The notes: generated from the sequence alone by a model not told the origin. 64,000 nt of DNA from Gaiellaceae bacterium (GCA_050698015.1 JBOHAU010000019.1:12012-76011), one strand, 5' to 3'. Shown: positions 1 to 64,000, counted from the stretch's first letter. Made by a program: numbers and translations.

Positions 1-353
1 ACCCCGCGGGTCCGGAGGTAAGGCAGAAGCGCCGAGATCTCCTCGGTCTCGCCGCTGTTGCTCACCGCGATCACCACCTCCTCGCCGCCGATGACGCCGA
101 GGCCGCCGTGGAGGGCGTCGGTCGGATGCACAAACAGCGCTCGCGTCCCGGTGCTCGTCAGCGTCGCTGCGATCTTGCGCGCGACGATCCCGGACGTCCC
201 GGCGCCGATCGTCGCCACGGCGCCGCTGCAGCGCGCGACGAGCTCGACTGCCTCCTCGAAGTTTTTGGGATCGAGGCGGTCGGCCGCCTCGACGATCGCC
301 TGAGCCTCCTGACGTAGAAGCTCCGCGGCGGACGACGAGAGCGCGGCACTCAT
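1..353 (-). CDS. kdsD: Arabinose-5-phosphate isomerase (KdsD/KpsF type), N-terminal SIS-domain part; 3' end lies beyond the window edge
   Basis: Not in ORF track (truncated). Manual minus-strand translation from ATG at 353: MSAALSSSAAELLRQEAQAIVEAADRLDPKNFEEAVELVARCSGAVATIGAGTSGIVARKIAATLTSTGTRALFVHPTDALHGGLGVIGGEEVVIAVSNSGETEE. SIS motifs GxGxSG, ATLxSTGT, HPxxALHGxLG, SNSGET. Start forms an ATGA overlap with the stop of the upstream HAD gene. Confidence 0.85.
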   Translation of the reverse strand, partial: MSAALSSSAAELLRQEAQAIVEAADRLDPKNFEEAVELVARCSGAVATIGAGTSGIVARKIAATLTSTGTRALFVHPTDALHGGLGVIGGEEVVIAVSNSGETEEISALLPYLRTRG

Positions 354-1087
354 CGAACCCGCTCGCTCACGCCGAGCTTCTGCGGGAGTTCACTGAGGTC
401 TGCGAGAACGATGTCGGCTTCCGGCGCACGGACCGCATCGTCCTCGTAGACGCCGTTGTACCGGACGGACGTCATTCCCATGGCGGCCGCCCCGGCAACG
501 TCCGTGCGGCGCCTGTCGCCGACATGGGCGGCGCGCTCAGGCGGAACACCTCCGAGCCCCGCCAGTGCGTGCTCGAAGATTGCGCGGTGCGGCTTGTAGT
601 GGCCGACCTCGTCTGAGAAGGACATGCCGTCGAAGTACGCGGGCAGCCCGTGGCGGTCGAGTAGTTCGCGTACGACCTGCGAGGGCGTGAGGCCGATGTC
701 ACAGACGATCCCGAGGCGCACGCCGGCGCTGCGAAGCTCCTCGAGGCACTCGCGGACGCCGTCGCTGGGATGGACCGCGGCACGCCGGCCGCCCTCACTG
801 AAGCCGTCCACGAGGGCCGCCGCCGCGTCAGGGCCGAGCTGGCTGTCGAGGCGCTCGAGCATGTGGTCGACGGCCTCCTCGACCTGGAACTGCCGCCCGG
901 CCGTCCACGAGTCGACGTACTCCTGATGCGCCGCGTCGTGTGCACGCTCGAGGTCGACCTCCGGCCCCAGCGTCTCAGCCCAGACATCGAGCCGCTTCTC
1001 CTTCAGCGAACCCGGTTCCTCCCACATCAGCGTGTTCCAGAAGTCGAAGGTGACCGCCTCAACCCTGGGCTCGGAGGATTCGGTCAG
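350..1087 (-). CDS. HAD-superfamily phosphatase (subfamily IA-like, with cap domain); candidate Kdo-8-phosphate phosphatase
   Basis: C-terminal 237 aa of track ORF 350..1681(-): HAD motif I FDFWNTL, later YKPHRAIF and VGDRRRTDVAGA. The upstream 200 aa of the track ORF is an Arg/Pro-rich shadow over the real gene 1084..2553. There is no in-frame ATG/GTG/TTG between the upstream stop and motif I. CTG at 1087 gives a CTGA overlap with that stop, so the start is uncertain. Confidence 0.7.
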   Translation of the reverse strand: MTESSEPRVEAVTFDFWNTLMWEEPGSLKEKRLDVWAETLGPEVDLERAHDAAHQEYVDSWTAGRQFQVEEAVDHMLERLDSQLGPDAAAALVDGFSEGGRRAAVHPSDGVRECLEELRSAGVRLGIVCDIGLTPSQVVRELLDRHGLPAYFDGMSFSDEVGHYKPHRAIFEHALAGLGGVPPERAAHVGDRRRTDVAGAAAMGMTSVRYNGVYEDDAVRAPEADIVLADLSELPQKLGVSERVR

Positions 1088-2553
1088 AGGCCTACCCGTG
1101 CCCGCAGCTTCATCACCCGCGGATGCCGGAGAACGCCGATCTGCTGCTCGGCGACCTGGACGACCCTCCGCAGCTGCGAGGCGGCCAGTGAGAGGGCCGT
1201 TGCGACCTTCTTCTCCGGCGGCAGAGCGAGCGAGGGCTTGATGTAGCCGCGGCGGGCCAGCCGGAGCGCCTCCTGCGGATGAACGACGCCCGCCGCCCGC
1301 GCCTCGTTGAACTCGGGCTCCCACACCGTCCTGAGCGGATTCTTGTCGTTCTTCCAGGGCTGGGTCGGAACGACCGTGTAGTGGAGGAGCTTCGTCTTGG
1401 CGGGCTCGTAGTGCTCGAGGTGGTTCCACTCCGGCGGGATGCTGTCGTTGATCTCGTCCGGGTCGACCACGCAGAGCTCGAACATCAGCTGCTGGTAGTC
1501 GTAGCGACCCTCGTCGAGCCCGCCGACGATCTCCCCGACGTCCCAGTCGAGGCGCTCGCAATCGAGCATCATCACGCTCAGCTGCCGCCCGGGATGGAAC
1601 CAGGACGAGTCCTTCCACTGCTCCGGCGGCTCGTCCTGGCGTGTGCACATCACCTTCGCGCCGTCGAACGGGACCTCCCACAGCTCGGCCATGTCACCGA
1701 ACACCTGCATGTCGGCGTCGACGTAGAGCCCCCGGCCCTTGTAGCCGGCGAGCTTCGGAATGTGGAAGCGGCTGAAGGAGAAGCCCGTGCGCCCGCGGTT
1801 CTTCGGATCCTTCGGCACCGGCGTCGGCACGTCGAGCATGGGGTAGAAGCGCACGGGGCGGCTGGCGTGCTTTCGGATCGAGTACTCGAGGACGCGTGAT
1901 GCCACGATCTGCGACTCGTCGAGTCCGCAGAAGACGCGCATGGGCTCGATGAGCGGGTCGTAGTCGATCCCCCACCTGGCGACGATGTCCTCGAGCTCCC
2001 GGAACTGCGCGTCGAAGCTCGGACGTTCATTCTCCAGCGGCTGCAGGTCAGTGAACTCCCTGCCGTACTGGGTCCCGCCGTCGACGCCGAGCGTGCGCAC
2101 CTTCTTCACGCCCATCTCGCCGAGGATGTTCATCGCCGCCTCGGAGCTGAAGAAGCGAACGCCGATCTGCGGCGAGTCGCCGATCGACACGGACGTCGCG
2201 GCGTTGTACCAGACGAGCTTCTCTTGCTCGTCGAGCTCTTGGAGGACCGGTATCTCCGTGAAGTAGTCCTCGAGCCGACGCTCCGCCGGCCGGAAGTTGA
2301 TGTGCGGGCGGCGCGGCATGACGAGAAAACGGCAGTTCGAGCGGAGCGCCTCCGCGCACTTCTCGATGACGTCGACATCGATGATGTGCGCGACCTCGAC
2401 GTTCTGCTCGGCCACGACGTCGTTGAGGCCCATGAGGTTGTAGTCCTCGAGCGGGAACTCGCCTCGGCGCGAGAACGTCGGGCCCTTGCCGAGCAGCAGC
2501 CACGGCTTCGGCTCGAAGCTCGATAGCGTGATCCACTCGCGGAGTTCGATCAT
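1084..2553 (-). CDS. Two-domain glycosyltransferase: N-terminal DUF115/GT42 sialyltransferase-like domain fused to a C-terminal GT8-like (retaining) domain
   Basis: 489-aa ORF. The N-terminal part has LLLGKGPTF (compare xxGNGPSL of Cst-type/DUF115 enzymes), then MGLND and FFSSEAAMNILGEMGVKKVRTLGVDGG (compare SG..A..lG.k.i.l.G.D). The C-terminal part has GT8-like features: GLYVDADMQV (DxD), LNHLEHY and LLHYT. Confidence 0.65.
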   Translation of the reverse strand: MIELREWITLSSFEPKPWLLLGKGPTFSRRGEFPLEDYNLMGLNDVVAEQNVEVAHIIDVDVIEKCAEALRSNCRFLVMPRRPHINFRPAERRLEDYFTEIPVLQELDEQEKLVWYNAATSVSIGDSPQIGVRFFSSEAAMNILGEMGVKKVRTLGVDGGTQYGREFTDLQPLENERPSFDAQFRELEDIVARWGIDYDPLIEPMRVFCGLDESQIVASRVLEYSIRKHASRPVRFYPMLDVPTPVPKDPKNRGRTGFSFSRFHIPKLAGYKGRGLYVDADMQVFGDMAELWEVPFDGAKVMCTRQDEPPEQWKDSSWFHPGRQLSVMMLDCERLDWDVGEIVGGLDEGRYDYQQLMFELCVVDPDEINDSIPPEWNHLEHYEPAKTKLLHYTVVPTQPWKNDKNPLRTVWEPEFNEARAAGVVHPQEALRLARRGYIKPSLALPPEKKVATALSLAASQLRRVVQVAEQQIGVLRHPRVMKLRARVGL

Positions 2554-2643
2554 GCGGGAACAGGCGACGTCAACACTGCTTTAGTTGGCCGGATCGCCGG
2601 GACGGCCGTAGTAGCCCGGGCACCCTACCGAAACTCTTGAGCC

Positions 2644-4122
2644 GTGATCATCGAAAGCTCTGACAGGGAACGAGACCTGCTCGGCTCGACCGAGGCAGGG
2701 GGTCTGGCGATCCGCGGCGGGATGCTTCGCCTCGGCGGGTACGCGGCGAGCGTCGCGGTCTCCCTCGTGTCCGTCCCGGTCCTCGCCCGCCATCTAGGGG
2801 TCGAGGATTTCGGCCGCTACGTCACCGTGCTCTCGCTGATCACCATCGCGTCGATGGTGTCGGACGTCGGCCTCACCCTGGTGGGACTCAGAGAGTACGC
2901 CGTGCGCGACCATGCTGGGCGCGTTCGCCTGGTTCGCAACCTGGTGGGCCTGCGGACGCTCGTCTCCTCGATCGGCGCTGTGGGGGCGACGGTGTTCGCG
3001 GCAGCAGCGGGCTACGGCGACGCGATGGTGCTCGGCACGGCGCTCGCCGGCCTCGGTCTCGTCCTCACGATGGTCCAGCAGACGTACACGATTCCGCTTC
3101 AGGGGGACCTGCGGCTCGGCCTGGTCACCGCGTTGGACCTGGCCCGCCACACGCTGGCGGTCGTCGCCATCCTCCTGCTGGCCCTAGTGGGCGCGGGCCT
3201 GGTGGCCTTTCTCTCGATACCCGTGCCCGTGGGTGTGGTCGCGCTTGCTGCGGCGGCGCTCGCGATCCACCGGCGGTTTGACGTGCGGCCGCAATTCGAT
3301 GCTCACGAGTGGCGCTACCTGGCGCGCGAGGCGCTTCCGGTCGCGATTGCCAGCGCGATCGGCTCGTTCTTCTACCGCAGCGCGATCATCGTGCTCTCGA
3401 TCATGGCCACGGCACAGGAAACGGGGTACTTCAGCGCCTCCTTCCGTATCGTCGAGGCGATCCAGATGGTGCCCGCGCTCCTGACCGCATCGGCGTTCCC
3501 GATCGTCGCTCGTGCCGCAACGAACGACCCGAAGCGCCTCGCCTACTCACTTCAGCGACTGTTCGACATGGCCGTCATCCTCGGCGCGTGGGCTGGGCTA
3601 TGTGTCGTTCTCGGCGCGGAGCCCGCGATCCGCTTTGTTGGAGGCCCGGAGTACGAGCCTGCGGTGGAGGTCCTCCGCGTCCAGGGCATCGCCCTCGCCT
3701 TGAGCTTTCTCGTAACCGTCTGGGCCACGGGCCTCTGGGCGGTCCGCGACCAGCGCGCGCTCGCCGGGGCCAACGCCGTGGGCGTCGCAAGCGCGGTGCT
3801 CCTGACCGCGGCCCTCATCCCCGGCTACGGCGCTCTCGGGGCCGCCATCGGCATGGCGATCGCTGAGACGCTCCTCGCCGCGATCTACGCGTTCGCTCTG
3901 ATGCGCGGGCGTCCGCACTTGCGTCCGGAATTGACATCGGTCCCGAAGACCCTTGCCGCCGTTGCGGTCGCGTCCGCGGCGTGGTTCGCCCCCGTCCCCG
4001 ACCTCGTGAAGGTCGCGCTCGCCACCGTACTCTTCTTCGCTGTCCTGGCAGCGCTCCGGGGCATGCCGACCGAGATCGCACACGCGCTCAGGGAGCGGCG
4101 CCTCGGACGGCGCACGGCCTAG
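2644..4122 (+). CDS. Polysaccharide/oligosaccharide flippase, MOP superfamily (Wzx-like)
   Basis: 492-aa ORF with GTG start and about 12-14 hydrophobic segments. The N-terminus (GGLAIRGGMLRLGGYAASVAVSLVSVPVLARHLGVEDFGRY) is typical of polysaccharide biosynthesis (Wzx/RfbX-type) proteins. Confidence 0.75.
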   Translation: MIIESSDRERDLLGSTEAGGLAIRGGMLRLGGYAASVAVSLVSVPVLARHLGVEDFGRYVTVLSLITIASMVSDVGLTLVGLREYAVRDHAGRVRLVRNLVGLRTLVSSIGAVGATVFAAAAGYGDAMVLGTALAGLGLVLTMVQQTYTIPLQGDLRLGLVTALDLARHTLAVVAILLLALVGAGLVAFLSIPVPVGVVALAAAALAIHRRFDVRPQFDAHEWRYLAREALPVAIASAIGSFFYRSAIIVLSIMATAQETGYFSASFRIVEAIQMVPALLTASAFPIVARAATNDPKRLAYSLQRLFDMAVILGAWAGLCVVLGAEPAIRFVGGPEYEPAVEVLRVQGIALALSFLVTVWATGLWAVRDQRALAGANAVGVASAVLLTAALIPGYGALGAAIGMAIAETLLAAIYAFALMRGRPHLRPELTSVPKTLAAVAVASAAWFAPVPDLVKVALATVLFFAVLAALRGMPTEIAHALRERRLGRRTA

Positions 4123-4129
4123 AACGCTC

Positions 4130-4969
4130 CTAGTCGGATGCGGCGATCCGCTCGGCCAACGCGTCGCGAACGGCGATCACGTCGCCAAGGAGGCGATCGA
4201 GCATGTCCGGCGTAATCATGTTCGGACCGTCACTCGGAGCCGAGTCGGGGTCCTCGTGAGCCTCGACGAAGAGCGCGTCGATCCCCACGGCAGCGGCTGC
4301 CCGCGCGAGATGTGGCACGAACTCGCGAAGGCCGCCCGAAGCCGAGCCAAGGCCTCCCGGCTGCTGCACGCTGTGGGTGACGTCGAAGACGACGGGATAA
4401 CCAAAGCCACGTAGTTGAGGAAGGCCCCTGAAGTCGACGACGAGGTCGTTGTACCCGAACGACGTCCCGCGCTCCGTCAAGAGGATGCGTTCGCAGCCGG
4501 CCGCTTCGAGCTTGCGGACGACGTTCGCCATCTCCGGTGGAGACAGGAACTGTCCCTTCTTGACGTTGACGGCCCTTCTCGTGCCAGCCGCAGCGGTGAG
4601 GAGGTCCGTTTGGCGGCTGAGGAAGGCCGGAATCTGGATGACGTCGGCGACGGCCGCGGTCGGCTCCGCCTGCCAGCTCTCGTGGATGTCCGTGATCACC
4701 GGCACCTCCAACGCCTCCTTCAAGCGCGCGAGCGTCGCGAGGCCCTCCTCCATCCCGGGCCCTCTCGCCGATTGTCCCGAAGAGCGATTTGCCTTGTCGA
4801 AGGAGGACTTGAAGACGAACCCCACCCTGTGACGATCCGCGATTGCCCGGATCGTCTCGGCGATCCGGAGCATGAAGTCCCGCCCTTCGACCACACAAGG
4901 GCCGGCGATCAGCAGCAGGGGGTGCCCGTCGCCGACGGAGACGGAGTCCGAGATTCGGACGTCGATCAT
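4130..4969 (-). CDS. kdsA: 3-deoxy-8-phosphooctulonate synthase (Kdo-8-P synthase)
   Basis: 279 aa with [65 protein letters not shown] and VFDVTHSVQ. These are KdsA signatures rather than AroG-type DAHP synthase. Start overlaps the kdsB stop (ATGA at 4966-4969). Confidence 0.9.
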
Positions 4970-5712
4970 CGAGCAGGCTCCCCAGCACGCACCTGGCGGC
5001 GCGCCCGTTCTAGATCGTCACTCGTGTTGACCTCGAGCACGGGGCGGTCGGTCTCGCAGACGCGGATGCGGATCCCGTGTTCGAGCGCTCGGAGCTGTTC
5101 CAGGCGCTCCTGCTGCTCGAGCGGCGTCGGCGGAAGCTCGGGAAATCGCAGAACGCTCTCGCGCGTGAAGGCGTAGAGGCCCAGGTGGTGGAGCGGCTTC
5201 ACCACCGACCCTGTGTCCATCGCGTCGTGCGGGATCGAACTCCTGGAGAAGTAGAGCGCATAGCCGTTCACGTCCCGCACCACCTTGACGATGTTCGGGT
5301 CCGTCCACCACGCGGGATCCGCGAGCGGACAAGCGAGGGTGGTCATCGGCGGGAGCTCACCGGCGAGGTACGGCGAGACCAGCGTGGTGAGCATCTCGGC
5401 GGTCACGAACGGCTGGTCGCCCTGCACGTTCACGACGATGTCCGCGTCGCCGTGCCGCGCCGCCACCTCGGCAACCCTGTCGGTGCCGCTGGCGTGATCG
5501 TCGCGGGTTAGCTGGACCGTCCCGCCGAAGTCGCGCACGGTCGCGGCAATGTCCTCGCTGTCGGTCGCGACGACGACCTCGTCAAAGGCCCGACACGCCG
5601 TGGCCGCCTCGTAGACCCACTGGACGAGCGGCCGGCCGCCGAGGTCGGCGAGTGGCTTCCCGGGCAAACGGGAGGCTCCGTAACGGACGGGAACGACGGC
5701 GAGAATCTTCAC
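4966..5712 (-). CDS. kdsB: 3-deoxy-manno-octulosonate cytidylyltransferase (CMP-Kdo synthetase)
   Basis: Track ORF 4966..5832 trimmed to the GTG at 5712, giving [35 protein letters not shown]. Also [19 protein letters not shown] and YFSRSSIP, typical of KdsB. Confidence 0.85.
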
Positions 5713-5748
5713 GGTGTTAGCGTGCCCGTCCTTGCGCGAGACCGCTCG

Positions 5749-6486
5749 ATGAATGACTCGACTGTGACGTTCACCAAGTACGAAACGCGCGGAGCGTACC
5801 ACTGGGCCGAGCTCGCCCACCGCTTCCCGCACAGGTACTCGTCACGTCTCCACGCACAGTACGACTGGTTCGTCGACGAAGCGCGTAAGCGTCGGACGTC
5901 ATTGATCGTCGATGTTGGTTGCGGAGACGCCGCGCTGACGTACTTGCTGGAGCAGGCGACCGGTGCCCGCGTCGTCGGGATCGAGCCCGAGCCTCTGGGA
6001 GTGGAGCTGGCACGCGAAGCGCTCGCCCGGGTGGATTCCTCGGTCGAGGTCCTTCAGGGGAGGGGCGAAGAGCTGCCCTTCGCCGACGGCGAAGCGTCTC
6101 TCGTTGTGATGTCGGAGGTCATTGAACACGCGCGCAAAGCGGATCCCCTCATCGACGAGGCAGCGAGGGTCGTCTCGGCGACCGGGGCGGTCCTTCTCTC
6201 GACGCCGCAATGGCAGAGCGATGACCTTCGGGAGCTCCATTTCAAGGAGTACACCGCCGACGAGCTGCGCGCTCTCTGCGCTGGGGCGTTCGAAGATGTG
6301 GAGGTCCTCGTTGCCGAGCCGCCAGGGCTGTACGACCGCTACATGTCGAACCCCTTTTGGCGCGTGGGGGTGGACGTCGCAAGCCTCCTAGGACGAAATC
6401 CCTTCACCAAGCGGCTTCGCGCTTCGTCCGGGCACGCCGGCTGGCGGGAGCTCTTTGCGATCGCCTCCCGCCCAAAGGTCGCCTAG
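5749..6486 (+). CDS. Class I SAM-dependent methyltransferase
   Basis: Motif I IVDVGCGDAALTYLL and post-I VVGIEPE, then LVVMSEVIEH. ATG at 5749 preferred; GTG at 5722 is the alternative. Divergent from kdsB. Confidence 0.75.
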   Translation: MNDSTVTFTKYETRGAYHWAELAHRFPHRYSSRLHAQYDWFVDEARKRRTSLIVDVGCGDAALTYLLEQATGARVVGIEPEPLGVELAREALARVDSSVEVLQGRGEELPFADGEASLVVMSEVIEHARKADPLIDEAARVVSATGAVLLSTPQWQSDDLRELHFKEYTADELRALCAGAFEDVEVLVAEPPGLYDRYMSNPFWRVGVDVASLLGRNPFTKRLRASSGHAGWRELFAIASRPKVA

Positions 6487-6495
6487 GGTCCCCGC

Positions 6496-7320
6496 ATGTT
6501 CGGGCGCGCCCAGCTGAAAACACGCGAGGAGGTCGAGCGTCGTGTCGCGGAGCTCGGCTGGTGGTACCACCATTTCGAGCTTCCGAGCGGGGTTTGGACC
6601 GGCGATGGGCAGCCGCCGGCGTACTGCCCGGCGGACCGGTGGGCGCTGATCGCGCCACACCTCCCGGACGACCTCAGCGGGAAGTCGGTGGTTGACGTGG
6701 GCGGGAACTCGGGGTACTTCAGCGTGCAGATGAAGCTGCGCGGCGCCGCGAGATGCGTGATGGTCGAACCGGTTCGCGACTTCGTCGATCAGGCGAAATT
6801 TGTCGCTTCGCAATTCGGCGTGCGCATCGAGGTCGTAAACGACGACGTCCACGCATATTGCCTCACTACGAGCGAACGGTTCGACTACGTCCTCTTCCTG
6901 GGCCTCTTCTACCACCTGAAGTACCCCGTCCTCGTACTCGATCGGCTGGCTGAGATGACGAAGACGCTGATGTTCTTTAACTCGCATATCGAGGGACCGC
7001 CCACGAGCGAGAGTGACGGAGCCGGCAAGCCGGCCGACCTCGACAGGGAGGATCTTGCTGCCGGGACGTTTCCCCGGTTGTCGTTCATTGAGGGTGCATA
7101 TCGGGGCGACCTCTCGAATTGGTGGATCCCGAACTACCAGGCGCTCGAGCCGTTGGCGCGCAGTGCCGGTCTGAGGGTGGTCGCCCGCCCGCATCCCGAG
7201 ATGCTCGTCCTCGAGCCCATGCGCCACCTCGGAACCGCGCGATATCGCCGCCTCGTCTTCCCCCGCTATGGCAAGTCGGGCGGGGCAATTTTTCCAGGAT
7301 CACCCCGAAATCGGCTGTGA
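6496..7320 (+). CDS. SAM-dependent methyltransferase, DUF1698/CmoB-like family
   Basis: 274 aa with ELGWWYHHFELPSGV, then VVDVGGNSGYFSVQM and FDYVLFLGLFYHLKYP, a pattern typical of the WYH-type (Methyltransf_9-like) family. Confidence 0.7.
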   Translation: MFGRAQLKTREEVERRVAELGWWYHHFELPSGVWTGDGQPPAYCPADRWALIAPHLPDDLSGKSVVDVGGNSGYFSVQMKLRGAARCVMVEPVRDFVDQAKFVASQFGVRIEVVNDDVHAYCLTTSERFDYVLFLGLFYHLKYPVLVLDRLAEMTKTLMFFNSHIEGPPTSESDGAGKPADLDREDLAAGTFPRLSFIEGAYRGDLSNWWIPNYQALEPLARSAGLRVVARPHPEMLVLEPMRHLGTARYRRLVFPRYGKSGGAIFPGSPRNRL

Positions 7321-7330
7321 CCGTAACGAG

Positions 7331-8542
7331 CTACCCCCGCGCTGTCACTCCTACCCGCGCCGGGCTCCGCGCTGACTGCTCGCGGCTTAGCGCGACATCG
7401 CGGCGGAGCCCAAGGACGCTCAGGAAGAACGAGCTGAAGATCACCTGGACGCCGAGCGCGACGAGCGTCACCCCGAGCAGTGCTTCGTGCTCCCGCGCCA
7501 GTGCCCCGAACCCGCCGCTTGCCCACTCGACGAAGATCGCCATCAGCAGGATCGCCCCGGCTACGAACAGCCCGAGGCCGAGCAGAAGCCCGTGCTCCAA
7601 GCGGATCCGCGACCAGGCGAGCTCCAAGCGGGGATCGCTGTCGCCGAGGTACAGCACTGCGTAGGTTCGCGCGAACAGCCCGAGCTGAACGATCTGGGCG
7701 CCGACGAGCGTCGCCGCCATGCCCACGATCATCGGGTGCTCGTACCACGTCCAGCCGAACAGGTCGATCGGCCCCATCGAGAGTGGCAGCACGATCAGCA
7801 GGCCGAGCGCGAGCAGGATCGCACCGGGAATGAGGAACAAGAAGGTCGCGCTGTGGACGAGCAGAAACCGGAGGCTCCGCCAACCGTCGCGCACGGTGTG
7901 CAGCTTCGAATCCCCGGCGCGGGCGTGGTAGTCGATCGGCACCTCGGACAGGACGACGCCGCGCTTCGCGCTTTTGAGAATCATCTCGAGCGCGAACTCC
8001 ATGCCCGTCGCCTGGAGCTCGAGTTTCGGCAGCACGGAGCGACGGAACATCCGCATCCCGCAATAGGCGTCGGAGACGCGCAGGCCGAAGAACAGGTTGA
8101 TCAGCCGGGTCAGGATCGGATTGCCCACGTGGCGATGGAGCCACGGCATCGCGCCTGTGTAGATCTCACCCCTGAGCCGCGACCCGAGCACCATCTCAGC
8201 GCCCTTGTCAATCTCGGCCATGAAGTCCTCGAGCTTGCTGAAGTCGTACGTCTCGTCGGCGTCGCCCATGACGATTACGTCGCCGCGCGCCGACCCCAGG
8301 CCTGTCAGGTACGCACGCCCGTAGCCGCGCTGCTCCTCGTGAATGACCGTGGCGCCCTCGCGCTCTGCGATCTCGACGGAGCGGTCGGTGGAGCCGTTGT
8401 CGACGACGATCACCTCGCCGGTCTTTCCGAGCCGTTCGATCCCCCTCCACGCCGAGCGGACGACGTTTCCGACGCCCTCCTCCTCGTTGAGGCACGGGAT
8501 GACGACGGAGATCTCGACAGCGGCGTCGGAGGCGGCGACCAA
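7331..8542 (-). CDS. GT2 polyprenyl-phosphate glycosyltransferase (GtrB/DPM1-like) with C-terminal transmembrane segments
   Basis: 403 aa with ISVVIPCLNEEEGV, VIVVDNGSTDRS, GDADETYD and SDAYCGMRMFRR. The C-terminal roughly 150 aa is hydrophobic (about 4 TM). Confidence 0.8.
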   Translation of the reverse strand: MVAASDAAVEISVVIPCLNEEEGVGNVVRSAWRGIERLGKTGEVIVVDNGSTDRSVEIAEREGATVIHEEQRGYGRAYLTGLGSARGDVIVMGDADETYDFSKLEDFMAEIDKGAEMVLGSRLRGEIYTGAMPWLHRHVGNPILTRLINLFFGLRVSDAYCGMRMFRRSVLPKLELQATGMEFALEMILKSAKRGVVLSEVPIDYHARAGDSKLHTVRDGWRSLRFLLVHSATFLFLIPGAILLALGLLIVLPLSMGPIDLFGWTWYEHPMIVGMAATLVGAQIVQLGLFARTYAVLYLGDSDPRLELAWSRIRLEHGLLLGLGLFVAGAILLMAIFVEWASGGFGALAREHEALLGVTLVALGVQVIFSSFFLSVLGLRRDVALSREQSARSPARVGVTARG

Positions 8543-8599
8543 AGCGCGGGCGACTGTAACAAAGCCTCGTAATTGCCCCGTAAACTCGCCTCGCGACCA

Positions 8600-9610
8600 A
8601 TGGGGATAGGTGTCGTCATCGTCGCCTACGACGCCGGGCCCCGGCTCGTTCGCTGCGTCGAGTCTCTCGCCGATGACGCAGCCGACGGCGTGGAGATCGT
8701 CGTCGTCAACAACGGGGCTCGCAGCCCGGAGATCGAGTGGGCGGATCAGGCCTCGTTCGTGAAGCTGCTCGAGCCGGGAGGCAATGTCGGGTTCGCAACC
8801 GGCTGCAATCTCGGCGTCTCGGCGACGGACGCAGACACACTGGTCTTCCTCAACCCCGACACGGTCGTGGCTCCCGCGGCGATCAGCGCGCTCGCTTCGC
8901 GGGTCGAAGACCCGTCAGTTGGCGTCGCGATGGCGCGGCTGCGGCTGCTGGACGACCCCGATCTTCTCAACTCGAGCGGCGCCGCGCTGCACATCTCGGG
9001 CCTAGGCTGGTCGAGTGGTCACGGCGAGCCGGCGGCGTCCGTCGACACGCTGCGGGAGATCGCCTACGCGAACGGCTCCGCGCTTGCGATCCGGCGAGAG
9101 GTGTTCGAGGCGCTGGGCCGCTTCACCGACGAGTTCTTCATCTACCTCGAGGACGCCGAGCTCAGCTGGCGGGCCCGGCTGGCCGGCCTTCGCGTCGTCC
9201 TCGATCCGGCGGCAGACGTGTACCACGACTACGAGTACGCCCGAAACCCGACGAAGCTCTACTACATGGAACGAAACCGTCTCCTGCTCGTGCTGACCGC
9301 CTACCAGCTCCGCACGATCCTCGTGCTGCTGCCCTTGCTGCTCGCGACCGAGCTCGGTATGGCTGCGCTCGCCGCGCGCCAGGGCTGGCTCCGCGACAAG
9401 ATTGCGGCGTGGCGCTGGTCGCTGAGACAGCGCGGTTGGCTCCGCGCGCATCGCCGTGAGACGCAGGCGCTCCGGCGCGTCCCGGATCGCGAGCTCGCTC
9501 GCTACCTAACGCCGGTCGTCGACCCGAAGATGATCGCGCTGCCCGCCGCGCTGCGGCTCGCGAACCCGGTCATGCGGGCCTACTGGGCGGTGGCCCGGCG
9601 GGTTCTGTAG
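8600..9610 (+). CDS. GT2 family glycosyltransferase (rhamnosyl/WbbL-like class)
   Basis: Track ORF 8573 starts at TTG; ATG at 8600 gives MGIGVVIVAYDAG. Also IVVVNNG, GNVGFATGCN, LNPDTV and FIYLEDAELSWR. There is a C-terminal hydrophobic stretch. Confidence 0.75.
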   Translation: MGIGVVIVAYDAGPRLVRCVESLADDAADGVEIVVVNNGARSPEIEWADQASFVKLLEPGGNVGFATGCNLGVSATDADTLVFLNPDTVVAPAAISALASRVEDPSVGVAMARLRLLDDPDLLNSSGAALHISGLGWSSGHGEPAASVDTLREIAYANGSALAIRREVFEALGRFTDEFFIYLEDAELSWRARLAGLRVVLDPAADVYHDYEYARNPTKLYYMERNRLLLVLTAYQLRTILVLLPLLLATELGMAALAARQGWLRDKIAAWRWSLRQRGWLRAHRRETQALRRVPDRELARYLTPVVDPKMIALPAALRLANPVMRAYWAVARRVL

Positions 9611-10610
9611 GGGCGGTCGCCGCCAGTTCGCGCGAGCGGCGCGAGAGCACCGGCACGACGCTCCTCCCCCTGGCCAGCGCGCGGCGGATCTCGCGCGAGG
9701 AGACGACGCGCCGGTCCTGGACGGCACGCCGCTCGCGCAGGATCTCGGGGAGACCGCGGAGTGCGTCCCGCTTGGCGCGGAACGCCACCCCGGCGCGGCG
9801 CGTGATCGCGAATGCAGCGAGGGTGGCCAGATTCACGAGCAGGTGCTGGGGGAGGTAGAGCCAGAACAGTGCCGATGGCATGTCCTTGACGTACGTCCAG
9901 ACGATGTTGCGGTGGGTGTGGTAGAGCATGAAGTCGCTGTCCCGGCATGCGGCGGACGAGCCGACGTGGCGCGCGACCGCGCCCGGCACGTACATCGAAC
10001 GGTGGCCGACGAGGCGGAGCCTGAAGCCGAGATCGACGTCTTCGTAGTAACAGAAGAACCGCTCGTCGAAGCCGCCGACGGCGAGGAAAGCGTCGCGCCG
10101 ATAGAGGGCAGCGGCTGCGCTCGCCGAAAACACCTCTCGGGGCGCTGCCGCCGAAGAAGACGACTCGCCCCGACCGCCCTGCCAGGCGACGCCGCTGACG
10201 TGCATCACGTCGCCGGCGGCATCGAGACGCCCGGGATCCGAGTCCATCACGATCCGGCTTGAGAACGACGCGGATCCGGGAGCGGCCTCTGCGGCACGCA
10301 GGAGCTCCTCGAGCCACCGCGCCTCCGGGAACGCGTCCGGGTTGAGGAGCGCGAGCCATTCGGAGTCGCCCGCCTCGCGCGCCGCGAGGTTGTTCGCCGC
10401 CGCGAAGCCCACGTTCGCGTCGAGCCGGATTACCTCGACGCTTGGGAACTCGGCCTCAACGCCGTCAGCAGACCCGTCGGTGCTCCCGTTGTCGACGACG
10501 AGGATCCGGTCTGGCGCTCGCGTCTGCTCCGCCAGCGCGGCGAGCGAGCGGCGGAGGAAGCGGCCCGAGTTCGCGTTCACGATCGCCACGGCAACGCGAG
10601 GTCGCTCCAC
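9570..10610 (-). CDS. GT2 family glycosyltransferase
   Basis: 346 aa, GTG start, with VAVAIVNANSGRFL, ILVVDNGSTDGS, NVGFAAANN, LNPDAFP and CYYEDVDLGFR. The 3' end overlaps the convergent gene 8600..9610 by 41 nt. Confidence 0.8.
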   Translation of the reverse strand: MERPRVAVAIVNANSGRFLRRSLAALAEQTRAPDRILVVDNGSTDGSADGVEAEFPSVEVIRLDANVGFAAANNLAAREAGDSEWLALLNPDAFPEARWLEELLRAAEAAPGSASFSSRIVMDSDPGRLDAAGDVMHVSGVAWQGGRGESSSSAAAPREVFSASAAAALYRRDAFLAVGGFDERFFCYYEDVDLGFRLRLVGHRSMYVPGAVARHVGSSAACRDSDFMLYHTHRNIVWTYVKDMPSALFWLYLPQHLLVNLATLAAFAITRRAGVAFRAKRDALRGLPEILRERRAVQDRRVVSSREIRRALARGRSVVPVLSRRSRELAATAPTEPAGPPPSRPA

Positions 10611-10654
10611 GCGGCGACTCTAGCCGGGCTCGGCGCCGGCCCCCGGCTCCTACA

Positions 10655-12838
10655 ATGGCCGCCGTGCTCCGGGACGCCGCTCACAGCGCGCACGGCCGAG
10701 CGCGGAGCGGATTCCGGGTCGCCGGCCTGAGCGTCCCAGCGGCGCTCACCGCTGCCGGAGTCCTGCTCCTGACGGTCGTCGTGCGTTACGTGCTGGCGCT
10801 CGACCAGACGGCGCCGTGGCTGATGGGCGACGAGTTGCGCTACGCGGAGATGGCGAAGAGTTTTCTCGAGGAGGGCAGGCTCCTCTTCCGCGAGCAGTTC
10901 ACGTCGTTCGCGAGCGCCTATCCGGCGTTGATTTCGCCCGGCTGGGCTGCGTCGGACATCGAGACCGCGTACGAGTTCGCGAAAGCCGTGAACGTCGTGC
11001 TCATGACCTGCTCGGCGGTTGTCGTCTTCTTCTGGACGCGCAGGCTGGGGACGACGGCGTTCGCCCTCGCGGCGGCCGGTCTCGTCCTCCTGATGCCGAC
11101 GTTCACGTACACGGGCATGCTCATGACCGAGAACGCCGCGGTCCCAGCGTTCCTGCTCGCGGCGTTCCTGATGGCCGTCGCGCTAGAACGCGGAAGCGTC
11201 GCCCTGCAGCTGGCCGCGATCGGGGCGATCGCGCTGGCGGCGCTGCTACGTGTGCAGGTTGCGACGCTCGCGCTCGTCTTCCCGGCGGCGATCGTCCTCG
11301 ACGCCTGGCTCGCGCGCTGCGCCGGCACCCGGCCCGTTCGGGAGTCGCTCCGGCGGTTCGTCCCGGCCGTCGTCGCCCTCGCGTCGGGGGCGCTGCTGTA
11401 CCTCGTCTACATCGTGCTGTCCGGCGGATCCCTCACTAGTGGCCTAGGTGCGTACGACGCCGTCGCGGGAGCCGACTACGACGTTTTGGACGTCGTACGC
11501 TGGGCGGTCTGGCACGTCGGGGAACTAGTCCTGTCCGTCGGCGTTCTGCCGGCGCTCGCGTTGGTCGCGCTGGTCGCGTCCGCGGCGCGGCAAGGAGGGC
11601 TCGCGTCGCCGGCCGAGCGTGCATTCGTCGCTGTCGGAGCCATCGCGACGGTCGCCTTCGTCCTCCAGGCTGCAGCGTTCGCGTCGCGCTTCTCGGGGCG
11701 CATCGAGGAGCGGTACATGGTGTACACCTCGCCACTCCTCCTCATGGCTCTGGTCGTCTGGGTAGCGCGGGAACGAGAGCGAGCGCGGCTCGCGGCCGTG
11801 GTCGGCTGCGCCGCCTGCGCGCTCTTTGCGTTGACGATCCCGTTCGAGCGCCTCTTCAACGTCGGCCTCTTCGGAGACACGTTCGGACTGATCCCGTTCA
11901 TGCGGCTCTCGACGTTCCTCGACGCCGGAGTGGAGGACCTGCGCATCGTCGTGGCCGCGGGCCTCGCGGCCGCCGTTGCGCTCTTTCTCGCCCTCCCCTG
12001 GAAGGTCGCCCGCGTCGCACTCCCGAGCGTCGTCGCCGGCTTTCTTCTCCTTTCCGGCTACACGGTCCACGGCACGATCCGCGACCAGTCGCAGGCAACG
12101 AGGGCGGCGCAGGGCGCCGCAGATCCGAGCTGGGTCGACCACGCCGTCGGCGACGACGCAAGGGTCGGGTTCGTCTACGGCCCGAACGTGAGCTCGAACC
12201 CGCACCTCCTCTGGCAGGCAGAGTTTTGGAACCGGAGCATTGACAACGTCTACGTACACGGCACCGATCCCGACCCCTCCTACTCGAACGACGAGATCCG
12301 GATCGACGCGCATGGTCGGCTAGTGCCGAAGGAGGCGGGAGACGCGCAGCTGGAGGAGCCGTACCTGGTCGCCGACCCGGCGCTCGGGATCGTCGGCGAG
12401 GTCGTTGCCCAGCCTGGGCCTATCGCGCTGATCCAGCTCGATCCTCCCGCTCGCGTCGAGCAGACGCTCGACGGTGTGTACGGCGATGGATGGTCGGGGC
12501 CCAACGCTGCGCTGAACCGGTACGCCCCGCTGAGTGGTGGCGCTCGGCGGATCAAGGTGGACGTCTCGCGGGCCGGCTGGGACGGCCCAGATCTCCCTGG
12601 CCGCGTCGAGATCCGCGTCGGCCCCCTGCGGATGATGGGAAGCGATCCGTCCCTTGCCCGCGTAACCGCCGCGCGGCAATGGACTGTCCACTCGAAGACC
12701 GCCCGGAGTTTCGTGCTGCCGTTGCCTCCCGCCCCATTCCGCGTCGAGGTGAGCGTCACACCGACCTTCTCCCCCGCCCAGTTCGGCCACGGCGATGCCC
12801 GGCAGCTCGGCGCCCAGCTGGGGTTCTCGCCCGCATGA
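10655..12838 (+). CDS. GT-C fold glycosyltransferase (ArnT/PMT, GT39-like) with C-terminal extracytoplasmic domain
   Basis: Track ORF 10442 trimmed to the ATG at 10655, because the upstream 71 aa is an Arg-rich shadow over 9570..10610. First-loop motif LMGDELRYAEMAKSFLEEGRLLF, at least 10 TM segments, then a roughly 270-aa soluble C-terminal domain. Confidence 0.7.
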   Translation: MAAVLRDAAHSAHGRARSGFRVAGLSVPAALTAAGVLLLTVVVRYVLALDQTAPWLMGDELRYAEMAKSFLEEGRLLFREQFTSFASAYPALISPGWAASDIETAYEFAKAVNVVLMTCSAVVVFFWTRRLGTTAFALAAAGLVLLMPTFTYTGMLMTENAAVPAFLLAAFLMAVALERGSVALQLAAIGAIALAALLRVQVATLALVFPAAIVLDAWLARCAGTRPVRESLRRFVPAVVALASGALLYLVYIVLSGGSLTSGLGAYDAVAGADYDVLDVVRWAVWHVGELVLSVGVLPALALVALVASAARQGGLASPAERAFVAVGAIATVAFVLQAAAFASRFSGRIEERYMVYTSPLLLMALVVWVARERERARLAAVVGCAACALFALTIPFERLFNVGLFGDTFGLIPFMRLSTFLDAGVEDLRIVVAAGLAAAVALFLALPWKVARVALPSVVAGFLLLSGYTVHGTIRDQSQATRAAQGAADPSWVDHAVGDDARVGFVYGPNVSSNPHLLWQAEFWNRSIDNVYVHGTDPDPSYSNDEIRIDAHGRLVPKEAGDAQLEEPYLVADPALGIVGEVVAQPGPIALIQLDPPARVEQTLDGVYGDGWSGPNAALNRYAPLSGGARRIKVDVSRAGWDGPDLPGRVEIRVGPLRMMGSDPSLARVTAARQWTVHSKTARSFVLPLPPAPFRVEVSVTPTFSPAQFGHGDARQLGAQLGFSPA

Positions 12839-13746
12839 GCACGGACGAGGTCTCCGAGCTCTGGGGGCGAAAGGCCCGCGAGAAGGTCGAGGACGAGGAC
12901 TGGAGCCGCTTCTACTGGCAATCGAATCCGCTCACGCTCCGTCACATCAACCGCCTACTGACCGGCGACGAGGCGGAAGGCTGGCTGACGTTCACCAAGC
13001 GGCGCTTCGTTCCTGAAACCCTCGAGCGAGGTCTGAGCCTCGGATGTGGCCATGGCCCGGTCGAGCGGGACGCAATGGCTCTAGGCATCTGCAGGACCTT
13101 CGATGCCTTCGACATCTCGGAGGAAGCGGTCGAGGTCGCGCGCAGCGAAGCCGAACGGGCGGGCCTCGGCGACCGCATCGAGTATCGGCGCGCCGACCTC
13201 AACACGGTCGAGCTCGGCCGTGATTGCTACGACATCGCGTTCGCGATCCAGGTGCTGCACCACATCGACGCACTAGAGCATCTCCTCGATCAGGTCGCGG
13301 CCTCACTGCGTCCGGAGGGCCTGTTCGTCGTCAACGAGTACGTCGGCCCGCCGCGGTTTCAGCTCCTCGGCAAGACGCGCGACGTCATGAACCGTGTCCT
13401 CGACGTGGTGCCCGAGGAGTACAAGACCAATCCCCGTGACGGGAGCGTTCGCGGGCCGATGGAGCGCGCTGCTCCCGAAGACATCGTGGCAGTCGATCCC
13501 TCGGAGGCGATCCGCTCCGACGAGATCCCCGAGCTGCTCCGCTCGCGCTTCGACGTCCTCTACGAAGCCGACTTCGGCGGCACTGTCCTCCAGTTCCTGC
13601 TCGCGGACATCGTCGCTAACTTCGACGAGGCGGACGCGAGAGACGTCGCGCTCCTCGACCTCATCTGCCTGATCGAGGAACTGCTGATCGCCGAGCGCGT
13701 CCTGCCGAGCGACTTCGCGTACTACGTGCTCAGGCCGCGGCGCTGA
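12835..13746 (+). CDS. Class I SAM-dependent methyltransferase
   Basis: ATG at 12835 forms an ATGA overlap with the stop of the GT-C gene. Motifs: GLSLGCGHG, AFDISEEAV, AFAIQVLHHI and LRPEGLFVVNEY. Confidence 0.75.
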   Translation: MSTDEVSELWGRKAREKVEDEDWSRFYWQSNPLTLRHINRLLTGDEAEGWLTFTKRRFVPETLERGLSLGCGHGPVERDAMALGICRTFDAFDISEEAVEVARSEAERAGLGDRIEYRRADLNTVELGRDCYDIAFAIQVLHHIDALEHLLDQVAASLRPEGLFVVNEYVGPPRFQLLGKTRDVMNRVLDVVPEEYKTNPRDGSVRGPMERAAPEDIVAVDPSEAIRSDEIPELLRSRFDVLYEADFGGTVLQFLLADIVANFDEADARDVALLDLICLIEELLIAERVLPSDFAYYVLRPRR

Positions 13747-15679
13747 CCGCGAACCCGGGAGGCGGTGCGACGCCCACTTCCGTGAATGCCTTGACGATCG
13801 TCGCACGGAAGCGGTCGCGGCCGAAGCGCTCTGTCGCGATCTGGAGCAGCTGCACCTGGACGTCCCGCCAGAGGTCGGCGTCCTGGTAGAGGTCGAACGC
13901 GAGGCGCGCAAGCTCGGCGGGGTCGTCGGCGACGACGACATCCTCCAGGCCCTTGAGGCCGAGCCCTTCCGCCCCTATTGGGGTCGTCACGAACGGGAGA
14001 CCGGCAGCCATCGTGTCGATGAGCTTCAGCTTGATCCCTGCGCCGACCGGGAGCGGGTGGATGTGGACGCGTGCGCGGGCTAGATGATCGACGGGATCCG
14101 GGACGAAGCCGACGACCGAGACGTTACGGCGGTGTAGGTCCCGGACGCGCTGGGTCGGATTCGCTCCGATGATCTCGAGGTCGAGCTCGGGCAGCTGCTC
14201 CCACATCAGCGGCATGACGTCCTCGACGAGGCGGACCGCGGCCTGCTCGTTCGGTCCGTCCGGCCCGGCGAGGAAGCCGCCGAAGAAGACGACACCTTCT
14301 CGTTCGTCGAACGCCGGCGGCGACTGGAGCGGCGTCGCATAGCCGGGGAGCACGAAGACGGGGACATCGGTCAAGTCACGCGCGAAACGTGCCTCCTCCT
14401 CCGAGACGCAGAAGACGACGTCGGCGCTCTCGACGCCAGTCCGCTCAAGTTTGCGCAACCAGCGCAGTGCCTCCAAGTCGTCGCCCGCCTGCTCGAGCCG
14501 TCGGAACGCCAGCGCCTCGATGTCGTAGATCCGCCGCGCCTGTGGTTGCGTCCGGCGCAGGTGGGACTCGAAGCGGTCGATGTTCGAGGCGCGACTGACG
14601 AGAACGACGGAGTAGTGGAACCGCCGCTCCTCGAACCAGCGGTCGAACCGCTCGTCTGCGTACGCCACCTCGATTCCACGGTCGAGGAGCGGCGGCGCGT
14701 ACCGCGCGGCGTTCATCGGGTCGGCGGCGTATAGGGTCAGGCGGGCGCCCGGCCACAGGTCGGCGAGTGCGTCGAGGAGTTTCGCCATCCGCGGGTCGCC
14801 CGAGCCGCGGTCGTGGTGCGGAACGCGGTCGTCGATGACGAGGATACGCTCGAGGCACTCTGCATCGCGTACGGCGAGCCGGAGCCGTCGATCGTCGAAG
14901 ACGTTCGCCAGTGGCGCACGCTGCTCGAGGCGCTCCCGCCACCGTTCTGCGAAGAAGCCGCGATTCGCAATTGCGAGGGCGTTCGCTCTCGGGCTTCCAC
15001 CGCCACGCCGGTGGATCACCTGCGATCGGGGCTCGACGACGGTCACGAAGCCGCGTTCTCGGATCTTGAAGCAGAAATCTGCGTCCTCGTAGTACGCCGG
15101 TGAGTACGCTGGGTCGAAGCCTCCGACCTCGCGAAACAGGTCTCGCCGGACGACGAGGCACGCTGCTGAGCCGAAGTCGACGACCCGGCGAAATCGATTC
15201 TCGTACTTCTCAGGGTCGTCGCCGTCGCCGATCGGGATCGGTCCGCCCTTCGAATCGAGCACTGAGCCCGCTTCCTGAATCCGCCCGTCGGGGTGCAGGA
15301 AGAGCGGCACCACGGCGCCTACCGACGTATCGCGCTCGAGCGTCTCGACCAGCGGTGCGAGCCAACTCGGTTCCACGAACGCATCGGCGTTCAGGAAACA
15401 GAGGTACTTGCCGCTCGCGAGGTCGGCACCCTGGTTCGACGCGCGTGCAAAGCCCTCGTTGTGCTCGTTTCTAACGAGGACGGCACCTTGAACCTCCGCC
15501 TCGACGAGGTCTCCTGCGCCGTCAGGGGAAGCGTTGTCGACGACGATCAGCTCGTAGCACGGGTCCGTGTTCGCGATCAGCTTCCCGATCGCCTCGCTCA
15601 CGGTCGCGCCCCCCCCGTACGTCACCATCACGCACGAGACGAGCGGGTCCGGGGGCTCAGGGAGAACGAGCTGCGTCAC
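13730..15679 (-). CDS. Bifunctional glycosyltransferase: N-terminal GT2 domain plus C-terminal GT4 (GT-B) domain
   Basis: 649 aa, GTG start. GT2 part: VSCVMVTYGGG, LIVVDNASPDG, NEGFARASN, LNADAF and YYEDADFCF. GT4 part: VVFFGGF, VSVVGFV and HPLPVGAGIKLKLIDTMAAGLPFVTT. The architecture is typical of polymerising enzymes in ABC-dependent pathways. Confidence 0.8.
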   Translation of the reverse strand: MTQLVLPEPPDPLVSCVMVTYGGGATVSEAIGKLIANTDPCYELIVVDNASPDGAGDLVEAEVQGAVLVRNEHNEGFARASNQGADLASGKYLCFLNADAFVEPSWLAPLVETLERDTSVGAVVPLFLHPDGRIQEAGSVLDSKGGPIPIGDGDDPEKYENRFRRVVDFGSAACLVVRRDLFREVGGFDPAYSPAYYEDADFCFKIRERGFVTVVEPRSQVIHRRGGGSPRANALAIANRGFFAERWRERLEQRAPLANVFDDRRLRLAVRDAECLERILVIDDRVPHHDRGSGDPRMAKLLDALADLWPGARLTLYAADPMNAARYAPPLLDRGIEVAYADERFDRWFEERRFHYSVVLVSRASNIDRFESHLRRTQPQARRIYDIEALAFRRLEQAGDDLEALRWLRKLERTGVESADVVFCVSEEEARFARDLTDVPVFVLPGYATPLQSPPAFDEREGVVFFGGFLAGPDGPNEQAAVRLVEDVMPLMWEQLPELDLEIIGANPTQRVRDLHRRNVSVVGFVPDPVDHLARARVHIHPLPVGAGIKLKLIDTMAAGLPFVTTPIGAEGLGLKGLEDVVVADDPAELARLAFDLYQDADLWRDVQVQLLQIATERFGRDRFRATIVKAFTEVGVAPPPGFAVSAAA

Positions 15680-16784
15680 GACGTCTGAAGGCCGCCCGAA
15701 GACTCCGAATCGGAGCGGTGTAGCGGAACGTTCGGGAGCCGTGGATCCTTGCTAGCTGAGCTTCGAGCTCGCCGACGCGCCGCTCGAACTCCTCCATGAC
15801 GCCCTTCCGCCACTCGACCTCCTCTTTGAGGCGCGAGATCTCCCCCTGTGCGTCCTCGAGGCGGTCAGCGAAGGCCAGCCGCTCCTTGATGAGATGCCGC
15901 GCCTGCGCCACGTGAGCCTTCCGCAGAAGATCGAGCTCCGACCGCTCGCGATCGAGCTCTGCCTGAAGCGCCGCGACTTCGCTGCGGGCGTGCTCGCCGG
16001 CCTGCTGGATCTCCGCCTCCGTTTCACGGAAACGGTTGCGCAGCTCGCCGAGCTGCGACGCGGCCTCTGACGGCGCCGCGCGGACGACGAACTGGTACGT
16101 CGTCAGCTCTGGGTCGGATCCGAGCCAGGCGCCCACCGCGTCGGGAATGTCCGGAGGGGGCGTGATCTCGGCGTCCTGCGGATCGACCCGCCGGCGGCGC
16201 CACGTCGAGACGACGAACCCCGCAGATTCGAAAAGGTCGACGATGCTCGCCCGCGTGAAGAATCGCAGGTGCGTGTCGTCGAGGAGACCGAGGTCCCGGT
16301 AGCGGAACTCACCGCCGAGGAGCGCCAGCCGGACGCTGATGTGTGCGACGTTTGGAATCGAGGCGACGACCGAGCCGCCATCGGCAACGAACGGCCGAAC
16401 GCGCCGGAGGATGGCGGTGGGGTCGCGGAGATGCTCGAGCACGTCGGCGAAGAGCACGGCGTCGAAGCGTTCCTCGCCGAGGTGCTCGCCGAGGTCGAGC
16501 GTCTCGGCGTCGCCGACAATGACGCGGTCGCAGTACGCGCTCGCCTGGGCGGCCGCCTCGGGATCTATCTCGATTCCAGTCACGCGGGCGCCTCGCCTTT
16601 CGGTGAGAACACGGCTCATGTACCCCGTCGCGCAACCGAATTCGAGGACTGACGAATGCTCGGGGACGAACTCGACGACGAGATTGTGCGTCGATCCGGG
16701 GGAGTCGTCGTAGCGTGTGTACTTAGACTCCGGGCCGTCCGTCTCGGCCGCCGCGGCAGCACGCTTGTCATCCGTCGTCGCCAC
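15657..16784 (-). CDS. SAM-dependent methyltransferase with roughly 120-aa C-terminal coiled coil and basic tail (WbdD-like chain-terminator candidate)
   Basis: Track ORF 15657..17219 trimmed to the GTG at 16784 (ATG at 16865 is the alternative). MT motifs VLEFGCATGYMS, VTGIEIDPEA and VLFADVLEHL. The C-terminus is heptad-like and Glu/Arg/Leu-rich (LGELRNRFRETEAEIQQAGEHARSEVAALQAELDRERSELDLLRKAH...EEVEWRKGVMEEFERRVGELEAQLARI), then SRTFRYTAPIRSLRAAFRRR. Confidence 0.7.
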   Translation of the reverse strand: MATTDDKRAAAAAETDGPESKYTRYDDSPGSTHNLVVEFVPEHSSVLEFGCATGYMSRVLTERRGARVTGIEIDPEAAAQASAYCDRVIVGDAETLDLGEHLGEERFDAVLFADVLEHLRDPTAILRRVRPFVADGGSVVASIPNVAHISVRLALLGGEFRYRDLGLLDDTHLRFFTRASIVDLFESAGFVVSTWRRRRVDPQDAEITPPPDIPDAVGAWLGSDPELTTYQFVVRAAPSEAASQLGELRNRFRETEAEIQQAGEHARSEVAALQAELDRERSELDLLRKAHVAQARHLIKERLAFADRLEDAQGEISRLKEEVEWRKGVMEEFERRVGELEAQLARIHGSRTFRYTAPIRSLRAAFRRRDAARSP

Positions 16785-17874
16785 GGGCGGATGGTACGCG
16801 CTGGCAGTTTCGATAGGCTCGCAGGACGGCCTCGCCCTGTGCCCTCGCGGTGAAACGGCGTGCATGCTCCTGCCCCTGGGAGACGAGTGAGGGACGCTCG
16901 GCGAGTGCCTGCTCGATCCCTGAGGCGATCGCCTCCGCGCTTTCGGGGGCTGCGCGAACCGCAGCGTCACCGCTGGCCTCGTCGAGTGACGCATGAGCGG
17001 AAGCGACAACGGGTGTGCCACAGGCCATAGCCTCGACGATCGGCATCCCGAATCCCTCGAAGCGCGAGGGATAGGCGAAGACCGCGGCTCCCCGGTAGAG
17101 CGCCGCGAGCTCCTCGTCGTCCACGTACCCGAGCGGGAGGACGCCCTGAGCCCCGAGCTGGGGCCCCTGCCAACCAGGGGCTCCAACGACCGCGAGTCGC
17201 AGTTCCGGCCGGCGGGCACGCACGAGCGTCATCGCGTCGAGGAGGGTCTCGAGATTCTTCCGCCGCTCGAGCGTCGCGACGGTGAGGACGTAGTGACCGC
17301 CCATGTCGCGGGACGGGCCATCGGGCCCGAACGCCGGGCCGACGGCCGGATGGGCGACGTTGATCCGCTCGCGTGGGAAGCCGAGCAGCTCGACGACATC
17401 TCTCGCCGTGAACTCCGAGTTGACAACGATTATGTCGCACGTTGCCGCTGCGTGCGCGTACTTCCGAGAGTGCATGCGAAGGGTCTGCGGGTGCACCCAA
17501 TCCGGGTGGCGTAGCGGGAAGAGGTCGTGGATCGTCGTCGCGCGGACGCCGGCGCGCTGCGGCGGATACATCCAGTCGGAGAAGTGGAAGACGTCGAGCG
17601 GCCCTGCGAGCCACTCGACCGGCCCCCTGCCCAGTCGGCTCCACGCCGTCCGCCAGTAGTGCGACTTCGGCGGGACGACGACGAGCCGTCTCTGCACGGG
17701 AACGCCCTCCAGCGCCTGCTTGATTCGACGCTTGCCTGGCGGCGCAACCAGTGAGAAGGCCACGATCTCCTGCTCCGAGCCCGCTTCGGCGAGCCCTCTG
17801 AGCATGCCGAGCACGTAGTTGCCGATCCCGGTTCGCGGCAGCGCTAGCGGCGTGACGTCCACGACGACCCGCAC
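16768..17874 (-). CDS. GT4 family glycosyltransferase
   Basis: Track ORF 16768..18096 trimmed to the GTG at 17874, 4 nt after the upstream stop. Begins VRVVVDVTPLALPRTGIGNY, and has TIHDLFPL, VATLERRKN and YPSRFEGFGMPIVEAMACGTPVV (EX7E). Confidence 0.85.
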   Translation of the reverse strand: MRVVVDVTPLALPRTGIGNYVLGMLRGLAEAGSEQEIVAFSLVAPPGKRRIKQALEGVPVQRRLVVVPPKSHYWRTAWSRLGRGPVEWLAGPLDVFHFSDWMYPPQRAGVRATTIHDLFPLRHPDWVHPQTLRMHSRKYAHAAATCDIIVVNSEFTARDVVELLGFPRERINVAHPAVGPAFGPDGPSRDMGGHYVLTVATLERRKNLETLLDAMTLVRARRPELRLAVVGAPGWQGPQLGAQGVLPLGYVDDEELAALYRGAAVFAYPSRFEGFGMPIVEAMACGTPVVASAHASLDEASGDAAVRAAPESAEAIASGIEQALAERPSLVSQGQEHARRFTARAQGEAVLRAYRNCQRVPSARGDDG

Positions 17875-17878
17875 AGCG

Positions 17879-19075
17879 TCAGTCCGGGTGCGGCAGCGGC
17901 ACCACGAGCGGGCTCGAGCCGTAGTCGGCGAACCAGGCGATCCCCTCGCGAACGAGATCGATGCCGAGCTCGACGTCGCCCTCGACGGCTGCGCGTGAAA
18001 GGCGCACCTCGACCTCGACCGACTCGTCGTTGGAGAGTGAGCGAGGCAAGGGTTGGCGGGGAAGCTCGACCCGGTGTCCATCCACGCCCCGGACATATGG
18101 GCCGACGGTCACCGACCCGGCCGGGAACGCCGGCCGGACCCCGGCGGGCCAGTAGCACCTGCCTTCGTTCGTGACGGTGACCCGAAGGGCGAGCTCTCCG
18201 TCGGAGATTTGCCACCCGCCGTCGGTCCGAATCTGGGCGCGGAAGGCCTCTTGCGAGCCGTCGGCTCGGATCGGATTGTCCGCAACGACGGTGTTCATCG
18301 GCGGGCTCACGAGCCGCTCCTCGATCCGTCTGAGCTCGTGCGCTGCCTCCGAGACGTCAAGGAGCTCATCGACGGCCGCGAAGCGCCGCACCGCGGTGAA
18401 GCCCGCCTCGCGCAGGACGGCAACGAGGTAGTCGGCGTCGAACGGAGACTCCAGCGTCCCGTACTCCTCCATCTCTGCAATCAGCTCGCGCTCCCCCTCG
18501 GAGCCGGGGGAGGGACGGACGCCTTCATGGATGAAGATTCGCCCCCCCGGGACGAGCGAGCGCCGGATGACTCGCAGCGTCTCCAGCTCGTCATCGAAGT
18601 GGTGCATGGCATCGTAGAGAACCGCGGCGTCGAAGCGAGCGGTCCACGGCAGCTTGAGGACGGGCATGGCGTGGAACTCGGCCAACGCCTCGATGCCCGG
18701 GCCAATCGGTCGGCCGATCGCTTCGACCCGCTCACGGGCGATCTCGACCATGTCCTCGGAAACGTCGACACCCGTCACGCTGTAGCCGCACCGGGCGAGA
18801 AACTCGCTTAGCCATCCGGGGCCGCAGCCGACGTCGAGCACTTGCGCCCGAAGGGGCAGCTGGAGACGCTCGACGATGTGTGCGAACGTCCGAACACACT
18901 CGAAAAGCTCGTGGCTCGGCACGACGCTGAACGGCTTCGTGCGGAGCCAGAGCTCGCGCTCGGCTCCGAGGCGCTCGACGTACCGGCGGTGGCCCTCCGC
19001 ATAGTCCTGCCCGAGGCTGGGCAGGCGTCGGGCCTCGGACCGCGGCGGTTGGCGGCGCCTTAACGGCCACCTCAC
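17879..19075 (-). CDS. SAM-dependent methyltransferase with C-terminal roughly 140-aa beta-sandwich-like domain
   Basis: 398 aa, GTG start. MT motifs VLDVGCGPGWLSEFL, VTGVDVSEDM, AVLYDAMHHF and LVPGGRIFI. The C-terminal segment (LALRVTVTNEGRCYWPAG...VEVEVRLSRAAVEGDVELGIDLVREGIAWF) resembles Ig/NBR1-like domains found in glycan-processing proteins. Confidence 0.7.
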   Translation of the reverse strand: MRWPLRRRQPPRSEARRLPSLGQDYAEGHRRYVERLGAERELWLRTKPFSVVPSHELFECVRTFAHIVERLQLPLRAQVLDVGCGPGWLSEFLARCGYSVTGVDVSEDMVEIARERVEAIGRPIGPGIEALAEFHAMPVLKLPWTARFDAAVLYDAMHHFDDELETLRVIRRSLVPGGRIFIHEGVRPSPGSEGERELIAEMEEYGTLESPFDADYLVAVLREAGFTAVRRFAAVDELLDVSEAAHELRRIEERLVSPPMNTVVADNPIRADGSQEAFRAQIRTDGGWQISDGELALRVTVTNEGRCYWPAGVRPAFPAGSVTVGPYVRGVDGHRVELPRQPLPRSLSNDESVEVEVRLSRAAVEGDVELGIDLVREGIAWFADYGSSPLVVPLPHPD

Positions 19076-19077
19076 AG

Positions 19078-19896
19078 GTGCACACCTACACTTGCGGCGC
19101 TGTGAGCCTCTACGCCGACGTCGTCCGCTATCCCGACCTGTTCCTGAACATCTTCCGGCGCGAGCTGCACGGGAAGTACCGCGGATCCGTACTCGGTTTG
19201 GTCTGGAGCCTGATCAACCCGTTGGCGCTGATGGCGGTGTACACGCTCGTCTTTTCGGTCCTGCTGAAGGTGTTCACGGTCGATCACTATCCGCTCTTCG
19301 TCCTTTCCGGGCTCGTCACGTGGGTCTTCTTCCAGTCCGCGGTGCAGATGTCGTGCTCGAGCCTCTTCGCCCAGCCGACGCTCGTGAAGCAGGTGAAGTT
19401 TCCGCGGCACATTCTGCCGCTGGCCATCGTCGCGACGAACGTCCTCACGTTGGGGGCAATGCTGGCGGTGGTCCTGGGCGCAAACCTGATCCTCGTTCCG
19501 GAGACGAGGACGACGTTCTGGGCAGCGATCCCGCTCTTCCTGCCGCTGATCGCACTCGCGAGCGGCCTGTCGGTCGTCTTCGGCTACGTGACGGTCGTCT
19601 TTCGCGACGTCGAGCACCTGATGACGACGCTCTTTCTGCCGTGGTTCTTCCTAACGCCGGTCTTCTATTCGTTTGACCAACTCCCCGGCATCGAAGGGAA
19701 CGAGTGGGTGGGTGACCTCATCTACTACGTCAACTTCGTCGCTCCGTTCGTGGAGGGGATCAGAGACCCGCTCTTCTTCGGCGAGTTCCCCAAGCTCGGC
19801 GACGTCGTGTACATGGTGGTCGCGGGAATTGCAGCACTCGCGCTCGGCGTCCTCGCGGCGCGCCGGATCGACGATCAGGTCGCAGCGAGCCTCTAG
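19078..19896 (+). CDS. wzm: ABC-2 type polysaccharide export permease (Wzm/TagG-like)
   Basis: 272 aa with FRRELHGKYRGSVLGLVWSLINPLALM (the ABC-2 signature region) and 6 TM segments. GTG at 19078 or at 19102. The divergent methyltransferase start at 19075 is only 2-26 nt away. Confidence 0.85.
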   Translation: MHTYTCGAVSLYADVVRYPDLFLNIFRRELHGKYRGSVLGLVWSLINPLALMAVYTLVFSVLLKVFTVDHYPLFVLSGLVTWVFFQSAVQMSCSSLFAQPTLVKQVKFPRHILPLAIVATNVLTLGAMLAVVLGANLILVPETRTTFWAAIPLFLPLIALASGLSVVFGYVTVVFRDVEHLMTTLFLPWFFLTPVFYSFDQLPGIEGNEWVGDLIYYVNFVAPFVEGIRDPLFFGEFPKLGDVVYMVVAGIAALALGVLAARRIDDQVAASL

Positions 19897-19900
19897 CGCC

Positions 19901-21139
19901 ATGGAACCCGGCAAGATCGTCGCGGAGAACGTCAGCCGCCGCTTCAAGGTCTACCCGCAGCGGCACGTCACGCTCAAGGAGGCGATCGTGCGGCGGCGCC
20001 ACCTTCGACCCGTCGAGGTCTGGGCCCTCCGCGACGTCTCGTTCGAGATCGACCCCGGCGAGTCGGTGGGGTTCATGGGCCGGAACGGCTCCGGCAAGAC
20101 GACCCTCCTACGCGTCATCGCGGGTGTCTTCCGCCCGACGGTCGGCAGGCTCGCGGTCGACGGACGAGTCGGCTCGCTGCTGGAGCTCGGCGCCGGCTTC
20201 CACCACGACTTCACCGGCCGCGACAACATCTACCTCAGCGCCTCGATCTACGGAATCCGCAAGCAGGAGATCGACCGTCGGTTCGAGGAGATCGTCGAGT
20301 TCAGCGAGCTCGAGCGCTTCATCGACCTGCCGGTACGGACGTACTCCGCCGGAATGTACATGCGCCTGGGCTTTTCGATCGCCGTCAACGTCGACGCGGA
20401 CATCCTGCTGCTGGACGAGGTCTTCGCCGTCGGCGACGAGGCGTTCCAGCGGAAATGCGTCGACCGCATCCTCGACTTCAAGCGCCAGGGCAAGACGATC
20501 GCGTTCGTCTCGCACTCGGGTCCCGCCGTGGAGCGGATGTGCGATCGCGCGCTTCTTCTTCGCCAAGGTATCGTCGAGTACGACGGCGAGACAGGCGAGG
20601 CGATCCGCCGCTATCAGGAGCTGCTGGCCCACGAGGAGAATCCCGCCGAGCGCGCCGCCGGGCTGCGCGAATGGGGGACCGGCGAGGCGCGCGTGACCGA
20701 CGTGCGGCTGGAGGGACCTGACGGCGAGGTTCGCGACGCCTTCATGCCGGGTGACTCCGTCGCCCTGCGGATGAACATGGAGTGTCGAGCCGCGATCGAT
20801 CCGCCGCACGTGGCAATCGAGCTGCGCGACCTCTCCGGCGCGCTGCTCAGCCGTGCGGAGCGGAGCCTGGGCGAGCTCGGCTGGGGCGCCGACCTCGAGA
20901 ACGCCGAGGTGAGTTTCGAGATCCAGCAGTTGCCGCTCGTCGAGGGACGGTTCCAGTTCAACATCTCGCTCGTGGACGCCGTCCATGACCGGCGGTACCA
21001 CAGCGTCGAGAAGGCGGCCGAGTTCTCGGTCATCCCGCAGGGCCACGCCCACGGGTTCGTGCTGCTGGAGGGCGACTGGTCGCTCGACCTGGCTTCGCAA
21101 GGCGCGAGGGCGCCGTCAGCCGCTCCGGACGCTTCGTGA
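19901..21139 (+). CDS. wzt: Polysaccharide ABC exporter ATP-binding protein with C-terminal Wzt_C-type glycan-binding domain
   Basis: Track ORF 19673 trimmed to the ATG at 19901. Walker A GRNGSGKTT, signature YSAGMYMRLGFS, Walker B ILLLDEV. The C-terminal roughly 160 aa (ARVTDVRLEGPDGE...FMPGDSVALRMNMEC...VEGRFQFNISLVD...AAEFSVIP) looks like the beta-sandwich Wzt C-domain. Confidence 0.85.
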   Translation: MEPGKIVAENVSRRFKVYPQRHVTLKEAIVRRRHLRPVEVWALRDVSFEIDPGESVGFMGRNGSGKTTLLRVIAGVFRPTVGRLAVDGRVGSLLELGAGFHHDFTGRDNIYLSASIYGIRKQEIDRRFEEIVEFSELERFIDLPVRTYSAGMYMRLGFSIAVNVDADILLLDEVFAVGDEAFQRKCVDRILDFKRQGKTIAFVSHSGPAVERMCDRALLLRQGIVEYDGETGEAIRRYQELLAHEENPAERAAGLREWGTGEARVTDVRLEGPDGEVRDAFMPGDSVALRMNMECRAAIDPPHVAIELRDLSGALLSRAERSLGELGWGADLENAEVSFEIQQLPLVEGRFQFNISLVDAVHDRRYHSVEKAAEFSVIPQGHAHGFVLLEGDWSLDLASQGARAPSAAPDAS

Positions 21140-22136
21140 CTCCGCGGAGTGCGATCGGCCCGAGGATCAGGAACGGAAGGAAGGTCAGCACGTGGATGAC
21201 GACGGCGCCCGAGAGCGCACGCGCAGAATCAACCCCGTATGGCTCGAGGGCGACGAGCGTCGCGGCCTCGAAGATCCCGACCGAGGCCGGGAGGGCAGGG
21301 AGTAGCAGGGAGAACGTCGTTGCGACGGCGACGAGGATTCCCGCGTCTAGACCAAGCTCGAGGCCGGCACCGCGCAGGGCAAGGGTGTACGAGAGGGACA
21401 CTCCGAGCCAGACGAGGAGGCTGAGCGCGAACGCGGCGAGGGCCAGCCGGGCGTTCCGGAGGCCGGCGAGGCCGCGCACGATTCCTTCCGCTGCGACTTC
21501 GGTCCGCACCCGGCTGAAGCCTGGCAGGCGTGTGAGCGGGCGCAGGAGGAAGCCGAGCGGCCGGCTGCCGAACCGCGCAAGCACATAGATCGACACGCCG
21601 AGTGCGATCAGGAGCACGGCGAGGAGCAGCGTCGCACCCCGCAACCAGCTAACGGGGGGCGCGAACGGAACGGCGACGAAGAGCAGAAGCAGCAACGCGA
21701 TCGAGTCCTGCAGCCGTTCGGTGACGATCGTGCCGAGCGCCACCGAACGTGAGGTCCGCGCTTCCCGGTGGAGGACGACGACGCGCGCGATCTCACCGAG
21801 GCGGAGAACGGGCATGAGGCTGGTGAGAAAGTCACCGACGAGGCTTGCGCGGACCAAGGGCCGAACGGGCGGTCGCGCGCCGGGTTCGAAGAGGATCCGC
21901 CAGCGCAGGACGCGGACGGCGTAGGCCGCGACGAACACGGCGAACGACGCCAAATACCACACCGGCTCGCCGCTGCTAAGTGCGTCCAGGAACGCGTCGA
22001 AGTCGATGTCGCGCAGCACGACGTACGTGAGGACGATCGAGAGGGCGAGCCCGGCGAGCAGGAGCAGGGGACGAAGTCTGGGAAGCACGATGCCGTACGC
22101 TACGGCGTCGCCGGGGGGAACACGATGGCTGTCCAT
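21030..22136 (-). CDS. UPF0104 / lysyl-PG-synthase-TM-like 'flippase-like' integral membrane protein
   Basis: 368 aa, about 8 TM. Has VLRDIDFDAFLDAL, RVLRWRILF and GDFLTSLMPVLRLGEIARVVVL, typical of this family. The 3' tail overlaps the convergent wzt by 110 nt, and the start overlaps the divergent gene at 22125 by 12 nt. Confidence 0.7.
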   Translation of the reverse strand: MDSHRVPPGDAVAYGIVLPRLRPLLLLAGLALSIVLTYVVLRDIDFDAFLDALSSGEPVWYLASFAVFVAAYAVRVLRWRILFEPGARPPVRPLVRASLVGDFLTSLMPVLRLGEIARVVVLHREARTSRSVALGTIVTERLQDSIALLLLLFVAVPFAPPVSWLRGATLLLAVLLIALGVSIYVLARFGSRPLGFLLRPLTRLPGFSRVRTEVAAEGIVRGLAGLRNARLALAAFALSLLVWLGVSLSYTLALRGAGLELGLDAGILVAVATTFSLLLPALPASVGIFEAATLVALEPYGVDSARALSGAVVIHVLTFLPFLILGPIALRGVTKRPERLTAPSRLAKPGRATSRPPAARTRGRGPAG

Positions 22137-24386
22137 ACAGAATCCGGCTCACGCCATTCCGTCGGGGCGCCGGTGCACGCGGTCGCCCGCGTCGAGCACC
22201 GCCGTCGCGCCGAGGCGTTCGTCGCAGCCCTCGTCGCCCTCGCCGCGCTCGTTCTGGCGAGCCTGGCGCTGAAGGTCTGGCGGGGCGACCTCGGCGTGCC
22301 GTTCTCGTACCGCGAGGAGGCCCAGTACTACCTGATGCTCGCCAAGTCGATCGACGATCACGGCGGCTACTTCGAGAATCCGAGCCTCGGCGCGCCGTTC
22401 GGGCAGGAGCTCTACGACTTCGCGGTTGGGACGGACCGGCTGAACCTCGACCTGATCCGGCTGCTCGGCCTCTTCGGGACCCCGGCGGCGGCGGTCAACC
22501 TCTTTTTCCTCCTGACGTTCCCGCTCGCCGCCGTCGCCGCCTACGCCGTCTTCCGGCTCCTCGGCGTGCCGCGGGCGGCCGGTGCGGTCAGCTCACTGCT
22601 CTTTGCCCTTGCGCCGTACCACTTCGAACGCGGCGAGGGGAACCTCTTCCTGTCCGCCTACTGGGTCGTGCCGCTCGGCGCCTGGCTGGTCTTGGCGACG
22701 CTCGCCGGCGAGCCGCTCTTCCGACCTAGGGAAGGCGTCACCGGGTGGAGGCGGTACGCCTCCGGGCGGACGCTGATGACGGTCGCCTTCTGCCTAGTAA
22801 TCGCGTCCACGGGGGTCTACTACGCGGTGTTCACGGCGCTACTGCTGGCCGGAGCGGCGGTGATCGCGCTCGTCGCCCGGGTGGGCCGGGCGGCCGTGGC
22901 CAACGCGGCCATGTGCCTTGCGCTCATCCTCGCCGTGCTCCTCGTGCACCTGGCGCCGAGCATCGCCTATCGTGCCGATCACGGACCCAACGCGGCCGCC
23001 GAGCGCCACCCGCGCGAGTCAGAGCTCTACGCGCTCAAGCTGAGCGATCTGGTGTTCCCGATCGACCTGCACCGCCTCGAGCCGCTGGCCCGCTTCACGG
23101 CTGAGTACAAGGCCGCGACGCCGATCCGCTCCGAGTCCATGGGCCTCGGGCCGGTCGCGGCCGCAGGTTTCATCGCGCTGCTCGTCATCGCCCTCGCCGT
23201 CCTCGTGGGCCGGTCCATGAAAGCCCCGCCGCTCCTCCGGCATGCGGCCGCCGCCGCCGCTCTTGCGTTTGTCATCGGGACCGTCGGGGGGCTCTCGACG
23301 ATCATCGCCGAGCTCGTCACCCCGCAGATTCGCGCCTGGAACCGCATCTCGATCTTCATCGCGTTCTTCGGGTTCCTCGCCGTCGCTGTCGGTCTCGGTG
23401 CCGTCGGTCGTCGCTTGGGGCCGGACCTCGTTCGGCGGGCGGCATTCGCGGGCGTGCTCGCCGCTGTTCTCGTCTTCGGGCTCTACAACCAAGTCACGTA
23501 CGCGCACGTCCCGCCCTATGAGCTGGCCGGCTCCTGGGCGCAGGACCGGAACTTCGTCGACGAGATCGACCGCCGCCTCCCTGAGGGCGCTTCGGTGTTC
23601 CAGCTGCCCTACCTCGGCTTCCCGGAAAGCGGGCGGCTGTTCGAGATGTACGAGAACGACCTCCTCCGCGGGTACCTGCACTCGGACGACCTCCGCTGGA
23701 GCTTCGGGGCGACGAAGGGGAGGCCGGAGGACTGGGCCGACGATCTGGCGGCCATGCCGGTCTCGACGGTGCTCGACGCCGCGGCGGCAACCGGGTTCGC
23801 CGGCCTTTGGATCGACCGCTTCGGCTACGCCGATCGCGCCCGTGCGCTCGAGCAGGAGCTGAGCGCCCGGCTCGGCGTCGCGCCGCTCGTGAGCGAGTCC
23901 GGGCGGCATGCGTTCTTCGACCTGAGCGACTACGGCAGGCGGCTCGAGGCCGAGCACTCGCCCGCCGGGCTCGCCGCGTTCCGGCGCGCAGTCCTCCAGC
24001 CTTTTGGCTTCGAGCGGAGGGGGTTCGTGCCGCTGGAGCGCCGCCAGGGCGAATGGTTCGCCTGGGCGGACGCCAGCGACGCCGAACTGCGCATCGTCAA
24101 TCCCACGGACACGCAGCGGGCCGCCACCTTCGAGGCTACGCTCGAACGGGTCGGCGGGACGCCCGCCGAAGTCGTCGCCTCCTTCCCGGGCGCTCCGCCG
24201 GTCACGTACCGGACGCCGGTGCGGATCAGTCGGCAGCTGTCGTTGCCGCCGGGCGAGACGATCGTCCGGTTCTCGACCACTGCGCCCGAGGTCCTGGAGC
24301 AAAAGGCCAATCGCTGGCGGCCGCACTACTTCCAACTCGCGGGACTGACGGTCACCGACGCCGCCTTCAGCGAGTTCGTGCGATAG
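22125..24386 (+). CDS. Large polytopic membrane protein (about 11 TM) with C-terminal extracytoplasmic domain; candidate GT-C-like transferase, function unknown
   Basis: Track ORF 21768 trimmed to the ATG at 22125. The early loop is FSYREEAQYYLMLAKSIDDHGGYFENPSLGAPFG. Many TM segments up to about residue 470, then a soluble domain (VFQLPYLGFPESGRLFEMYENDLLRGYLHSDDLRWSFGATKGR). I cannot name a family with confidence. Confidence 0.55.
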   Translation: MAVHTESGSRHSVGAPVHAVARVEHRRRAEAFVAALVALAALVLASLALKVWRGDLGVPFSYREEAQYYLMLAKSIDDHGGYFENPSLGAPFGQELYDFAVGTDRLNLDLIRLLGLFGTPAAAVNLFFLLTFPLAAVAAYAVFRLLGVPRAAGAVSSLLFALAPYHFERGEGNLFLSAYWVVPLGAWLVLATLAGEPLFRPREGVTGWRRYASGRTLMTVAFCLVIASTGVYYAVFTALLLAGAAVIALVARVGRAAVANAAMCLALILAVLLVHLAPSIAYRADHGPNAAAERHPRESELYALKLSDLVFPIDLHRLEPLARFTAEYKAATPIRSESMGLGPVAAAGFIALLVIALAVLVGRSMKAPPLLRHAAAAAALAFVIGTVGGLSTIIAELVTPQIRAWNRISIFIAFFGFLAVAVGLGAVGRRLGPDLVRRAAFAGVLAAVLVFGLYNQVTYAHVPPYELAGSWAQDRNFVDEIDRRLPEGASVFQLPYLGFPESGRLFEMYENDLLRGYLHSDDLRWSFGATKGRPEDWADDLAAMPVSTVLDAAAATGFAGLWIDRFGYADRARALEQELSARLGVAPLVSESGRHAFFDLSDYGRRLEAEHSPAGLAAFRRAVLQPFGFERRGFVPLERRQGEWFAWADASDAELRIVNPTDTQRAATFEATLERVGGTPAEVVASFPGAPPVTYRTPVRISRQLSLPPGETIVRFSTTAPEVLEQKANRWRPHYFQLAGLTVTDAAFSEFVR

Positions 24387-25422
24387 CGGCGGCGACGCGC
24401 TCCCACTCTGCGTCCGACAGCTGCGGGTAGCACGGAAGCGAGGCGACCTCTCGGGCTGCTGCGACGCTCTCGTCGAGGGCGGCCCCACGGCGTGCCTCGG
24501 CGAATGCGGGCTGCTCGCTGATCGCCCAGGGGTAGTGGACGGCCGTCTCGATTCCGGCCTCGGCCAGCTGCGCGCGAAGCTCGTCCCGCCGCGTGGTGCG
24601 CAGGACGTAGAGATGTTGAACCCCGTCGGGGCTCGACCGTTCCAGGGCCTCGTCGTAGCCGGCCGCGATCTCCGCCCGGCGGCTGTTGTCGGCCTCGAGG
24701 CGGCGTAAGCGGACGCGGAGGAACGCGGCCTGGAGCTCGTCGAGCCGCGAGTTCGTCCCGAGCTGCGTGGCGAAGTAACGAGGCTCCTCGCCGTACCCGC
24801 GCAGGCGGCGAACGGCCGCGGCGAGGTCCGGATCCGAGGTCACGACCGCGCCCCCGTCACCGAACGCTCCGAGGTTCTTGGTCGGGTAGAACGAGAAGCA
24901 GCCGGCGACGCCGATCGAGCCGGCCGGCCGCTCGTCGAGCACGAGCCCGTGCGCCTGCGCCGCGTCCTCGACGAGCGGCAGGCCCAGGCGGAGGAGCTCG
25001 TCGACCGGCGCCGGGCGGCCATAGAGGTGGACGACGACGACGGCGGCAGTCCGGTCGGACAGCGCCTCCGCCGCTCGATTCGGGTCGATCGTCAGCGTTT
25101 CCGGATCGACGTCGACGAGCACCGGCGCGAGCCCGCTCCGCCTGATCGCCGTCGGCGTTGCGGGCGAGGTCAGGTTCGGGCAGAGGACCTCCGCGCCCGG
25201 CGGGAGCTCGAGCGCCCGCAGCACGAGCTCGATCGCGTCCGTCCCGGACGCGACGCCGACGGCGCCAGCGGTGCCCGTGAGCTCCGCCAGCTCGTGCTCG
25301 AACGCCTCCACTTCAGGGCCGAGGACGATCCGGTCCGACGCCATCACCCGCCGGTAAGCGGCGTCCAGCTCCTCCCGATGCGCCTCGTAGACCCGGCGCG
25401 GGTCGAAGAAGCGGACGCTCAC
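24367..25422 (-). CDS. DegT/DnrJ/EryC1/StrS family PLP-dependent sugar aminotransferase
   Basis: Track ORF 24367..25809 trimmed to the GTG at 25422 (GTGA overlap with the upstream stop). Has LGPEVEAFEHELAE, ASGTDAIEL, EDAAQAHG and FSFYPTKNLGAFGDGG (PLP lysine). Confidence 0.85.
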   Translation of the reverse strand: MSVRFFDPRRVYEAHREELDAAYRRVMASDRIVLGPEVEAFEHELAELTGTAGAVGVASGTDAIELVLRALELPPGAEVLCPNLTSPATPTAIRRSGLAPVLVDVDPETLTIDPNRAAEALSDRTAAVVVVHLYGRPAPVDELLRLGLPLVEDAAQAHGLVLDERPAGSIGVAGCFSFYPTKNLGAFGDGGAVVTSDPDLAAAVRRLRGYGEEPRYFATQLGTNSRLDELQAAFLRVRLRRLEADNSRRAEIAAGYDEALERSSPDGVQHLYVLRTTRRDELRAQLAEAGIETAVHYPWAISEQPAFAEARRGAALDESVAAAREVASLPCYPQLSDAEWERVAAAIARTR

Positions 25423-26408
25423 CAGTACTGCTCGCGGTGCTCGCGGTAGTACTCGATCGTCCGTGCCAACCCCTCGCGGAGTCCGACTCGCGGCTCCCAG
25501 CCGAGCAGCCCGCGCGCCTTCCCGTAGTTCGCGAAGACGCTGCCGATGTCGATTGCCGCCCGGTCCGGCGGGAACGGCCGCTCGGTCAGCGTGCCCGACC
25601 CGGCGACCTCGACGAGCGTCTCGGCGAACTGCCTGATCGTGACCGGCTCCGGATGGCCGAGGTTGAACGCCTCGCCGACCGCGGCGTCGTCGACGCCCGC
25701 CCGGAGGAACGCGCCGACCACGTCGTCGACCTCGTTGAAGTCCCGGAAGGAGTCGCCGCCGCCGTAGAGCTCGATCTCCTCGCCTTCGATGGCCCGCCGG
25801 ACGAACCAAGGAACGAACCCCTGGCGCGGATGACGCATCTGCATTCGCGGGCCGTACGTGTTCGTCAGCCGGAGGGAGCAGGTCTGGACGCCGTGCACCC
25901 GGTGGTACAGGAGCGTCGCGCTCTCCGCCGCCGTCTTGTTGATGCCGTTGACGTCGATCGCCTCCAGCGGGTGGTGCTCGTCGAGCGGGAGGTACCGGGG
26001 GCGCCCGTACTGCTGGCGGGAGCCGGCGTAGACCACGCGGGCCTGCGAGCGCTGACTCCTCAGCGCCTCGAGCACGGAAAGCTGTGTCCGGAAGTTGAGG
26101 TCGAGGTCGAGGAACGGGTCCGCCATGGAGTCGACATGACTGACGTTGCCGGCGATGCTGAAGACGATCTCCCGGCCCACGACGAGCTCGCGCGCCGCCT
26201 CGAGGTCCCGAAGGTCGGCGTTGCTCACCTCGAGCTCTGGCTCGACGGGAGCGATGTTGAACCGATTGCCGCCCAGGTCGGGCACGAGGGAGTCGACGAC
26301 GGTCACCTCGGCGCCGAGCTCGACGAGCCTGATCGCCAGGTTGGAGCCGATGAAGCCCAGCCCGCCGGTTACGAGCACGCGCCTGCCCTCGTAGCTCGAC
26401 TCATGCAC
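25419..26408 (-). CDS. Extended SDR, NAD-dependent nucleotide-sugar epimerase/dehydratase/decarboxylase family
   Basis: 329 aa with VLVTGGLGFIGSNL (GxxGxxG) and VYAGSRQQYG. At the position where YxxxK is expected the sequence reads DVNGINKTAAE (Asn in place of Tyr, aligned by eye). Confidence 0.8.
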   Translation of the reverse strand: MHESSYEGRRVLVTGGLGFIGSNLAIRLVELGAEVTVVDSLVPDLGGNRFNIAPVEPELEVSNADLRDLEAARELVVGREIVFSIAGNVSHVDSMADPFLDLDLNFRTQLSVLEALRSQRSQARVVYAGSRQQYGRPRYLPLDEHHPLEAIDVNGINKTAAESATLLYHRVHGVQTCSLRLTNTYGPRMQMRHPRQGFVPWFVRRAIEGEEIELYGGGDSFRDFNEVDDVVGAFLRAGVDDAAVGEAFNLGHPEPVTIRQFAETLVEVAGSGTLTERPFPPDRAAIDIGSVFANYGKARGLLGWEPRVGLREGLARTIEYYREHREQYW

Positions 26409-26414
26409 AGGCCG

Positions 26415-27182
26415 CTAGTGCCGGGCGCGGGCGACCTCGCCGGCGCTCACCTGGCCACGGGCTCCCTGCGCCGGGTGACGGCCGAGCCGCCAGCGCGCCA
26501 TGTTGGCGAGGAACTCCCAGACCGTGTTGAGGCCGACGTGCGACGCGCCTTCGCCCTTCGGCAAGAACTGAACAGTCACCTCCTCGACGGTCATCCCCGC
26601 GGCCTTCGCCTTCAGCAGGATCTCCGCGTCCGTGAACCAGTCGTCCGTGCGCAGGTCGAGCCGCTCGTAGGCGGCGCGCGTCATCCCCTTAGGCTGGCCG
26701 TTGACGTCCCAGAGTGGGCCGCTTCGAAAGAGCAGTCGGAAGAGGAGGTTGAAACCGAGCGACGTGATCGTGCGGATCGATCCATCCTCACGCATGTGCC
26801 GGCGCCCCTTGACGACATGGGCGCCCGTGGATCGCAGCCGTCGGAACACGTCCAGCACTGCGGGGCCCGGGACCTGGCCGTCGCCGTCCAGGTAGACGAG
26901 GTACCGACCCCTCGTTGCCTCGAGCCCCGACCGCAGGTCCCAGCCCATCGCGCCCTGCTTCGGATCCGCAACCACGACCACGTTCGGATGCCTCTCCGCA
27001 AACGTCTTGGCCTGCTCCGGTGTCGTGTCGCCGGACTCCGGCCAGTAGTTCGCGACCAGGACCAGCTCGTACTGAACGCCTGCCGCCTCGAGCGCGCTGG
27101 AAAGCGGCTCTGCGAAGGCGGCGAGATGCTCCTCCGCCCGGAAGCAGAGGGCCACGACCGACAGCTCGGTAGGCGTTCCCAC
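26415..27182 (-). CDS. GT2 glycosyltransferase, polyprenyl-phosphate (ArnC/DPM1/GtrB-like) class, no obvious TM
   Basis: 255 aa, GTG start, with LSVVALCF, YLDGDGQ (DxD) and FNLLFRLLFRSGPLWDVNGQPKGMTRAAYE, which resembles the acceptor-loop region of Und-P/Dol-P glycosyltransferases. Confidence 0.65.
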   Translation of the reverse strand: MGTPTELSVVALCFRAEEHLAAFAEPLSSALEAAGVQYELVLVANYWPESGDTTPEQAKTFAERHPNVVVVADPKQGAMGWDLRSGLEATRGRYLVYLDGDGQVPGPAVLDVFRRLRSTGAHVVKGRRHMREDGSIRTITSLGFNLLFRLLFRSGPLWDVNGQPKGMTRAAYERLDLRTDDWFTDAEILLKAKAAGMTVEEVTVQFLPKGEGASHVGLNTVWEFLANMARWRLGRHPAQGARGQVSAGEVARARH

Positions 27183-27195
27183 GCGGACTCGCGGA

Positions 27196-27870
27196 CTATA
27201 CGGCGGGCGGTCGGGCGGCCACGTAGTACTGGGCGCCGAGCGGGACGCGGCGAAGCGACCGCTCGAGGGCGACAGCGTGGCTCCGGCGGGACGGTGAGAG
27301 CAGGATGAAGCCCTGCGCGACCGGCGTCAGCTCGGCGGCCTCGAGCAGGCCCTTCATCTCTCGCATCGGGAGCATCCCGACCGAGGCCGACGAGTCGAAG
27401 CGGCGGACGACGATCTGCGTCAGCGGGTTGTACGGGTTGTGCTCGAAGACCGCGACGAGGCCGCCTGCCCGCGTGACCCGGGCGAGCTCCGAGAGGAATG
27501 CGGCCCGCTCGTCCACGGGGATCACCTGGACGACGTTCATGCAGAAGGAGAGGTCGAACGCGCCGTCGTCGAACGGCAGCCGGCCCGGGGCCGCGAGCTC
27601 GAAGCGGACGCCGGGATTCTCGCGGTCGGCGACGACGAGCGCCTCGGCGGACACGTCGGTTCCGGTCAGCGAGTGGAAGCGGTCCCGGAGGTAGGGCACC
27701 GTGAGGCCGATCCCGCAGCCGGCGTCGAGGACGTCCAGCTCGCGGGGATCACCGAGTTGCCGGTCCGCGACGTGAACGAGCTCCGCCGCGCGGGCGCGCG
27801 CGACATAGCGGTGGTCGACGCCCGTGAACGCGACGGCGCGGTCGAGCTCGTCGCGGTAGTGGCTGCTCAC
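27196..27870 (-). CDS. Class I SAM-dependent methyltransferase
   Basis: C-terminal part of track ORF 27196..29091, starting at the GTG at 27870 (GTGA overlap with the upstream stop). Has VLDAGCGIGLTVPYL, GTDVSAEAL, FCMNVVQVI and GGLVAVFEHNPYNP. Confidence 0.8.
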   Translation of the reverse strand: MSSHYRDELDRAVAFTGVDHRYVARARAAELVHVADRQLGDPRELDVLDAGCGIGLTVPYLRDRFHSLTGTDVSAEALVVADRENPGVRFELAAPGRLPFDDGAFDLSFCMNVVQVIPVDERAAFLSELARVTRAGGLVAVFEHNPYNPLTQIVVRRFDSSASVGMLPMREMKGLLEAAELTPVAQGFILLSPSRRSHAVALERSLRRVPLGAQYYVAARPPAV

Positions 27871-28610
27871 AACGCACGCAGCCTCTCGGGATGCTTCCGC
27901 ACGAAGCGGGCGATCCCGCGCCAATGCCACCACGTCCGTCGCGTGAACAATCGCCGGTCGCTCACCGCCTGGTGGACGTGCGCGACCTTCGCCTGGGGGA
28001 CGTACCACCGCTCCCAGCCCGCCTTGGCGGCGCGGTAGGCGAGGTCGATGTCCTCGCCGTAGAGCCGGTAGCCCTCGTCGAAGCCGCCGAGCTCGTCGAG
28101 CATCTCGCGCCGGAGGAGCAGAAAGGCGCCAAGGAGCCAGTCGGCCTGGACGGGCCCGGTCGGACGCTCGTCCAGCCCATAGTGCGCGCGCTGCGTTCCG
28201 CTCAGGAATCGGCGGAGGGGTGTGCGGCGGACGATCGTGCCGCCGACTGTGGGAAAACGGCGTCGTGAGGGGTTGAGCGTCCCGCCTGGGTGGCTGAGCT
28301 CGGGGGCGACGATCCCCGCGCGCGGATGCTCTTCGGCGAAGCGGCTGAGGACGGCGACGGCGTCCGGCTCGGCTTCGGTGTCGGGATTGCAAACGATCAC
28401 GAAGGGCGCACCCGTCTCGGCGATGCCGCGGTTCGCGTTTGCTGCGAAGCCGGCCGGCCGCTCGTTGACGATCACCGGGACCCCTTGCACGACCATGCCG
28501 CCGAGGTTGTCGACGACAACGAGTTCCTCGACCTGCGGGATCAGGGCCTGCAGGCAGCGGGAGAGCTCCGGCACCGGATCGTGGACGACGACGACGGCAG
28601 CGACGCTCAG
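27867..28610 (-). CDS. GT2 family glycosyltransferase
   Basis: Track ORF 27867..28574 (GTG) lacks the first Rossmann strand. In-frame upstream codons read L-SVAAVVVVHDP, starting at the CTG at 28610, which forms a CTGA overlap with the upstream stop. Also VVVDNLGG, GFAANANRG, CNPDTE and RLYGEDIDLAYR. Confidence 0.75.
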   Translation of the reverse strand: MSVAAVVVVHDPVPELSRCLQALIPQVEELVVVDNLGGMVVQGVPVIVNERPAGFAANANRGIAETGAPFVIVCNPDTEAEPDAVAVLSRFAEEHPRAGIVAPELSHPGGTLNPSRRRFPTVGGTIVRRTPLRRFLSGTQRAHYGLDERPTGPVQADWLLGAFLLLRREMLDELGGFDEGYRLYGEDIDLAYRAAKAGWERWYVPQAKVAHVHQAVSDRRLFTRRTWWHWRGIARFVRKHPERLRAL

Positions 28611-29611
28611 AGGAGCTCCCGGTAGACGTCGACCGTTCGGCGGGCAGTCTCCGCCCAGCTGAACTGTGCGGCCCGCTCGAGGCCGGCGGTCCGGAGCTCA
28701 CCTCGCCGCTCGAGCGCGTGGAGGATCGCACCCCCGAGATCGCGCGACTCGGCGTAGACGGCAGCCTCGCCGGCGACCTCCATGAGCGCCGGATCTGGCG
28801 CGGCGACGACGGGTGTCCCGCTCGCCATCGCTTCGAGGACCGGCAGGCCGAAGCCCTCGTAGCGGGAGGGTACGACCAGGCAGGCGGCGGCACGGTAGAG
28901 GTCGGCGAGCTCGCTCTTCCCGACATAGCCGCGGACGTCCGCTCCCCGGTCGCGCAGCTCGGCCGCGAGCGCCGCATCTCGCTCGGGCCCGACGACGACC
29001 AGTCGCATCTGAAGATCCCTGGCTGCCTCGAGCGCAGCGGTCGGGTCCTTCCGCCGCTGTACCGCGCCGACGAACAGGAGGTACCCCGCACGGGGCCCGT
29101 CGTCCGGCGAGAAGACCGGGTCGACGCCGTGCGGAATCACCCTGACCTTCTCGATCGGAATCCGGTAGAGCTCGAGCAGGTCGTCGCGCGTGCGCTCGGA
29201 GACGGCGATTACCCGGTCCGCTCTCCGCGCCGATCGGGGGACGGTTGTCCTGAAGACCAGGCGATCCTTACGGGACATCAGCCGAGGCTCGCGCTCGAAG
29301 GAGAGGTCGTGGACGGTGAGGACGGTGCGGCCCACCGGCCGAAGCGGCAAGGCGTGCTGGTAGTGGCCGACCTTCGGCCCGACGCGGCGCAGCAGTCGCG
29401 GCAGCTTCCACGCCATCCGCAGCTCCTGCGAGCCCACCGAGAGCTCGAGCGCCTCGACGCCGTCCGGAACCCGGCTCGGATGCCGCGTGACGGCTGCGAC
29501 GCGAAGCTCCGGTGCCGCGACGGGCAGCTGCCGCAAGAGGTTCTCGACGTAGGTCTCGTCTCCCGTCCGCTGCCGGCCGAGCACGTCGGCGTCGACCAGT
29601 ACGTCGATCAC
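28607..29611 (-). CDS. GT4 family glycosyltransferase
   Basis: C-terminal part of the 913-aa track ORF, starting at the GTG at 29611 (GTGA overlap). Begins VIDVLVDADVLGRQRTGDETY, and has VHDLSFE, VGAVQRRKD and PSRYEGFGLPVLEAMASGTPVV. Confidence 0.85.
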   Translation of the reverse strand: MIDVLVDADVLGRQRTGDETYVENLLRQLPVAAPELRVAAVTRHPSRVPDGVEALELSVGSQELRMAWKLPRLLRRVGPKVGHYQHALPLRPVGRTVLTVHDLSFEREPRLMSRKDRLVFRTTVPRSARRADRVIAVSERTRDDLLELYRIPIEKVRVIPHGVDPVFSPDDGPRAGYLLFVGAVQRRKDPTAALEAARDLQMRLVVVGPERDAALAAELRDRGADVRGYVGKSELADLYRAAACLVVPSRYEGFGLPVLEAMASGTPVVAAPDPALMEVAGEAAVYAESRDLGGAILHALERRGELRTAGLERAAQFSWAETARRTVDVYRELL

Positions 29612-30582
29612 GCCGCCGCCTCGCGGTAGACCTCGACGGTGGCTTGCGCGGCCGCCTCCCAGGTATAGGCGCGGACGCGCGCCAGGCCCGCCGCGCGTAG
29701 CTCTTCGCGGCGCCGGTCGGCTTCCTCGATGCCTGCCGCGATCGCCTCCACGTCGAGCGGATCGACCAGGACGGCCGCACCGTTCGCGACCTCGGCCGGG
29801 GCCCCGGCGACGCTCGTGATCACCGGCGTCCCGCAGGCCATGGCCTCCAGAACCGGGAGCCCGAAGCCCTCGTAGAGCGACGTGTAGACCAGGCACGTGG
29901 CGCCGCGATAGAGCTCCGCGAGCCGTTCGTCGTCGACTAAGCCGAGCGACTCGACCTCCACGCCGCCCCAGCCGGGCGCGCCGGCGACCCGCAGCTCGAG
30001 CCCGGCCCTTTGCGCCGCGGCGGCGGCGCGCTGGAGGTTCTTGCGCGGCTCGAGCGTGCCGACGGCGAGCGCGTAGTCCCCAGCGGCCGCGGGCCCCTCC
30101 GGCGTGAAGGGCGCCTCGACGCCGTGCGGGATCACGCGGACGCGCTCCTGCTCGAGCGCGAGCAGCTCGATCGCCTCGCGCGCGGTGAACTCCGACACCG
30201 CGATCACGCGGGCTGCGCCACGCGCCAGCCGCGGAAGCACGACCCGGCTGTACGTCCTCGTCCAGCGGTTGAACGTCTCCGGGTGGCGCAGGATGGCGAG
30301 GTCGTGCACGGTCAGGACGAGCGGCACGGACGAGCGCAGCGGGCCCCGGTGCGCGGGGCAGTGGAGGACGTCGACCCCTTCTCGGCGAGCCCGGCGTGGG
30401 AGCGCGCCCAGATACCAGACGGTGTCGCGAACGATCTTGCGGGCGCGCGAGGAGCCGGGCATCGCGTACCGGCGTATATCCACACCTTCGAGCGCTCCCA
30501 GCAGCTTGCGGAGGTACCGCGCAGTCCCGGCCGCCGTCAGCTCGAGCGGTGAAGTGTCGATTCCAACCTTGAGGTCGCGCAT
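29608..30582 (-). CDS. GT4 family glycosyltransferase
   Basis: Track ORF 29608..30687 trimmed to the ATG at 30582. Begins MRDLKVGIDTSPLELTAAGTARY, and has VHDLAILRHP, VGTLEPRKN and TSLYEGFGLPVLEAMACGTPVI. It is the first gene of a 7-gene minus-strand operon (30582 down to 24367). Confidence 0.85.
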   Translation of the reverse strand: MRDLKVGIDTSPLELTAAGTARYLRKLLGALEGVDIRRYAMPGSSRARKIVRDTVWYLGALPRRARREGVDVLHCPAHRGPLRSSVPLVLTVHDLAILRHPETFNRWTRTYSRVVLPRLARGAARVIAVSEFTAREAIELLALEQERVRVIPHGVEAPFTPEGPAAAGDYALAVGTLEPRKNLQRAAAAAQRAGLELRVAGAPGWGGVEVESLGLVDDERLAELYRGATCLVYTSLYEGFGLPVLEAMACGTPVITSVAGAPAEVANGAAVLVDPLDVEAIAAGIEEADRRREELRAAGLARVRAYTWEAAAQATVEVYREAAA

Positions 30583-30595
30583 AGACTGGCCCGCC

Positions 30596-31642
30596 GTGTC
30601 TTCTACACGCTCGACCACGGAGGTGCGGCCGCTGCTCGTCCGCGCCGCTCGGCGTGAGCCGACGACCCGCACGCCGGTGTGGTTCATGCGCCAGGCGGGT
30701 CGGACGCTCCCAGGCTACCGGGAGATCAGGAAGCGCTTCTCGCTCTTCGAGGTCTGCCGGCAGCCGGAACTGTGCGCGCAGGTGACGCTGGAGCCCGTCG
30801 AGGCGCACGGCGTCGACGCCGCGGTGATGTTCGCGGACATCGTGCTCCCCGTCCTCGGAATGGGGATCGACGTCGAGCTGGTCGAAGGCATCGGCCCCGT
30901 GGTTGCCGCGCCGATCGAGTCGCTTGTGGACGTGCGGCGGCTGAGCGTGCCCAACCCCGAAGAGTCCGTCCCCTTCGTGCTCGAGGCCGTGCGTCTGGTG
31001 CGGGACGCCCTCGCCGACGAGAAGGCGCTGATCGGCTTCTGCGGCGGCCCGTTCACCGTCGCCGGCTACCTGATCGAAGGGCGGCCGACCCGCGAGTTCG
31101 CCAAGACGAAGCGCTGCATGTACGGCTCTCCGCAGGTCTGGCACGAGCTGATGGAGCGGCTGAGCGAGACGTTCCTCCGCTACGTGCGCGCCAAGGTCGA
31201 AGCCGGAGCCGACGCGATCCAGGTCTTCGACAGCTGGGTCGGCGCGCTCTCGACTGAGGACTACGAGGAGTTCGTTGCGCCGTACTCGGAGCGGATCCTC
31301 GGCGGCGTGACAGCGCCGACGATCCACTTCGGCACCGGCACCGCGCACCTACTGGAGGCGATGGCCGCGGCGGGCGGCGACGTGATCGGGCTCGACTGGC
31401 GCCTGCCGCTCGACCGGGCTTGGGGACGGGTCGGCTATGACCGCGGCGTCCAGGGCAACCTCGATCCGGCGCTCCTGCTCGGAGCGTGGGAGCGCGTCGA
31501 GGCGGGCGTCGACTCGATCCTCGAGGCGGCCGGAGGACGGCCCGGGCACATCTTCAACCTCGGGCACGGCGTGCTGCCGGACACCGACCCCGCCGTGCTG
31601 CGGCGCGTCCGCGAGCTCGTGCACGAGCGCTCGGCCGCTTGA
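30596..31642 (+). CDS. hemE: Uroporphyrinogen decarboxylase
   Basis: C-terminal part of track ORF 30104..31642. Has TPVWFMRQAGRTLPGYRE, FADIVLP, GFCGGPFT, IQVFDSW and IFNLGHGV. The start is the GTG at 30596 or the GTG at 30623. Confidence 0.9.
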   Translation: MSSTRSTTEVRPLLVRAARREPTTRTPVWFMRQAGRTLPGYREIRKRFSLFEVCRQPELCAQVTLEPVEAHGVDAAVMFADIVLPVLGMGIDVELVEGIGPVVAAPIESLVDVRRLSVPNPEESVPFVLEAVRLVRDALADEKALIGFCGGPFTVAGYLIEGRPTREFAKTKRCMYGSPQVWHELMERLSETFLRYVRAKVEAGADAIQVFDSWVGALSTEDYEEFVAPYSERILGGVTAPTIHFGTGTAHLLEAMAAAGGDVIGLDWRLPLDRAWGRVGYDRGVQGNLDPALLLGAWERVEAGVDSILEAAGGRPGHIFNLGHGVLPDTDPAVLRRVRELVHERSAA

Positions 31643-32514
31643 ACGGCGCAGTCGTCCTCATGGCCTACGGCTCGCCCAGCCGGATCGAGGACATCCGTCC
31701 CTACCTCGAGGACATCCGCGAGGGCCGTCCGGTCTCCGACGCGGCGGTCGAGGAGCTGACGGAGCGCTACCGCCGGATCGGCGGCCGCTCCCCGCTGGAC
31801 GACGTCACCGAGCGCCAGCGCGCAGCGCTCGAGGGCGAGCTCGGCATGCCCGTCTATGTCGGGATGAAGCACTGGCGCCCCCGGATCGCCGAGGCCGTGC
31901 AAGCCGCGCTCGATGCCGGCGCCGAGCTCCTCGTCGGGATCGTCCTTGCGCCCCACTACTCCGCGCTGTCGATCGCCGGCTACCGCAAGCGGCTCGAGCA
32001 AGCCGTGGACGGCCGCGTCGAGGTGCGCTTCGTCGAGAGCTGGCACGACCACGAGCCGTTCATCGGGGTACTCGCCGACCGTGTCCGGGGTGCCGATGCC
32101 CACGTGGTCTTCACCGCGCACTCGCTGCCGGAGCGGATCCTCGCGATGGGCGACCCGTACAAGGACCAGCTGCTCGAGACATCCCGACTGACGGCGGATC
32201 GGGCCGGCATCGAGAGCTGGTCATTCGCGTTTCAGAGCGCGAGCGCAACGGGCGAGCCCTGGCTGGGCCCGGACATCCTCGAAGAGCTGGACGCCCTGCA
32301 CGCGCGCGGCGTCCGCAAGGTTCTCGTCGCTCCCGTCGGGTTCGTCTCCGACCATCTGGAGATCCTCTGGGACCTCGACGTGGAGGCGCGCGAGCGCGCC
32401 GGGGAGCTCGGGCTCGAGCTCGACCGGATCGAGTCGCTCAACGACGACCCGGCGTTCGTCGCCGCGCTCGCCGGGCTGGTGCGACAGACCCTTCGGGTAC
32501 GGTCGGCGGCGTGA
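31639..32514 (+). CDS. hemH: Ferrochelatase (likely coproporphyrin-type CpfC if the host is a high-GC Gram-positive)
   Basis: Track ORF 31486 trimmed to the TTG at 31639 (TTGA overlap with the hemE stop); ATG at 31660 is the alternative. Has VVLMAYGSP, RYRRIGGRSPL, LAPHYSALS, FTAHSLP and VGFVSDHLEILWDLD. Confidence 0.85.
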   Translation: MNGAVVLMAYGSPSRIEDIRPYLEDIREGRPVSDAAVEELTERYRRIGGRSPLDDVTERQRAALEGELGMPVYVGMKHWRPRIAEAVQAALDAGAELLVGIVLAPHYSALSIAGYRKRLEQAVDGRVEVRFVESWHDHEPFIGVLADRVRGADAHVVFTAHSLPERILAMGDPYKDQLLETSRLTADRAGIESWSFAFQSASATGEPWLGPDILEELDALHARGVRKVLVAPVGFVSDHLEILWDLDVEARERAGELGLELDRIESLNDDPAFVAALAGLVRQTLRVRSAA

Positions 32515-32783
32515 CGACTCGAAGCTGCCCTGACTGGCCCCGGCTGCTCGAGATCGCGCCGGATCTCCACTTCAAGCACTACATGGCCGGTGAGGCGCAG
32601 CTGCCGGCCGAAGCGCTGGCGAGTCTCCCCGGAGTCGCGCTCGACTCGGCCGAGCTTTGCGCGGATCTCGACCACAACGTCTTCAACCCGGAGCACACCG
32701 ACGAGCGGATCGCGGAGGCGCTGCGTGCGACGCACTGGTTCGACCTCCGCGAGTGGATCACGTCCGGTCCGGGCGCGGCCTAA
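32511..32783 (+). CDS. Hypothetical 90-aa protein translationally coupled to hemH
   Basis: Tail of track ORF 31437..32783. The GTG at 32511 forms a GTGA overlap with the hemH stop. Composition is balanced and protein-like (VTTRSCPDWPRLLEIAPDLHFKHYMAGEAQLPAEALASLPGVALDSAELCADLDHNVFNPEHTDERIAEALRATHWFDLREWITSGPGAA). No family recognised. Confidence 0.5.
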   Translation: MTTRSCPDWPRLLEIAPDLHFKHYMAGEAQLPAEALASLPGVALDSAELCADLDHNVFNPEHTDERIAEALRATHWFDLREWITSGPGAA

Positions 32784-32788
32784 GGGCC

Positions 32789-32898
32789 CAAGGGGTCAGA
32801 CCCCCTTGAGGGACCTTGAGGGTTGGACACACTTCCGTGACGAAAGCTCAACCACCCTCAACGGGGTCTGACCCCGTTGAGGCGAGTTGAGGGTTGGG
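32789..32898. repeat. Structured intergenic repeat cluster: two mutually inverted hairpins with GGGGTC(A/T)GACCCC cores plus five copies of the heptamer TTGAGGG/CCCTCAA, two pairs at 10-nt spacing
   Basis: Hairpin 1 at 32790-32807 (AAGGGG-TCAGAC-CCCCTT). Hairpin 2 at 32856-32882 (CCTCAACGGGG-TCTGA-CCCCGTTGAGG). TTGAGGG at 32806, 32816 and 32887, TTGAGGC at 32877, CCCTCAA at 32855. TTGAGGGTTGG occurs twice (32816, 32887). Lies between convergent genes. Confidence 0.8.
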
Positions 32899-32915
32899 CC
32901 CGCGGCGTAACCTGA

Positions 32916-34565
32916 TCAACGCTTCCCCGGCTTCTTCGAGCGAATCAGGTCTGCCAGAGAGCGGGTATTGACGACGTCGGCCGCCGTCGCCCACCCCCGC
33001 CTCGCCGTCCCCAGGGCGAGGACGATGTTGCCGAGCCCCCTCGTCGAGTGAGCATCCGTCGACACGACAATGGGAACGCCCGCCACGATCGCCAGGCGGA
33101 TGTGCTCGTCCTTCAGGTCGAGTCGGTCCGGGAGGCCATTCGTCTCCAGGGCCGTACCGGTCTCCGCGCACGCCTCGAACAGGCGCTCCAGGTCGACGGC
33201 GTTGGGCGGCCGCCGGTCGATCAGCCGGCCGGTGGGATGGCTGATCGCCGACACATGCGGGTTGTGAACGGCGGCAAGGGTTCGCGCGGTGAGCTGCTCC
33301 TTCGTCCCCCGCTGTCCGGCATGGACGCTCCCCATCACCCAGTCCAGCTCGGCGAGGACGGCGTCGGGTAGATCGAGGGCTCCGTCGCCTCGGATATCGC
33401 ACTCGATGCCGCGGAGGATCCGGAACGGCGCGAGCACCTCGTTCGCCGCTGCGATCTCCTCGCCCTGTCGGCGGACGTCGTCGGGCGTGAGCCCGGGGAC
33501 GACTGTCACGGAGACGGTGTGATCGCAGATCGCGAGGTACTCGTAACCGAGCTCCATCGCAGCGCGGCCCATCTCCTCGACCGTCCCGCGACCGTCCGAC
33601 CAGGTCGTGTGGCAGTGGAGGTCGCCGCGGAGGTCGGAGCGCTCGACCAGCTGCGGCGGCTCCCCGCGGAACGCCTGCTCCCGGAGCTCCGGCGGGCACC
33701 AGGGAATCCCGAGCCGCTCGTAGACCGCCTCCTCTGACGCACTCTCGGGAAGCGGCTCCAGCGCCTCGACGTAGGCCGGCGCGCCGGTGGCGCGGATCAG
33801 GCTGGTGCCTGCCGTCTCCGGCAGTGGGACGAAGAGCTCGACCGCGACGCCTTCGACCGTCACGCCCACCACGCGCCGTTCCTCCCGCTCGACCAGCGCG
33901 ACGATCTGGGGCAGCGCCTCGAAGCGCCCGATCGTCGGTCCGGGATCAGGCGCCGCGACGACGACCGCGAGGTGCTCGCAGCGGTCCCGGAAGCGGCGCG
34001 GATCTCCGGCCGGCTCCCCGCCGACCCCGGCCGCGACCTCGTGCGTCAGCGCCAGAGCTCGGTTCAGCAGCAGCGCCCGGGCCGGCCTGGTCGTCTCGGG
34101 CTCCCGGGCGAGCGCGGCACGCAGCTTTGCCTCCGTCTTCGGGCCGATGCCAGGCACCTCGCTGAGCCGTCCCGCCTCGGCCGCTTCGCGTAGCTCGTCC
34201 AGCGTGCGCACCCCGAGCGCCTCACCGATCTCGACCGAGCGCTTCGCGGAGAGGCCGAGCATGCGGCCGACGCCGACGAGGTCCGGCGAGATCCGCGCTT
34301 CCAGCTCGCGCAGTTCCTGGAGGTCACCCGTCTCGACGAGCTCGCGCAACCGCGCTTCGATCGACGGCCCGACGCCGCGGAGGTCGCGAATCCGGCCCGA
34401 GTGGACGAGATCGGCTACGGGCACCGGTGACTCGCGGATCAGGTCCGCAGCCCGCCGGTAGGCGCGAACGCTGTACGTGTTCGCGCCCGCCAGCTCGAGG
34501 AGCGTCGCGAACGCCTCGAGCTTGGCGGCGTATTCGGCGTTGTCCGGGTCGCGAGCCGAGGTCAC
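32916..34565 (-). CDS. polX: DNA polymerase/3'-5' exonuclease PolX (family X polymerase domain plus PHP domain)
   Basis: Track ORF 32916..35048 trimmed to the GTG at 34565. HhH motifs (LRGVGPSIEARL, VPGIGPKTEAKL). PHP domain: GDLHCHTTWSDG, LAICDH, GSVH, ISHP and VSTDAH. Confidence 0.85.
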   Translation of the reverse strand: MTSARDPDNAEYAAKLEAFATLLELAGANTYSVRAYRRAADLIRESPVPVADLVHSGRIRDLRGVGPSIEARLRELVETGDLQELRELEARISPDLVGVGRMLGLSAKRSVEIGEALGVRTLDELREAAEAGRLSEVPGIGPKTEAKLRAALAREPETTRPARALLLNRALALTHEVAAGVGGEPAGDPRRFRDRCEHLAVVVAAPDPGPTIGRFEALPQIVALVEREERRVVGVTVEGVAVELFVPLPETAGTSLIRATGAPAYVEALEPLPESASEEAVYERLGIPWCPPELREQAFRGEPPQLVERSDLRGDLHCHTTWSDGRGTVEEMGRAAMELGYEYLAICDHTVSVTVVPGLTPDDVRRQGEEIAAANEVLAPFRILRGIECDIRGDGALDLPDAVLAELDWVMGSVHAGQRGTKEQLTARTLAAVHNPHVSAISHPTGRLIDRRPPNAVDLERLFEACAETGTALETNGLPDRLDLKDEHIRLAIVAGVPIVVSTDAHSTRGLGNIVLALGTARRGWATAADVVNTRSLADLIRSKKPGKR

Positions 34566-34583
34566 CGGGGTAGTCTCCCCGCC

Positions 34584-35135
34584 GTGGCCAGCGTCATCGT
34601 TCCGTTTCGCGCGGAATCTGCGAAAAGCCGTCTCGAGCCACTCGACGAAGAGGCTCGCAGCGAGCTCGCGCACCGGATGCTCGCGAACGTGATCACCGCG
34701 GCGACGGTCGTCGGGCCGACGATCCTCGTCACGGAGCCCGATGCGTCCTGCGCGCGCGCCGTCGCTGCCGAGCACGGGGCGACGGTCGTGGACGATCCCG
34801 GCGACGGACAGGGCGCGGCAGTCAGTGCCGGCCTTGCCGGGGTCTCCGAATGGCCGGTGCTGGTCGTCAACGCCGACCTCCCCGACGTCCAGCCGCGGGA
34901 CCTCCTCGCCTTGCTCGGGACACTTCCGGCGAACGGGATCGCGATTGCGCCCGCTCGCGACGGGACGACCAATGCCCTCGCCCTTGCGAAGCCGGGCCTC
35001 TTCGAGCCGCTCTACGGGCGGGGCAGCGCCGCCCGCTTCCGGGCGCACGCAAAGGAGCTCGGGGTCGAGGTCGCGGAGCTGAACGCGCCGGCACTCGCTC
35101 GGGACGTGGACACGCTCGCAGCGTTCGTACGGTGA
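34584..35135 (+). CDS. cofC: Phosphoenolpyruvate/2-phospho-L-lactate guanylyltransferase (CofC/FbiD), F420 biosynthesis
   Basis: 183 aa, GTG start. Has VIVPFRAESAKSRL, PVLVVNADLPDV and ARDGTTNALAL, the typical CofC pattern. Confidence 0.8.
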   Translation: MASVIVPFRAESAKSRLEPLDEEARSELAHRMLANVITAATVVGPTILVTEPDASCARAVAAEHGATVVDDPGDGQGAAVSAGLAGVSEWPVLVVNADLPDVQPRDLLALLGTLPANGIAIAPARDGTTNALALAKPGLFEPLYGRGSAARFRAHAKELGVEVAELNAPALARDVDTLAAFVR

Positions 35136-36052
35136 ACCTCACCGTCCTTAGCGGCGGCGTCGGCGGGGCTCGGTTCGTGCAGGGCCTGCTCGATGCGGTC
35201 GACCCGACCGACGTCACGGTGATCGGAAACGTCGGCGACGACCTCGAGGTCTACGGGCTCCACGTCTCGCCCGACATCGACACCCTGCTCTATACCCTCG
35301 GCGGGCTCGCCGACGAGGATCGTGGCTGGGGGAGGGCCGACGAGACCTGGAACGCCCTGGAGACAGCTGATTCCCTCGGCGCCGAGGCGTGGTTCCAGCT
35401 CGGCGACAAGGATCTCGGCCTTCACCTCGCCCGCGCCGAGGCGCTGGAGCGAGGCGAGCGCCTCTCGGACATCACCCAGCGCTTCGCCCGGATCCTCGGG
35501 ATCACCGCCCGGATCCTGCCCGCGACCGATGAACGGCTCCGGACGTGGGTGCAGACCGACGAGGGAGAGCTGCCGTTCCAGGAGTGGTTCGTCCACCGCC
35601 GGCACGAGCCGGAGGTGCTCGGCGTCCGCTTCGAGGGCGCCGAGACCGCACGGCCGGCTCCGGGCGTGCTCGACGCGCTCGCCGAGGCCGACCTGATCGT
35701 CATCGCCCCCAGCAATCCGTTTGTCAGCATCGGACCGGTCCTGGCCGTCCAGGAGATCCGGGAAGCGCTCACCAACCGACGTGTCCCCTCCGTCGCCGTC
35801 AGTCCGCTGATCGGCGGCAAGGCGGTGAAGGGCCCGGCCGACCGGATGCTGAATCGCCTCAAAGGCGGCACGGGCCCGCTCCAAGTAACAGACTGTTACA
35901 AGGGGCTGATCGACGCGCTGGTCTACGACGAGGCCGACGGCGAGGTGGAGCTGGACGTCCGCCCGATCGTGACGAACACGCTGATGACCGACGCCGCCGC
36001 CCGCCGGCGGCTCGCCGAGGCCGCGTTGGAGGCCGCCGCGGCGCTGCGATGA
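35132..36052 (+). CDS. cofD: 2-phospho-L-lactate (or EPPG):Fo transferase (CofD/FbiA), F420 biosynthesis
   Basis: Track ORF 34850 trimmed to the GTG at 35132 (GTGA overlap with the cofC stop). Has LTVLSGGVGGARF, NVGDDLEVYGLHVSPDIDT, WFQLGDKDL, IAPSNPFVSIGP and SPLIGGKAVKGPA. Confidence 0.9.
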   Translation: MNLTVLSGGVGGARFVQGLLDAVDPTDVTVIGNVGDDLEVYGLHVSPDIDTLLYTLGGLADEDRGWGRADETWNALETADSLGAEAWFQLGDKDLGLHLARAEALERGERLSDITQRFARILGITARILPATDERLRTWVQTDEGELPFQEWFVHRRHEPEVLGVRFEGAETARPAPGVLDALAEADLIVIAPSNPFVSIGPVLAVQEIREALTNRRVPSVAVSPLIGGKAVKGPADRMLNRLKGGTGPLQVTDCYKGLIDALVYDEADGEVELDVRPIVTNTLMTDAAARRRLAEAALEAAAALR

Positions 36053-36669
36053 GGATCGCGATCATCGGCGGCACCGGCGCGTTCGGACGCGCCCTCGCGG
36101 AGGGGGTCCACGCGCTCGGCGAGGAGGTCGTGATCGGCTCGCGCGACCCGTCGCGCGCGGCCGAGATTGCCGCCGTCATCGGCGTCGAGGGAACGGGCAA
36201 CGAGAAGTCGGTCGATGGCGCCGACCTGGTGGTGCTCGCCGTGCGCTCGAACGCCGCGCTGGCGACTGCACGCGGCCTCGCGCCGGTGCTCGGGACGACG
36301 CCGCTCCTCTGCGTCGCCAGCGACCTCACGTTCACCGACCGCGGAGTGCTCCCCGGCAGGCAGTCGTACTCGCTCGCGGAGCACGTCGACCGTATCGTCG
36401 AGGGACCCGTCGCCGCCGGCCTCCAGACATTGTCGGCCGCCCACCTGACATCGACCGAACCGCCGGAGGAAGACGTCCTCGTCTGCGGCGACGACCCGCG
36501 CGCGAAGGATCCCTCGCTGGAGCTCGCCGGCCGCCTCGTCACCGGCCGAGCGATCGACGCCGGTCCCCTGGCGAACGCGCGCGCGCTGGAGGGGATGACG
36601 GCGGTGATCCTCAACGTCAACCGCCGTTACAAGGCGCACGCAGGGATCAGGCTCGTCGGACTCCCGTGA
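36049..36669 (+). CDS. NADP-dependent oxidoreductase of the F420:NADP oxidoreductase (Fno/NpdG-like, F420_oxidored) family
   Basis: ATG at 36049 (ATGA overlap with the cofD stop). Has MRIAIIGGTGAFGRALA (Rossmann), VVIGSRD and DLVVLAVRS. 206 aa. Confidence 0.7.
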   Translation: MRIAIIGGTGAFGRALAEGVHALGEEVVIGSRDPSRAAEIAAVIGVEGTGNEKSVDGADLVVLAVRSNAALATARGLAPVLGTTPLLCVASDLTFTDRGVLPGRQSYSLAEHVDRIVEGPVAAGLQTLSAAHLTSTEPPEEDVLVCGDDPRAKDPSLELAGRLVTGRAIDAGPLANARALEGMTAVILNVNRRYKAHAGIRLVGLP

Positions 36670-37373
36670 CGATCACGGTTCTCCCCGTCGAGGGGATCCC
36701 GGAGGTGCGGGCTGGAGACGACCTCGCCGAGCTGATCCGCGACGTCGCCGAGCTCGAAGAGGGGGACGTCCTCGTCGTCGCCCAGAAGGTCGTCTCCAAG
36801 GCGGAGGGACGAGTCGTCCGGCTCGAAGAGGTCGAGGCGTCAAACCAGGCCGTAAAGCTCGCCGCCGAACGCGACCCGCGTGAGCTTGAGGTCGTCCTGC
36901 GCGAGGCGGCGCGGATCGTACGCAGCCGCCCGCCGCTCGTGATCGCCGAGACGCGGCACGGGTTCGTGTGCGCGTCGGCCGGGGTCGACCATTCGAACGC
37001 TCCCGAGCGGGACACGCTCGTCCTGCTCCCCGTCGATCCCGACGCCTCGGCCCGTCGCCTCTCCGAGAGCCTCGGCGTCGCGGTCATCGTCAGCGACTCC
37101 TTCGGCCGGCCGTTCCGGCAGGGAACCACGGACGTCGCGATCGGGGTCGCCGGCCTCGAGGCGCTGCTCGACCTGCGCGGCGTTCGCGATTGGACCGGCT
37201 ATGAGCTCCGCACGACGACGATCGCGGTTGCTGACGAGATCGCCGGCGCCGCAGAGCTCGTCATGGGCAAGACGGCCGGCATCCCCGCGGCGATCGTCCG
37301 TGGCCTCGATGTCGGCGGCGACGGCAGCGGCCGCGACCTCGTCATGCCCGCCGACCGCGACCTGTTTCGATGA
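36666..37373 (+). CDS. cofE: Coenzyme F420-0:L-glutamate ligase (CofE), stand-alone form without an FbiB-type C-terminal nitroreductase domain
   Basis: 235 aa, GTG start (GTGA overlap). Has EVRAGDDLAELI, GDVLVVAQKVVSKAEGR, THGFVCASAGVDHSN, VIVSDSFGRPFRQG and ADEIAGAAELVMGK. Confidence 0.85.
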   Translation: MTITVLPVEGIPEVRAGDDLAELIRDVAELEEGDVLVVAQKVVSKAEGRVVRLEEVEASNQAVKLAAERDPRELEVVLREAARIVRSRPPLVIAETRHGFVCASAGVDHSNAPERDTLVLLPVDPDASARRLSESLGVAVIVSDSFGRPFRQGTTDVAIGVAGLEALLDLRGVRDWTGYELRTTTIAVADEIAGAAELVMGKTAGIPAAIVRGLDVGGDGSGRDLVMPADRDLFR

Positions 37374-38815
37374 GCACCCGAAGCAAGCTCCACTTCGTCG
37401 CGTCGGTCCCGGAGCGCCTGATCCGGTCGACCGCGGCGCTGCTCGGCGGCGCCGTCCACGAGACGGCCCAGCTCTTGCTTCCCCGCCTGATCCGCGTCTC
37501 GCGCCTCTACGAGGTCAGCGCCAAGAACCTCCTCCGGATCCTGGTCGAGGGCGTCGGTGCGGTCGAGGGCTCCTCCACGGCTGATCCGAACGCGCCCGCC
37601 GCCGGCGAGATCGCCGTCCGGAAGGGCGCCGGCAACGTCGTCGAGCTCGGATCGTTCCTCGCGTTCGGCTTTTCACCGCTCTGGCTGCTCGCAGCGGCGT
37701 CGGACGTCACGCGGGGGTCTCGCGTCTACCTCCGCGAGCTCGTCGAGGAGCTGAAGGCCGCGCGAATCGTCGCCGAGGAGCTCGACGTCGGGTCGGTCGA
37801 CGAGCTGCTGGCCGTGCTCGAGGGCACCTCCGGCCGCACGGCGCGCCTGATCGACCTGCCCCCGCTCGAGCTCGAGGAGCTGCGGACCTCGCTCGCGGAG
37901 CTGCGCGCGGGCGCGTCCGAGCTCCCCTCGCAGGAGGAGCTCGCCCGCGTCTACCGGGGTTTGCGCCTCGAGGCGGTCAGCGAGGATCGCTCGCTGCTCG
38001 AGGTCTCGAGCGGGATCGGCTTGGCCTTCCTGCTCTCGGCGAAGAACGTCTCGCGCACGCACCTGGTCGCGCCGTACCGGAAAGACTGGGAGCCGCTTCG
38101 CGAGGAGGGGTTCGGCGCCTACGCCAGGCGCGTCGGTCGACCTTACGCCGAGGCCGTGGCCGGGCACTTCGACTCCGACCGGGAGACCTACACGCAGTGG
38201 CTCCTGACCCGGAACGACCCCGGGACCGAGTTCCGCTTCTGCGACGAGATGGAGGGCGGCTTCGGCTGGCAGGTCGACGAACGCATGGAGCGGACGTCGC
38301 ATGCAGTCGTCGCCGAGAACGGCGTCTGGCTCTTCGACCCGCTCGTCTGGGAGCCGGCGCTCGAGCGGATCGCTGAGCTCGGAAGGCCGGCCGGTGTGAT
38401 CCAACTGCTCGATCGCCACGAGCGCGACTCCGCCACCATCGCGGCGGCGCTCGGTGTCCCGCACTTCGCAGTGCCGCCCCACGACCTGCCGGGCTCGGGC
38501 ATCGAGCTCGTTCAAGTCGTGAGCTCGCGATTCTGGCGCGAGCTCGGCGCGTGGATCCCGAGCCGCCGGACGCTCGTTTGCGCGGACGCCCTCGGCTCGG
38601 CCGCCTACTTCCACGCCGCGAACGAGCCCATCGGCGTCCACCCCCTGCTTCGGCTGAAGCCGCCGCGAGTCCTCGCCCGCTACGAGCCCGAGCACATCCT
38701 CTGCGGCCACGGCGCGGGGGTTCACGGGCCGGATGCGCCACAAGCCCTTCGCGAGGCGCTCAGAACCGCGCGCCGCCGGCTGCCGCGAGCATTGGCGCAC
38801 GCGTTCAAGCGGTAG
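37370..38815 (+). CDS. Hypothetical 481-aa two-region protein, last gene of the F420 operon
   Basis: ATG at 37370 (ATGA overlap with the cofE stop). The N-terminal roughly 270 aa is helical and Leu/Glu/Arg-rich. The C-terminal roughly 190 aa (HAVVAENGVWLFDP...IQLLDRHERDSA...LVCADALGS...ILCGHGAGV) vaguely resembles a degenerate metallo-beta-lactamase-fold pattern. No family recognised with confidence. Confidence 0.6.
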   Translation: MSTRSKLHFVASVPERLIRSTAALLGGAVHETAQLLLPRLIRVSRLYEVSAKNLLRILVEGVGAVEGSSTADPNAPAAGEIAVRKGAGNVVELGSFLAFGFSPLWLLAAASDVTRGSRVYLRELVEELKAARIVAEELDVGSVDELLAVLEGTSGRTARLIDLPPLELEELRTSLAELRAGASELPSQEELARVYRGLRLEAVSEDRSLLEVSSGIGLAFLLSAKNVSRTHLVAPYRKDWEPLREEGFGAYARRVGRPYAEAVAGHFDSDRETYTQWLLTRNDPGTEFRFCDEMEGGFGWQVDERMERTSHAVVAENGVWLFDPLVWEPALERIAELGRPAGVIQLLDRHERDSATIAAALGVPHFAVPPHDLPGSGIELVQVVSSRFWRELGAWIPSRRTLVCADALGSAAYFHAANEPIGVHPLLRLKPPRVLARYEPEHILCGHGAGVHGPDAPQALREALRTARRRLPRALAHAFKR

Positions 38816-39173
38816 GCGCGCGCCTTGCGACTCGGAGCAGCCCTCGTCGCCTCACTCGCGCTTCTCTCGGCCGCGCGGGTACTCGCTGCGCTCTAGGGAC
38901 CGCCTTCGAGCACGAAGAACCACCACGTTCCGTCGGCGAGGCGAGGTTCTCGTCGTTGAGCAGCGACGGCAGGCGGTCGTAGTCCCCGGTCTCTGCCGCG
39001 CTCAGGATGTGGGAGCGCGTCTCGGCGACCGGAGTGGGAAGTCCGCTCGGCTCGCTGTCGTCGTCCTGGCAGCCGACCGCCAACAGCGCGAGCGCCGCCA
39101 GGATCAGTGAACGCTGCCGCCAAGCGCGCGTTCCTGCGACCTGCGACGCGCCCCGCGCATTGCTCGCGTCCAT
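38805..39173 (-). CDS. Small putative lipoprotein
   Basis: Track ORF 38805..39395 trimmed to the ATG at 39173. Signal plus lipobox: RSLILAALALLAVGCQDDD. The last roughly 35 aa are Arg-rich and overlap the convergent gene. An alternative frame ends ...GTWWFFVLEGGP at 38893, so the true 3' end may involve a frameshift. Confidence 0.45.
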   Translation of the reverse strand: MDASNARGASQVAGTRAWRQRSLILAALALLAVGCQDDDSEPSGLPTPVAETRSHILSAAETGDYDRLPSLLNDENLASPTERGGSSCSKAVPRAQRVPARPREARVRRRGLLRVARRAPTA

Positions 39174-39215
39174 GCGGCGAGCGTAAAACGCGGAAGCCCT
39201 ATCGTCCACGCGCAC

Positions 39216-39881
39216 ATGAGGCTGCGCAACGACCTCGTCCGGATCCTCGACAGCTACGCGAGCCTGCTGGTGCTGCTGCTCGCGAACTTCTTCCTGCTCG
39301 AGGTCGTGGACGACCCGAGGTGGGGTGCGATCGGGAGCACGGTCCTGGCCGCGGCTGCCCTCGTCGTCGCGATCAGCGACCCCGACACCGGCCATCGGAT
39401 CACCCGGTGGCAGGGGGTCCTGATCCTCGCGTGCGTCGCGCTCGCGCCGCTCGTCCTGTTCGTCAACTCTGCGGAGCTCCTAGGCCTGACCTACCTCTTC
39501 CCGGCGGTGCTGCTCGTCACCGCCACGTTGCCCGTGACGGTGAACCGTGTGATCCACCACCGGCGGATCACGCTCGAGACCGTGCTCGGCGCGCTCTGCG
39601 CCTACGTCCTGATCGGCCTGCTGTTCGCGTTCATGTACCTGGCCGTGCACGAGCTCCGCGAGGAGCCGTTCTTCGTGCAGGCGGGCCCCCACACGCAGTC
39701 CGAGTTCCTCTACTTCAGCTTCGTCGCGCTCACGACGCTCGGCTTCGGCGACCTGTCGCCCTCGGAGGGGCTTCCCCAGGCACTGACGGTGCTGGAAGCC
39801 CTCTGCGGCCAGATCTTCCTCGTCACCCTCGTCGCCCGGCTGGTCACGCTCTGGGTTCGCCAGAGCGAGAGCGCAGGCTAG
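39216..39881 (+). CDS. Ion-channel family protein with K+-channel-type pore (TTLGFGD)
   Basis: 221 aa, about 5-6 TM. Pore helix and selectivity-filter-like sequence YFSFVALTTLGFGDLSP. Confidence 0.75.
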   Translation: MRLRNDLVRILDSYASLLVLLLANFFLLEVVDDPRWGAIGSTVLAAAALVVAISDPDTGHRITRWQGVLILACVALAPLVLFVNSAELLGLTYLFPAVLLVTATLPVTVNRVIHHRRITLETVLGALCAYVLIGLLFAFMYLAVHELREEPFFVQAGPHTQSEFLYFSFVALTTLGFGDLSPSEGLPQALTVLEALCGQIFLVTLVARLVTLWVRQSESAG

Positions 39882-39900
39882 TTCCCGACATGGCTGGGCG

Positions 39901-39919
39901 CCCGACATCGACCGTCGGG
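39901..39919 (+). terminator. Weak hairpin downstream of the channel gene
   Basis: CCCGAC-ATCGACC-GTCGGG (6-bp stem) followed by AGCGGGTTTCC, 20 nt after the stop. There is no strong U-tract. Confidence 0.2.
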
Positions 39920-39988
39920 AGCGGGTTTCCGCGCTCCGGCGGCTGTCGAAGCTCGCTCCGGCTGCGTAGCCCCGTTACCCTGTTCTCA

Positions 39989-40201
39989 ATGGCGAAGAAG
40001 CGGCAGACCTTCGGAAAGATGCAGCGCGAGCGCGAGCGCGCCGAGAAGCGCGCCCGCAAGCTGGAGAAGAAGGAAGAGAAGAAAGCGCTCGCCTTGGAGG
40101 CAGCGGAGCTCGGGATCACCGTCGAGGAGCTCGCGATACGTCGCGGTCTCACGACGCCCGACGAGCCCGAGCCCGACGAAGAGCTCGCCCCAACGCAGTA
40201 G
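39989..40201 (+). CDS. Small highly charged Lys/Glu/Arg-rich protein (70 aa)
   Basis: Tail of track ORF 39107..40201, from the ATG at 39989: MAKKRQTFGKMQRERERAEKRARKLEKKEEKKALALEAAELGITVEELAIRRGLTTPDEPEPDEELAPTQ. AAG/GAG-rich codons in a 70% GC genome argue for real coding. Confidence 0.5.
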   Translation: MAKKRQTFGKMQRERERAEKRARKLEKKEEKKALALEAAELGITVEELAIRRGLTTPDEPEPDEELAPTQ

Positions 40202-41254
40202 CTACTTCTTCAGCGCGAACAGCAAGAACTGCGTGAACTGCGACGCGGCGAAGTTGTTGTCGCTGACGAGGAGCAGCGTGCGCTTGCCGCCGCGGAGGCG
40301 CGGCCCGAACGCCATCCCCTCGATGTTGTCGAGCGGGAGCCCGAGCGCGTCGAGGTTCAGCAACAGGGTCTTGGCGGTCGAGCCGTCCTTGCGCAGCTCG
40401 GTCAGGTACAGCTTGATCTTGTTCCCCGTCCCCGGGGCGCCGACGGAGAACGACCGCTCCATCGTGATCAGACGCTTCTTGCCGAGCGGCAGGACCTCGA
40501 CGAGGCCGCTGACCGCGAACTGCGTCGGCGGGCTGGGCGGCTCGGCGACGGGGTCGACCAGGTATGTCCACTGCTGCTCGAGGTCGTCGTGCTTCAGGTC
40601 GTAGCGAAGCAGTCGCGCAGGGCTTCCGTTGGTCAGCGTCGCGGCAGGGCCGTCCTGGACGAGCGCCGCCTCGGTCCCCGTGAAGAGGTGCTTGCCTCGG
40701 GTGGCAGCCGACTCGAAGCCGAGGTTCTGCCGGACGCCGCGGGTGCCGGCGGCGTTGGGGAAGAAGTCCTCGGGCACGGGAAGGTCGGACACGTAGGTGC
40801 CGTCGAGCCGGTACTTGCGGATCCAGGGGTTGATCAGCCGCGTTGCGAAGCCCTCGGAGGTGACGATCGCCTGGCGGTTGTGCTTCGTGAGCGCGAAGCC
40901 CTCCGGGTCGAGACTTGCCGCCGGGTAGGGCGTCCCGTCGGGCTGCTTGAGGATCGTCACCGACTGGAACGTAATGTCGCCGGCGCTCAGCTGCCCGTCG
41001 GCGATGTCCGCACGCAGCCTGTAGAAGCGGGCGGTCACCTGATCGTCGGAGAGGGCATAGAAGACGCCGTGCCCGGCATGGGCGATCGACGAGAGCCCAC
41101 CGACGTTCGTTCCCTCGAAGGTCGTGCCGGTGGGGACGATCACCTGGCCGCGGAATTCGAGCTTGGGCAGATGCTTCGGTCCCTTCTTGGCGGTAGCCGC
41201 CGGTGCGAGCGCGAGTACGACGATGGCGAGCGCGAAGAACGTCCGACGAAGCAT
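40202..41254 (-). CDS. Secreted 'esterase-like activity of phytase' family protein
   Basis: Track ORF 40202..41929 trimmed to the ATG at 41254, which is preceded by GGGGAGG. Signal peptide MLRRTFFALAIVVLALAPAATA. Has GGLSSIAHAGHGVFYALSDD, DPEGFAL, NLGFES and NIEGMAF...LLLVSDNNF. Confidence 0.7.
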   Translation of the reverse strand: MLRRTFFALAIVVLALAPAATAKKGPKHLPKLEFRGQVIVPTGTTFEGTNVGGLSSIAHAGHGVFYALSDDQVTARFYRLRADIADGQLSAGDITFQSVTILKQPDGTPYPAASLDPEGFALTKHNRQAIVTSEGFATRLINPWIRKYRLDGTYVSDLPVPEDFFPNAAGTRGVRQNLGFESAATRGKHLFTGTEAALVQDGPAATLTNGSPARLLRYDLKHDDLEQQWTYLVDPVAEPPSPPTQFAVSGLVEVLPLGKKRLITMERSFSVGAPGTGNKIKLYLTELRKDGSTAKTLLLNLDALGLPLDNIEGMAFGPRLRGGKRTLLLVSDNNFAASQFTQFLLFALKK

Positions 41255-41426
41255 CTGCAACCTCCCCTGTCGCGGCTGTCGCCGTGAGCGTAGACCAGTC
41301 CGCGCCATCCGACGCGATCGTGAAAGTTCATGCGTGCCACGCCCTCCTGCGGGGTGGGCAGCGTTTGCGAATGCGCTGCCCACTGTCGAGAGCACCCATG
41401 CCGCGCGGCCTGCGAGGAGATAGGCG

Positions 41427-43031
41427 GTGCGGCTCGATCGTCGGTATCGGATCCTGGCCGCCGTCGTGCTCGGAGCCGCGCTGCTCGCCGTCGCGGCTGC
41501 GATCGTGCTCTCACGTAGCGTCTCGCGCGAGGAGCACGCCAGAACGGACGAGAGGCTCGCGGGGGAGCTCGCCGACTCCGTCCGCGTCCTCGAGGAACTT
41601 GGGCGTGACGCCCGGGCGCGGGCCGTTCGGCTGGCCGCGAGCGCCGAGGTGCAGCGGGCGCTTGCCCGGCGCGATGCGGCGTCCCTCGAGCGCATAGCCG
41701 CTCGCGAGCGCGGCGTCTCCTTCGAGGTCGGAGGCGACCGGATCGCGGGCGCCCCGGGCGCCGACTCCGTCGGGATTCCGGCCGCGGTTGTCGCGGGCGA
41801 CACAGAGCTGGGTCGTGTCCTCGTCGACGTTCCGGCGGCCGCGGTCGCCGAGCGCGCCGCTCTGGAGCCCGGCGACAGGCTCGTCGCCGGTCGCGCCGGG
41901 CCGCTCACCGCTTCGCCCACGACGCTCACCGTCGACGGAAGGCGCTACCGCGCCGTTTCGACCCCTGGAGGCTCCATCCGCTTGAGCGCGCTGGCGCCGG
42001 AGGAACCGCTGGTCGCCACGATCCGTGAGCGCCGGCTGCGAGTCCTCCTGGCCGTCTTCGGCTCTCTAGCCGCGGTCGCCCTCCTCGGCGTCGTTGCGGC
42101 GCGGCTGGCTCGCAGACCGCAGCGGCTGCTGCGCACCGGAGACAGGCCCCCGTCCGGGCGCGGAGATCGCCGCTCGCGCGAAGCGGCCGAGCTCGTCGGA
42201 AACGTCCTCGCCGCCGGGCATGACGTCGATGCCCTCCTTCCCGTGATCCTCGAGAGCGCGGTCACGGTCACCGGCGCTTCCAGCGCCGAGCTCGTCGCCG
42301 ACGGGCAAGAGCTCGCGCGCGTGGGGGTGATCGACGGCGGAGGCCCGCCGCTGACCATCGCCCTCGCCGCGGGCTCCACGAACGACAGCCTGCTCGTTCT
42401 CCATCCGCCACGGGGCGCCGACTTCGACGACGAGTCGATCGAGCTGGCCGAGTGGCTGGCGGGGCGCGCGTCGATCGCGCTCCAGAACGCCCATCTCCAC
42501 CGTGTCACACGACAGCTGGCGACGACGGACGAGCTGACGCAGCTCGCGAACCGCCGCCAGTTCGACGAGGCGCTCGCGGCGGAGGTCGTTCGCGCCGAGC
42601 GCTTCCGCGACCCCGTAGCGGTCGTCGCCGCCGACCTCGACAACTTCAAGGAGATCAACGACCGCTTCGGACACGACGTGGGTGACCTCGTCCTGCGCGC
42701 CTTCGCCGCCGCCATCCGCACGAACGTCCGCGATGTCGACCTGCCCGCGAGGTACGGCGGCGAGGAGTTCACCGTGCTGCTCCCCGCGACGGATGCCGAG
42801 GGTGGACGGCAGCTCGCCGAGCGGCTTCGGCGGGCCGTTGAGGAGCTCAGCCTCGACAGCGGCGGCGCCGGCACGGTCCCGGTGCGGTCGAGCTTCGGCG
42901 TCGCGAGCTACCCGGCCGAGCCCTCCGCCGCGGCCCTCATGCGCGCCGCGGATCGTGCGCTGTACCGGGCGAAGGCGGCGGGCAAGAACCGGGTCGTTGT
43001 CGCCGAGCGAGAGGCGGCGAGCGCCCAATGA
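41427..43031 (+). CDS. Membrane-anchored sensor diguanylate cyclase (periplasmic sensor region, GAF-like region, GGDEF domain)
   Basis: 534 aa, GTG start. Two TM segments flank a roughly 190-aa extracytoplasmic region. GGDEF domain: TDELTQLANRR, DLDNFKEINDRFGH, RYGGEEF and ALYRAKAAGKN. Confidence 0.85.
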   Translation: MRLDRRYRILAAVVLGAALLAVAAAIVLSRSVSREEHARTDERLAGELADSVRVLEELGRDARARAVRLAASAEVQRALARRDAASLERIAARERGVSFEVGGDRIAGAPGADSVGIPAAVVAGDTELGRVLVDVPAAAVAERAALEPGDRLVAGRAGPLTASPTTLTVDGRRYRAVSTPGGSIRLSALAPEEPLVATIRERRLRVLLAVFGSLAAVALLGVVAARLARRPQRLLRTGDRPPSGRGDRRSREAAELVGNVLAAGHDVDALLPVILESAVTVTGASSAELVADGQELARVGVIDGGGPPLTIALAAGSTNDSLLVLHPPRGADFDDESIELAEWLAGRASIALQNAHLHRVTRQLATTDELTQLANRRQFDEALAAEVVRAERFRDPVAVVAADLDNFKEINDRFGHDVGDLVLRAFAAAIRTNVRDVDLPARYGGEEFTVLLPATDAEGGRQLAERLRRAVEELSLDSGGAGTVPVRSSFGVASYPAEPSAAALMRAADRALYRAKAAGKNRVVVAEREAASAQ

Positions 43032-43228
43032 CGTCCGGCGACCCCGGTAGCGTCACCCGCTGTCACTTCTGCGGGAGGGAGTTCGACGTGCGCCGATTCC
43101 AGGTTCGTGTGATCGGTAGCCGAGGCGTCTACGACAGCACGGATTGCGCCCTTCTCGACGGCGCGGTCGCATTTCCTCGGATCAAGCGGGTGCGCGCAGG
43201 CGCTGAGCAGCGCGGCCCGGTGAAGTGA
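43028..43228 (+). CDS. Small 66-aa protein with CxxC motif, coupled to the diguanylate cyclase
   Basis: ATG at 43028 (ATGA overlap with the cyclase stop). Sequence: MTSGDPGSVTRCHFCGREFDVRRFQVRVIGSRGVYDSTDCALLDG. The stop overlaps the next start (GTGA at 43225-43228). Confidence 0.5.
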   Translation: MTSGDPGSVTRCHFCGREFDVRRFQVRVIGSRGVYDSTDCALLDGAVAFPRIKRVRAGAEQRGPVK

Positions 43229-44085
43229 CGATGATCGGCCGCCTGCTCATAGTCCTGGCCGTCGCCGCGAACGTGGCCATTGCGGTGGGCTCGGTCGGCG
43301 GCTCGGCCTGGCTGTGGGCGAGGGCCAGCGAGCCGGTCGTCCGCTCGGAACCAGTTCCCGCGCTGCCGGCGATCGTCGAGGAGACGAGCGTGCCTTTCGT
43401 GGCCGGGAAGGCTGCGGCTACCCCGAGACAGACGAGGCGGCGGGTGGGGGGGTCGGGTCGTAGCGGCCCCGCACGCAAGGCCGCCGCAGCACGACGCCGT
43501 GCCGTTGCGCGGCAGAAGACCGCGCCGCAGAGCGCACCCGCCGCCGTCGCCGTCCAACCTCAGCCGGCCGTGAGTCCCGAGCCCGCCGCCGCGCCGAAGC
43601 CGACCAAGCCCGGCAAGGCGCGGAAGGAGCAGCCCAGGAGGCAAGGGCCCAAGCCGGTACGCCCGAAACCTGAGAAGCCGAAGCCGGAAAAGCCGGAGAA
43701 GCCGAAGAAGCCCAAGCCCGTCACGCCGCAACCGCCTCAGCCGCCGCCGGCTCCACCCTCGCCCGCTCCCGCGCCGCCGCCGGCCCCGACTCCGCCACCG
43801 CCCCCCGTCAAGCCCCCTCCCCCACCAGCTCCGCCTCCGCCCCCACCAACGCCGCCCGCGGCACCGCCGTCCGTCGTCGACGAGGACGCCCGCGAGAGCG
43901 ACAGGAAGCGTAAGAAGCCGAAGAAGCCCAAGAAGCCGAAGAAAGACAAGAAGGCGAAGCCCGAGAAGTGGAAAGAAGAACCCGTTCCGGTGGACGAGGG
44001 CGACACCGAGGACGCCCGAGGCGACGACGAAGAGCATGACGACCGCGGCAAGCACCGCGGTCACGGAAAGCGCGGCCGCGGCTAG
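43225..44085 (+). CDS. N-terminally membrane-anchored Pro/Lys-rich low-complexity protein
   Basis: 286 aa. TM anchor IGRLLIVLAVAANVAIAVGSV, then Ala/Pro/Lys-rich stretches (PKPEKPKPEKPEKPKKPKP), a poly-Pro block (PPQPPPAPPSPAPAPPPAPTPPPPPVKPPPPPAPPPPPP), (KKP)n, and an acidic/His tail. Confidence 0.7.
   Translation: MTMIGRLLIVLAVAANVAIAVGSVGGSAWLWARASEPVVRSEPVPALPAIVEETSVPFVAGKAAATPRQTRRRVGGSGRSGPARKAAAARRRAVARQKTAPQSAPAAVAVQPQPAVSPEPAAAPKPTKPGKARKEQPRRQGPKPVRPKPEKPKPEKPEKPKKPKPVTPQPPQPPPAPPSPAPAPPPAPTPPPPPVKPPPPPAPPPPPPTPPAAPPSVVDEDARESDRKRKKPKKPKKPKKDKKAKPEKWKEEPVPVDEGDTEDARGDDEEHDDRGKHRGHGKRGRG
43663..43957 (+). repeat. In-frame coding low-complexity / short tandem repeats (GAGAAGCCG/AAGAAGCCG 9-mers, CCG/CCC runs)
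   Basis: Direct reading shows ...cctgagaagccgaagccggaaaagccggagaagccgaagaagcccaagccc..., then CCN runs, then aagaagccgaagaagcccaagaagccgaagaaa. Confidence 0.8.
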
Positions 44086-47000
44086 CCGCGCACGACTCGG
44101 CTGACGTTCGCCAGATGCTCGCGATCCGTGGCGATCCGGGCCCGGTACGGCGAGCGGGTTCGTGAGGCCTTGCCGACGAGCTGGAACGTCGAGCGACGCG
44201 ACGTCCGGACCCTTGCGATCGTGATCCAGCGGGTTCCGCGTCGCTTCTGGACGACAACGACGCGGCGCGCGTGGCGTGGCCCGACGGCGCCCCGCAGGTA
44301 GAGCTTCCCGCTGCGGCGGACGGCCCTCAGCGTGATCGAATGCTTGACCAGGACGACTACGGTCGGCTCGGGCGCGATGCCGGGGAATCCGGCCTTGTAC
44401 GTCGTTCGCTTGGTCGGCTTGACGGTCAGCCTGAAGGCTCCGCTGGGATCGGTCGTCGCCCCCGGCAGCGGCGCGTAGGCGGTCGTTCCGATCGGCTGCG
44501 CCGCGAGCGCCACGGACTGCGCGGCGACGGGCGAGCCTGCGCGCGTGACGCTCCCAGACAGGGTGACAGAACGTCCGAAGACGATGGTTTTCGGCCGGGC
44601 GGAGAAGCTGAGCGCCGGCGGGGGTGGCGGAGGCGGAGGCGGCGGCAATGCGACGGCGCTGTCATAGACGACCTTGAACGAACCGATCCTGGGCGTTGCC
44701 TGCCCGTTGGCGGACTGAAGTTCGAGGTTGACGAGGAGCGCCTGGTGTGCCGGTGCGCTGACGCCGGTCAGGTCGAGCGTCGTCTCGCCGGCCGCGACGG
44801 AAGCAGTCGCAACCTGCTCGCCGGTCGCCGCGTCGACGAGCCGCGCGGTCGCCGACCCCGATCCGCCGCCGCCGGGTGAGAAGAGGCTCATCGTGGCGGT
44901 GAAGGACCGCCAGGCGGTGACGACTCGCCCCGGCGACGGGCCGATGGACGCGGAAGCTGCGCTGCCGCTGGGCGAGAAGCTGACCGGCGCGTGTGGCAGC
45001 TCGACCTTGTCGAGCAACGGATTCCCGGTCGGCCCGGAAAGCCGAGCCTGCCAGCGAACCGCGTGCACGGTCAGCAGGAAGTTGAGCGTCTCGACGGCGT
45101 TCGCGACCGTGACTGGGAAGTAGTCCGACCAGAGCTCGTTACCCGTCGAGGAGTAGGGCTGGAGGAAGCTCAGCCAGAGCGCGACCGAGTTCCCAGTCGA
45201 GGTGCGGACGATCTGCCGGAAGTCGCGGTTCGTCGTCGACGTGCCGCCGAGCTGATACGTCGCCCAGCCGCTCGGGAGCCCGGGCTGCTCCGTCCCGGGC
45301 GTCGGATAGGGGGTGGAGGCGTGTCCACTGCGCGTCCGACCGGTTCGGTCGACGCCACTCGTCCAGACGTGCAGCGCCGATCCATCGACGAGCATCCCGG
45401 CGGGCTCGACGCCGACCTCGTCGTACGCGTAGGGCGTCAGGCTCGGACCCAGGACGACACCTCGCTTCGTCCAGGTGATCCCGTCGCTCGAGGTCGCGTA
45501 GCCGACGCGCTCGATCGTCTCGCCTTCGAGCTTCTCGACCCCCGTATAGAGCATCCGGTAGTCGCCGGCGCCGACCCTGACGACGACAGGATCCTTGACG
45601 GAGCCGGCGTCGATGTCGCTCGCGGCCCCGACATCGAGAACGGGACTGGCGCTGCGGACATACGGGCCGTTCGCCGTTGCCGCCGTGGCTCGGCCGATCT
45701 TGGCGGCGCCGTTCGAGTCGAGGCCCGTGTAGTACATGACGTACGTCGCTCCGTCCTTGATTACGACGGGATGCGCGACCGCGGTCGCGTCGAAGCCCGT
45801 CCCGTCCCCCGCGAGCAGTTGGCTGCGGCTCGACCACGACGCGTTGTCCGGTTGCTTCGTCGTGCCGTTTTCGGGCGTCGACGCGTACCCGATCGAGCGT
45901 GTGCCGCCGGAGTCGAGGCCGGTGAAGAAGAGATGGAACGTCGGTGCTTCGTGGAGCACGTTGGGATCCCGCTGCCCGCCGTTGTCGAACGCCGCCGCTG
46001 GAATGCCGAGACCGAAGAGCGCTCCGCCGTTCGGCGCCGAGACGGACACCTTTGTCCAGGCGCTTCCGTCGCTCGAGGTCGCCTCGCCGAGGCGCGGCTT
46101 GAAGTCGCTGCCTCGCGTGCCCCAGTAGAAGCCGACGAACTTCGGCGTCGCGCCGCCGGGTGCGGCCACCGACAGACCGGATGCGTGCCTCGCGTCGAAC
46201 GCCGTTCCCAGCGCTCCCACGTCGAAGACCGCATCGCCGGTCTGTGACCCGTTGACCTTGTTGAAGGAGCCCCCGCCGTTCGAGGTCGCGAGACCGATGC
46301 GGGTGTGGAAGTTGCCGTTCGCGTCGATCGTGTTCCCCGAATAGTAGAGCTTGTAGGCCGCCGCGCTCCCCGGGTCCACGAGCACCTCCGGCGAGTTCAG
46401 GTTGGAGTAGTCGAAATTCGAGTTCGAGCCGGAGGGGTTCAGCGCCGGGCTAGGGCCGGTCCAGGAGATCCCGTCGGCCGAGCTCGAATCCATGATCTTC
46501 GTCTGGAAGACGTCACCGGCGACGAGCTTGCGCCCGGTCAGCAGCATCGAGTAGCCACTCGGCGTCTTCCACACGGTCGGGGCAAAGGCCCCGAACTCGA
46601 TGTTCGCGCTGACTCCGGGATCCTCCGGCGCGATCACCTTGCCGCCCTTCGCCCAGGTGACCCCGTCGACCGAAGTGGCGTAGGCGATCCGCTTCTTGTT
46701 CGAGTCGTCCCCCGTGTACCACATCTTCCACGTCGACCCGTCCCTGAGCACCGTCGGGTCAGCGGCGGCAAAGCTGTCGGCCGAGCCCGCTGCCCCGTGC
46801 GTGACGGCGGGCAGCGGTGACTTCATCCAAGTGACGCCGTCGAGCGAGGTCGCGTAGCCGATTGCGCCGAAGACGCCGGCGCGGCCCGAGTACCACATCC
46901 GGTACGGCGTCACCGGGTCGGCGGGGTCGTAGAGGACCTCGGGGCCGTGCACACCGTTCTCGTCGAACGCCGACGGTGTCCCCTGGAGCACGGGAACGCC

Positions 47001-47543
47001 TCCGTTCGCACGCGCCCAGTTCGTCCCGTCCGCCGAGGTCGCCATGAAGATCGCCGGCCCGCGACCGTCGTCGGAGGTGCCGGAGTACCACATGACGTAC
47101 GTGGACCCGACCTTCGCGACGGCGGGATCGTCGACGTTGTCGTTGTCGAGCGCCGCCGAGGCCGTTGGCGAGAGGACGGGGCTGGCCGTGTCGGGCGTGA
47201 GCGGCAGGAGTGTCGTCGGCAGGCCCAGCGTCGCTGCGGAGCCGGTGCCGCTCCGCATGAGCGTGCGAACACCGACCGCGGGATACGTGACGCTCTCGTG
47301 GGTGATCCCGCTGTCGAAGTCGGTGTGGCTGTCCCACTGCGCGGTGGTCGGACTGCCGTTCGTGGTCAGCCGGAGGCCGCCGAGGGCGTCGAGGGTCGTG
47401 TTCCCGAGCGGCTGCTGCAGGCAGGTCAGATCGATGAACGTCTCGTAGAAGACGCTGTCGTCGCGCGAGCAGGCTTGCGCGATCGCTGGAGCGCAGAGGA
47501 AGGCCGTCGCGGAGAGGGCCGCAATAAGGCCGAGGCGGCGCAT
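44082..47543 (-). CDS. Large secreted protein (1153 aa) with about 10-12 GH32/43/130-type beta-propeller blade repeats and C-terminal Ig-like/basic domains
   Basis: Signal peptide MRRLGLIAALSATAFLCAPAIAQA. Recurrent blade motif DPxV...YxMWYSG/YTG...IGYATSxDGxxW (8 or more copies by eye). Also a Pro10 linker and an Arg-rich C-terminal domain. Confidence 0.7.
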   Translation of the reverse strand: MRRLGLIAALSATAFLCAPAIAQACSRDDSVFYETFIDLTCLQQPLGNTTLDALGGLRLTTNGSPTTAQWDSHTDFDSGITHESVTYPAVGVRTLMRSGTGSAATLGLPTTLLPLTPDTASPVLSPTASAALDNDNVDDPAVAKVGSTYVMWYSGTSDDGRGPAIFMATSADGTNWARANGGVPVLQGTPSAFDENGVHGPEVLYDPADPVTPYRMWYSGRAGVFGAIGYATSLDGVTWMKSPLPAVTHGAAGSADSFAAADPTVLRDGSTWKMWYTGDDSNKKRIAYATSVDGVTWAKGGKVIAPEDPGVSANIEFGAFAPTVWKTPSGYSMLLTGRKLVAGDVFQTKIMDSSSADGISWTGPSPALNPSGSNSNFDYSNLNSPEVLVDPGSAAAYKLYYSGNTIDANGNFHTRIGLATSNGGGSFNKVNGSQTGDAVFDVGALGTAFDARHASGLSVAAPGGATPKFVGFYWGTRGSDFKPRLGEATSSDGSAWTKVSVSAPNGGALFGLGIPAAAFDNGGQRDPNVLHEAPTFHLFFTGLDSGGTRSIGYASTPENGTTKQPDNASWSSRSQLLAGDGTGFDATAVAHPVVIKDGATYVMYYTGLDSNGAAKIGRATAATANGPYVRSASPVLDVGAASDIDAGSVKDPVVVRVGAGDYRMLYTGVEKLEGETIERVGYATSSDGITWTKRGVVLGPSLTPYAYDEVGVEPAGMLVDGSALHVWTSGVDRTGRTRSGHASTPYPTPGTEQPGLPSGWATYQLGGTSTTNRDFRQIVRTSTGNSVALWLSFLQPYSSTGNELWSDYFPVTVANAVETLNFLLTVHAVRWQARLSGPTGNPLLDKVELPHAPVSFSPSGSAASASIGPSPGRVVTAWRSFTATMSLFSPGGGGSGSATARLVDAATGEQVATASVAAGETTLDLTGVSAPAHQALLVNLELQSANGQATPRIGSFKVVYDSAVALPPPPPPPPPPALSFSARPKTIVFGRSVTLSGSVTRAGSPVAAQSVALAAQPIGTTAYAPLPGATTDPSGAFRLTVKPTKRTTYKAGFPGIAPEPTVVVLVKHSITLRAVRRSGKLYLRGAVGPRHARRVVVVQKRRGTRWITIARVRTSRRSTFQLVGKASRTRSPYRARIATDREHLANVSRVVRG

Positions 47544-47675
47544 TCTCTTGCGTATCGGCCCAAGAAGCCAAATCTTGATCGCTCATCTGGTGGTTGGATC
47601 CGGGCGTCCGGCCTGCCGTTCGATCTCGGGGAGGGCGACGGGCGCTCTGCCCGCCGCCCTGTGTTCGTCAGTCGC

Positions 47676-48449
47676 TCAGGGCATCGACGAGTGGCTCGCG
47701 AGCCAGCCCAGGATCAGGGCCAGGCTCCGTGGCCCGTACTTCGAGTACTGCAGGATCTGCCAACCGTGTTCACTACCCGGGTAGACGGCCATGCGCTTGT
47801 CCTTGGCACCGACCCGGCGGAACACGTCAAGGGCTTCCTTGTGCGGCGTGCGCCGGTCGCGACGGGTCCCGACATAGAGGAAGGGCGCGCGGATTCGCCG
47901 GACTCCACGTGGGTCGTTGATGCCGACGGCGGGCCAGAGCCACGTGCCGGAGAGACTGATCCGGCCGTCGACACGAAGAGAGGCTGTGTTCTGGACGATT
48001 GCGGCTCCGCCCATCGACGAGCCCATGAGGAAGATTCGTTGGGCGCCGGTACGGCGGGCGTGGGCGACCGCGGCCGCGAGATCGCGGCCGAGACTGCGCC
48101 AGTTCTTCGAGGGCGACTGCGAACGCCCGGAGCCGCGGAAGTCGAATGCGACGACCCGATAGCCGCCGGCAACCAGCTTGGCTGCGACCACGAGCGTCTC
48201 GCAGAGATCGTCGCCCCACCCGTGCGCGAGGACGACGGTTCTCGCTCCGCTGCGCGTGTCGATCGCGTACAGGCGGACGCGGTCGTACGTGTACAGCCAG
48301 AACGCCTCGGCTTGGAGCTCGTTCGTCCAATCGCTTCGCGACCCGCACGCGTCGGCAAGCGTGGGCGGCGGCGCGTCTTCGGCCGTGCTCGCGGCTGCGG
48401 TTGAACCTGCGCCGAGAACCAGTGCGATGATCGTCAGGATGCGAAGCAT
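47676..48449 (-). CDS. Secreted alpha/beta hydrolase
   Basis: 257 aa. Signal peptide MLRILTIIALVLGAGSTAAA. Has VVLAHGWG, FDFRGSG, nucleophile elbow GSSMGG, and a C-terminal His in PGSEHGW. GGAGG lies upstream of the ATG. Confidence 0.8.
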   Translation of the reverse strand: MLRILTIIALVLGAGSTAAASTAEDAPPPTLADACGSRSDWTNELQAEAFWLYTYDRVRLYAIDTRSGARTVVLAHGWGDDLCETLVVAAKLVAGGYRVVAFDFRGSGRSQSPSKNWRSLGRDLAAAVAHARRTGAQRIFLMGSSMGGAAIVQNTASLRVDGRISLSGTWLWPAVGINDPRGVRRIRAPFLYVGTRRDRRTPHKEALDVFRRVGAKDKRMAVYPGSEHGWQILQYSKYGPRSLALILGWLASHSSMP

Positions 48450-48463
48450 GAAGCCTCCAAGCG

Positions 48464-48499
48464 TATAGTCTCCATGAGAATAGTGTGAGCGCGACTATA
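48464..48499. promoter_or_regulatory. AT-rich inverted repeat TATAGTC-N22-GACTATA in the hydrolase/PadR divergent region (candidate PadR operator)
   Basis: TATAGTC at 48464-48470 and GACTATA at 48493-48499. The repeat spans the PadR GTG start (48485) and lies 15-50 nt upstream of the hydrolase ATG. The local AT-richness is unusual in this GC-rich window. Confidence 0.35.
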
Positions 48500-49045
48500 T
48501 CGACAACCGAGGGTGCGGTTCTCGGTCTGCTTGCATCCGAGGGCAAGCGCTCCGGATACGAGCTGGCGAAGCTCGCGGAGACCGGCGTTGCCTACCTCTG
48601 GACCCCTTCCAGGAGCCAGATCTACAAGGTTTTGCCGCGGCTGGTCGCAGCGGGATTCGCACGCATGGAGGAGGTGGCACAGAAGGGGCGTCCGGACAAG
48701 GCGCTGTACGAGGTCACGCCGGAAGGGCTTGCTGCGCTGCGATCGTGGTTGGAGGACGTCGAGGACGAGCCGGTCGGGGGTTCCGCAGTCTTCGCCTTGA
48801 AGGTCTTCTTGTGCGACTTCGCCTCGCCCGAGACCGCGCTGGCCCAACTGGCGGCATACAGGCGTTTCCTCGAGTGGCACCTCGACGCCTTCGAGGACAT
48901 CGAGGCCCGTGGCGCCGACAAGCCGCGTGGGTATCCGCAGCACGTGCTGCAGCACGGCTTGGCGCGCGTGCGCGCCACCCTGAACTGGATCGACGAGACG
49001 ACCGCCGCGATCGAGTCGGACGTCGCTCTCACGCAGCGGCTCTGA
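48485..49045 (+). CDS. PadR family transcriptional regulator (with C-terminal dimerisation domain)
   Basis: 186 aa. Has GAVLGLLASEGKRSGYELAKL, SQIYKVLPRLVAAGF and ALYEVTPEGLAAL, the winged-helix PadR pattern. Confidence 0.85.
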   Translation: MSATISTTEGAVLGLLASEGKRSGYELAKLAETGVAYLWTPSRSQIYKVLPRLVAAGFARMEEVAQKGRPDKALYEVTPEGLAALRSWLEDVEDEPVGGSAVFALKVFLCDFASPETALAQLAAYRRFLEWHLDAFEDIEARGADKPRGYPQHVLQHGLARVRATLNWIDETTAAIESDVALTQRL

Positions 49046-49064
49046 TCCGCGTTTCACTACTCAG

Positions 49065-49655
49065 GTGCCGCGTCAGAACAGGGTCACGCCGCTGGGCCAA
49101 CTGATCGCCGTCCCCGAACGCGGTCTGGTGTACGGCAACCGCGGCTGTCTCCACGACGATGAAGGCCGGATCCGCCGGCGCTGGGCGACGAAGCGCTGGA
49201 TCGCCTGCCGGCTCGAGTTCCGCGGCTGGCATCGCGGGCCGCTGATGCAGCCGGGGAAGTACACGGAGCTCTTCTTCCTCGACGAGGCGACGGCGTTCGC
49301 CGCCGGCCATCGCCCGTGCGCCTTGTGCCGGCGCGAGGACTATCGGCGGTTCGCCGCGATCTGGTCGGAGCTCCATCCTGGCCCGACCGGCGCGGACGCG
49401 ATCGACGCCCGCCTGCACGAGGAGCGGCTAGCCGGCCCCTGGCGCGGCGAACCTCTTGACGGAGCGTTTGTCTTGGAGGCCGGCGAGCCGTGGCTCGTGC
49501 GCCGCGGCGAGCTGCTGGGCTGGACGCCCGCCGGCTACGTCGAGCGGAAACCGCTCCGGGGCCCCGTGCCGGTGATCACGACGCCCTCGCTCGTCGAGAT
49601 TCTCCGGCGCGGCTGGGAGGGCGCCGTCCCGCTGCTGCATCCAACCGCGATCTAG
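49065..49655 (+). CDS. Conserved-looking hypothetical protein (196 aa) with four Cys including CxxC
   Basis: GTG start, balanced composition. Has YGNRGCLHD, WIACRLEF and YTELFFLDEATAFAAGHRPCALCRREDY. No family name recognised. Confidence 0.6.
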   Translation: MPRQNRVTPLGQLIAVPERGLVYGNRGCLHDDEGRIRRRWATKRWIACRLEFRGWHRGPLMQPGKYTELFFLDEATAFAAGHRPCALCRREDYRRFAAIWSELHPGPTGADAIDARLHEERLAGPWRGEPLDGAFVLEAGEPWLVRRGELLGWTPAGYVERKPLRGPVPVITTPSLVEILRRGWEGAVPLLHPTAI

Positions 49656-49658
49656 CGC

Positions 49659-50714
49659 TTGGCGCCTGGTGCGGCAACGCCGGTACCCGCAGCGAACGGC
49701 TACTTTTGGCAGGTCTGGGACTTCGGCGTCGAAGCAGGCGGTGTCGACCCCCGCAAGGACAACATCGTCGACGGCTGGTCGGCTGTCGACCAGGGCGGCG
49801 CGCAGGCGTTCCTCTACCTCGCCTTCGCGCGAGAGGCGCGCTGGGCACGACGTTCGTCACGTTCGAGCTCAACCACGACACCCAACTGTGGAACAACGGG
49901 AAAGCGACAATTCCCTGTCGGCGGACCGGCGACATCCTCGTCTCCTACGAGGCGCAGGGCAACGATGTCGACGTCGTCATCCAGCGCTGGGTAACGCTCC
50001 CGAACCAGACGGATCCGCTGTCGGGATGCGCGTTGCGTGGTCGGCTCGACGACTTCACGGCCTTCAGCCCGAATGTCGACGCACAAGGCGCGATCAACAA
50101 TGCGGCGATCGCCGACCCTCCGCTGCCAGGCTTCTGCGAGGAATCGAGCGCTTCGGGCGCCGACGGCTCGCCGGGGACGCTCGACCCCGGCGACACGTGG
50201 ACGTACCGCTCCTCGCGGAAGACCGCGGCGGCCGGAGTCGACTGCAGGCCGGCCGTCGTCCCGAACTCCGCGACCGCACCGGCATAGCGGGTGGCGTCTC
50301 GGTGAGCGATACGTCCGGGATCGAGACGGCGCTCTCGTGTCCATCGCCACCGCCTCCACGCCGCCGTCACCGGTTGTGCCGCCCGGCCCGCGGCCGCCGA
50401 ACGCGGGCGACGCCGGTCGAGCTGCGTTTGCGCGCGGGGTGAGAGGGTGCATCCGGGGTCGCGTGTCGCGCGCCAACTTCCAGGGGGCTCGCATCGCGAG
50501 CATCCGGATCTTCGTGAACGGGCAGTTGCGGCGCAGCCTCACCGTCGCGCCACTCCGGCGGCGGGTGACGCGGCGCGTGAGGCTCGCGGAGGGGCGCTAC
50601 CGCGTGAGCGCCCGGGTCAGGTTCGAGCGCGGCTCGGGCAGTCCGCCGGTGACTCTTTCGCAGGTGGTCCGGGTCTGCGCGGCGCGCCGCGCGCAACCAC
50701 CGTTCACCGGATAG
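49659..50714 (+). pseudogene. 5'-truncated, multiply frameshifted remnant of a secreted cell-surface-type protein
   Basis: Protein-like sequence hops frames. Frame of 49659: ANGYFWQVWDFGVEAGGVDPRKDNIVDGWSAVDQGGAQAFLYLAFARE. Frame of 49490: GTTFVTFELNHDTQLWNNGKATIPCRRTGDILVSYEAQGNDVDVVIQRWV...LDPGDTWTY. Frame of 49669: GVSVSDTSGIETALSCP. Frame of 50037: CIRGRVSRANFQGARIASIRIFVNGQLRRSLTV...RYRVSARVRFERGSGSPPVTLSQVVRVC. No signal peptide or plausible start. Confidence 0.6.
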
Positions 50715-50761
50715 GGCAGAGGCCGCTCGCCACGAGCCGGGTTCCGCGCAATACTTCAGCG

Positions 50762-51940
50762 GTGGCCGTAACTGAGCGCACCAGCGGCGTTCGGACCTTC
50801 CTGATCGCCGACATCCGCGGGTACTCGCGCTACACCGAGGAGTGCGGCGACGAGGCTGCCGCGGCCCTGTCGAAGAAATTCGCGAAGATCGTCAACGACG
50901 ACATCGAGGCCCACGGCGGCGGGCTGGTCGATATGCGCGGGGACGAGGCGCTTGTTGTCTTCACCTCCGCGCGGGCAGCGATCCGTGCGGCCGTCGATCT
51001 GCAGGCGCAGTTCCGGGAAGCCGCGGACGAGTTCCAAATTCCGCTGCAGGTCGGCATCGGCATCGACTCCGGAGAAGCGGTGCAGCTGGAGGACGGAACC
51101 TTTCGCGGATCAGCCCTCAACGTCGCAGCCCGGTTGTGCGGGCGGGCCTCGGGCGGCGAGGTGATCATCAGTGCAGCGACCTCTCGGCTAGCGGGTCGCC
51201 TCGGCGGGCTCCACTACAGCGACGGCGAACGCGTGCGCCTCAAGAACATCGCGGAGCCGGTCCACATCCACAAGGTGTATTCGGAGCTCGACGCGCGCCC
51301 GACCAACCGCTGGGTCGTTCTGTTCCTGGGGAGGGAGCGTCGGGGGCTCAGCTGGCGGCTCGCAGCGCTCGTCTCGCTGATTGCCGCCGCCACTGTCGTA
51401 GCCGTCGTCTACGCGACCGCAGGTGGAGGGGCCGACCCGACGGGGGCTTCGTCGCGGCTACCCGGCCAGGGCAAGCAGGTGGCCGCGACCGGGCTCGCCT
51501 CCGTCGTTCCGGCTGCGGTCTGGAAGGACTGCCAGGCGCTGGGTGTGCCCGACACGCGCGCGACCGAGACGGCGGCGTGCGTCCCGGCCGAGGGCGTGCC
51601 GGATCGCTGGGAGATCTCCCGGTATCCGAACGGCGACGAGCTAAACATCGCCTACTGGAGCGAGCTCGGAAAGCGCGCGGACATCCGCCGCGACACGGGC
51701 AGATGCAACGCCTTGAGCTGGGGCGGCGAGGGCGTGTGGCTGCACGGCCCCGGCAAGCCCGGCGGCCGTTTCTTCTGCTACTTCGACGGCAACGACGCTG
51801 TCATCGTGTGGACGCACCGGCGCCTCGACCAACCGAGCCATCTCGACATCCTCGTGACTGCGCGCGCGAGCGGAACCAACCACCCGGGCCTCACCCGCTG
51901 GTGGCGCCCGTGGCACCACGAGATCGGCAAGGCCGGCTAG
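50762..51940 (+). CDS. Class III adenylate/guanylate cyclase with one TM segment and a C-terminal extracytoplasmic Cys-containing domain
   Basis: Track ORF 50447 trimmed to the GTG at 50762. Has RTFLIADIRGYSRYTE, DMRGDEALVVF, GIGIDSGEAV and GSALNVAARLC. TM segment LAALVSLIAAATVVAVVYA. C-terminal domain with WKDC...AACVP...GRCN...FFCYFDG. Confidence 0.8.
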   Translation: MAVTERTSGVRTFLIADIRGYSRYTEECGDEAAAALSKKFAKIVNDDIEAHGGGLVDMRGDEALVVFTSARAAIRAAVDLQAQFREAADEFQIPLQVGIGIDSGEAVQLEDGTFRGSALNVAARLCGRASGGEVIISAATSRLAGRLGGLHYSDGERVRLKNIAEPVHIHKVYSELDARPTNRWVVLFLGRERRGLSWRLAALVSLIAAATVVAVVYATAGGGADPTGASSRLPGQGKQVAATGLASVVPAAVWKDCQALGVPDTRATETAACVPAEGVPDRWEISRYPNGDELNIAYWSELGKRADIRRDTGRCNALSWGGEGVWLHGPGKPGGRFFCYFDGNDAVIVWTHRRLDQPSHLDILVTARASGTNHPGLTRWWRPWHHEIGKAG

Positions 51941-52248
51941 CTCGACTCGATCCTAGTGTCGACGTAGACGGTCCAGTCGGCAACGTCCTCGATCTCGAAG
52001 ACGCCGTTGAGGACGAACGGGTCGCTTTGCATGACCTCCCGGACTTCCTCCGCGTTCATGCCCTCCCAGAGGGACATCGAGCCGAGCCTGCCGGCGTACG
52101 GCCCGCCCATGATGAACACGCCGCGCTCGATCAGATCGTCGATGAACTCGGCGTGTGCGTCCCAGCCCGGCTGCTCCTCCGGCAGTCCGCTCTTCCAGGC
52201 CGGGCCCGGCGCGATTCGCAGCACGACGCGTGGGATTCGCAGCGGCAT
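51937..52248 (-). CDS. YciI family protein
   Basis: 103 aa. Has WDAHAEFIDDLIERGVFIMGGPY and DPFVLNGVFEIE, typical of YciI-like proteins. Confidence 0.75.
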   Translation of the reverse strand: MPLRIPRVVLRIAPGPAWKSGLPEEQPGWDAHAEFIDDLIERGVFIMGGPYAGRLGSMSLWEGMNAEEVREVMQSDPFVLNGVFEIEDVADWTVYVDTRIESS

Positions 52249-52293
52249 CTCCGAAGTTGTCTAACGGTAAATCGGAAGATTATCATTAGAACG
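52249..52293. promoter_or_regulatory. AT-rich divergent promoter region between the YciI-like and CGNR zinc-finger genes
   Basis: ccgaagttgtctaacggtaaatcggaagattatcattagaacg is clearly less GC-rich than its surroundings. No specific boxes assigned. Confidence 0.3.
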
Positions 52294-52860
52294 ATGTCAC
52301 TCACGTACAGCTGGCTTGGACAGGAGCTCGCGCTCGATCTCGCCAACACGGTGATCGTGGTGCGGCCCGCCGAAGAGATCGACGGACTCGCAACCACCGC
52401 GGAGCTCGCACGCTGGCTCGAGCTGGAGCGCGACCGGCTCGGTGCGGCCCCCGGCTCGGACGCGAGGTTGCGGGACTTCCAGCGCCTGCGGGATGCGGTT
52501 CGTTCGCTCCTCACGGCCGCTGCAGAAGGCGTTGAGCTGCCGGCGGCCGCCGTCACCGCAGTGAACCGTGCAAGCGCCGCCGCGCCGTCGTTCGCGCAGC
52601 TTCGTCCCCCGGCGGGGGCGGTGGTCGAGGCGCGCGCCAGCACACCCGTTGACGCGATCCTCGGCGCGATCGCGACGTCGGCGGTGGAGCTGCTCGGCGG
52701 GCCGCAACGCGAGCTCATCCGGGTATGCAAAGCGCCGCGCTGCGGTCTGTACTTCGTCGCGGGCCGCGCGGGGCAGCAGTGGTGCTCGTCGACATGCGGG
52801 AACCGCGCGCGCGTGGCGCGTCACTATGCGCGCCGGGCCCAGCGAGCGGCGAGGGCCTAG
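52294..52860 (+). CDS. CGNR zinc-finger domain protein (ABATE-like N-domain plus zf-CGNR)
   Basis: Tail of track ORF 50842..52860, from the ATG at 52294. C-terminal motif RVCKAPRCGLYFVAGRAGQQWCSSTCGNRARVARHY. Confidence 0.85.
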   Translation: MSLTYSWLGQELALDLANTVIVVRPAEEIDGLATTAELARWLELERDRLGAAPGSDARLRDFQRLRDAVRSLLTAAAEGVELPAAAVTAVNRASAAAPSFAQLRPPAGAVVEARASTPVDAILGAIATSAVELLGGPQRELIRVCKAPRCGLYFVAGRAGQQWCSSTCGNRARVARHYARRAQRAARA

Positions 52861-52880
52861 AGCGACGCTAGAGTCACGTC

Positions 52881-53087
52881 GTGCGAATCGTCCTCGCCGC
52901 CGTCATCGTGCTCTTTCTCTTCCTGTGGGTGCGGGCTGTCATCGATGTGTTCCGGCGGCCGGACCTCTCCGGGGGAGGCAAGGCGGCGTGGGCCATCGGG
53001 ATGCTCGTCGTACCGTTCGTGGGGCTCCTGGTCTACACGATGCTCCGACCGGCGGATTCCCAGCTCGCGCAGCGGCGCCGGGGCTAG
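52881..53087 (+). CDS. Small membrane protein, PLD-nuclease-N-terminal (PLDc_N) domain family
   Basis: 68 aa, 2 TM: IVLAAVIVLFLFLWVRAVIDVFRRPDLSGGGKAAWAIGMLVVPFVGLLVYTMLRP. Confidence 0.7.
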   Translation: MRIVLAAVIVLFLFLWVRAVIDVFRRPDLSGGGKAAWAIGMLVVPFVGLLVYTMLRPADSQLAQRRRG

Positions 53088-53113
53088 CTGCTGCGGCTGC
53101 GTCCTTCGGCAGC

Positions 53114-53458
53114 ATGACTTTCCGCGACGCTTTTGCGATCCTGCACACGCCCGATCTAGCGCGGGCCGTGGCGTTCTACGTCGAGCGGCTCGGCTTCGAG
53201 GAGCGGTATCGGTTCGGCAATTTCGCTGTGGTCGGGTTGGATACCTTCGACCTTGGGCTCACGGAGGTCGAGGAGGTGGAGCCGGCCGGCCGCGTCGCGC
53301 TGTGGCTCTACACCGACGACGCGGACACGGAGATCGACCGGCTTCGGGCGGCGGGCGTAGAGGTCGCGCGGAACCCTGAGGACATGGAGTGGGGCGAGCG
53401 GATGGGCAGCGTCCGCGACTCCGATGGCAACGAGGTCTTCATCGGCCAGCGCCTCTAG
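53114..53458 (+). CDS. VOC family protein (glyoxalase/bleomycin-resistance fold)
   Basis: Tail of track ORF 52568..53458, from the ATG at 53114. Has AVAFYVERLGFEERYRF and WGERMGSVRDSDGNEVFI. Confidence 0.75.
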   Translation: MTFRDAFAILHTPDLARAVAFYVERLGFEERYRFGNFAVVGLDTFDLGLTEVEEVEPAGRVALWLYTDDADTEIDRLRAAGVEVARNPEDMEWGERMGSVRDSDGNEVFIGQRL

Positions 53459-54279
53459 CCCGCCGAAATCAGGACCACTCCGGTCAGGGCAGACGCGACG
53501 CCCAGGAGCTGGAGGCGATCGAGCCGCTCCCCGAGGACGAAGGCAGCGAGCGCGACCGTCGTCACGGGATAGAGCGTCGCGAGCACGGAGACGACGCTGA
53601 CATCGCCGAGGCTGGCCGCCCAGGCGAAGAGCGTGTTGCCGGCCGTGTCGAGCAGCCCGATCAACGCAATCGCGCCGAGGTGGCCGCGAGCGGCCGTGAT
53701 CGGAGGCCGTAGGACGAGCCAGGCACCGAGGGCGAGCACGGCTACGGTGCACCGGAAGACGAACGCAGCCCAGAGGAAGTCCCGCCCGCTCGCCGCGTGC
53801 ATCGGCACGTAGTAGCCGCCGAAGCCGATGACGGCCGCGATCGCCCAGGGCACGCCGGCCGCGATGCGGACCTCACCGACATGCCTCTCGAACGACGCGG
53901 CAGCGACACCCGCCAGCACGAGGACGAAGCCAAGGAGCTGGAGCTGCGAGACCTCGTCGCCCGTTGCAATGCCGAAGACCACTGGGACGACCGCCCCCAC
54001 GGCTGCGATCGGCGCGACGACGCTGATCGCTCCGACGGCCATCCCGCGGTAGAACGACGCAAGCCCGAGGGTGCCGAAGAGGCCCGCGAGCGGCGCCCAA
54101 AGAACCGAAGCAGGCGGGGGGTTGGCCGCGACAGCGACGACGAGCCCAATCGCGAGGACGCCGGAGACCTGCGCGAGCAGCAGGACGACGAGTGTGGGGA
54201 CAGCGCGGCTCTTGACCCCGCCGAGAAAGTCGGCGACGCCCCAGGCCACGCTCGCCAGGAGCGCCGCGGCGGCGGTCAT
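53455..54279 (-). CDS. EamA/DMT family transporter
   Basis: 274 aa, about 10 TM, internally duplicated hydrophobic pattern. The N-terminus (AALLASVAWGVADFLGG) is typical of EamA domains. Confidence 0.8.
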   Translation of the reverse strand: MTAAAALLASVAWGVADFLGGVKSRAVPTLVVLLLAQVSGVLAIGLVVAVAANPPPASVLWAPLAGLFGTLGLASFYRGMAVGAISVVAPIAAVGAVVPVVFGIATGDEVSQLQLLGFVLVLAGVAAASFERHVGEVRIAAGVPWAIAAVIGFGGYYVPMHAASGRDFLWAAFVFRCTVAVLALGAWLVLRPPITAARGHLGAIALIGLLDTAGNTLFAWAASLGDVSVVSVLATLYPVTTVALAAFVLGERLDRLQLLGVASALTGVVLISAG

Positions 54280-54334
54280 GGCTAGAAGCTATCCCTCGGG
54301 TAATCCCACGCCGCCGCGCGGGTCACGGCAGTGG

Positions 54335-56896
54335 CTACTCGTACTGGAGTGCCTCGAGCACGTTCAGCCGCGAGGCGCGCAGCGCGGGGAAGATCGCCGC
54401 GATCAGCCCGACGACGAACGCCGCGACGGCGAAGGCGGCGATCTGTGTGACGGGCAGCGAGAAGTCGATGAACTCGACACGCGCGACGAGGAGCGCGCCG
54501 AGCACGATGCCGAGCAGGATCCCGATTATGCCGCCCATCAGGGCGATGATCACGCTCTCGTAGCGGATCATCCGGCGCAGCTGGCGGCGTGACATCCCGA
54601 TCGCGCGCAGCATCCCGATCTCGCGTGTCCGCTCGAACACCGTCAGTACGAGCGTGTTCACGATCCCGAACAGGCTCACGATCACCGACAGGGCGAGCAG
54701 GACGAAGAGGATGTTGAGGATCGCGTTCAGCGCCGAGATCTGGTTGTCGATGAACTCCTCGCGCGTCGCGACCTTGGCGCTCGGATAGGCGCGCAGCACT
54801 TCCTCCAGTGCGGTGCGGTTCGCCTCCGACTGGCCGCCCTGCATCAGCACGAACGAGTAGAGGTCGCGCGGCTGCTCGTTGAAGCGATCCCAGGTGTCGG
54901 CTGAGATCGTGACGCGTCCGAACGGCGACCCGCCGGCGGGCGGGTCGAAGATCCCTCGGACCTCGAAGGTCTGCTTCTGGCCGGTCGGGAAGGTCAGCTC
55001 GAAGTTGGACCCCACTCGGAGGTCGTGCTCGTCGGCGTACGAATCGTCCACGAACGCGCCGTTCGCTCCGAGGGAGGAGAGCACCGCCTGCGATCCATCT
55101 TTCCAGTCGATCGTGAAGAAGCGCTGCGACTCGGGATCGACCGCGGTCGCGAAGAAGGGGTCGCCGAAGGCGAAGGCGTCGCCGGTGCGGACGCTCGTGA
55201 CCGCTTCGACTCCCGGCGCCTCGGCGGCCGCTTTCGCGACGGCGACCGGGATTGGCGCGAAGTTGTTCTGCGCCGTCAGGGCGTAGTCGCCCGCCCCCCA
55301 GAGCTCGTCCACAGCGTCGCGGAAGGTCGAGACGATCCCCGCAGCGAGCACGGAGACGAGAGTGACCAGCGCGAGCCCGATCATCAGCGCGGAAGCGGTC
55401 GAGGCCGTCCGCTGCGGATTGCGGCGGGAGTTGTCGCGGGCGAGCGCGCCGGAGACGCCGCCGATGCGAGACGCCGGCCAGCCGAGGACGCCGGCGATCG
55501 GCTGCACGAATCGGACGGAGAGCAGCGAGACGCCGAAGAAGATCAGCAGCGCGCCGAGCCCCATCCAGGTGAGCAGCTGCGTCGTGCCGAGGTCCGGGGC
55601 GAAGAGTCCGTAGGAGAGCGCGGCGAACCCGAGCGCAGTGAGCACGATGGATCCGGGCGTTCGGAAGCGGGCCCAGCGGCTCGGCGGAAGCGTTCCGCCC
55701 TCGCGGACGGCGGCGAGCGGCGGGACTCGCGTCGCGCGCAGGGCCGGGCGCAGGCTCGCGAGCAAGGTGACGATCACGCCGGCGAGGATCGCGACGACGG
55801 CCGTACGCGGTTTGAAGAGCAGCCCCGTGTTGGGCAGGGTGAAGTCGAAGGCCTCGAAGACCGCGAACAGGCCCTCGGCGAGGGCGAGGCCGAGGAAGAC
55901 GCCCGTGACCGATGCGACCGTCCCCACGACGAGCGCCTCGAGCATCACGGAGCCGAGCACTTGCCGGCGTGAGGCGCCGACCGTTCGTACGGTCGCAAAC
56001 TCGCGGGTGCGCTGCGCGACGGTGATCGAGAGCGAGTTCGCGATCACGAAGCTGCCGACGAAGAGCGCGATCCCCGCGAAGGCGAGCAAGAAGCCCTGGA
56101 GGAACGTAATGAACTCGTTCGTCTCCGACGCCTCCTCGCTCGCCTGCGCCTGGCCTGTCCGCACCTGCGCCGTCGGCGGCAGGACCTCGCGGAGCGCGGC
56201 GAGGAGCTGATCGGGCGAGATGTTCGGCTGCGAGGCGACCGCGATCTCGTCGAGACGTCCCTGCTTGCCATAGAGGCGCTGAGCGGTCGGGAGGTCGAAG
56301 CCGGCGAGCGTCGCGTCGCCGATCGTCGAGAGCGTCTCGCCGAAGCGAATGACGCCGGAGATCGTGAACGACTGAATCGGTCCCTCCGCCTCGACGCGGA
56401 TCGGCTCGCCGATGGCGAACTTCTCTTTCTTGGCGGTCGACTCGTCGATGACGATCTCGTTCGACCCGGGCCATTCGCCGCGGACGAGGCGGAGTGGATT
56501 GAAGGGAGAGTCGCCGGTCGCGATGCTGAAGCCGATGCTCGGAGCATTGCCGACGATCGCCTCGCCCTTCTTGTCGATCAGGACCGTCGACTCGCTGTCG
56601 ACGCCGCCCTCGGCGACCTGAACCTCGGGGACGTCGCGAACACGCTCGAGCAGTGAGTCGTCGAGCGTGGGCGCGACGCTGCCGCTTTGGTCGCTCAGGT
56701 CGAAGGCGGCCTTGCCGCTGATCACGGCGTCCGACCCCTCGCGCACGTCACTGAAGATCGAGTCGAACGCAGAGTCGATCGAGTCGGTGAGGACGTAGGT
56801 GCCGCTGATCATCGCGACGCCGAGCACGATCGCGACCGCAGTCAGGGTCGTCCGCAGCTTCCGACCGAGCAGGCCCTTGAGCGCGAAGCGCACCAT
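54335..56896 (-). CDS. ABC transporter permease, FtsX/MacB-like, duplicated (two FtsX modules, two large extracytoplasmic loops)
   Basis: 853 aa. Begins MVRFALKGLLGRKLRTTLTAVAIVLGVAMISG. Has REFATVRTVGASRRQV and REIGMLRAIGMSRRQL, and a C-terminal RASRLNVLEALQYE. There is no adjacent ATPase gene. Confidence 0.85.
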   Translation of the reverse strand: MVRFALKGLLGRKLRTTLTAVAIVLGVAMISGTYVLTDSIDSAFDSIFSDVREGSDAVISGKAAFDLSDQSGSVAPTLDDSLLERVRDVPEVQVAEGGVDSESTVLIDKKGEAIVGNAPSIGFSIATGDSPFNPLRLVRGEWPGSNEIVIDESTAKKEKFAIGEPIRVEAEGPIQSFTISGVIRFGETLSTIGDATLAGFDLPTAQRLYGKQGRLDEIAVASQPNISPDQLLAALREVLPPTAQVRTGQAQASEEASETNEFITFLQGFLLAFAGIALFVGSFVIANSLSITVAQRTREFATVRTVGASRRQVLGSVMLEALVVGTVASVTGVFLGLALAEGLFAVFEAFDFTLPNTGLLFKPRTAVVAILAGVIVTLLASLRPALRATRVPPLAAVREGGTLPPSRWARFRTPGSIVLTALGFAALSYGLFAPDLGTTQLLTWMGLGALLIFFGVSLLSVRFVQPIAGVLGWPASRIGGVSGALARDNSRRNPQRTASTASALMIGLALVTLVSVLAAGIVSTFRDAVDELWGAGDYALTAQNNFAPIPVAVAKAAAEAPGVEAVTSVRTGDAFAFGDPFFATAVDPESQRFFTIDWKDGSQAVLSSLGANGAFVDDSYADEHDLRVGSNFELTFPTGQKQTFEVRGIFDPPAGGSPFGRVTISADTWDRFNEQPRDLYSFVLMQGGQSEANRTALEEVLRAYPSAKVATREEFIDNQISALNAILNILFVLLALSVIVSLFGIVNTLVLTVFERTREIGMLRAIGMSRRQLRRMIRYESVIIALMGGIIGILLGIVLGALLVARVEFIDFSLPVTQIAAFAVAAFVVGLIAAIFPALRASRLNVLEALQYE

Positions 56897-56944
56897 CGAA
56901 CGTCAACGTAGCTCTCGGGCCTTGCTTCGCGCGAGAATCCCGGC

Positions 56945-58582
56945 GTGAGAGCAGTCGACGAGCTCGAGCGGGGCCGGGAAGCCTACGCCGCGGGGGCCTG
57001 GCTCGACGCCTACGAGGCGCTGTCACGCGCGGATGCGGCATCGCCGCTCGAAGCAGCCGACGTCGAGCTGCTCGCGACCTCGGCTGCGATGGTCGGCGAG
57101 CGCGACGCGCACTTCTTGTTCCTCGAGCGCCTGCACAAGCTTCGGTTGGACGCGGGTGAGACGGAGCCGGCCGCGAAGGCAGCCGTCGTCCTCGGGATGA
57201 ACCTCGCGATCGCCGGCGAGGTCGGGCCGGCGATGGGGTGGTTCGGCCGGGCCGAACGTCTCGTCGAACAGGCAGACGCGGATTCCGTCGTTCCCGGCTA
57301 CTTGCTCCTGCCGGCCGCCTTCCAGCGGATGTCCTCCGGTGACGCCGAGGGCGCGCACCACGCCGCCTCGGCCGCGGCCGCGATCGCGGCGCGGTTCGAC
57401 GAGCACGATCTCTTTGCGACGGCGACTCATTTCGCCGGCGCGACTCTGATCAAGCAGGGGCGGGTAGACGAGGGGCTTCAGCTGCTCGACGAAGCGATGG
57501 TCGCCGTCACCTCGGGAGAGGTCTCGCCGTTCTTCGCCGGCGTTGTCTACTGCGGCGTGATCGCCTCCTGCGAGGAGGCGTTCGAGCCTCGGCGGGCGCA
57601 CGAGTGGACGAACGCGCTCACTCGTTGGTGCGAGGCGCAGCCCCAGCTCGTGTCGTTCACCGGTCGGTGCCTCGCCCATCGCGCCGGGATCAAGCAGCTC
57701 CACGGGGCGTGGGTGGACGCGCTCGAGGAAGCGGTGGTTGCACGCGAACGGTGCGAGCAGGCGATGAACCGCGCCGCAACGGGGCAGGCGTACTACCAGC
57801 AGGCCGAGCTCCACCGTCTCCGAGGCGACTTCGCGGCCGCCGAAGCCGCGTATCGCGACGCAAGCCGCTTCGGGCGCGAGCCGCAGCCCGGCCTGGCCCT
57901 ACTCCGCCTGGGTCAGGGCGAGGCGGAGGCCGCCGAGGCTGCCCTTCGCCGCGCGCTCGCCGAGGCGACGGAGCCGCTCCAGCGCGCCGTTCTCCTGCCG
58001 GCCTACGTGGAGGTCGCTCTGGCGCAGGGCGCCGTCGACGACGCGGCTTCCGGGAGCGCAGAGCTCGACGAGATCGACCGCCGCTTCGAACGACCGATGC
58101 TTCGCGCGATCGCGGCGCAGGTTCGTGGGTCGGTCGAGCTCGCCCGTGGAGAGCCCCAAGCGGCGCTCCGGTCGCTGCGCGCCGCCTGGCAGGTGTGGGA
58201 GGAGCTCGACGCGCCGTACGAGGGCGCACGAGTCCGTCTCCTCGTGGGGCTCGCCTGCCGGGCGCTCGGAGACGAGGACGGCGCCGCACTCGAGTTCGAG
58301 GCCGCCCGCGCGGCTTTCGAGGCCCTCGGCGCCGCGCCCGAGCTGGCGCGCGTCGACGCGTTCACGGGCCGTGCGGAGCCCGCTGAGACGCACGGCCTCA
58401 GCCCGCGCGAGCTCGAGGTGCTGCGGTTGCTCGCGTCGGGCCGGACGAACCGGGACATCGCGGCTGAGCTCGTCGTGAGCGAGAACACCGTCGCCCGCCA
58501 CGTCCAGAACATCTTCGCGAAGCTCGGCGTTTCGTCACGCACCGCGGCGACCGCGTTCGCCTTCGAGCATCACCTCGTCTAG
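56945..58582 (+). CDS. LuxR family transcriptional regulator with long helical (TPR-like) N-terminal region
   Basis: 545 aa, GTG start. C-terminal HTH: LSPRELEVLRLLASGRTNRDIAAELVVSENTVARHVQNIFAKLGV. The N-terminal part is Ala/Leu/Glu-rich helical repeats. No Walker A seen. Confidence 0.85.
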   Translation: MRAVDELERGREAYAAGAWLDAYEALSRADAASPLEAADVELLATSAAMVGERDAHFLFLERLHKLRLDAGETEPAAKAAVVLGMNLAIAGEVGPAMGWFGRAERLVEQADADSVVPGYLLLPAAFQRMSSGDAEGAHHAASAAAAIAARFDEHDLFATATHFAGATLIKQGRVDEGLQLLDEAMVAVTSGEVSPFFAGVVYCGVIASCEEAFEPRRAHEWTNALTRWCEAQPQLVSFTGRCLAHRAGIKQLHGAWVDALEEAVVARERCEQAMNRAATGQAYYQQAELHRLRGDFAAAEAAYRDASRFGREPQPGLALLRLGQGEAEAAEAALRRALAEATEPLQRAVLLPAYVEVALAQGAVDDAASGSAELDEIDRRFERPMLRAIAAQVRGSVELARGEPQAALRSLRAAWQVWEELDAPYEGARVRLLVGLACRALGDEDGAALEFEAARAAFEALGAAPELARVDAFTGRAEPAETHGLSPRELEVLRLLASGRTNRDIAAELVVSENTVARHVQNIFAKLGVSSRTAATAFAFEHHLV

Positions 58583-58690
58583 TCAGAAATAACCACGCGC
58601 TCGGGCCGCTGAAGTTGGTTGATCCAGGCGATGCCGCCGGCGAGGTACCGCCCTACCGTCTCCTCGAGAGGCCGAACAAAGGAGGAAACG

Positions 58691-59824
58691 GTGAACGCGG
58701 ACTCGAGCTACGACACGATCGTGATCGGCGGAGGCCAGGCCGGATTGAGCGTCGGCTACCACCTCGCGAAGCGGAAGATGCGGTTCGTCATCCTCGACGA
58801 GAACGAGCGCGTCGGTGATGCCTGGCGCAAGCGCTGGGACTCCCTTCGCCTCTTTACGCCCACCCGCTTCAACGGGCTTCCTGGACTGCCGTTCGACGCG
58901 CCGAAGTGGTCGTTCCCGACCAAGGACGAGATGGCCGACTACCTCGAGGCTTACGCGGAGCGATTCTCGCTGCCGCTGCGAACCGGCGTGCGAGTCGAAA
59001 GCGTCGGGAAGGAGAAGGGACGGTTCATCGTGTCGGTCGACGGCGAGCGGCTGGAGGCGCGGAGCGTCGTCGTCGCCACGGGCGCATTGCGTGTCCCGAA
59101 GCTGCCGCAGTTCGCAGCGGAGCTCGACCCGAGGATCGTCCAACTGCACTCGGCCGACTACCGCAACCCGTCGCAGTTGCAGGACGGCGACGTGCTCGTG
59201 GTCGGCGTGGGGAACTCCGGCGCCGAGATTGCCTACGAGCTCGCCGAGACCCGTCGTTGCTTGCTCGCCGGGACCAGCAAAGGCGAGATTCCCGTGCAGC
59301 ACGGCAGCCGCAGGAGCCGCCTGATGTTTCGCGCGATTCGCTTCTTCGGCCACCACGTACTGAGGACGGACACACGCATAGGCCGAAAGGTCGGCCCGAA
59401 GATCGCCGCGAACGGCCCGCCGCTCGTCCGTCGCAAGGAGGCCGACTTCGCTGCTGTCGGCATCGAGCGCGTCGCGCGCGTCTCCGGCGTTCAAGACGGG
59501 CTGCCCCTGCTCGAGGACGGCCGCGTCCTCGACATGGCGAACGTCCTCTGGTGCACGGGCTTCCGGACGGACTTCAGCTGGATCGACCTCCCGGCGTTCG
59601 ACAACGATGGGCGGCCGGTGCACGAGCGTGGCGTCGTCGAGTCGGTGCCGGGCTTGTACTTCGCCGGGCTGATCTTCCAGTACTCGCTGACGTCGGACGT
59701 GCTTCCGAACGGAGGCCGCGACGCGGAGTACGTCGCGCGGCACATCGCAGCGCGGCAGGCGAAGGAGCCGGCGAGCGCAACGCTCACGCGTGCGACGGCA
59801 GGCGCGACGAGCCCGGCCGGCTAG
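58691..59824 (+). CDS. FAD/NAD(P)-binding flavoprotein monooxygenase-like oxidoreductase (CzcO/FMO-like)
   Basis: Track ORF 58619 trimmed to the GTG at 58691, which is preceded by GGAGGAAACG. Has YDTIVIGGGQAGLS (GxGxxG), VVATGA and a second VLVVGVGNSGAEIA. Confidence 0.8.
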   Translation: MNADSSYDTIVIGGGQAGLSVGYHLAKRKMRFVILDENERVGDAWRKRWDSLRLFTPTRFNGLPGLPFDAPKWSFPTKDEMADYLEAYAERFSLPLRTGVRVESVGKEKGRFIVSVDGERLEARSVVVATGALRVPKLPQFAAELDPRIVQLHSADYRNPSQLQDGDVLVVGVGNSGAEIAYELAETRRCLLAGTSKGEIPVQHGSRRSRLMFRAIRFFGHHVLRTDTRIGRKVGPKIAANGPPLVRRKEADFAAVGIERVARVSGVQDGLPLLEDGRVLDMANVLWCTGFRTDFSWIDLPAFDNDGRPVHERGVVESVPGLYFAGLIFQYSLTSDVLPNGGRDAEYVARHIAARQAKEPASATLTRATAGATSPAG

Positions 59825-59872
59825 ATCGGATTTCGCCGAAGCGGTGCCCCGCCATGCTGGCACGATGGTCCC

Positions 59873-60724
59873 GTGCGCCGGCTGCTCATCGGACTGACGC
59901 TCGCGGCAGTGCTCGCGAGCGCCCTTTCCTCGCCGTCCGCGCGACCGTCCGCCGGCGCGCGCGTCAACCGGTTCGACGAGCGCGCGGCGTGGACGTTCCT
60001 GCGGCGTCAGGTCGAGCTCGGGCCTCGCCCGGCCGGCTCGGCCGCTTCGGCCCGGCTCGCCGGGATCCTGCGCGCGTCGATTCCGCGAGGGCGCTACCAG
60101 ACCGTGCCCGGCGGGCTCCGGAACGTGATCGGGACTGTCCATGGACGCAATCCGCGCCGCGTCGTCGTCGTCGGCGCCCACTACGACACAAAGGACCTGC
60201 CCAATTTCGTCGGCGCGAACGACGGCGCCTCGGGGACGGCCGTCGTCCGCCAGCTCGCACGCACGATCAAGCCGCGGCAGGTGCGCCCGACGCTGGTCTT
60301 CGTCTTCTTCGACGGGGAGGAGTCGCCGCCGGGCGCACCGCCCGGCGAGTTCGAGCGCTACGGGCTGCGCGGCAGCACGGTCGCGGCGCCCGCGTTCCGG
60401 CAGGCCGAGGCCGCGATCGTCCTCGACTTCGTCGGCGACCGTGATCTGGCGATTCCGCGGGAGGGACGTTCCGATCGCCTGCTTTGGGGAAAGCTCCGGG
60501 CGGCCGCGCGTGCGACGGGCCACGCGGCCGTCTTCCCTCCGCGCGACCAGGGCGTGGTCCTCGACGACCACGTTCCGTTTCTACGGGCCGGCGTTCCGGC
60601 CGTCGACCTGATCGACCTCGACTTCCGCTGCTTTCACCGTCCGTGCGACGACCTCTCGGCCGTCTCCCCGCGCAGCCTCGACGCTGTCGGCGAGACGATG
60701 GTCGCGCTTCTGCGGCGGCTCTAG
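59873..60724 (+). CDS. Secreted M28 family peptidase / glutaminyl-cyclase-like protein
   Basis: 283 aa. Signal peptide MRRLLIGLTLAAVLASALSS. Has VVVVGAHYDTKD, GANDGASGTAV, FVFFDGEE and DDHVPFLRAGVPAVDLID. Confidence 0.75.
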   Translation: MRRLLIGLTLAAVLASALSSPSARPSAGARVNRFDERAAWTFLRRQVELGPRPAGSAASARLAGILRASIPRGRYQTVPGGLRNVIGTVHGRNPRRVVVVGAHYDTKDLPNFVGANDGASGTAVVRQLARTIKPRQVRPTLVFVFFDGEESPPGAPPGEFERYGLRGSTVAAPAFRQAEAAIVLDFVGDRDLAIPREGRSDRLLWGKLRAAARATGHAAVFPPRDQGVVLDDHVPFLRAGVPAVDLIDLDFRCFHRPCDDLSAVSPRSLDAVGETMVALLRRL

Positions 60725-60736
60725 CCACGGAGAGCG

Positions 60737-61903
60737 ATGGCGCAGCGTGAGCAGCGGGTCACCCCGCTGGAGATCTTCTTCGACCTCGTCTTCGTCTACG
60801 CGATCACGCAGGTCACGCTTCTCATGTCGGACGATCCGACGTGGAACGGGGTCGGCCGCGGTTTGCTCGTGCTCGCGGCGCTCTGGTGGGCGTGGACCGG
60901 CTACGCCTGGCTGACGAACACCCTGGAGCCCGAGGAAGGACTGGTGCGCGCGGGCGTGCTGGCGGCGATGGCTGCGATGCTCGTCGTCGCGCTCGCCGTC
61001 CCGGAAGCGTTCGGAGCAAACGCCGTGCTGTTCGGAGTCGCGTACCTGATCGTGCGTCTACTCCAACTGCTGCTCTTTGCGATCGCCGGAAGACGTGACC
61101 CAGACCTAGGCCGGGTCGTGCTGCGCAAGGCGCCCTCGGCCACGCTGGGGCCCGTCATCATCGTGGCCGCCGGCTTCTTCGATGGGCCTGCCCAGGCCGC
61201 GCTCTGGGTCGTTGCGCTCGCCGTTGACTACCTCGGCGCCTTGATCGGCCACGGCGAGGGCCTGCGCGTTTCGCCGGCGCACTTCGCCGAGCGTTACGGC
61301 CTCGTTGTCATCATCGCGCTCGGCGAATCGATCGTCGCGATCGGCGTCGGCGCAGCAGGCGAGGCGGTCACGACCGGGATCGTGGCGGCGGCTGTTCTCG
61401 GCATCCTCGTGATTGGTGCGCTGTGGTGGGCGTACTTCGACGTCTACGCCGTCGAAGGGCAACGTGTGCTTTCGCAAGCGAGCGGCGCGGCGCGCTTTCG
61501 ACTCGCCCGCGACGCCTACAGCTACCTCCATCTGCCCTTGATCGCGGGCATCGTCCTGTTCGCACTCGGCCTTAAGAAGACGATCGAACAGGTCGACGAT
61601 CCGCTCGAAACCGTCCCGGCCGTAGCGCTCTGCGGCGGGCTGGCACTCTACTTCCTCAGCTACGTCGCGTTCCGGGTCCGCCTGGTCCATCACGTCCGCC
61701 GCGCGACGTCGGACACTCCGCCGTGGATCAGTCGCGCCAGGTCGATCACAGCCGTCGCCCTCCTCGCGTTACTCCCCGTCGCTTCCGAGTTCTCGGCTCT
61801 CACGACCCTCGCGTTGGCGACCGGCGTGTGCTGTGCGCTGATCGCCTATGACGTGATCCACTACCGCGAGGACCGCCCCCGCGTGCGCGCCGCGCGGCCC
61901 TAG
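60737..61903 (+). CDS. Low-temperature-requirement A (LtrA) family membrane protein
   Basis: 388 aa, about 10 TM. The N-terminus (RVTPLEIFFDLVFVYAITQV) is characteristic of LtrA. Confidence 0.75.
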   Translation: MAQREQRVTPLEIFFDLVFVYAITQVTLLMSDDPTWNGVGRGLLVLAALWWAWTGYAWLTNTLEPEEGLVRAGVLAAMAAMLVVALAVPEAFGANAVLFGVAYLIVRLLQLLLFAIAGRRDPDLGRVVLRKAPSATLGPVIIVAAGFFDGPAQAALWVVALAVDYLGALIGHGEGLRVSPAHFAERYGLVVIIALGESIVAIGVGAAGEAVTTGIVAAAVLGILVIGALWWAYFDVYAVEGQRVLSQASGAARFRLARDAYSYLHLPLIAGIVLFALGLKKTIEQVDDPLETVPAVALCGGLALYFLSYVAFRVRLVHHVRRATSDTPPWISRARSITAVALLALLPVASEFSALTTLALATGVCCALIAYDVIHYREDRPRVRAARP

Positions 61904-61977
61904 GGACGGCGACCAGTTGGAACCCGTGCATCCAGTCCGGCAAAGCGACGCGTTCCGCGCGCTCTCGATGGCGTCGG

Positions 61978-62037
61978 CGGACCGAGATCATGAACGAGTT
62001 CATGAGGCCGGCCCGGGTCGTGCCCTCCTTGCCGCGA
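61978..62037 (-). pseudogene. Short relic fragment derived from nrdJ (about 60 nt, roughly 85-90% identical to 63708-63767)
   Basis: GACCGAGATCATGAACGAGTTCATGAGGCCGGCCCGGGTCGTGCCCTCCTTGCC (61980 onward) versus GACCGAGATCATGAACGAGTTCATCAGACCCGCCAGGGTCGTCCCTTCCTTCGC (63710 onward). The minus strand encodes GKEGTTRAGLMNSFMISV, versus AKEGTTLAGLMNSFMISV in nrdJ. Lies in the 178-nt ltrA/Kelch intergenic region. Confidence 0.75.
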
Positions 62038-62081
62038 AGATAGGGGGCCCGCCGGAGCGAGCCCCTGATCTCCGTCGTTTC

Positions 62082-63038
62082 CTAGGGCTTGAAGGCGAGG
62101 TTCGCGTTCGACGAGACGCCTTGGAAGCCGCCACCCACGGTGTAAATGCGTCCTCCGTGCGAGACGACACCCATCTCGGCCTGTGGCGATGGCATCGGTG
62201 TGTCGGTGCTCCACGCGTCGGCAGATACTTTGTAGAACTCGTTCGTCGTCAACTGGACGAAGTTGCTTTGGCCCCCAATCACGTAGAGCCGGTTGCCCTT
62301 GGCGGCGGCGCCGTACATCGACGACCGCGCCGTCGGCATGTCCGCCGGGGCGGTGCTCCACGTATCGGTCACCGGGTCATAGGCGTCGACGGCATTCGTG
62401 ACGGTGGCGGGTGAGAACATGCACCCGCCGAACACGTAGATATCCCCACCGTGTGCAACTGCCGCGAGGTCGGCCCGCGCACTTGGCAGCGGCGCGACGG
62501 TGCTCCACGTGTCGGTTTCGATGTCGTACCGTTCTACGGTGGCCAGCGGGGTACCGCTACAGGGGGCTGTTCCCGTGCTCCCACCAATGGCATAGAGAGC
62601 GTTGCCCACCACGGCGACGGCAAGGCCTCGCCGAGGAGTCGGCATGCTGGTAAGCGAAACCCAGGTGTCGGTCGTGGGTGTGTACCGGTCGAGGTCATTC
62701 AGCGGTCCAGCAGAGCGACCGCCAACCGCGTAGAACTGCCCGCCGTGCGTCGCGGCCGCGCCCTCTGCCCGTGTTGGCAGCGGACCGGGCGTACCGAAGC
62801 TCCAGCTGTCGCTGTCGATGTCGTACAGACGGGTCAGGTTCGTGTCGCCACCGGTGAAGCCATAGGCGGCAATGATCTGATTGCCTACTACTCCCGCCTG
62901 AAGTCCCTCGGTGGGAGCGGGCAAGGGTGCCAGGGTCGTCCAGGTGCCGAGCGCCGCGGCTACGGAGATCACGGCCAGAGCCGCAATCGCTCCCACGATG
63001 CCCACGGTCAACCGCCGCAGGAACTTTGCTGATCGCAT
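62082..63038 (-). CDS. Secreted Kelch-repeat beta-propeller protein
   Basis: Track ORF 62082..63089 trimmed to the ATG at 63038, which is preceded by AGAGGAGGAA. Signal/TM segment LTVGIVGAIAALAVISVAAALG. Six repeats of the type G..AA...G.IYV.GG...........Y.P.TD.W. Confidence 0.8.
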   Translation of the reverse strand: MRSAKFLRRLTVGIVGAIAALAVISVAAALGTWTTLAPLPAPTEGLQAGVVGNQIIAAYGFTGGDTNLTRLYDIDSDSWSFGTPGPLPTRAEGAAATHGGQFYAVGGRSAGPLNDLDRYTPTTDTWVSLTSMPTPRRGLAVAVVGNALYAIGGSTGTAPCSGTPLATVERYDIETDTWSTVAPLPSARADLAAVAHGGDIYVFGGCMFSPATVTNAVDAYDPVTDTWSTAPADMPTARSSMYGAAAKGNRLYVIGGQSNFVQLTTNEFYKVSADAWSTDTPMPSPQAEMGVVSHGGRIYTVGGGFQGVSSNANLAFKP

Positions 63039-63148
63039 GGTTCCTCCTCTCAAGCAGTCGACATTTGCTGCGTCAGTAGCCCGCACCACCTCCTTTCGCG
63101 AGGGGGCGCCGAGCGCCGGAGCTCAGAACCGCAGAGAGATCGAACAGT

Positions 63149-63165
63149 GCCTCGAAAGCCGAGGC
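63149..63165 (-). terminator. Small hairpin downstream of nrdJ (weak terminator candidate)
   Basis: The minus strand reads GCCTCG-GCTTT-CGAGGC followed by ACTGTTCG. It lies about 130 nt after the nrdJ stop and has no clear U-tract. Confidence 0.2.
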
Positions 63166-63295
63166 GCTTATCCGCAGCAACAGTGTCCGGGCCCGCCGGA
63201 AACACGGCACGCACCCTCCGTTGCTTGCCAGGAGTCAATGACAAGCGTACGCCGCACTTCACCAACGGTCAAGCCAGCGAACAAGCAGTCGGTTC

Positions 63296-64000
63296 TTAGC
63301 TGCAGCCGGTGTTCGTGCCGCAGTCGCGGCACGTGTAGCACGAGCCTGTCCGGATCATCCGGCCGCCGCAGCGTGCGCACTCGACTGCGTCGTCCCACTG
63401 ATTGAAGAGCGCCGTCTGACCCGGCGTTGCGTGCTCCGCCGGCTCCGCGACGTTCACGCCCGGCGTGGTGCCGCCGTTCGCATACGCCGCCGCCATTCGT
63501 GCCTTCACCTCGGGCGAGAGGATCCCCGCCTCCTCCTGCTGGTCGGTGGTGAGGAACTTCTTGCCCATCCAGCGGAAGATGTAGTCGACGATCGACTTCG
63601 CGACTCGGATGTCCTCGTCGTTCGTCAGGCCGCTCGGCTCGAAGCGCATGTGGCTGAACTTCGACACGTACACCTCGAGCGGCACGCCGTACTGGAGGCC
63701 CAGCGAGACCGAGATCATGAACGAGTTCATCAGACCCGCCAGGGTCGTCCCTTCCTTCGCGATGTCGACGAAGATGTCGCCCGGCGTCCCGTCCTCGAAC
63801 AGGCCGACGTGGATGTAGCCCTCGTAGTCGCCGACGCGGAACTTGCGGCCGACCTCGACGCGATCCTCCGGCAGCCGGCGCCGCCGCGGAGCGGCCACGC
63901 CGCCCGGGGCGATGACGGCCAGCCCGGTCGTGTCGCTCTTCCCTGAGAGCGGCTGCGCGACCTTGCAGTTGTCGCGGTAGATCGCGATCGCCTTCACGCC
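63296..64000 (-). CDS. nrdJ: Adenosylcobalamin-dependent (class II) ribonucleotide reductase, C-terminal part; the gene continues beyond the window end
   Basis: Has AIAIYRDNCK, GYIHVGLFEDGTPGDIFVDIAKEGTTLAGLMNSFMISVSLGLQYGVPLE and a C-terminal Zn-ribbon tail CARCGGRMIRTGSCYTCRDCGTNTGCS. The reading frame is open to position 64000. Confidence 0.9.
   Translation of the reverse strand, partial: GVKAIAIYRDNCKVAQPLSGKSDTTGLAVIAPGGVAAPRRRRLPEDRVEVGRKFRVGDYEGYIHVGLFEDGTPGDIFVDIAKEGTTLAGLMNSFMISVSLGLQYGVPLEVYVSKFSHMRFEPSGLTNDEDIRVAKSIVDYIFRWMGKKFLTTDQQEEAGILSPEVKARMAAAYANGGTTPGVNVAEPAEHATPGQTALFNQWDDAVECARCGGRMIRTGSCYTCRDCGTNTGCS

What the first reader, a model, noticed from the sequence alone, without database searches (positions are those of the whole stretch)
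34584..38815. F420 operon with stand-alone CofE, an embedded Fno/NpdG-like oxidoreductase and an unknown fifth gene, all chained by 4-nt overlaps
cofC(34584)-cofD(35132)-oxidoreductase(36049)-cofE(36666)-unknown(37370) are linked by GTGA, ATGA, GTGA and ATGA overlaps, so they are almost certainly co-translated. In most Actinomycetota, CofE is fused to a nitroreductase-like domain (FbiB) that reduces dehydro-F420-0, which is made when CofC/FbiD uses PEP. Here CofE is only 235 aa and lacks that domain. The Rossmann-type F420_oxidored-family protein inserted between cofD and cofE, and/or the 481-aa unknown, are candidates for the missing reduction step or for supplying an alternative substrate (2-phospho-lactate or 3-phosphoglycerate). 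Either would be an undescribed variant of the pathway.
Basis: partly seen in the sequence, partly recalled or inferred. Interest (0 to 1): 0.65.

Follow-up and report, generated by a model that had tools for sequence, protein, structure and literature searches.

The report
Gaiellaceae F420 operon with orphan fusion
This is the late-stage coenzyme F420 biosynthesis operon (cofC-cofD-fno-cofE) of a soil Gaiellaceae actinobacterium, in which the embedded oxidoreductase is most likely the usual NADPH-dependent F420-recharging enzyme; the unknown fifth gene is a fusion whose C-terminal half belongs to an unannotated metallo-beta-lactamase-fold family that lies next to deazaflavin genes in most related genomes.

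Summary
Five ORFs on the + strand (34584-38815) are joined by GTGA/ATGA/GTGA/ATGA overlaps. Four are CofC, CofD, an Fno-family protein and a stand-alone 235-aa CofE with no nitroreductase domain.

- cofC-cofD-fno-cofE is the standard layout in Gaiellales (about 70 of 80 loci).
- Stand-alone cofE next to fno or fgd is also common in Proteobacteria. A published review lists Fno and Fgd among genes drawn with F420 clusters.
- Gaiellales clusters that lack fno carry fgd nearby.
- The Fno-like protein aligns full length with both solved Fno structures and keeps the NADPH-binding residues.

Together this points to F420 reduction, not a biosynthetic step.

The 481-aa "unknown" is a fusion. Its N-terminal all-alpha module occurs alone in 68 loci and is never F420-linked. 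Its C-terminal module (about 195 aa) has a metallo-beta-lactamase fold, with HxHxDH replaced by an invariant DRHxRD. In 62 of 74 Gaiellales loci this C module lies within 10 kb of cofE, fbiC or a photolyase, in several different arrangements. It matches no Pfam, NCBIfam or PDB sequence, and I found no literature on it.

No FbiB-type reductase lies in the window or near any related cluster examined. Whole genomes could not be searched. The C module is the one new lead.

The parts
34584..35135 (+). cofC/fbiD: guanylyltransferase for 2-phospho-L-lactate or phosphoenolpyruvate (183 aa, GTG start)
   Evidence: TIGR03552 125 bits (cutoff 105) and PF01983. Homologous to the solved CofC/FbiD structures 7P97, 2I5E and 6BWG. 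It has Gly and Thr at the two positions (Mrhiz-CofC S162 and H145) that specify 3-phosphoglycerate use. 65-77% identical in syntenic Gaiellaceae loci.
35132..36052 (+). cofD/fbiA: transferase that joins the activated C3 acid to FO (306 aa, GTG start in a GTGA overlap)
   Evidence: TIGR01819 312 bits (cutoff 257) and PF01933. Conserved position in about 77 of 80 Gaiellales loci.
36049..36669 (+). fno/npdG-like NADPH:F420 oxidoreductase, a divergent Gaiellales clade (206 aa, ATG in an ATGA overlap)
   Evidence: PF03807. TIGR01915 over the full profile length at 110 bits, below the 149.8 cutoff. Full-length alignment to Tfu-FNO 5N2I (E 4e-25) and Af-Fno 1JAX/1JAY (E 5e-24). Conserved GGTG, GSR and R36 NADPH 2'-phosphate residues and the C-terminal NRRYKAHAGIR motif. 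Lies between cofD and cofE in about 70 of 80 Gaiellales loci.
36666..37373 (+). cofE: stand-alone F420-0:L-glutamate ligase (235 aa, GTG in a GTGA overlap), with no nitroreductase domain
   Evidence: TIGR01916 270 bits (cutoff 181) over the whole profile. Matches only positions 12-243 of the 449-position FbiB model NF009810. The stop codon follows the ligase domain directly. In 80 related loci the stop lies 0-7 codons after the end of the alignment.
37370..38815 (+). Fifth gene, 481 aa: a lineage-specific fusion of two independent protein families (ATG in an ATGA overlap with cofE)
   Evidence: No Pfam or NCBIfam hit. More than 100 full-length homologues at 64-94% identity. At the 50% cluster level only one full-length representative exists; all others are N-only or C-only proteins. 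AF2 model has mean pLDDT 88.
37370..38224 (+). N module (about residues 1-285): all-alpha domain of unknown fold with one hydrophobic segment (residues 90-108)
   Evidence: AF2 predicts an all-helical domain. No significant Foldseek match (best E 0.37, TM about 0.2). Occurs as a stand-alone protein of about 280-300 aa in 68 Gaiellales loci, none with cof genes within 8 kb. Its neighbours there are glutaredoxin-like, BolA-like, HtrA and ECF sigma genes, assigned by eye from the sequences.
38225..38815 (+). C module (about residues 286-481): degenerate metallo-beta-lactamase fold, the unannotated deazaflavin-linked family called 'unkC' here
   Evidence: Foldseek probability 1.00 to MBL-fold structures, best TM 0.68 to 2P97. 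HxHxDH is replaced by an invariant D-R-H-x-R-D; SHA, ADALGT, GVHP and GHG motifs are conserved. In 62 of 74 loci it lies within 10 kb of cofE, fbiC or a photolyase gene.

Best explanation
The locus is the late-stage coenzyme F420 biosynthesis operon of a Gaiellaceae bacterium (class Thermoleophilia, Actinomycetota).

Inferred from family membership:
- CofC activates a C3 acid (2-phospho-L-lactate or PEP, not 3-phosphoglycerate) with GTP.
- CofD transfers it to FO, which is made by an FbiC encoded elsewhere.
- The stand-alone CofE adds the gamma-glutamyl tail.

Inferred from homology, conserved residues and the pattern of replacement by fgd: the embedded Rossmann protein is a divergent but ordinary Fno. 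It loads the new cofactor with hydride from NADPH and is co-expressed with the pathway, as fno or fgd is in many other bacteria. It is not a biosynthetic reductase.

Shown by comparison: the fifth gene is a fusion specific to this subclade. Its N module is a widespread all-alpha protein with no F420 linkage. Its C module is a degenerate MBL-fold protein of about 195 aa. When that module occurs alone it sits beside cofE, fbiC or a photolyase gene in most Gaiellales genomes.

Inferred from what those neighbours share: the C module acts on or binds the deazaflavin FO, its precursors or a pathway intermediate. Two arginines replace metal ligands in its active-site motif, which suggests an anionic or phosphorylated ligand.

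Not resolved: how the lactyl moiety becomes saturated, either by a remote FbiE-type reductase or by direct use of 2-phospholactate.
For: - Gene identities and junctions.
- Lineage: 80 of 80 best loci are Gaiellaceae, Gaiellales or Thermoleophilia MAGs.
- cofC-cofD-fno-cofE is conserved in about 70 of 80 Gaiellales cofE loci, always with stand-alone CofE.
- Fno aligns full length with 5N2I and 1JAX/1JAY and keeps the NADPH-binding T9, S31, R32 and R36 equivalents.
- About 20 mostly proteobacterial loci have fno-cofE-cofD-(cofC)-fbiC and about 9 have fgd-cofE-cofD. Three embedded proteobacterial Fnos tested pass the TIGR01915 cutoff at 177-208 bits.
- The five Gaiellales cofE loci without fno where enough downstream DNA is held (L109, L117, L126, L152, L159) share one downstream gene family, which in L117 scores as bona fide fgd (TIGR03554, 433 bits), with cofC and fbiC close by. 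A further locus, L163, has the same layout.
- The legend of Fig. 10 in PMC8498797 lists Fno and Fgd among the additional F420-related genes drawn with the biosynthetic clusters.
- CofC carries Gly and Thr at the 3-phosphoglycerate-determining positions (criteria from PMC8764529).
- Fusion nature of the fifth gene.
- MBL fold of the C module.
- Linkage of the C module: 12 fused after cofE; 24 stand-alone downstream of cofE, 4 of them abutting it; 23 next to fbiC; 3 directly downstream of a class I photolyase (4-nt overlap in L316). Only 4 unlinked loci have at least 8.7 kb of flank on both sides.
Against: - The Fno-like protein scores below the curated TIGR01915 cutoff (110 vs 149.8 bits). The two other Gaiellales homologues tested score 133-134 bits. 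The clade also replaces the 'VPW/VPF' segment of bona fide Fnos with 'VRS/TKS'. A modified specificity cannot be excluded.
- No activity was measured.
- The linkage of the C module comes from related genomes, so the arrangements are not fully independent events. The fbiC arrangement is convergent, not co-transcribed.
- An MBL fold with a degenerate metal motif predicts no clear chemistry.
- The antenna cofactor of the linked photolyase (FO or folate) cannot be told from sequence.
- Presence or absence of a remote FbiE-type reductase in the genome could not be tested.
Confidence: 0.65

Rival explanations
1. The embedded Fno-like oxidoreductase is a biosynthetic enzyme. It would reduce dehydro-F420-0 (replacing the missing FbiB C-domain) or produce an alternative C3 substrate.
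For: It is translationally coupled between cofD and cofE and holds that position across Gaiellales. It belongs to a divergent clade that scores below the TIGR01915 cutoff and has a changed loop motif. No FbiB C-domain homologue lies near any Gaiellales cluster.
Against: It has full-length homology to two structurally characterised Fnos with conserved NADPH-binding residues. Bona fide Fnos occupy the equivalent position next to stand-alone cofE in many proteobacterial clusters. In other clusters, including the fno-less Gaiellales, that place is taken by Fgd, an unrelated TIM-barrel F420-reducing dehydrogenase. That swap makes sense only if the shared role is F420 reduction. Known dehydro-F420-0 reduction uses an FMN-dependent nitroreductase fold (PMC6450877), not a Rossmann NADP enzyme.
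Confidence: 0.07
2. The C-terminal MBL-fold module of the fifth gene is the missing pathway enzyme of organisms with stand-alone CofE. It would be the 'CofX' that yields saturated F420-0, or the supplier of 2-phospho-L-lactate.
For: It is recurrently linked to cofE, including four loci where a stand-alone unkC abuts cofE, and it is fused and overlapping with cofE in the window's clade. No FbiE lies near any Gaiellales cof or fbiC locus. CofX and CofB are acknowledged as unidentified (PMC6450877). The family is unannotated.
Against: An MBL fold without a flavin or nucleotide domain is not expected to act as a hydride-transfer reductase or a kinase. It is equally linked to fbiC and to a photolyase, which points to the FO head group rather than the lactyl tail. 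None of the proteobacterial stand-alone-cofE clusters examined has it, so it cannot be a general solution.
Confidence: 0.15
3. The fifth gene is a passenger with no role in F420 metabolism. The region downstream of cofE is simply a rearrangement hot spot, and the unkC linkage reflects inherited synteny within one order.
For: The N module is never F420-linked when alone. An alpha/beta-hydrolase gene is inserted between cofE and the fifth gene in several relatives. Downstream neighbours of cofE vary widely. Four unkC loci with full flanks have no deazaflavin gene nearby. All data come from one order.
Against: unkC is found in at least five distinct arrangements at three different kinds of deazaflavin locus (cofE, fbiC, photolyase). 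unkC proteins from different arrangements are only about 50-58% identical. Two compact loci cover roughly 1-2% of a 3-Mb genome (my estimate), which would not capture 84% of copies by drift. 4-nt start/stop overlaps with cofE (window, L283) and with the photolyase gene (L316) indicate co-expression.
Confidence: 0.2

Closest known systems
Proteobacterial-type F420 clusters (fno- or fgd-cofE-cofD-cofC-fbiC). I recall this type being described for Paracoccus denitrificans and Oligotropha carboxidovorans by Ney et al. 2017, a paper not held here. Seen directly in L182, L218, L177, L186 and others.
   Same: Stand-alone CofE, no linked nitroreductase, and an F420-reducing enzyme (Fno or Fgd) encoded inside the biosynthetic cluster (PMC8498797 Fig. 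10 legend).
   Different: Gene order differs (fno lies outside cofE rather than between cofD and cofE). fbiC is linked in those clusters but lies elsewhere in the fno-type Gaiellales. Those Fnos pass the TIGR01915 cutoff, whereas the Gaiellales clade does not. No unkC-like gene was detected in them.
Mycobacterial pathway FbiD / FbiA / FbiB / FbiC (PMC6450877, PMC7253369)
   Same: Homologous CofC/FbiD, CofD/FbiA and CofE/FbiB N-domain. Same phylum.
   Different: FbiB carries the C-terminal FMN-dependent nitroreductase domain that reduces dehydro-F420-0. Here CofE ends after the ligase domain, and the FbiB C-domain (4XOM sequence) has no homologue in the window or in about 300 related loci.
Thermomicrobium roseum pathway with stand-alone CofE plus a stand-alone nitroreductase FbiE (Braga et al. 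2020, as cited in PMC8498797 and PMC8764529)
   Same: A bacterial stand-alone CofE. This shows that an unfused CofE is already a described state.
   Different: That system has an identifiable FbiE homologue. None is linked here, and whether one exists elsewhere in the genome is untested.
3PG-F420 pathway of Mycetohabitans (CofC structure 7P97; PMC8764529)
   Same: Its CofC is the best PDB sequence match to the window CofC (E 3e-8). It is a pathway that needs no reduction step.
   Different: The diagnostic Ser (S162) and His (H145) are Gly and Thr in the window CofC, so a 3-phosphoglycerate route is not supported.
Small MBL-fold protein Ava_3068 (PDB 2P97) and the metallo-beta-lactamase superfamily
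   Same: The C module has the same overall alpha-beta/beta-alpha fold and size (TM 0.68, rmsd 3.7 A over about 200 residues).
   Different: There is no detectable sequence similarity. The HxHxDH metal motif is replaced by an invariant DRHxRD. Function is unknown for both proteins.

Membership tests
CofC/FbiD (TIGR03552) | Score above the curated equivalog cutoff over the full length | tested here: met
   125 bits vs cutoff 105; residues 4-179 match profile positions 2-182 of 196.
CofD/FbiA (TIGR01819) | Score above the curated equivalog cutoff over the full length | tested here: met
   311.7 bits vs cutoff 257.45; profile positions 2-300 of 301.
CofE, stand-alone (TIGR01916) | Full-length ligase domain above the cutoff, ending without a further domain | tested here: met
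   269.9 bits vs cutoff 180.65; profile positions 2-244 of 244. The TGA stop follows directly.
FbiB (bifunctional ligase plus dehydro-F420-0 reductase) | C-terminal FMN-binding nitroreductase domain fused to the ligase | tested here: not met
   The NF009810 match covers only positions 12-243 of 449 and is below its cutoff (240.7 vs 304). tblastn with the 4XOM sequence finds nothing in the window at E<10.
FbiE (stand-alone dehydro-F420-0 reductase) | A homologue of the FbiB C-domain encoded in the genome | not testable with these tools
   None is present in the 64-kb window or within 8-10 kb of cof, fbiC or unkC loci in about 300 related loci.
Fno / NpdG (TIGR01915) | Score above the curated equivalog cutoff | tested here: not met
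   110.4 bits vs cutoff 149.8, although the alignment spans profile positions 1-220. Two other Gaiellales homologues score 133-134 bits; three proteobacterial cluster-embedded Fnos score 177-208 bits.
Fno / NpdG (TIGR01915) | Fno architecture and NADPH 2'-phosphate-binding residues (GGTG Thr, Ser-Arg after strand 2, and Arg/Lys four residues later) | tested here: met
   Full-length alignments to 5N2I and 1JAX/1JAY. G7-G8-T9-G10 and G30-S31-R32 are invariant in alignment A4, and R36 is present. The residue roles are from my recollection of the Fno structure papers.
Fno / NpdG (TIGR01915) | NADPH-dependent reduction of F420 | not testable with these tools
   Needs an enzyme assay.
3PG-type CofC | Ser at Mrhiz-CofC position 162 and His at position 145 (PMC8764529) | tested here: not met
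   The window has Gly (YGRGS) and Thr (RDGTTNAL) at these positions. This is my manual reading of the motifs against 7P97 and 6BWG; the HMMER alignment near the indel is ambiguous.
Metallo-beta-lactamase superfamily (C module of the fifth gene) | MBL alpha-beta/beta-alpha sandwich fold | tested here: met
   AF2 pLDDT is above 90 over most of residues 290-470. 317 Foldseek matches have E<=0.001; the 50 listed are all MBL-fold entries, with TM up to 0.68.
Metallo-beta-lactamase superfamily (C module of the fifth gene) | HxHxDH metal-binding motif and sequence-profile membership | tested here: not met
   The motif is D348-R349-H350-E351-R352-D353 and is invariant in the family. There is no Pfam hit: one of 22 members hits Lactamase_B_5 at E 0.12. 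A profile search of PDB finds no MBL.

The most novel reading that the evidence does not exclude
The MBL-fold C module ('unkC') is a previously unrecognised component of deazaflavin metabolism in Thermoleophilia. It could be an enzyme or carrier acting on FO, its precursor or a pathway intermediate. At the extreme it could be the factor that lets organisms with stand-alone CofE and no FbiE make saturated F420 (the unidentified 'CofX' or 'CofB' function).
Probability: 0.2. Interest if true: 0.8.

Novelty: new variant of a known kind. Interest (0 to 1): 0.45.

Why it matters
Gaiellales appear here in many soil and environmental metagenome bins, and I found no paper on their F420 biology. The locus shows that this early-branching actinobacterial order keeps the unfused, archaeal/proteobacterial-type CofE, with Fno built into the operon. 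This bears on the published statement that cofE fused with fbiE in Actinobacteria (PMC8498797).

Two steps in F420 biosynthesis remain open: the origin of 2-phospholactate (CofB), and dehydro-F420 reduction in organisms without FbiB or FbiE (CofX) (PMC6450877). The survey made here identifies one concrete, testable candidate family. It is small, unannotated and has an MBL fold. It travels with cofE, fbiC and photolyase genes. If it acts on FO or F420, it adds a new part to a cofactor pathway that is also of interest for biocatalysis. If it does not, the locus is an ordinary F420 operon.

Tried and rejected
- An exact look-up of the fifth protein's contig found nothing on record.
- The first genome scan with the window's C module alone gave 138 pattern matches but no confirmed relative. 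A 22-sequence alignment was too diverse to yield a search pattern. A 12-sequence alignment worked.
- I could not search for a stand-alone FbiE in Gaiellales genomes. The only option was tblastn with the FbiB C-domain against the roughly 300 loci held, which found nothing.
- Ney et al. 2017 and Braga et al. 2020 are not held. Their content is cited only through PMC8498797 and PMC8764529.
- Sequence-profile searches of the C module against Pfam (22 members at E up to 10) and PDB gave only noise. Database sources call its relatives 'hypothetical protein'.
- Foldseek on the N module alone gave no meaningful match. Its fusion partners in other proteins are heterogeneous (histidine kinase, Zn ribbon, M28 peptidase, aconitase) and uninformative.
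- The promoter/terminator scan found nothing above the shuffle expectation.
- The 3-phosphoglycerate route was rejected on the CofC diagnostic residues.
- The photolyase antenna type could not be decided: the protein is equally similar to the E. coli (folate) and A. nidulans (8-HDF) enzymes.
- My first GC3-based gene filter missed the cof genes and merged PolX with an antisense extension over cofC. I corrected this by homology to L001.

Full report
**1. Observation**

The window has about 70% G+C. Five + strand ORFs lie at 34584-35135, 35132-36052, 36049-36669, 36666-37373 and 37370-38815. The junctions read GTGA, ATGA, GTGA and ATGA.

NCBIfam and Pfam identify the genes as follows:
- CofC: TIGR03552, 125 bits, cutoff 105.
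- CofD: TIGR01819, 312 bits, cutoff 257.
- An F420_oxidored/npdG-like protein: TIGR01915 over the full length, but 110 bits against a cutoff of 149.8.
- CofE: TIGR01916, 270 bits, cutoff 181.
- The 481-aa protein: no Pfam or NCBIfam hit.

CofE matches only the N-terminal half (positions 12-243 of 449) of the bifunctional FbiB model, and it stops right after the ligase domain.

The 4-nt overlaps are not special. 11 of 33 same-strand junctions in the window have them. They show operon packing.

Upstream, a PolX gene runs divergently (32916 to about 34571, − strand), preceded by hemE and hemH. Downstream are a K+-channel-like gene, a phytase-like gene and a GGDEF gene. The first 30 kb is a glycan-biosynthesis region. 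The window contains no fbiC, fgd, PPOX-class, photolyase or FbiB C-domain homologue.

**2. Lineage and conservation**

The fifth protein and CofE both retrieve almost only Gaiellaceae, Gaiellales or Thermoleophilia metagenome-assembled genomes. In 80 cofE loci, about 70 have cofC-cofD-fno-cofE. CofE is always stand-alone: the stop lies 0-7 codons after the end of the alignment. The four-gene core is therefore the standard Gaiellales layout.

Six cofE loci lack fno (L109, L117, L126, L143, L152, L159). In the five with enough downstream DNA, cofC lies a few kb downstream on the opposite strand, and they share one downstream gene family. In L117 that family scores as a bona fide fgd (TIGR03554, 433 bits, cutoff 420). 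In L117 the neighbouring gene is a CofGH/FbiC reading frame that carries a TIGR03668 PPOX-class domain; in L109 and L159 a separate ORF of about 130 aa, not scanned, follows fbiC. One fbiC locus, L163, has the same layout.

**3. The Fno-like protein**

It aligns end to end with both structurally characterised Fnos: Thermobifida fusca 5N2I (E 4e-25) and Archaeoglobus fulgidus 1JAX/1JAY (E 5e-24). It keeps the GGTG Thr, the Ser-Arg pair and a downstream Arg. From my recollection of the Fno structure papers, these bind the NADPH 2'-phosphate. It also keeps the C-terminal NRRYKAHAGIR motif. At the position of Af-Fno His133 it has Gln, as do several Fnos that pass the curated cutoff.

A scan with FbiC brought in 66 non-Gaiellales loci. 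About 20 have fno-cofE-cofD-(cofC)-fbiC and about 9 have fgd-cofE-cofD, all with stand-alone cofE and none with an FbiB C-domain homologue. Three of those embedded Fnos were scanned and score 177-208 bits on TIGR01915. The legend of Fig. 10 in PMC8498797 lists Fno and Fgd among the additional F420-related genes drawn with the biosynthetic clusters.

Two unrelated F420-reducing enzymes alternate at these clusters, including within Gaiellales. The shared role is therefore cofactor reduction. I conclude the gene is a divergent Fno (about 0.75). The low score and a changed 'VPW' to 'VRS' segment leave some room for altered specificity.

**4. Which C3 substrate, and where is the reductase?**

In PMC8764529, 3-phosphoglycerate use depends on Ser162 and His145 of Mycetohabitans CofC. 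By my reading of the motifs, the window CofC has Gly and Thr at those positions, so a 3PG route is not supported. The same paper shows that sequence or CofC assays cannot separate 2-PL from PEP, and that CofD acts as a filter.

I validated the Mtb FbiB C-domain sequence against PDB 4XOM (identical over the 204 aligned residues). I used it in tblastn against the window and about 2.3 Mb of related loci, then against the fbiC and unkC loci. There was no hit. No FbiE is linked to any Gaiellales deazaflavin locus. Whether one exists elsewhere in these genomes could not be tested.

This gap is not peculiar to the window. PMC6450877 states that the origin of 2-PL (CofB) is unknown and postulates an unidentified reductase (CofX) for archaea and some bacteria.

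**5. The fifth gene is a fusion**

Full-length homologues (64-94% identity, about 480 aa) are numerous. They follow cofE only in the window's subclade, sometimes with an alpha/beta-hydrolase gene inserted between. At the 50%-identity cluster level only one full-length representative exists. All other relatives are N-only (about 280-300 aa) or C-only (about 200 aa) proteins (alignment).

*N module (residues 1 to about 285).* It is all-alpha with one hydrophobic segment and no structural neighbour. As a stand-alone gene in 68 Gaiellales loci it never has cof genes within 8 kb. Its neighbours there look like glutaredoxin-like, BolA-like, HtrA and ECF-sigma genes, assigned by eye from the sequences.

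*C module (about residues 286-481).* It is confidently predicted (pLDDT above 90) and has a metallo-beta-lactamase fold (Foldseek probability 1.0; best TM 0.68 to 2P97). The HxHxDH motif is an invariant D-R-H-x-R-D. Other invariant motifs are SHA, ADALGT, GVHP and GHG. No Pfam, NCBIfam or PDB sequence match exists, and sources call it hypothetical.

**6. The C module travels with deazaflavin genes**

A scan with a C-module alignment returned 80 Thermoleophilia loci, nearly all labelled Gaiellaceae or Gaiellales. I classified the 73 new ones plus L316, 74 in all:

| Arrangement | Loci |
|---|---|
| Fused to the N module, right after cofE | 12 |
| Stand-alone, downstream of cofC-cofD-fno-cofE | 24 (4 abut cofE, 6 within 1.2 kb, 14 at 1.2-10 kb) |
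| Next to fbiC | 23 (21 convergent within 1 kb) |
| Directly downstream of a class I CPD photolyase gene | 3 |
| No deazaflavin gene nearby | 12 (only 4 have at least 8.7 kb of flank on both sides) |

In L316 the photolyase gene and unkC overlap by 4 nt. Between arrangement types the proteins are only about 50-58% identical, so this is not one recent synteny block.

cofD and fbiC both handle FO, and some class I photolyases use FO as antenna (my knowledge; antenna type undetermined here). FO is thus the likely common denominator. That points to a role with the deazaflavin head group or its precursors rather than the lactyl tail. The two arginines in place of metal ligands suggest an anionic or phosphorylated ligand. 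This is inference. No chemistry is established, and a hydride-transfer or kinase role is not what this fold predicts.

**7. Verdict**

The locus is an ordinary F420 late-pathway operon of a lineage whose F420 biology is undescribed. It has a stand-alone CofE, a state already known from archaea, Proteobacteria and Thermomicrobia, and an embedded Fno, a known kind of co-location.

Its main candidate (Fno as the missing reductase) is unlikely. Its second candidate is half right: only the C-terminal MBL-fold module has a credible connection to the pathway.

That module is an unannotated family linked to cofE, fbiC and photolyase genes. I found no literature linking an MBL-fold protein to F420 biosynthesis. 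It is the new and testable element.

Noticed in passing
L125:4079-5134 (+), and 23 other Gaiellales loci directly downstream of cofE: A 351-aa protein with an unknown N-terminal half and a class II aldolase/adducin domain (PF00596, residues 196-281; weak MtnB-like NCBIfam hits) immediately follows cofE in 24 of 80 loci. From memory, in Methanocaldococcus the lactate for F420 was traced to lactaldehyde made by a class II (fuculose-1-phosphate) aldolase. If so, this could be a lead on 2-phospholactate supply. It is not present in the window.
   Followed up: partly
L117:11512-15779 (also L109, L126, L152, L159, L163): A variant Gaiellales F420 locus without fno: cofD-cofE, a GGDEF/GAF gene, fgd on the minus strand (TIGR03554, 433 bits in L117), cofC on the minus strand, then fbiC. 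In L117 the fbiC reading frame carries a TIGR03668 PPOX-class F420-dependent oxidoreductase domain; in L109 and L159 a separate ORF of about 130 aa, not scanned, follows fbiC. A split-barrel flavin/deazaflavin reductase attached to the FO synthase is itself a conceivable dehydro-F420 reductase candidate.
   Followed up: partly
L316:8679-10615 (also L298 and L305): A class I CPD photolyase gene (441 aa) overlaps by 4 nt the start of a stand-alone unkC gene (204 aa). Some database proteins (P0282, P0284; 410 aa) read as photolyase-fragment::unkC fusions, probably gene-calling or frameshift artefacts.
   Followed up: partly
L002:9348-10004, and equivalent gaps of about 650 nt in L003, L004, L005, L009, L010, L013: In L002 an alpha/beta-hydrolase gene (218 aa, Abhydrolase_1) is inserted between cofE and the fused fifth gene, overlapping both. 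The other listed loci show a gap of the same size that I did not annotate.
   Followed up: no
window 32511-32783 (+): A 90-aa ORF overlapping the hemH stop belongs, by position and size, to a roughly 93-aa family conserved just upstream of cofC (or of PolX) in 62 of 80 Gaiellales loci. No Pfam hit.
   Followed up: no
window 21768-24386 (+) and 10655-12838 (+): Two large ORFs with good coding statistics (872 aa and 727 aa) have no Pfam family at all. Both sit in or beside the glycosyltransferase-rich region.
   Followed up: no
window about 34571-34584: The predicted start codons of PolX (minus strand) and cofC (plus strand) are only about 12 nt apart. No sigma-70-like promoter is detectable. 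The two promoters must therefore lie inside each other's coding regions, or the transcripts are leaderless.
   Followed up: no
L001:9298-10004 (= L008 and L244; contig CAVRIT010000001.1): In the closest long contig, cofE is split into two overlapping ORFs (75 aa and 160 aa). This is a frameshift, most likely a long-read assembly error, or else a pseudogene.
   Followed up: no
window 1-30000: A long cluster of glycosyltransferases (GT2, GT4, GT8), a Wzx-like flippase, a DegT aminotransferase, an NAD epimerase/dehydratase and a methyltransferase: a cell-envelope glycan biosynthesis region unrelated to the finding.
   Followed up: no
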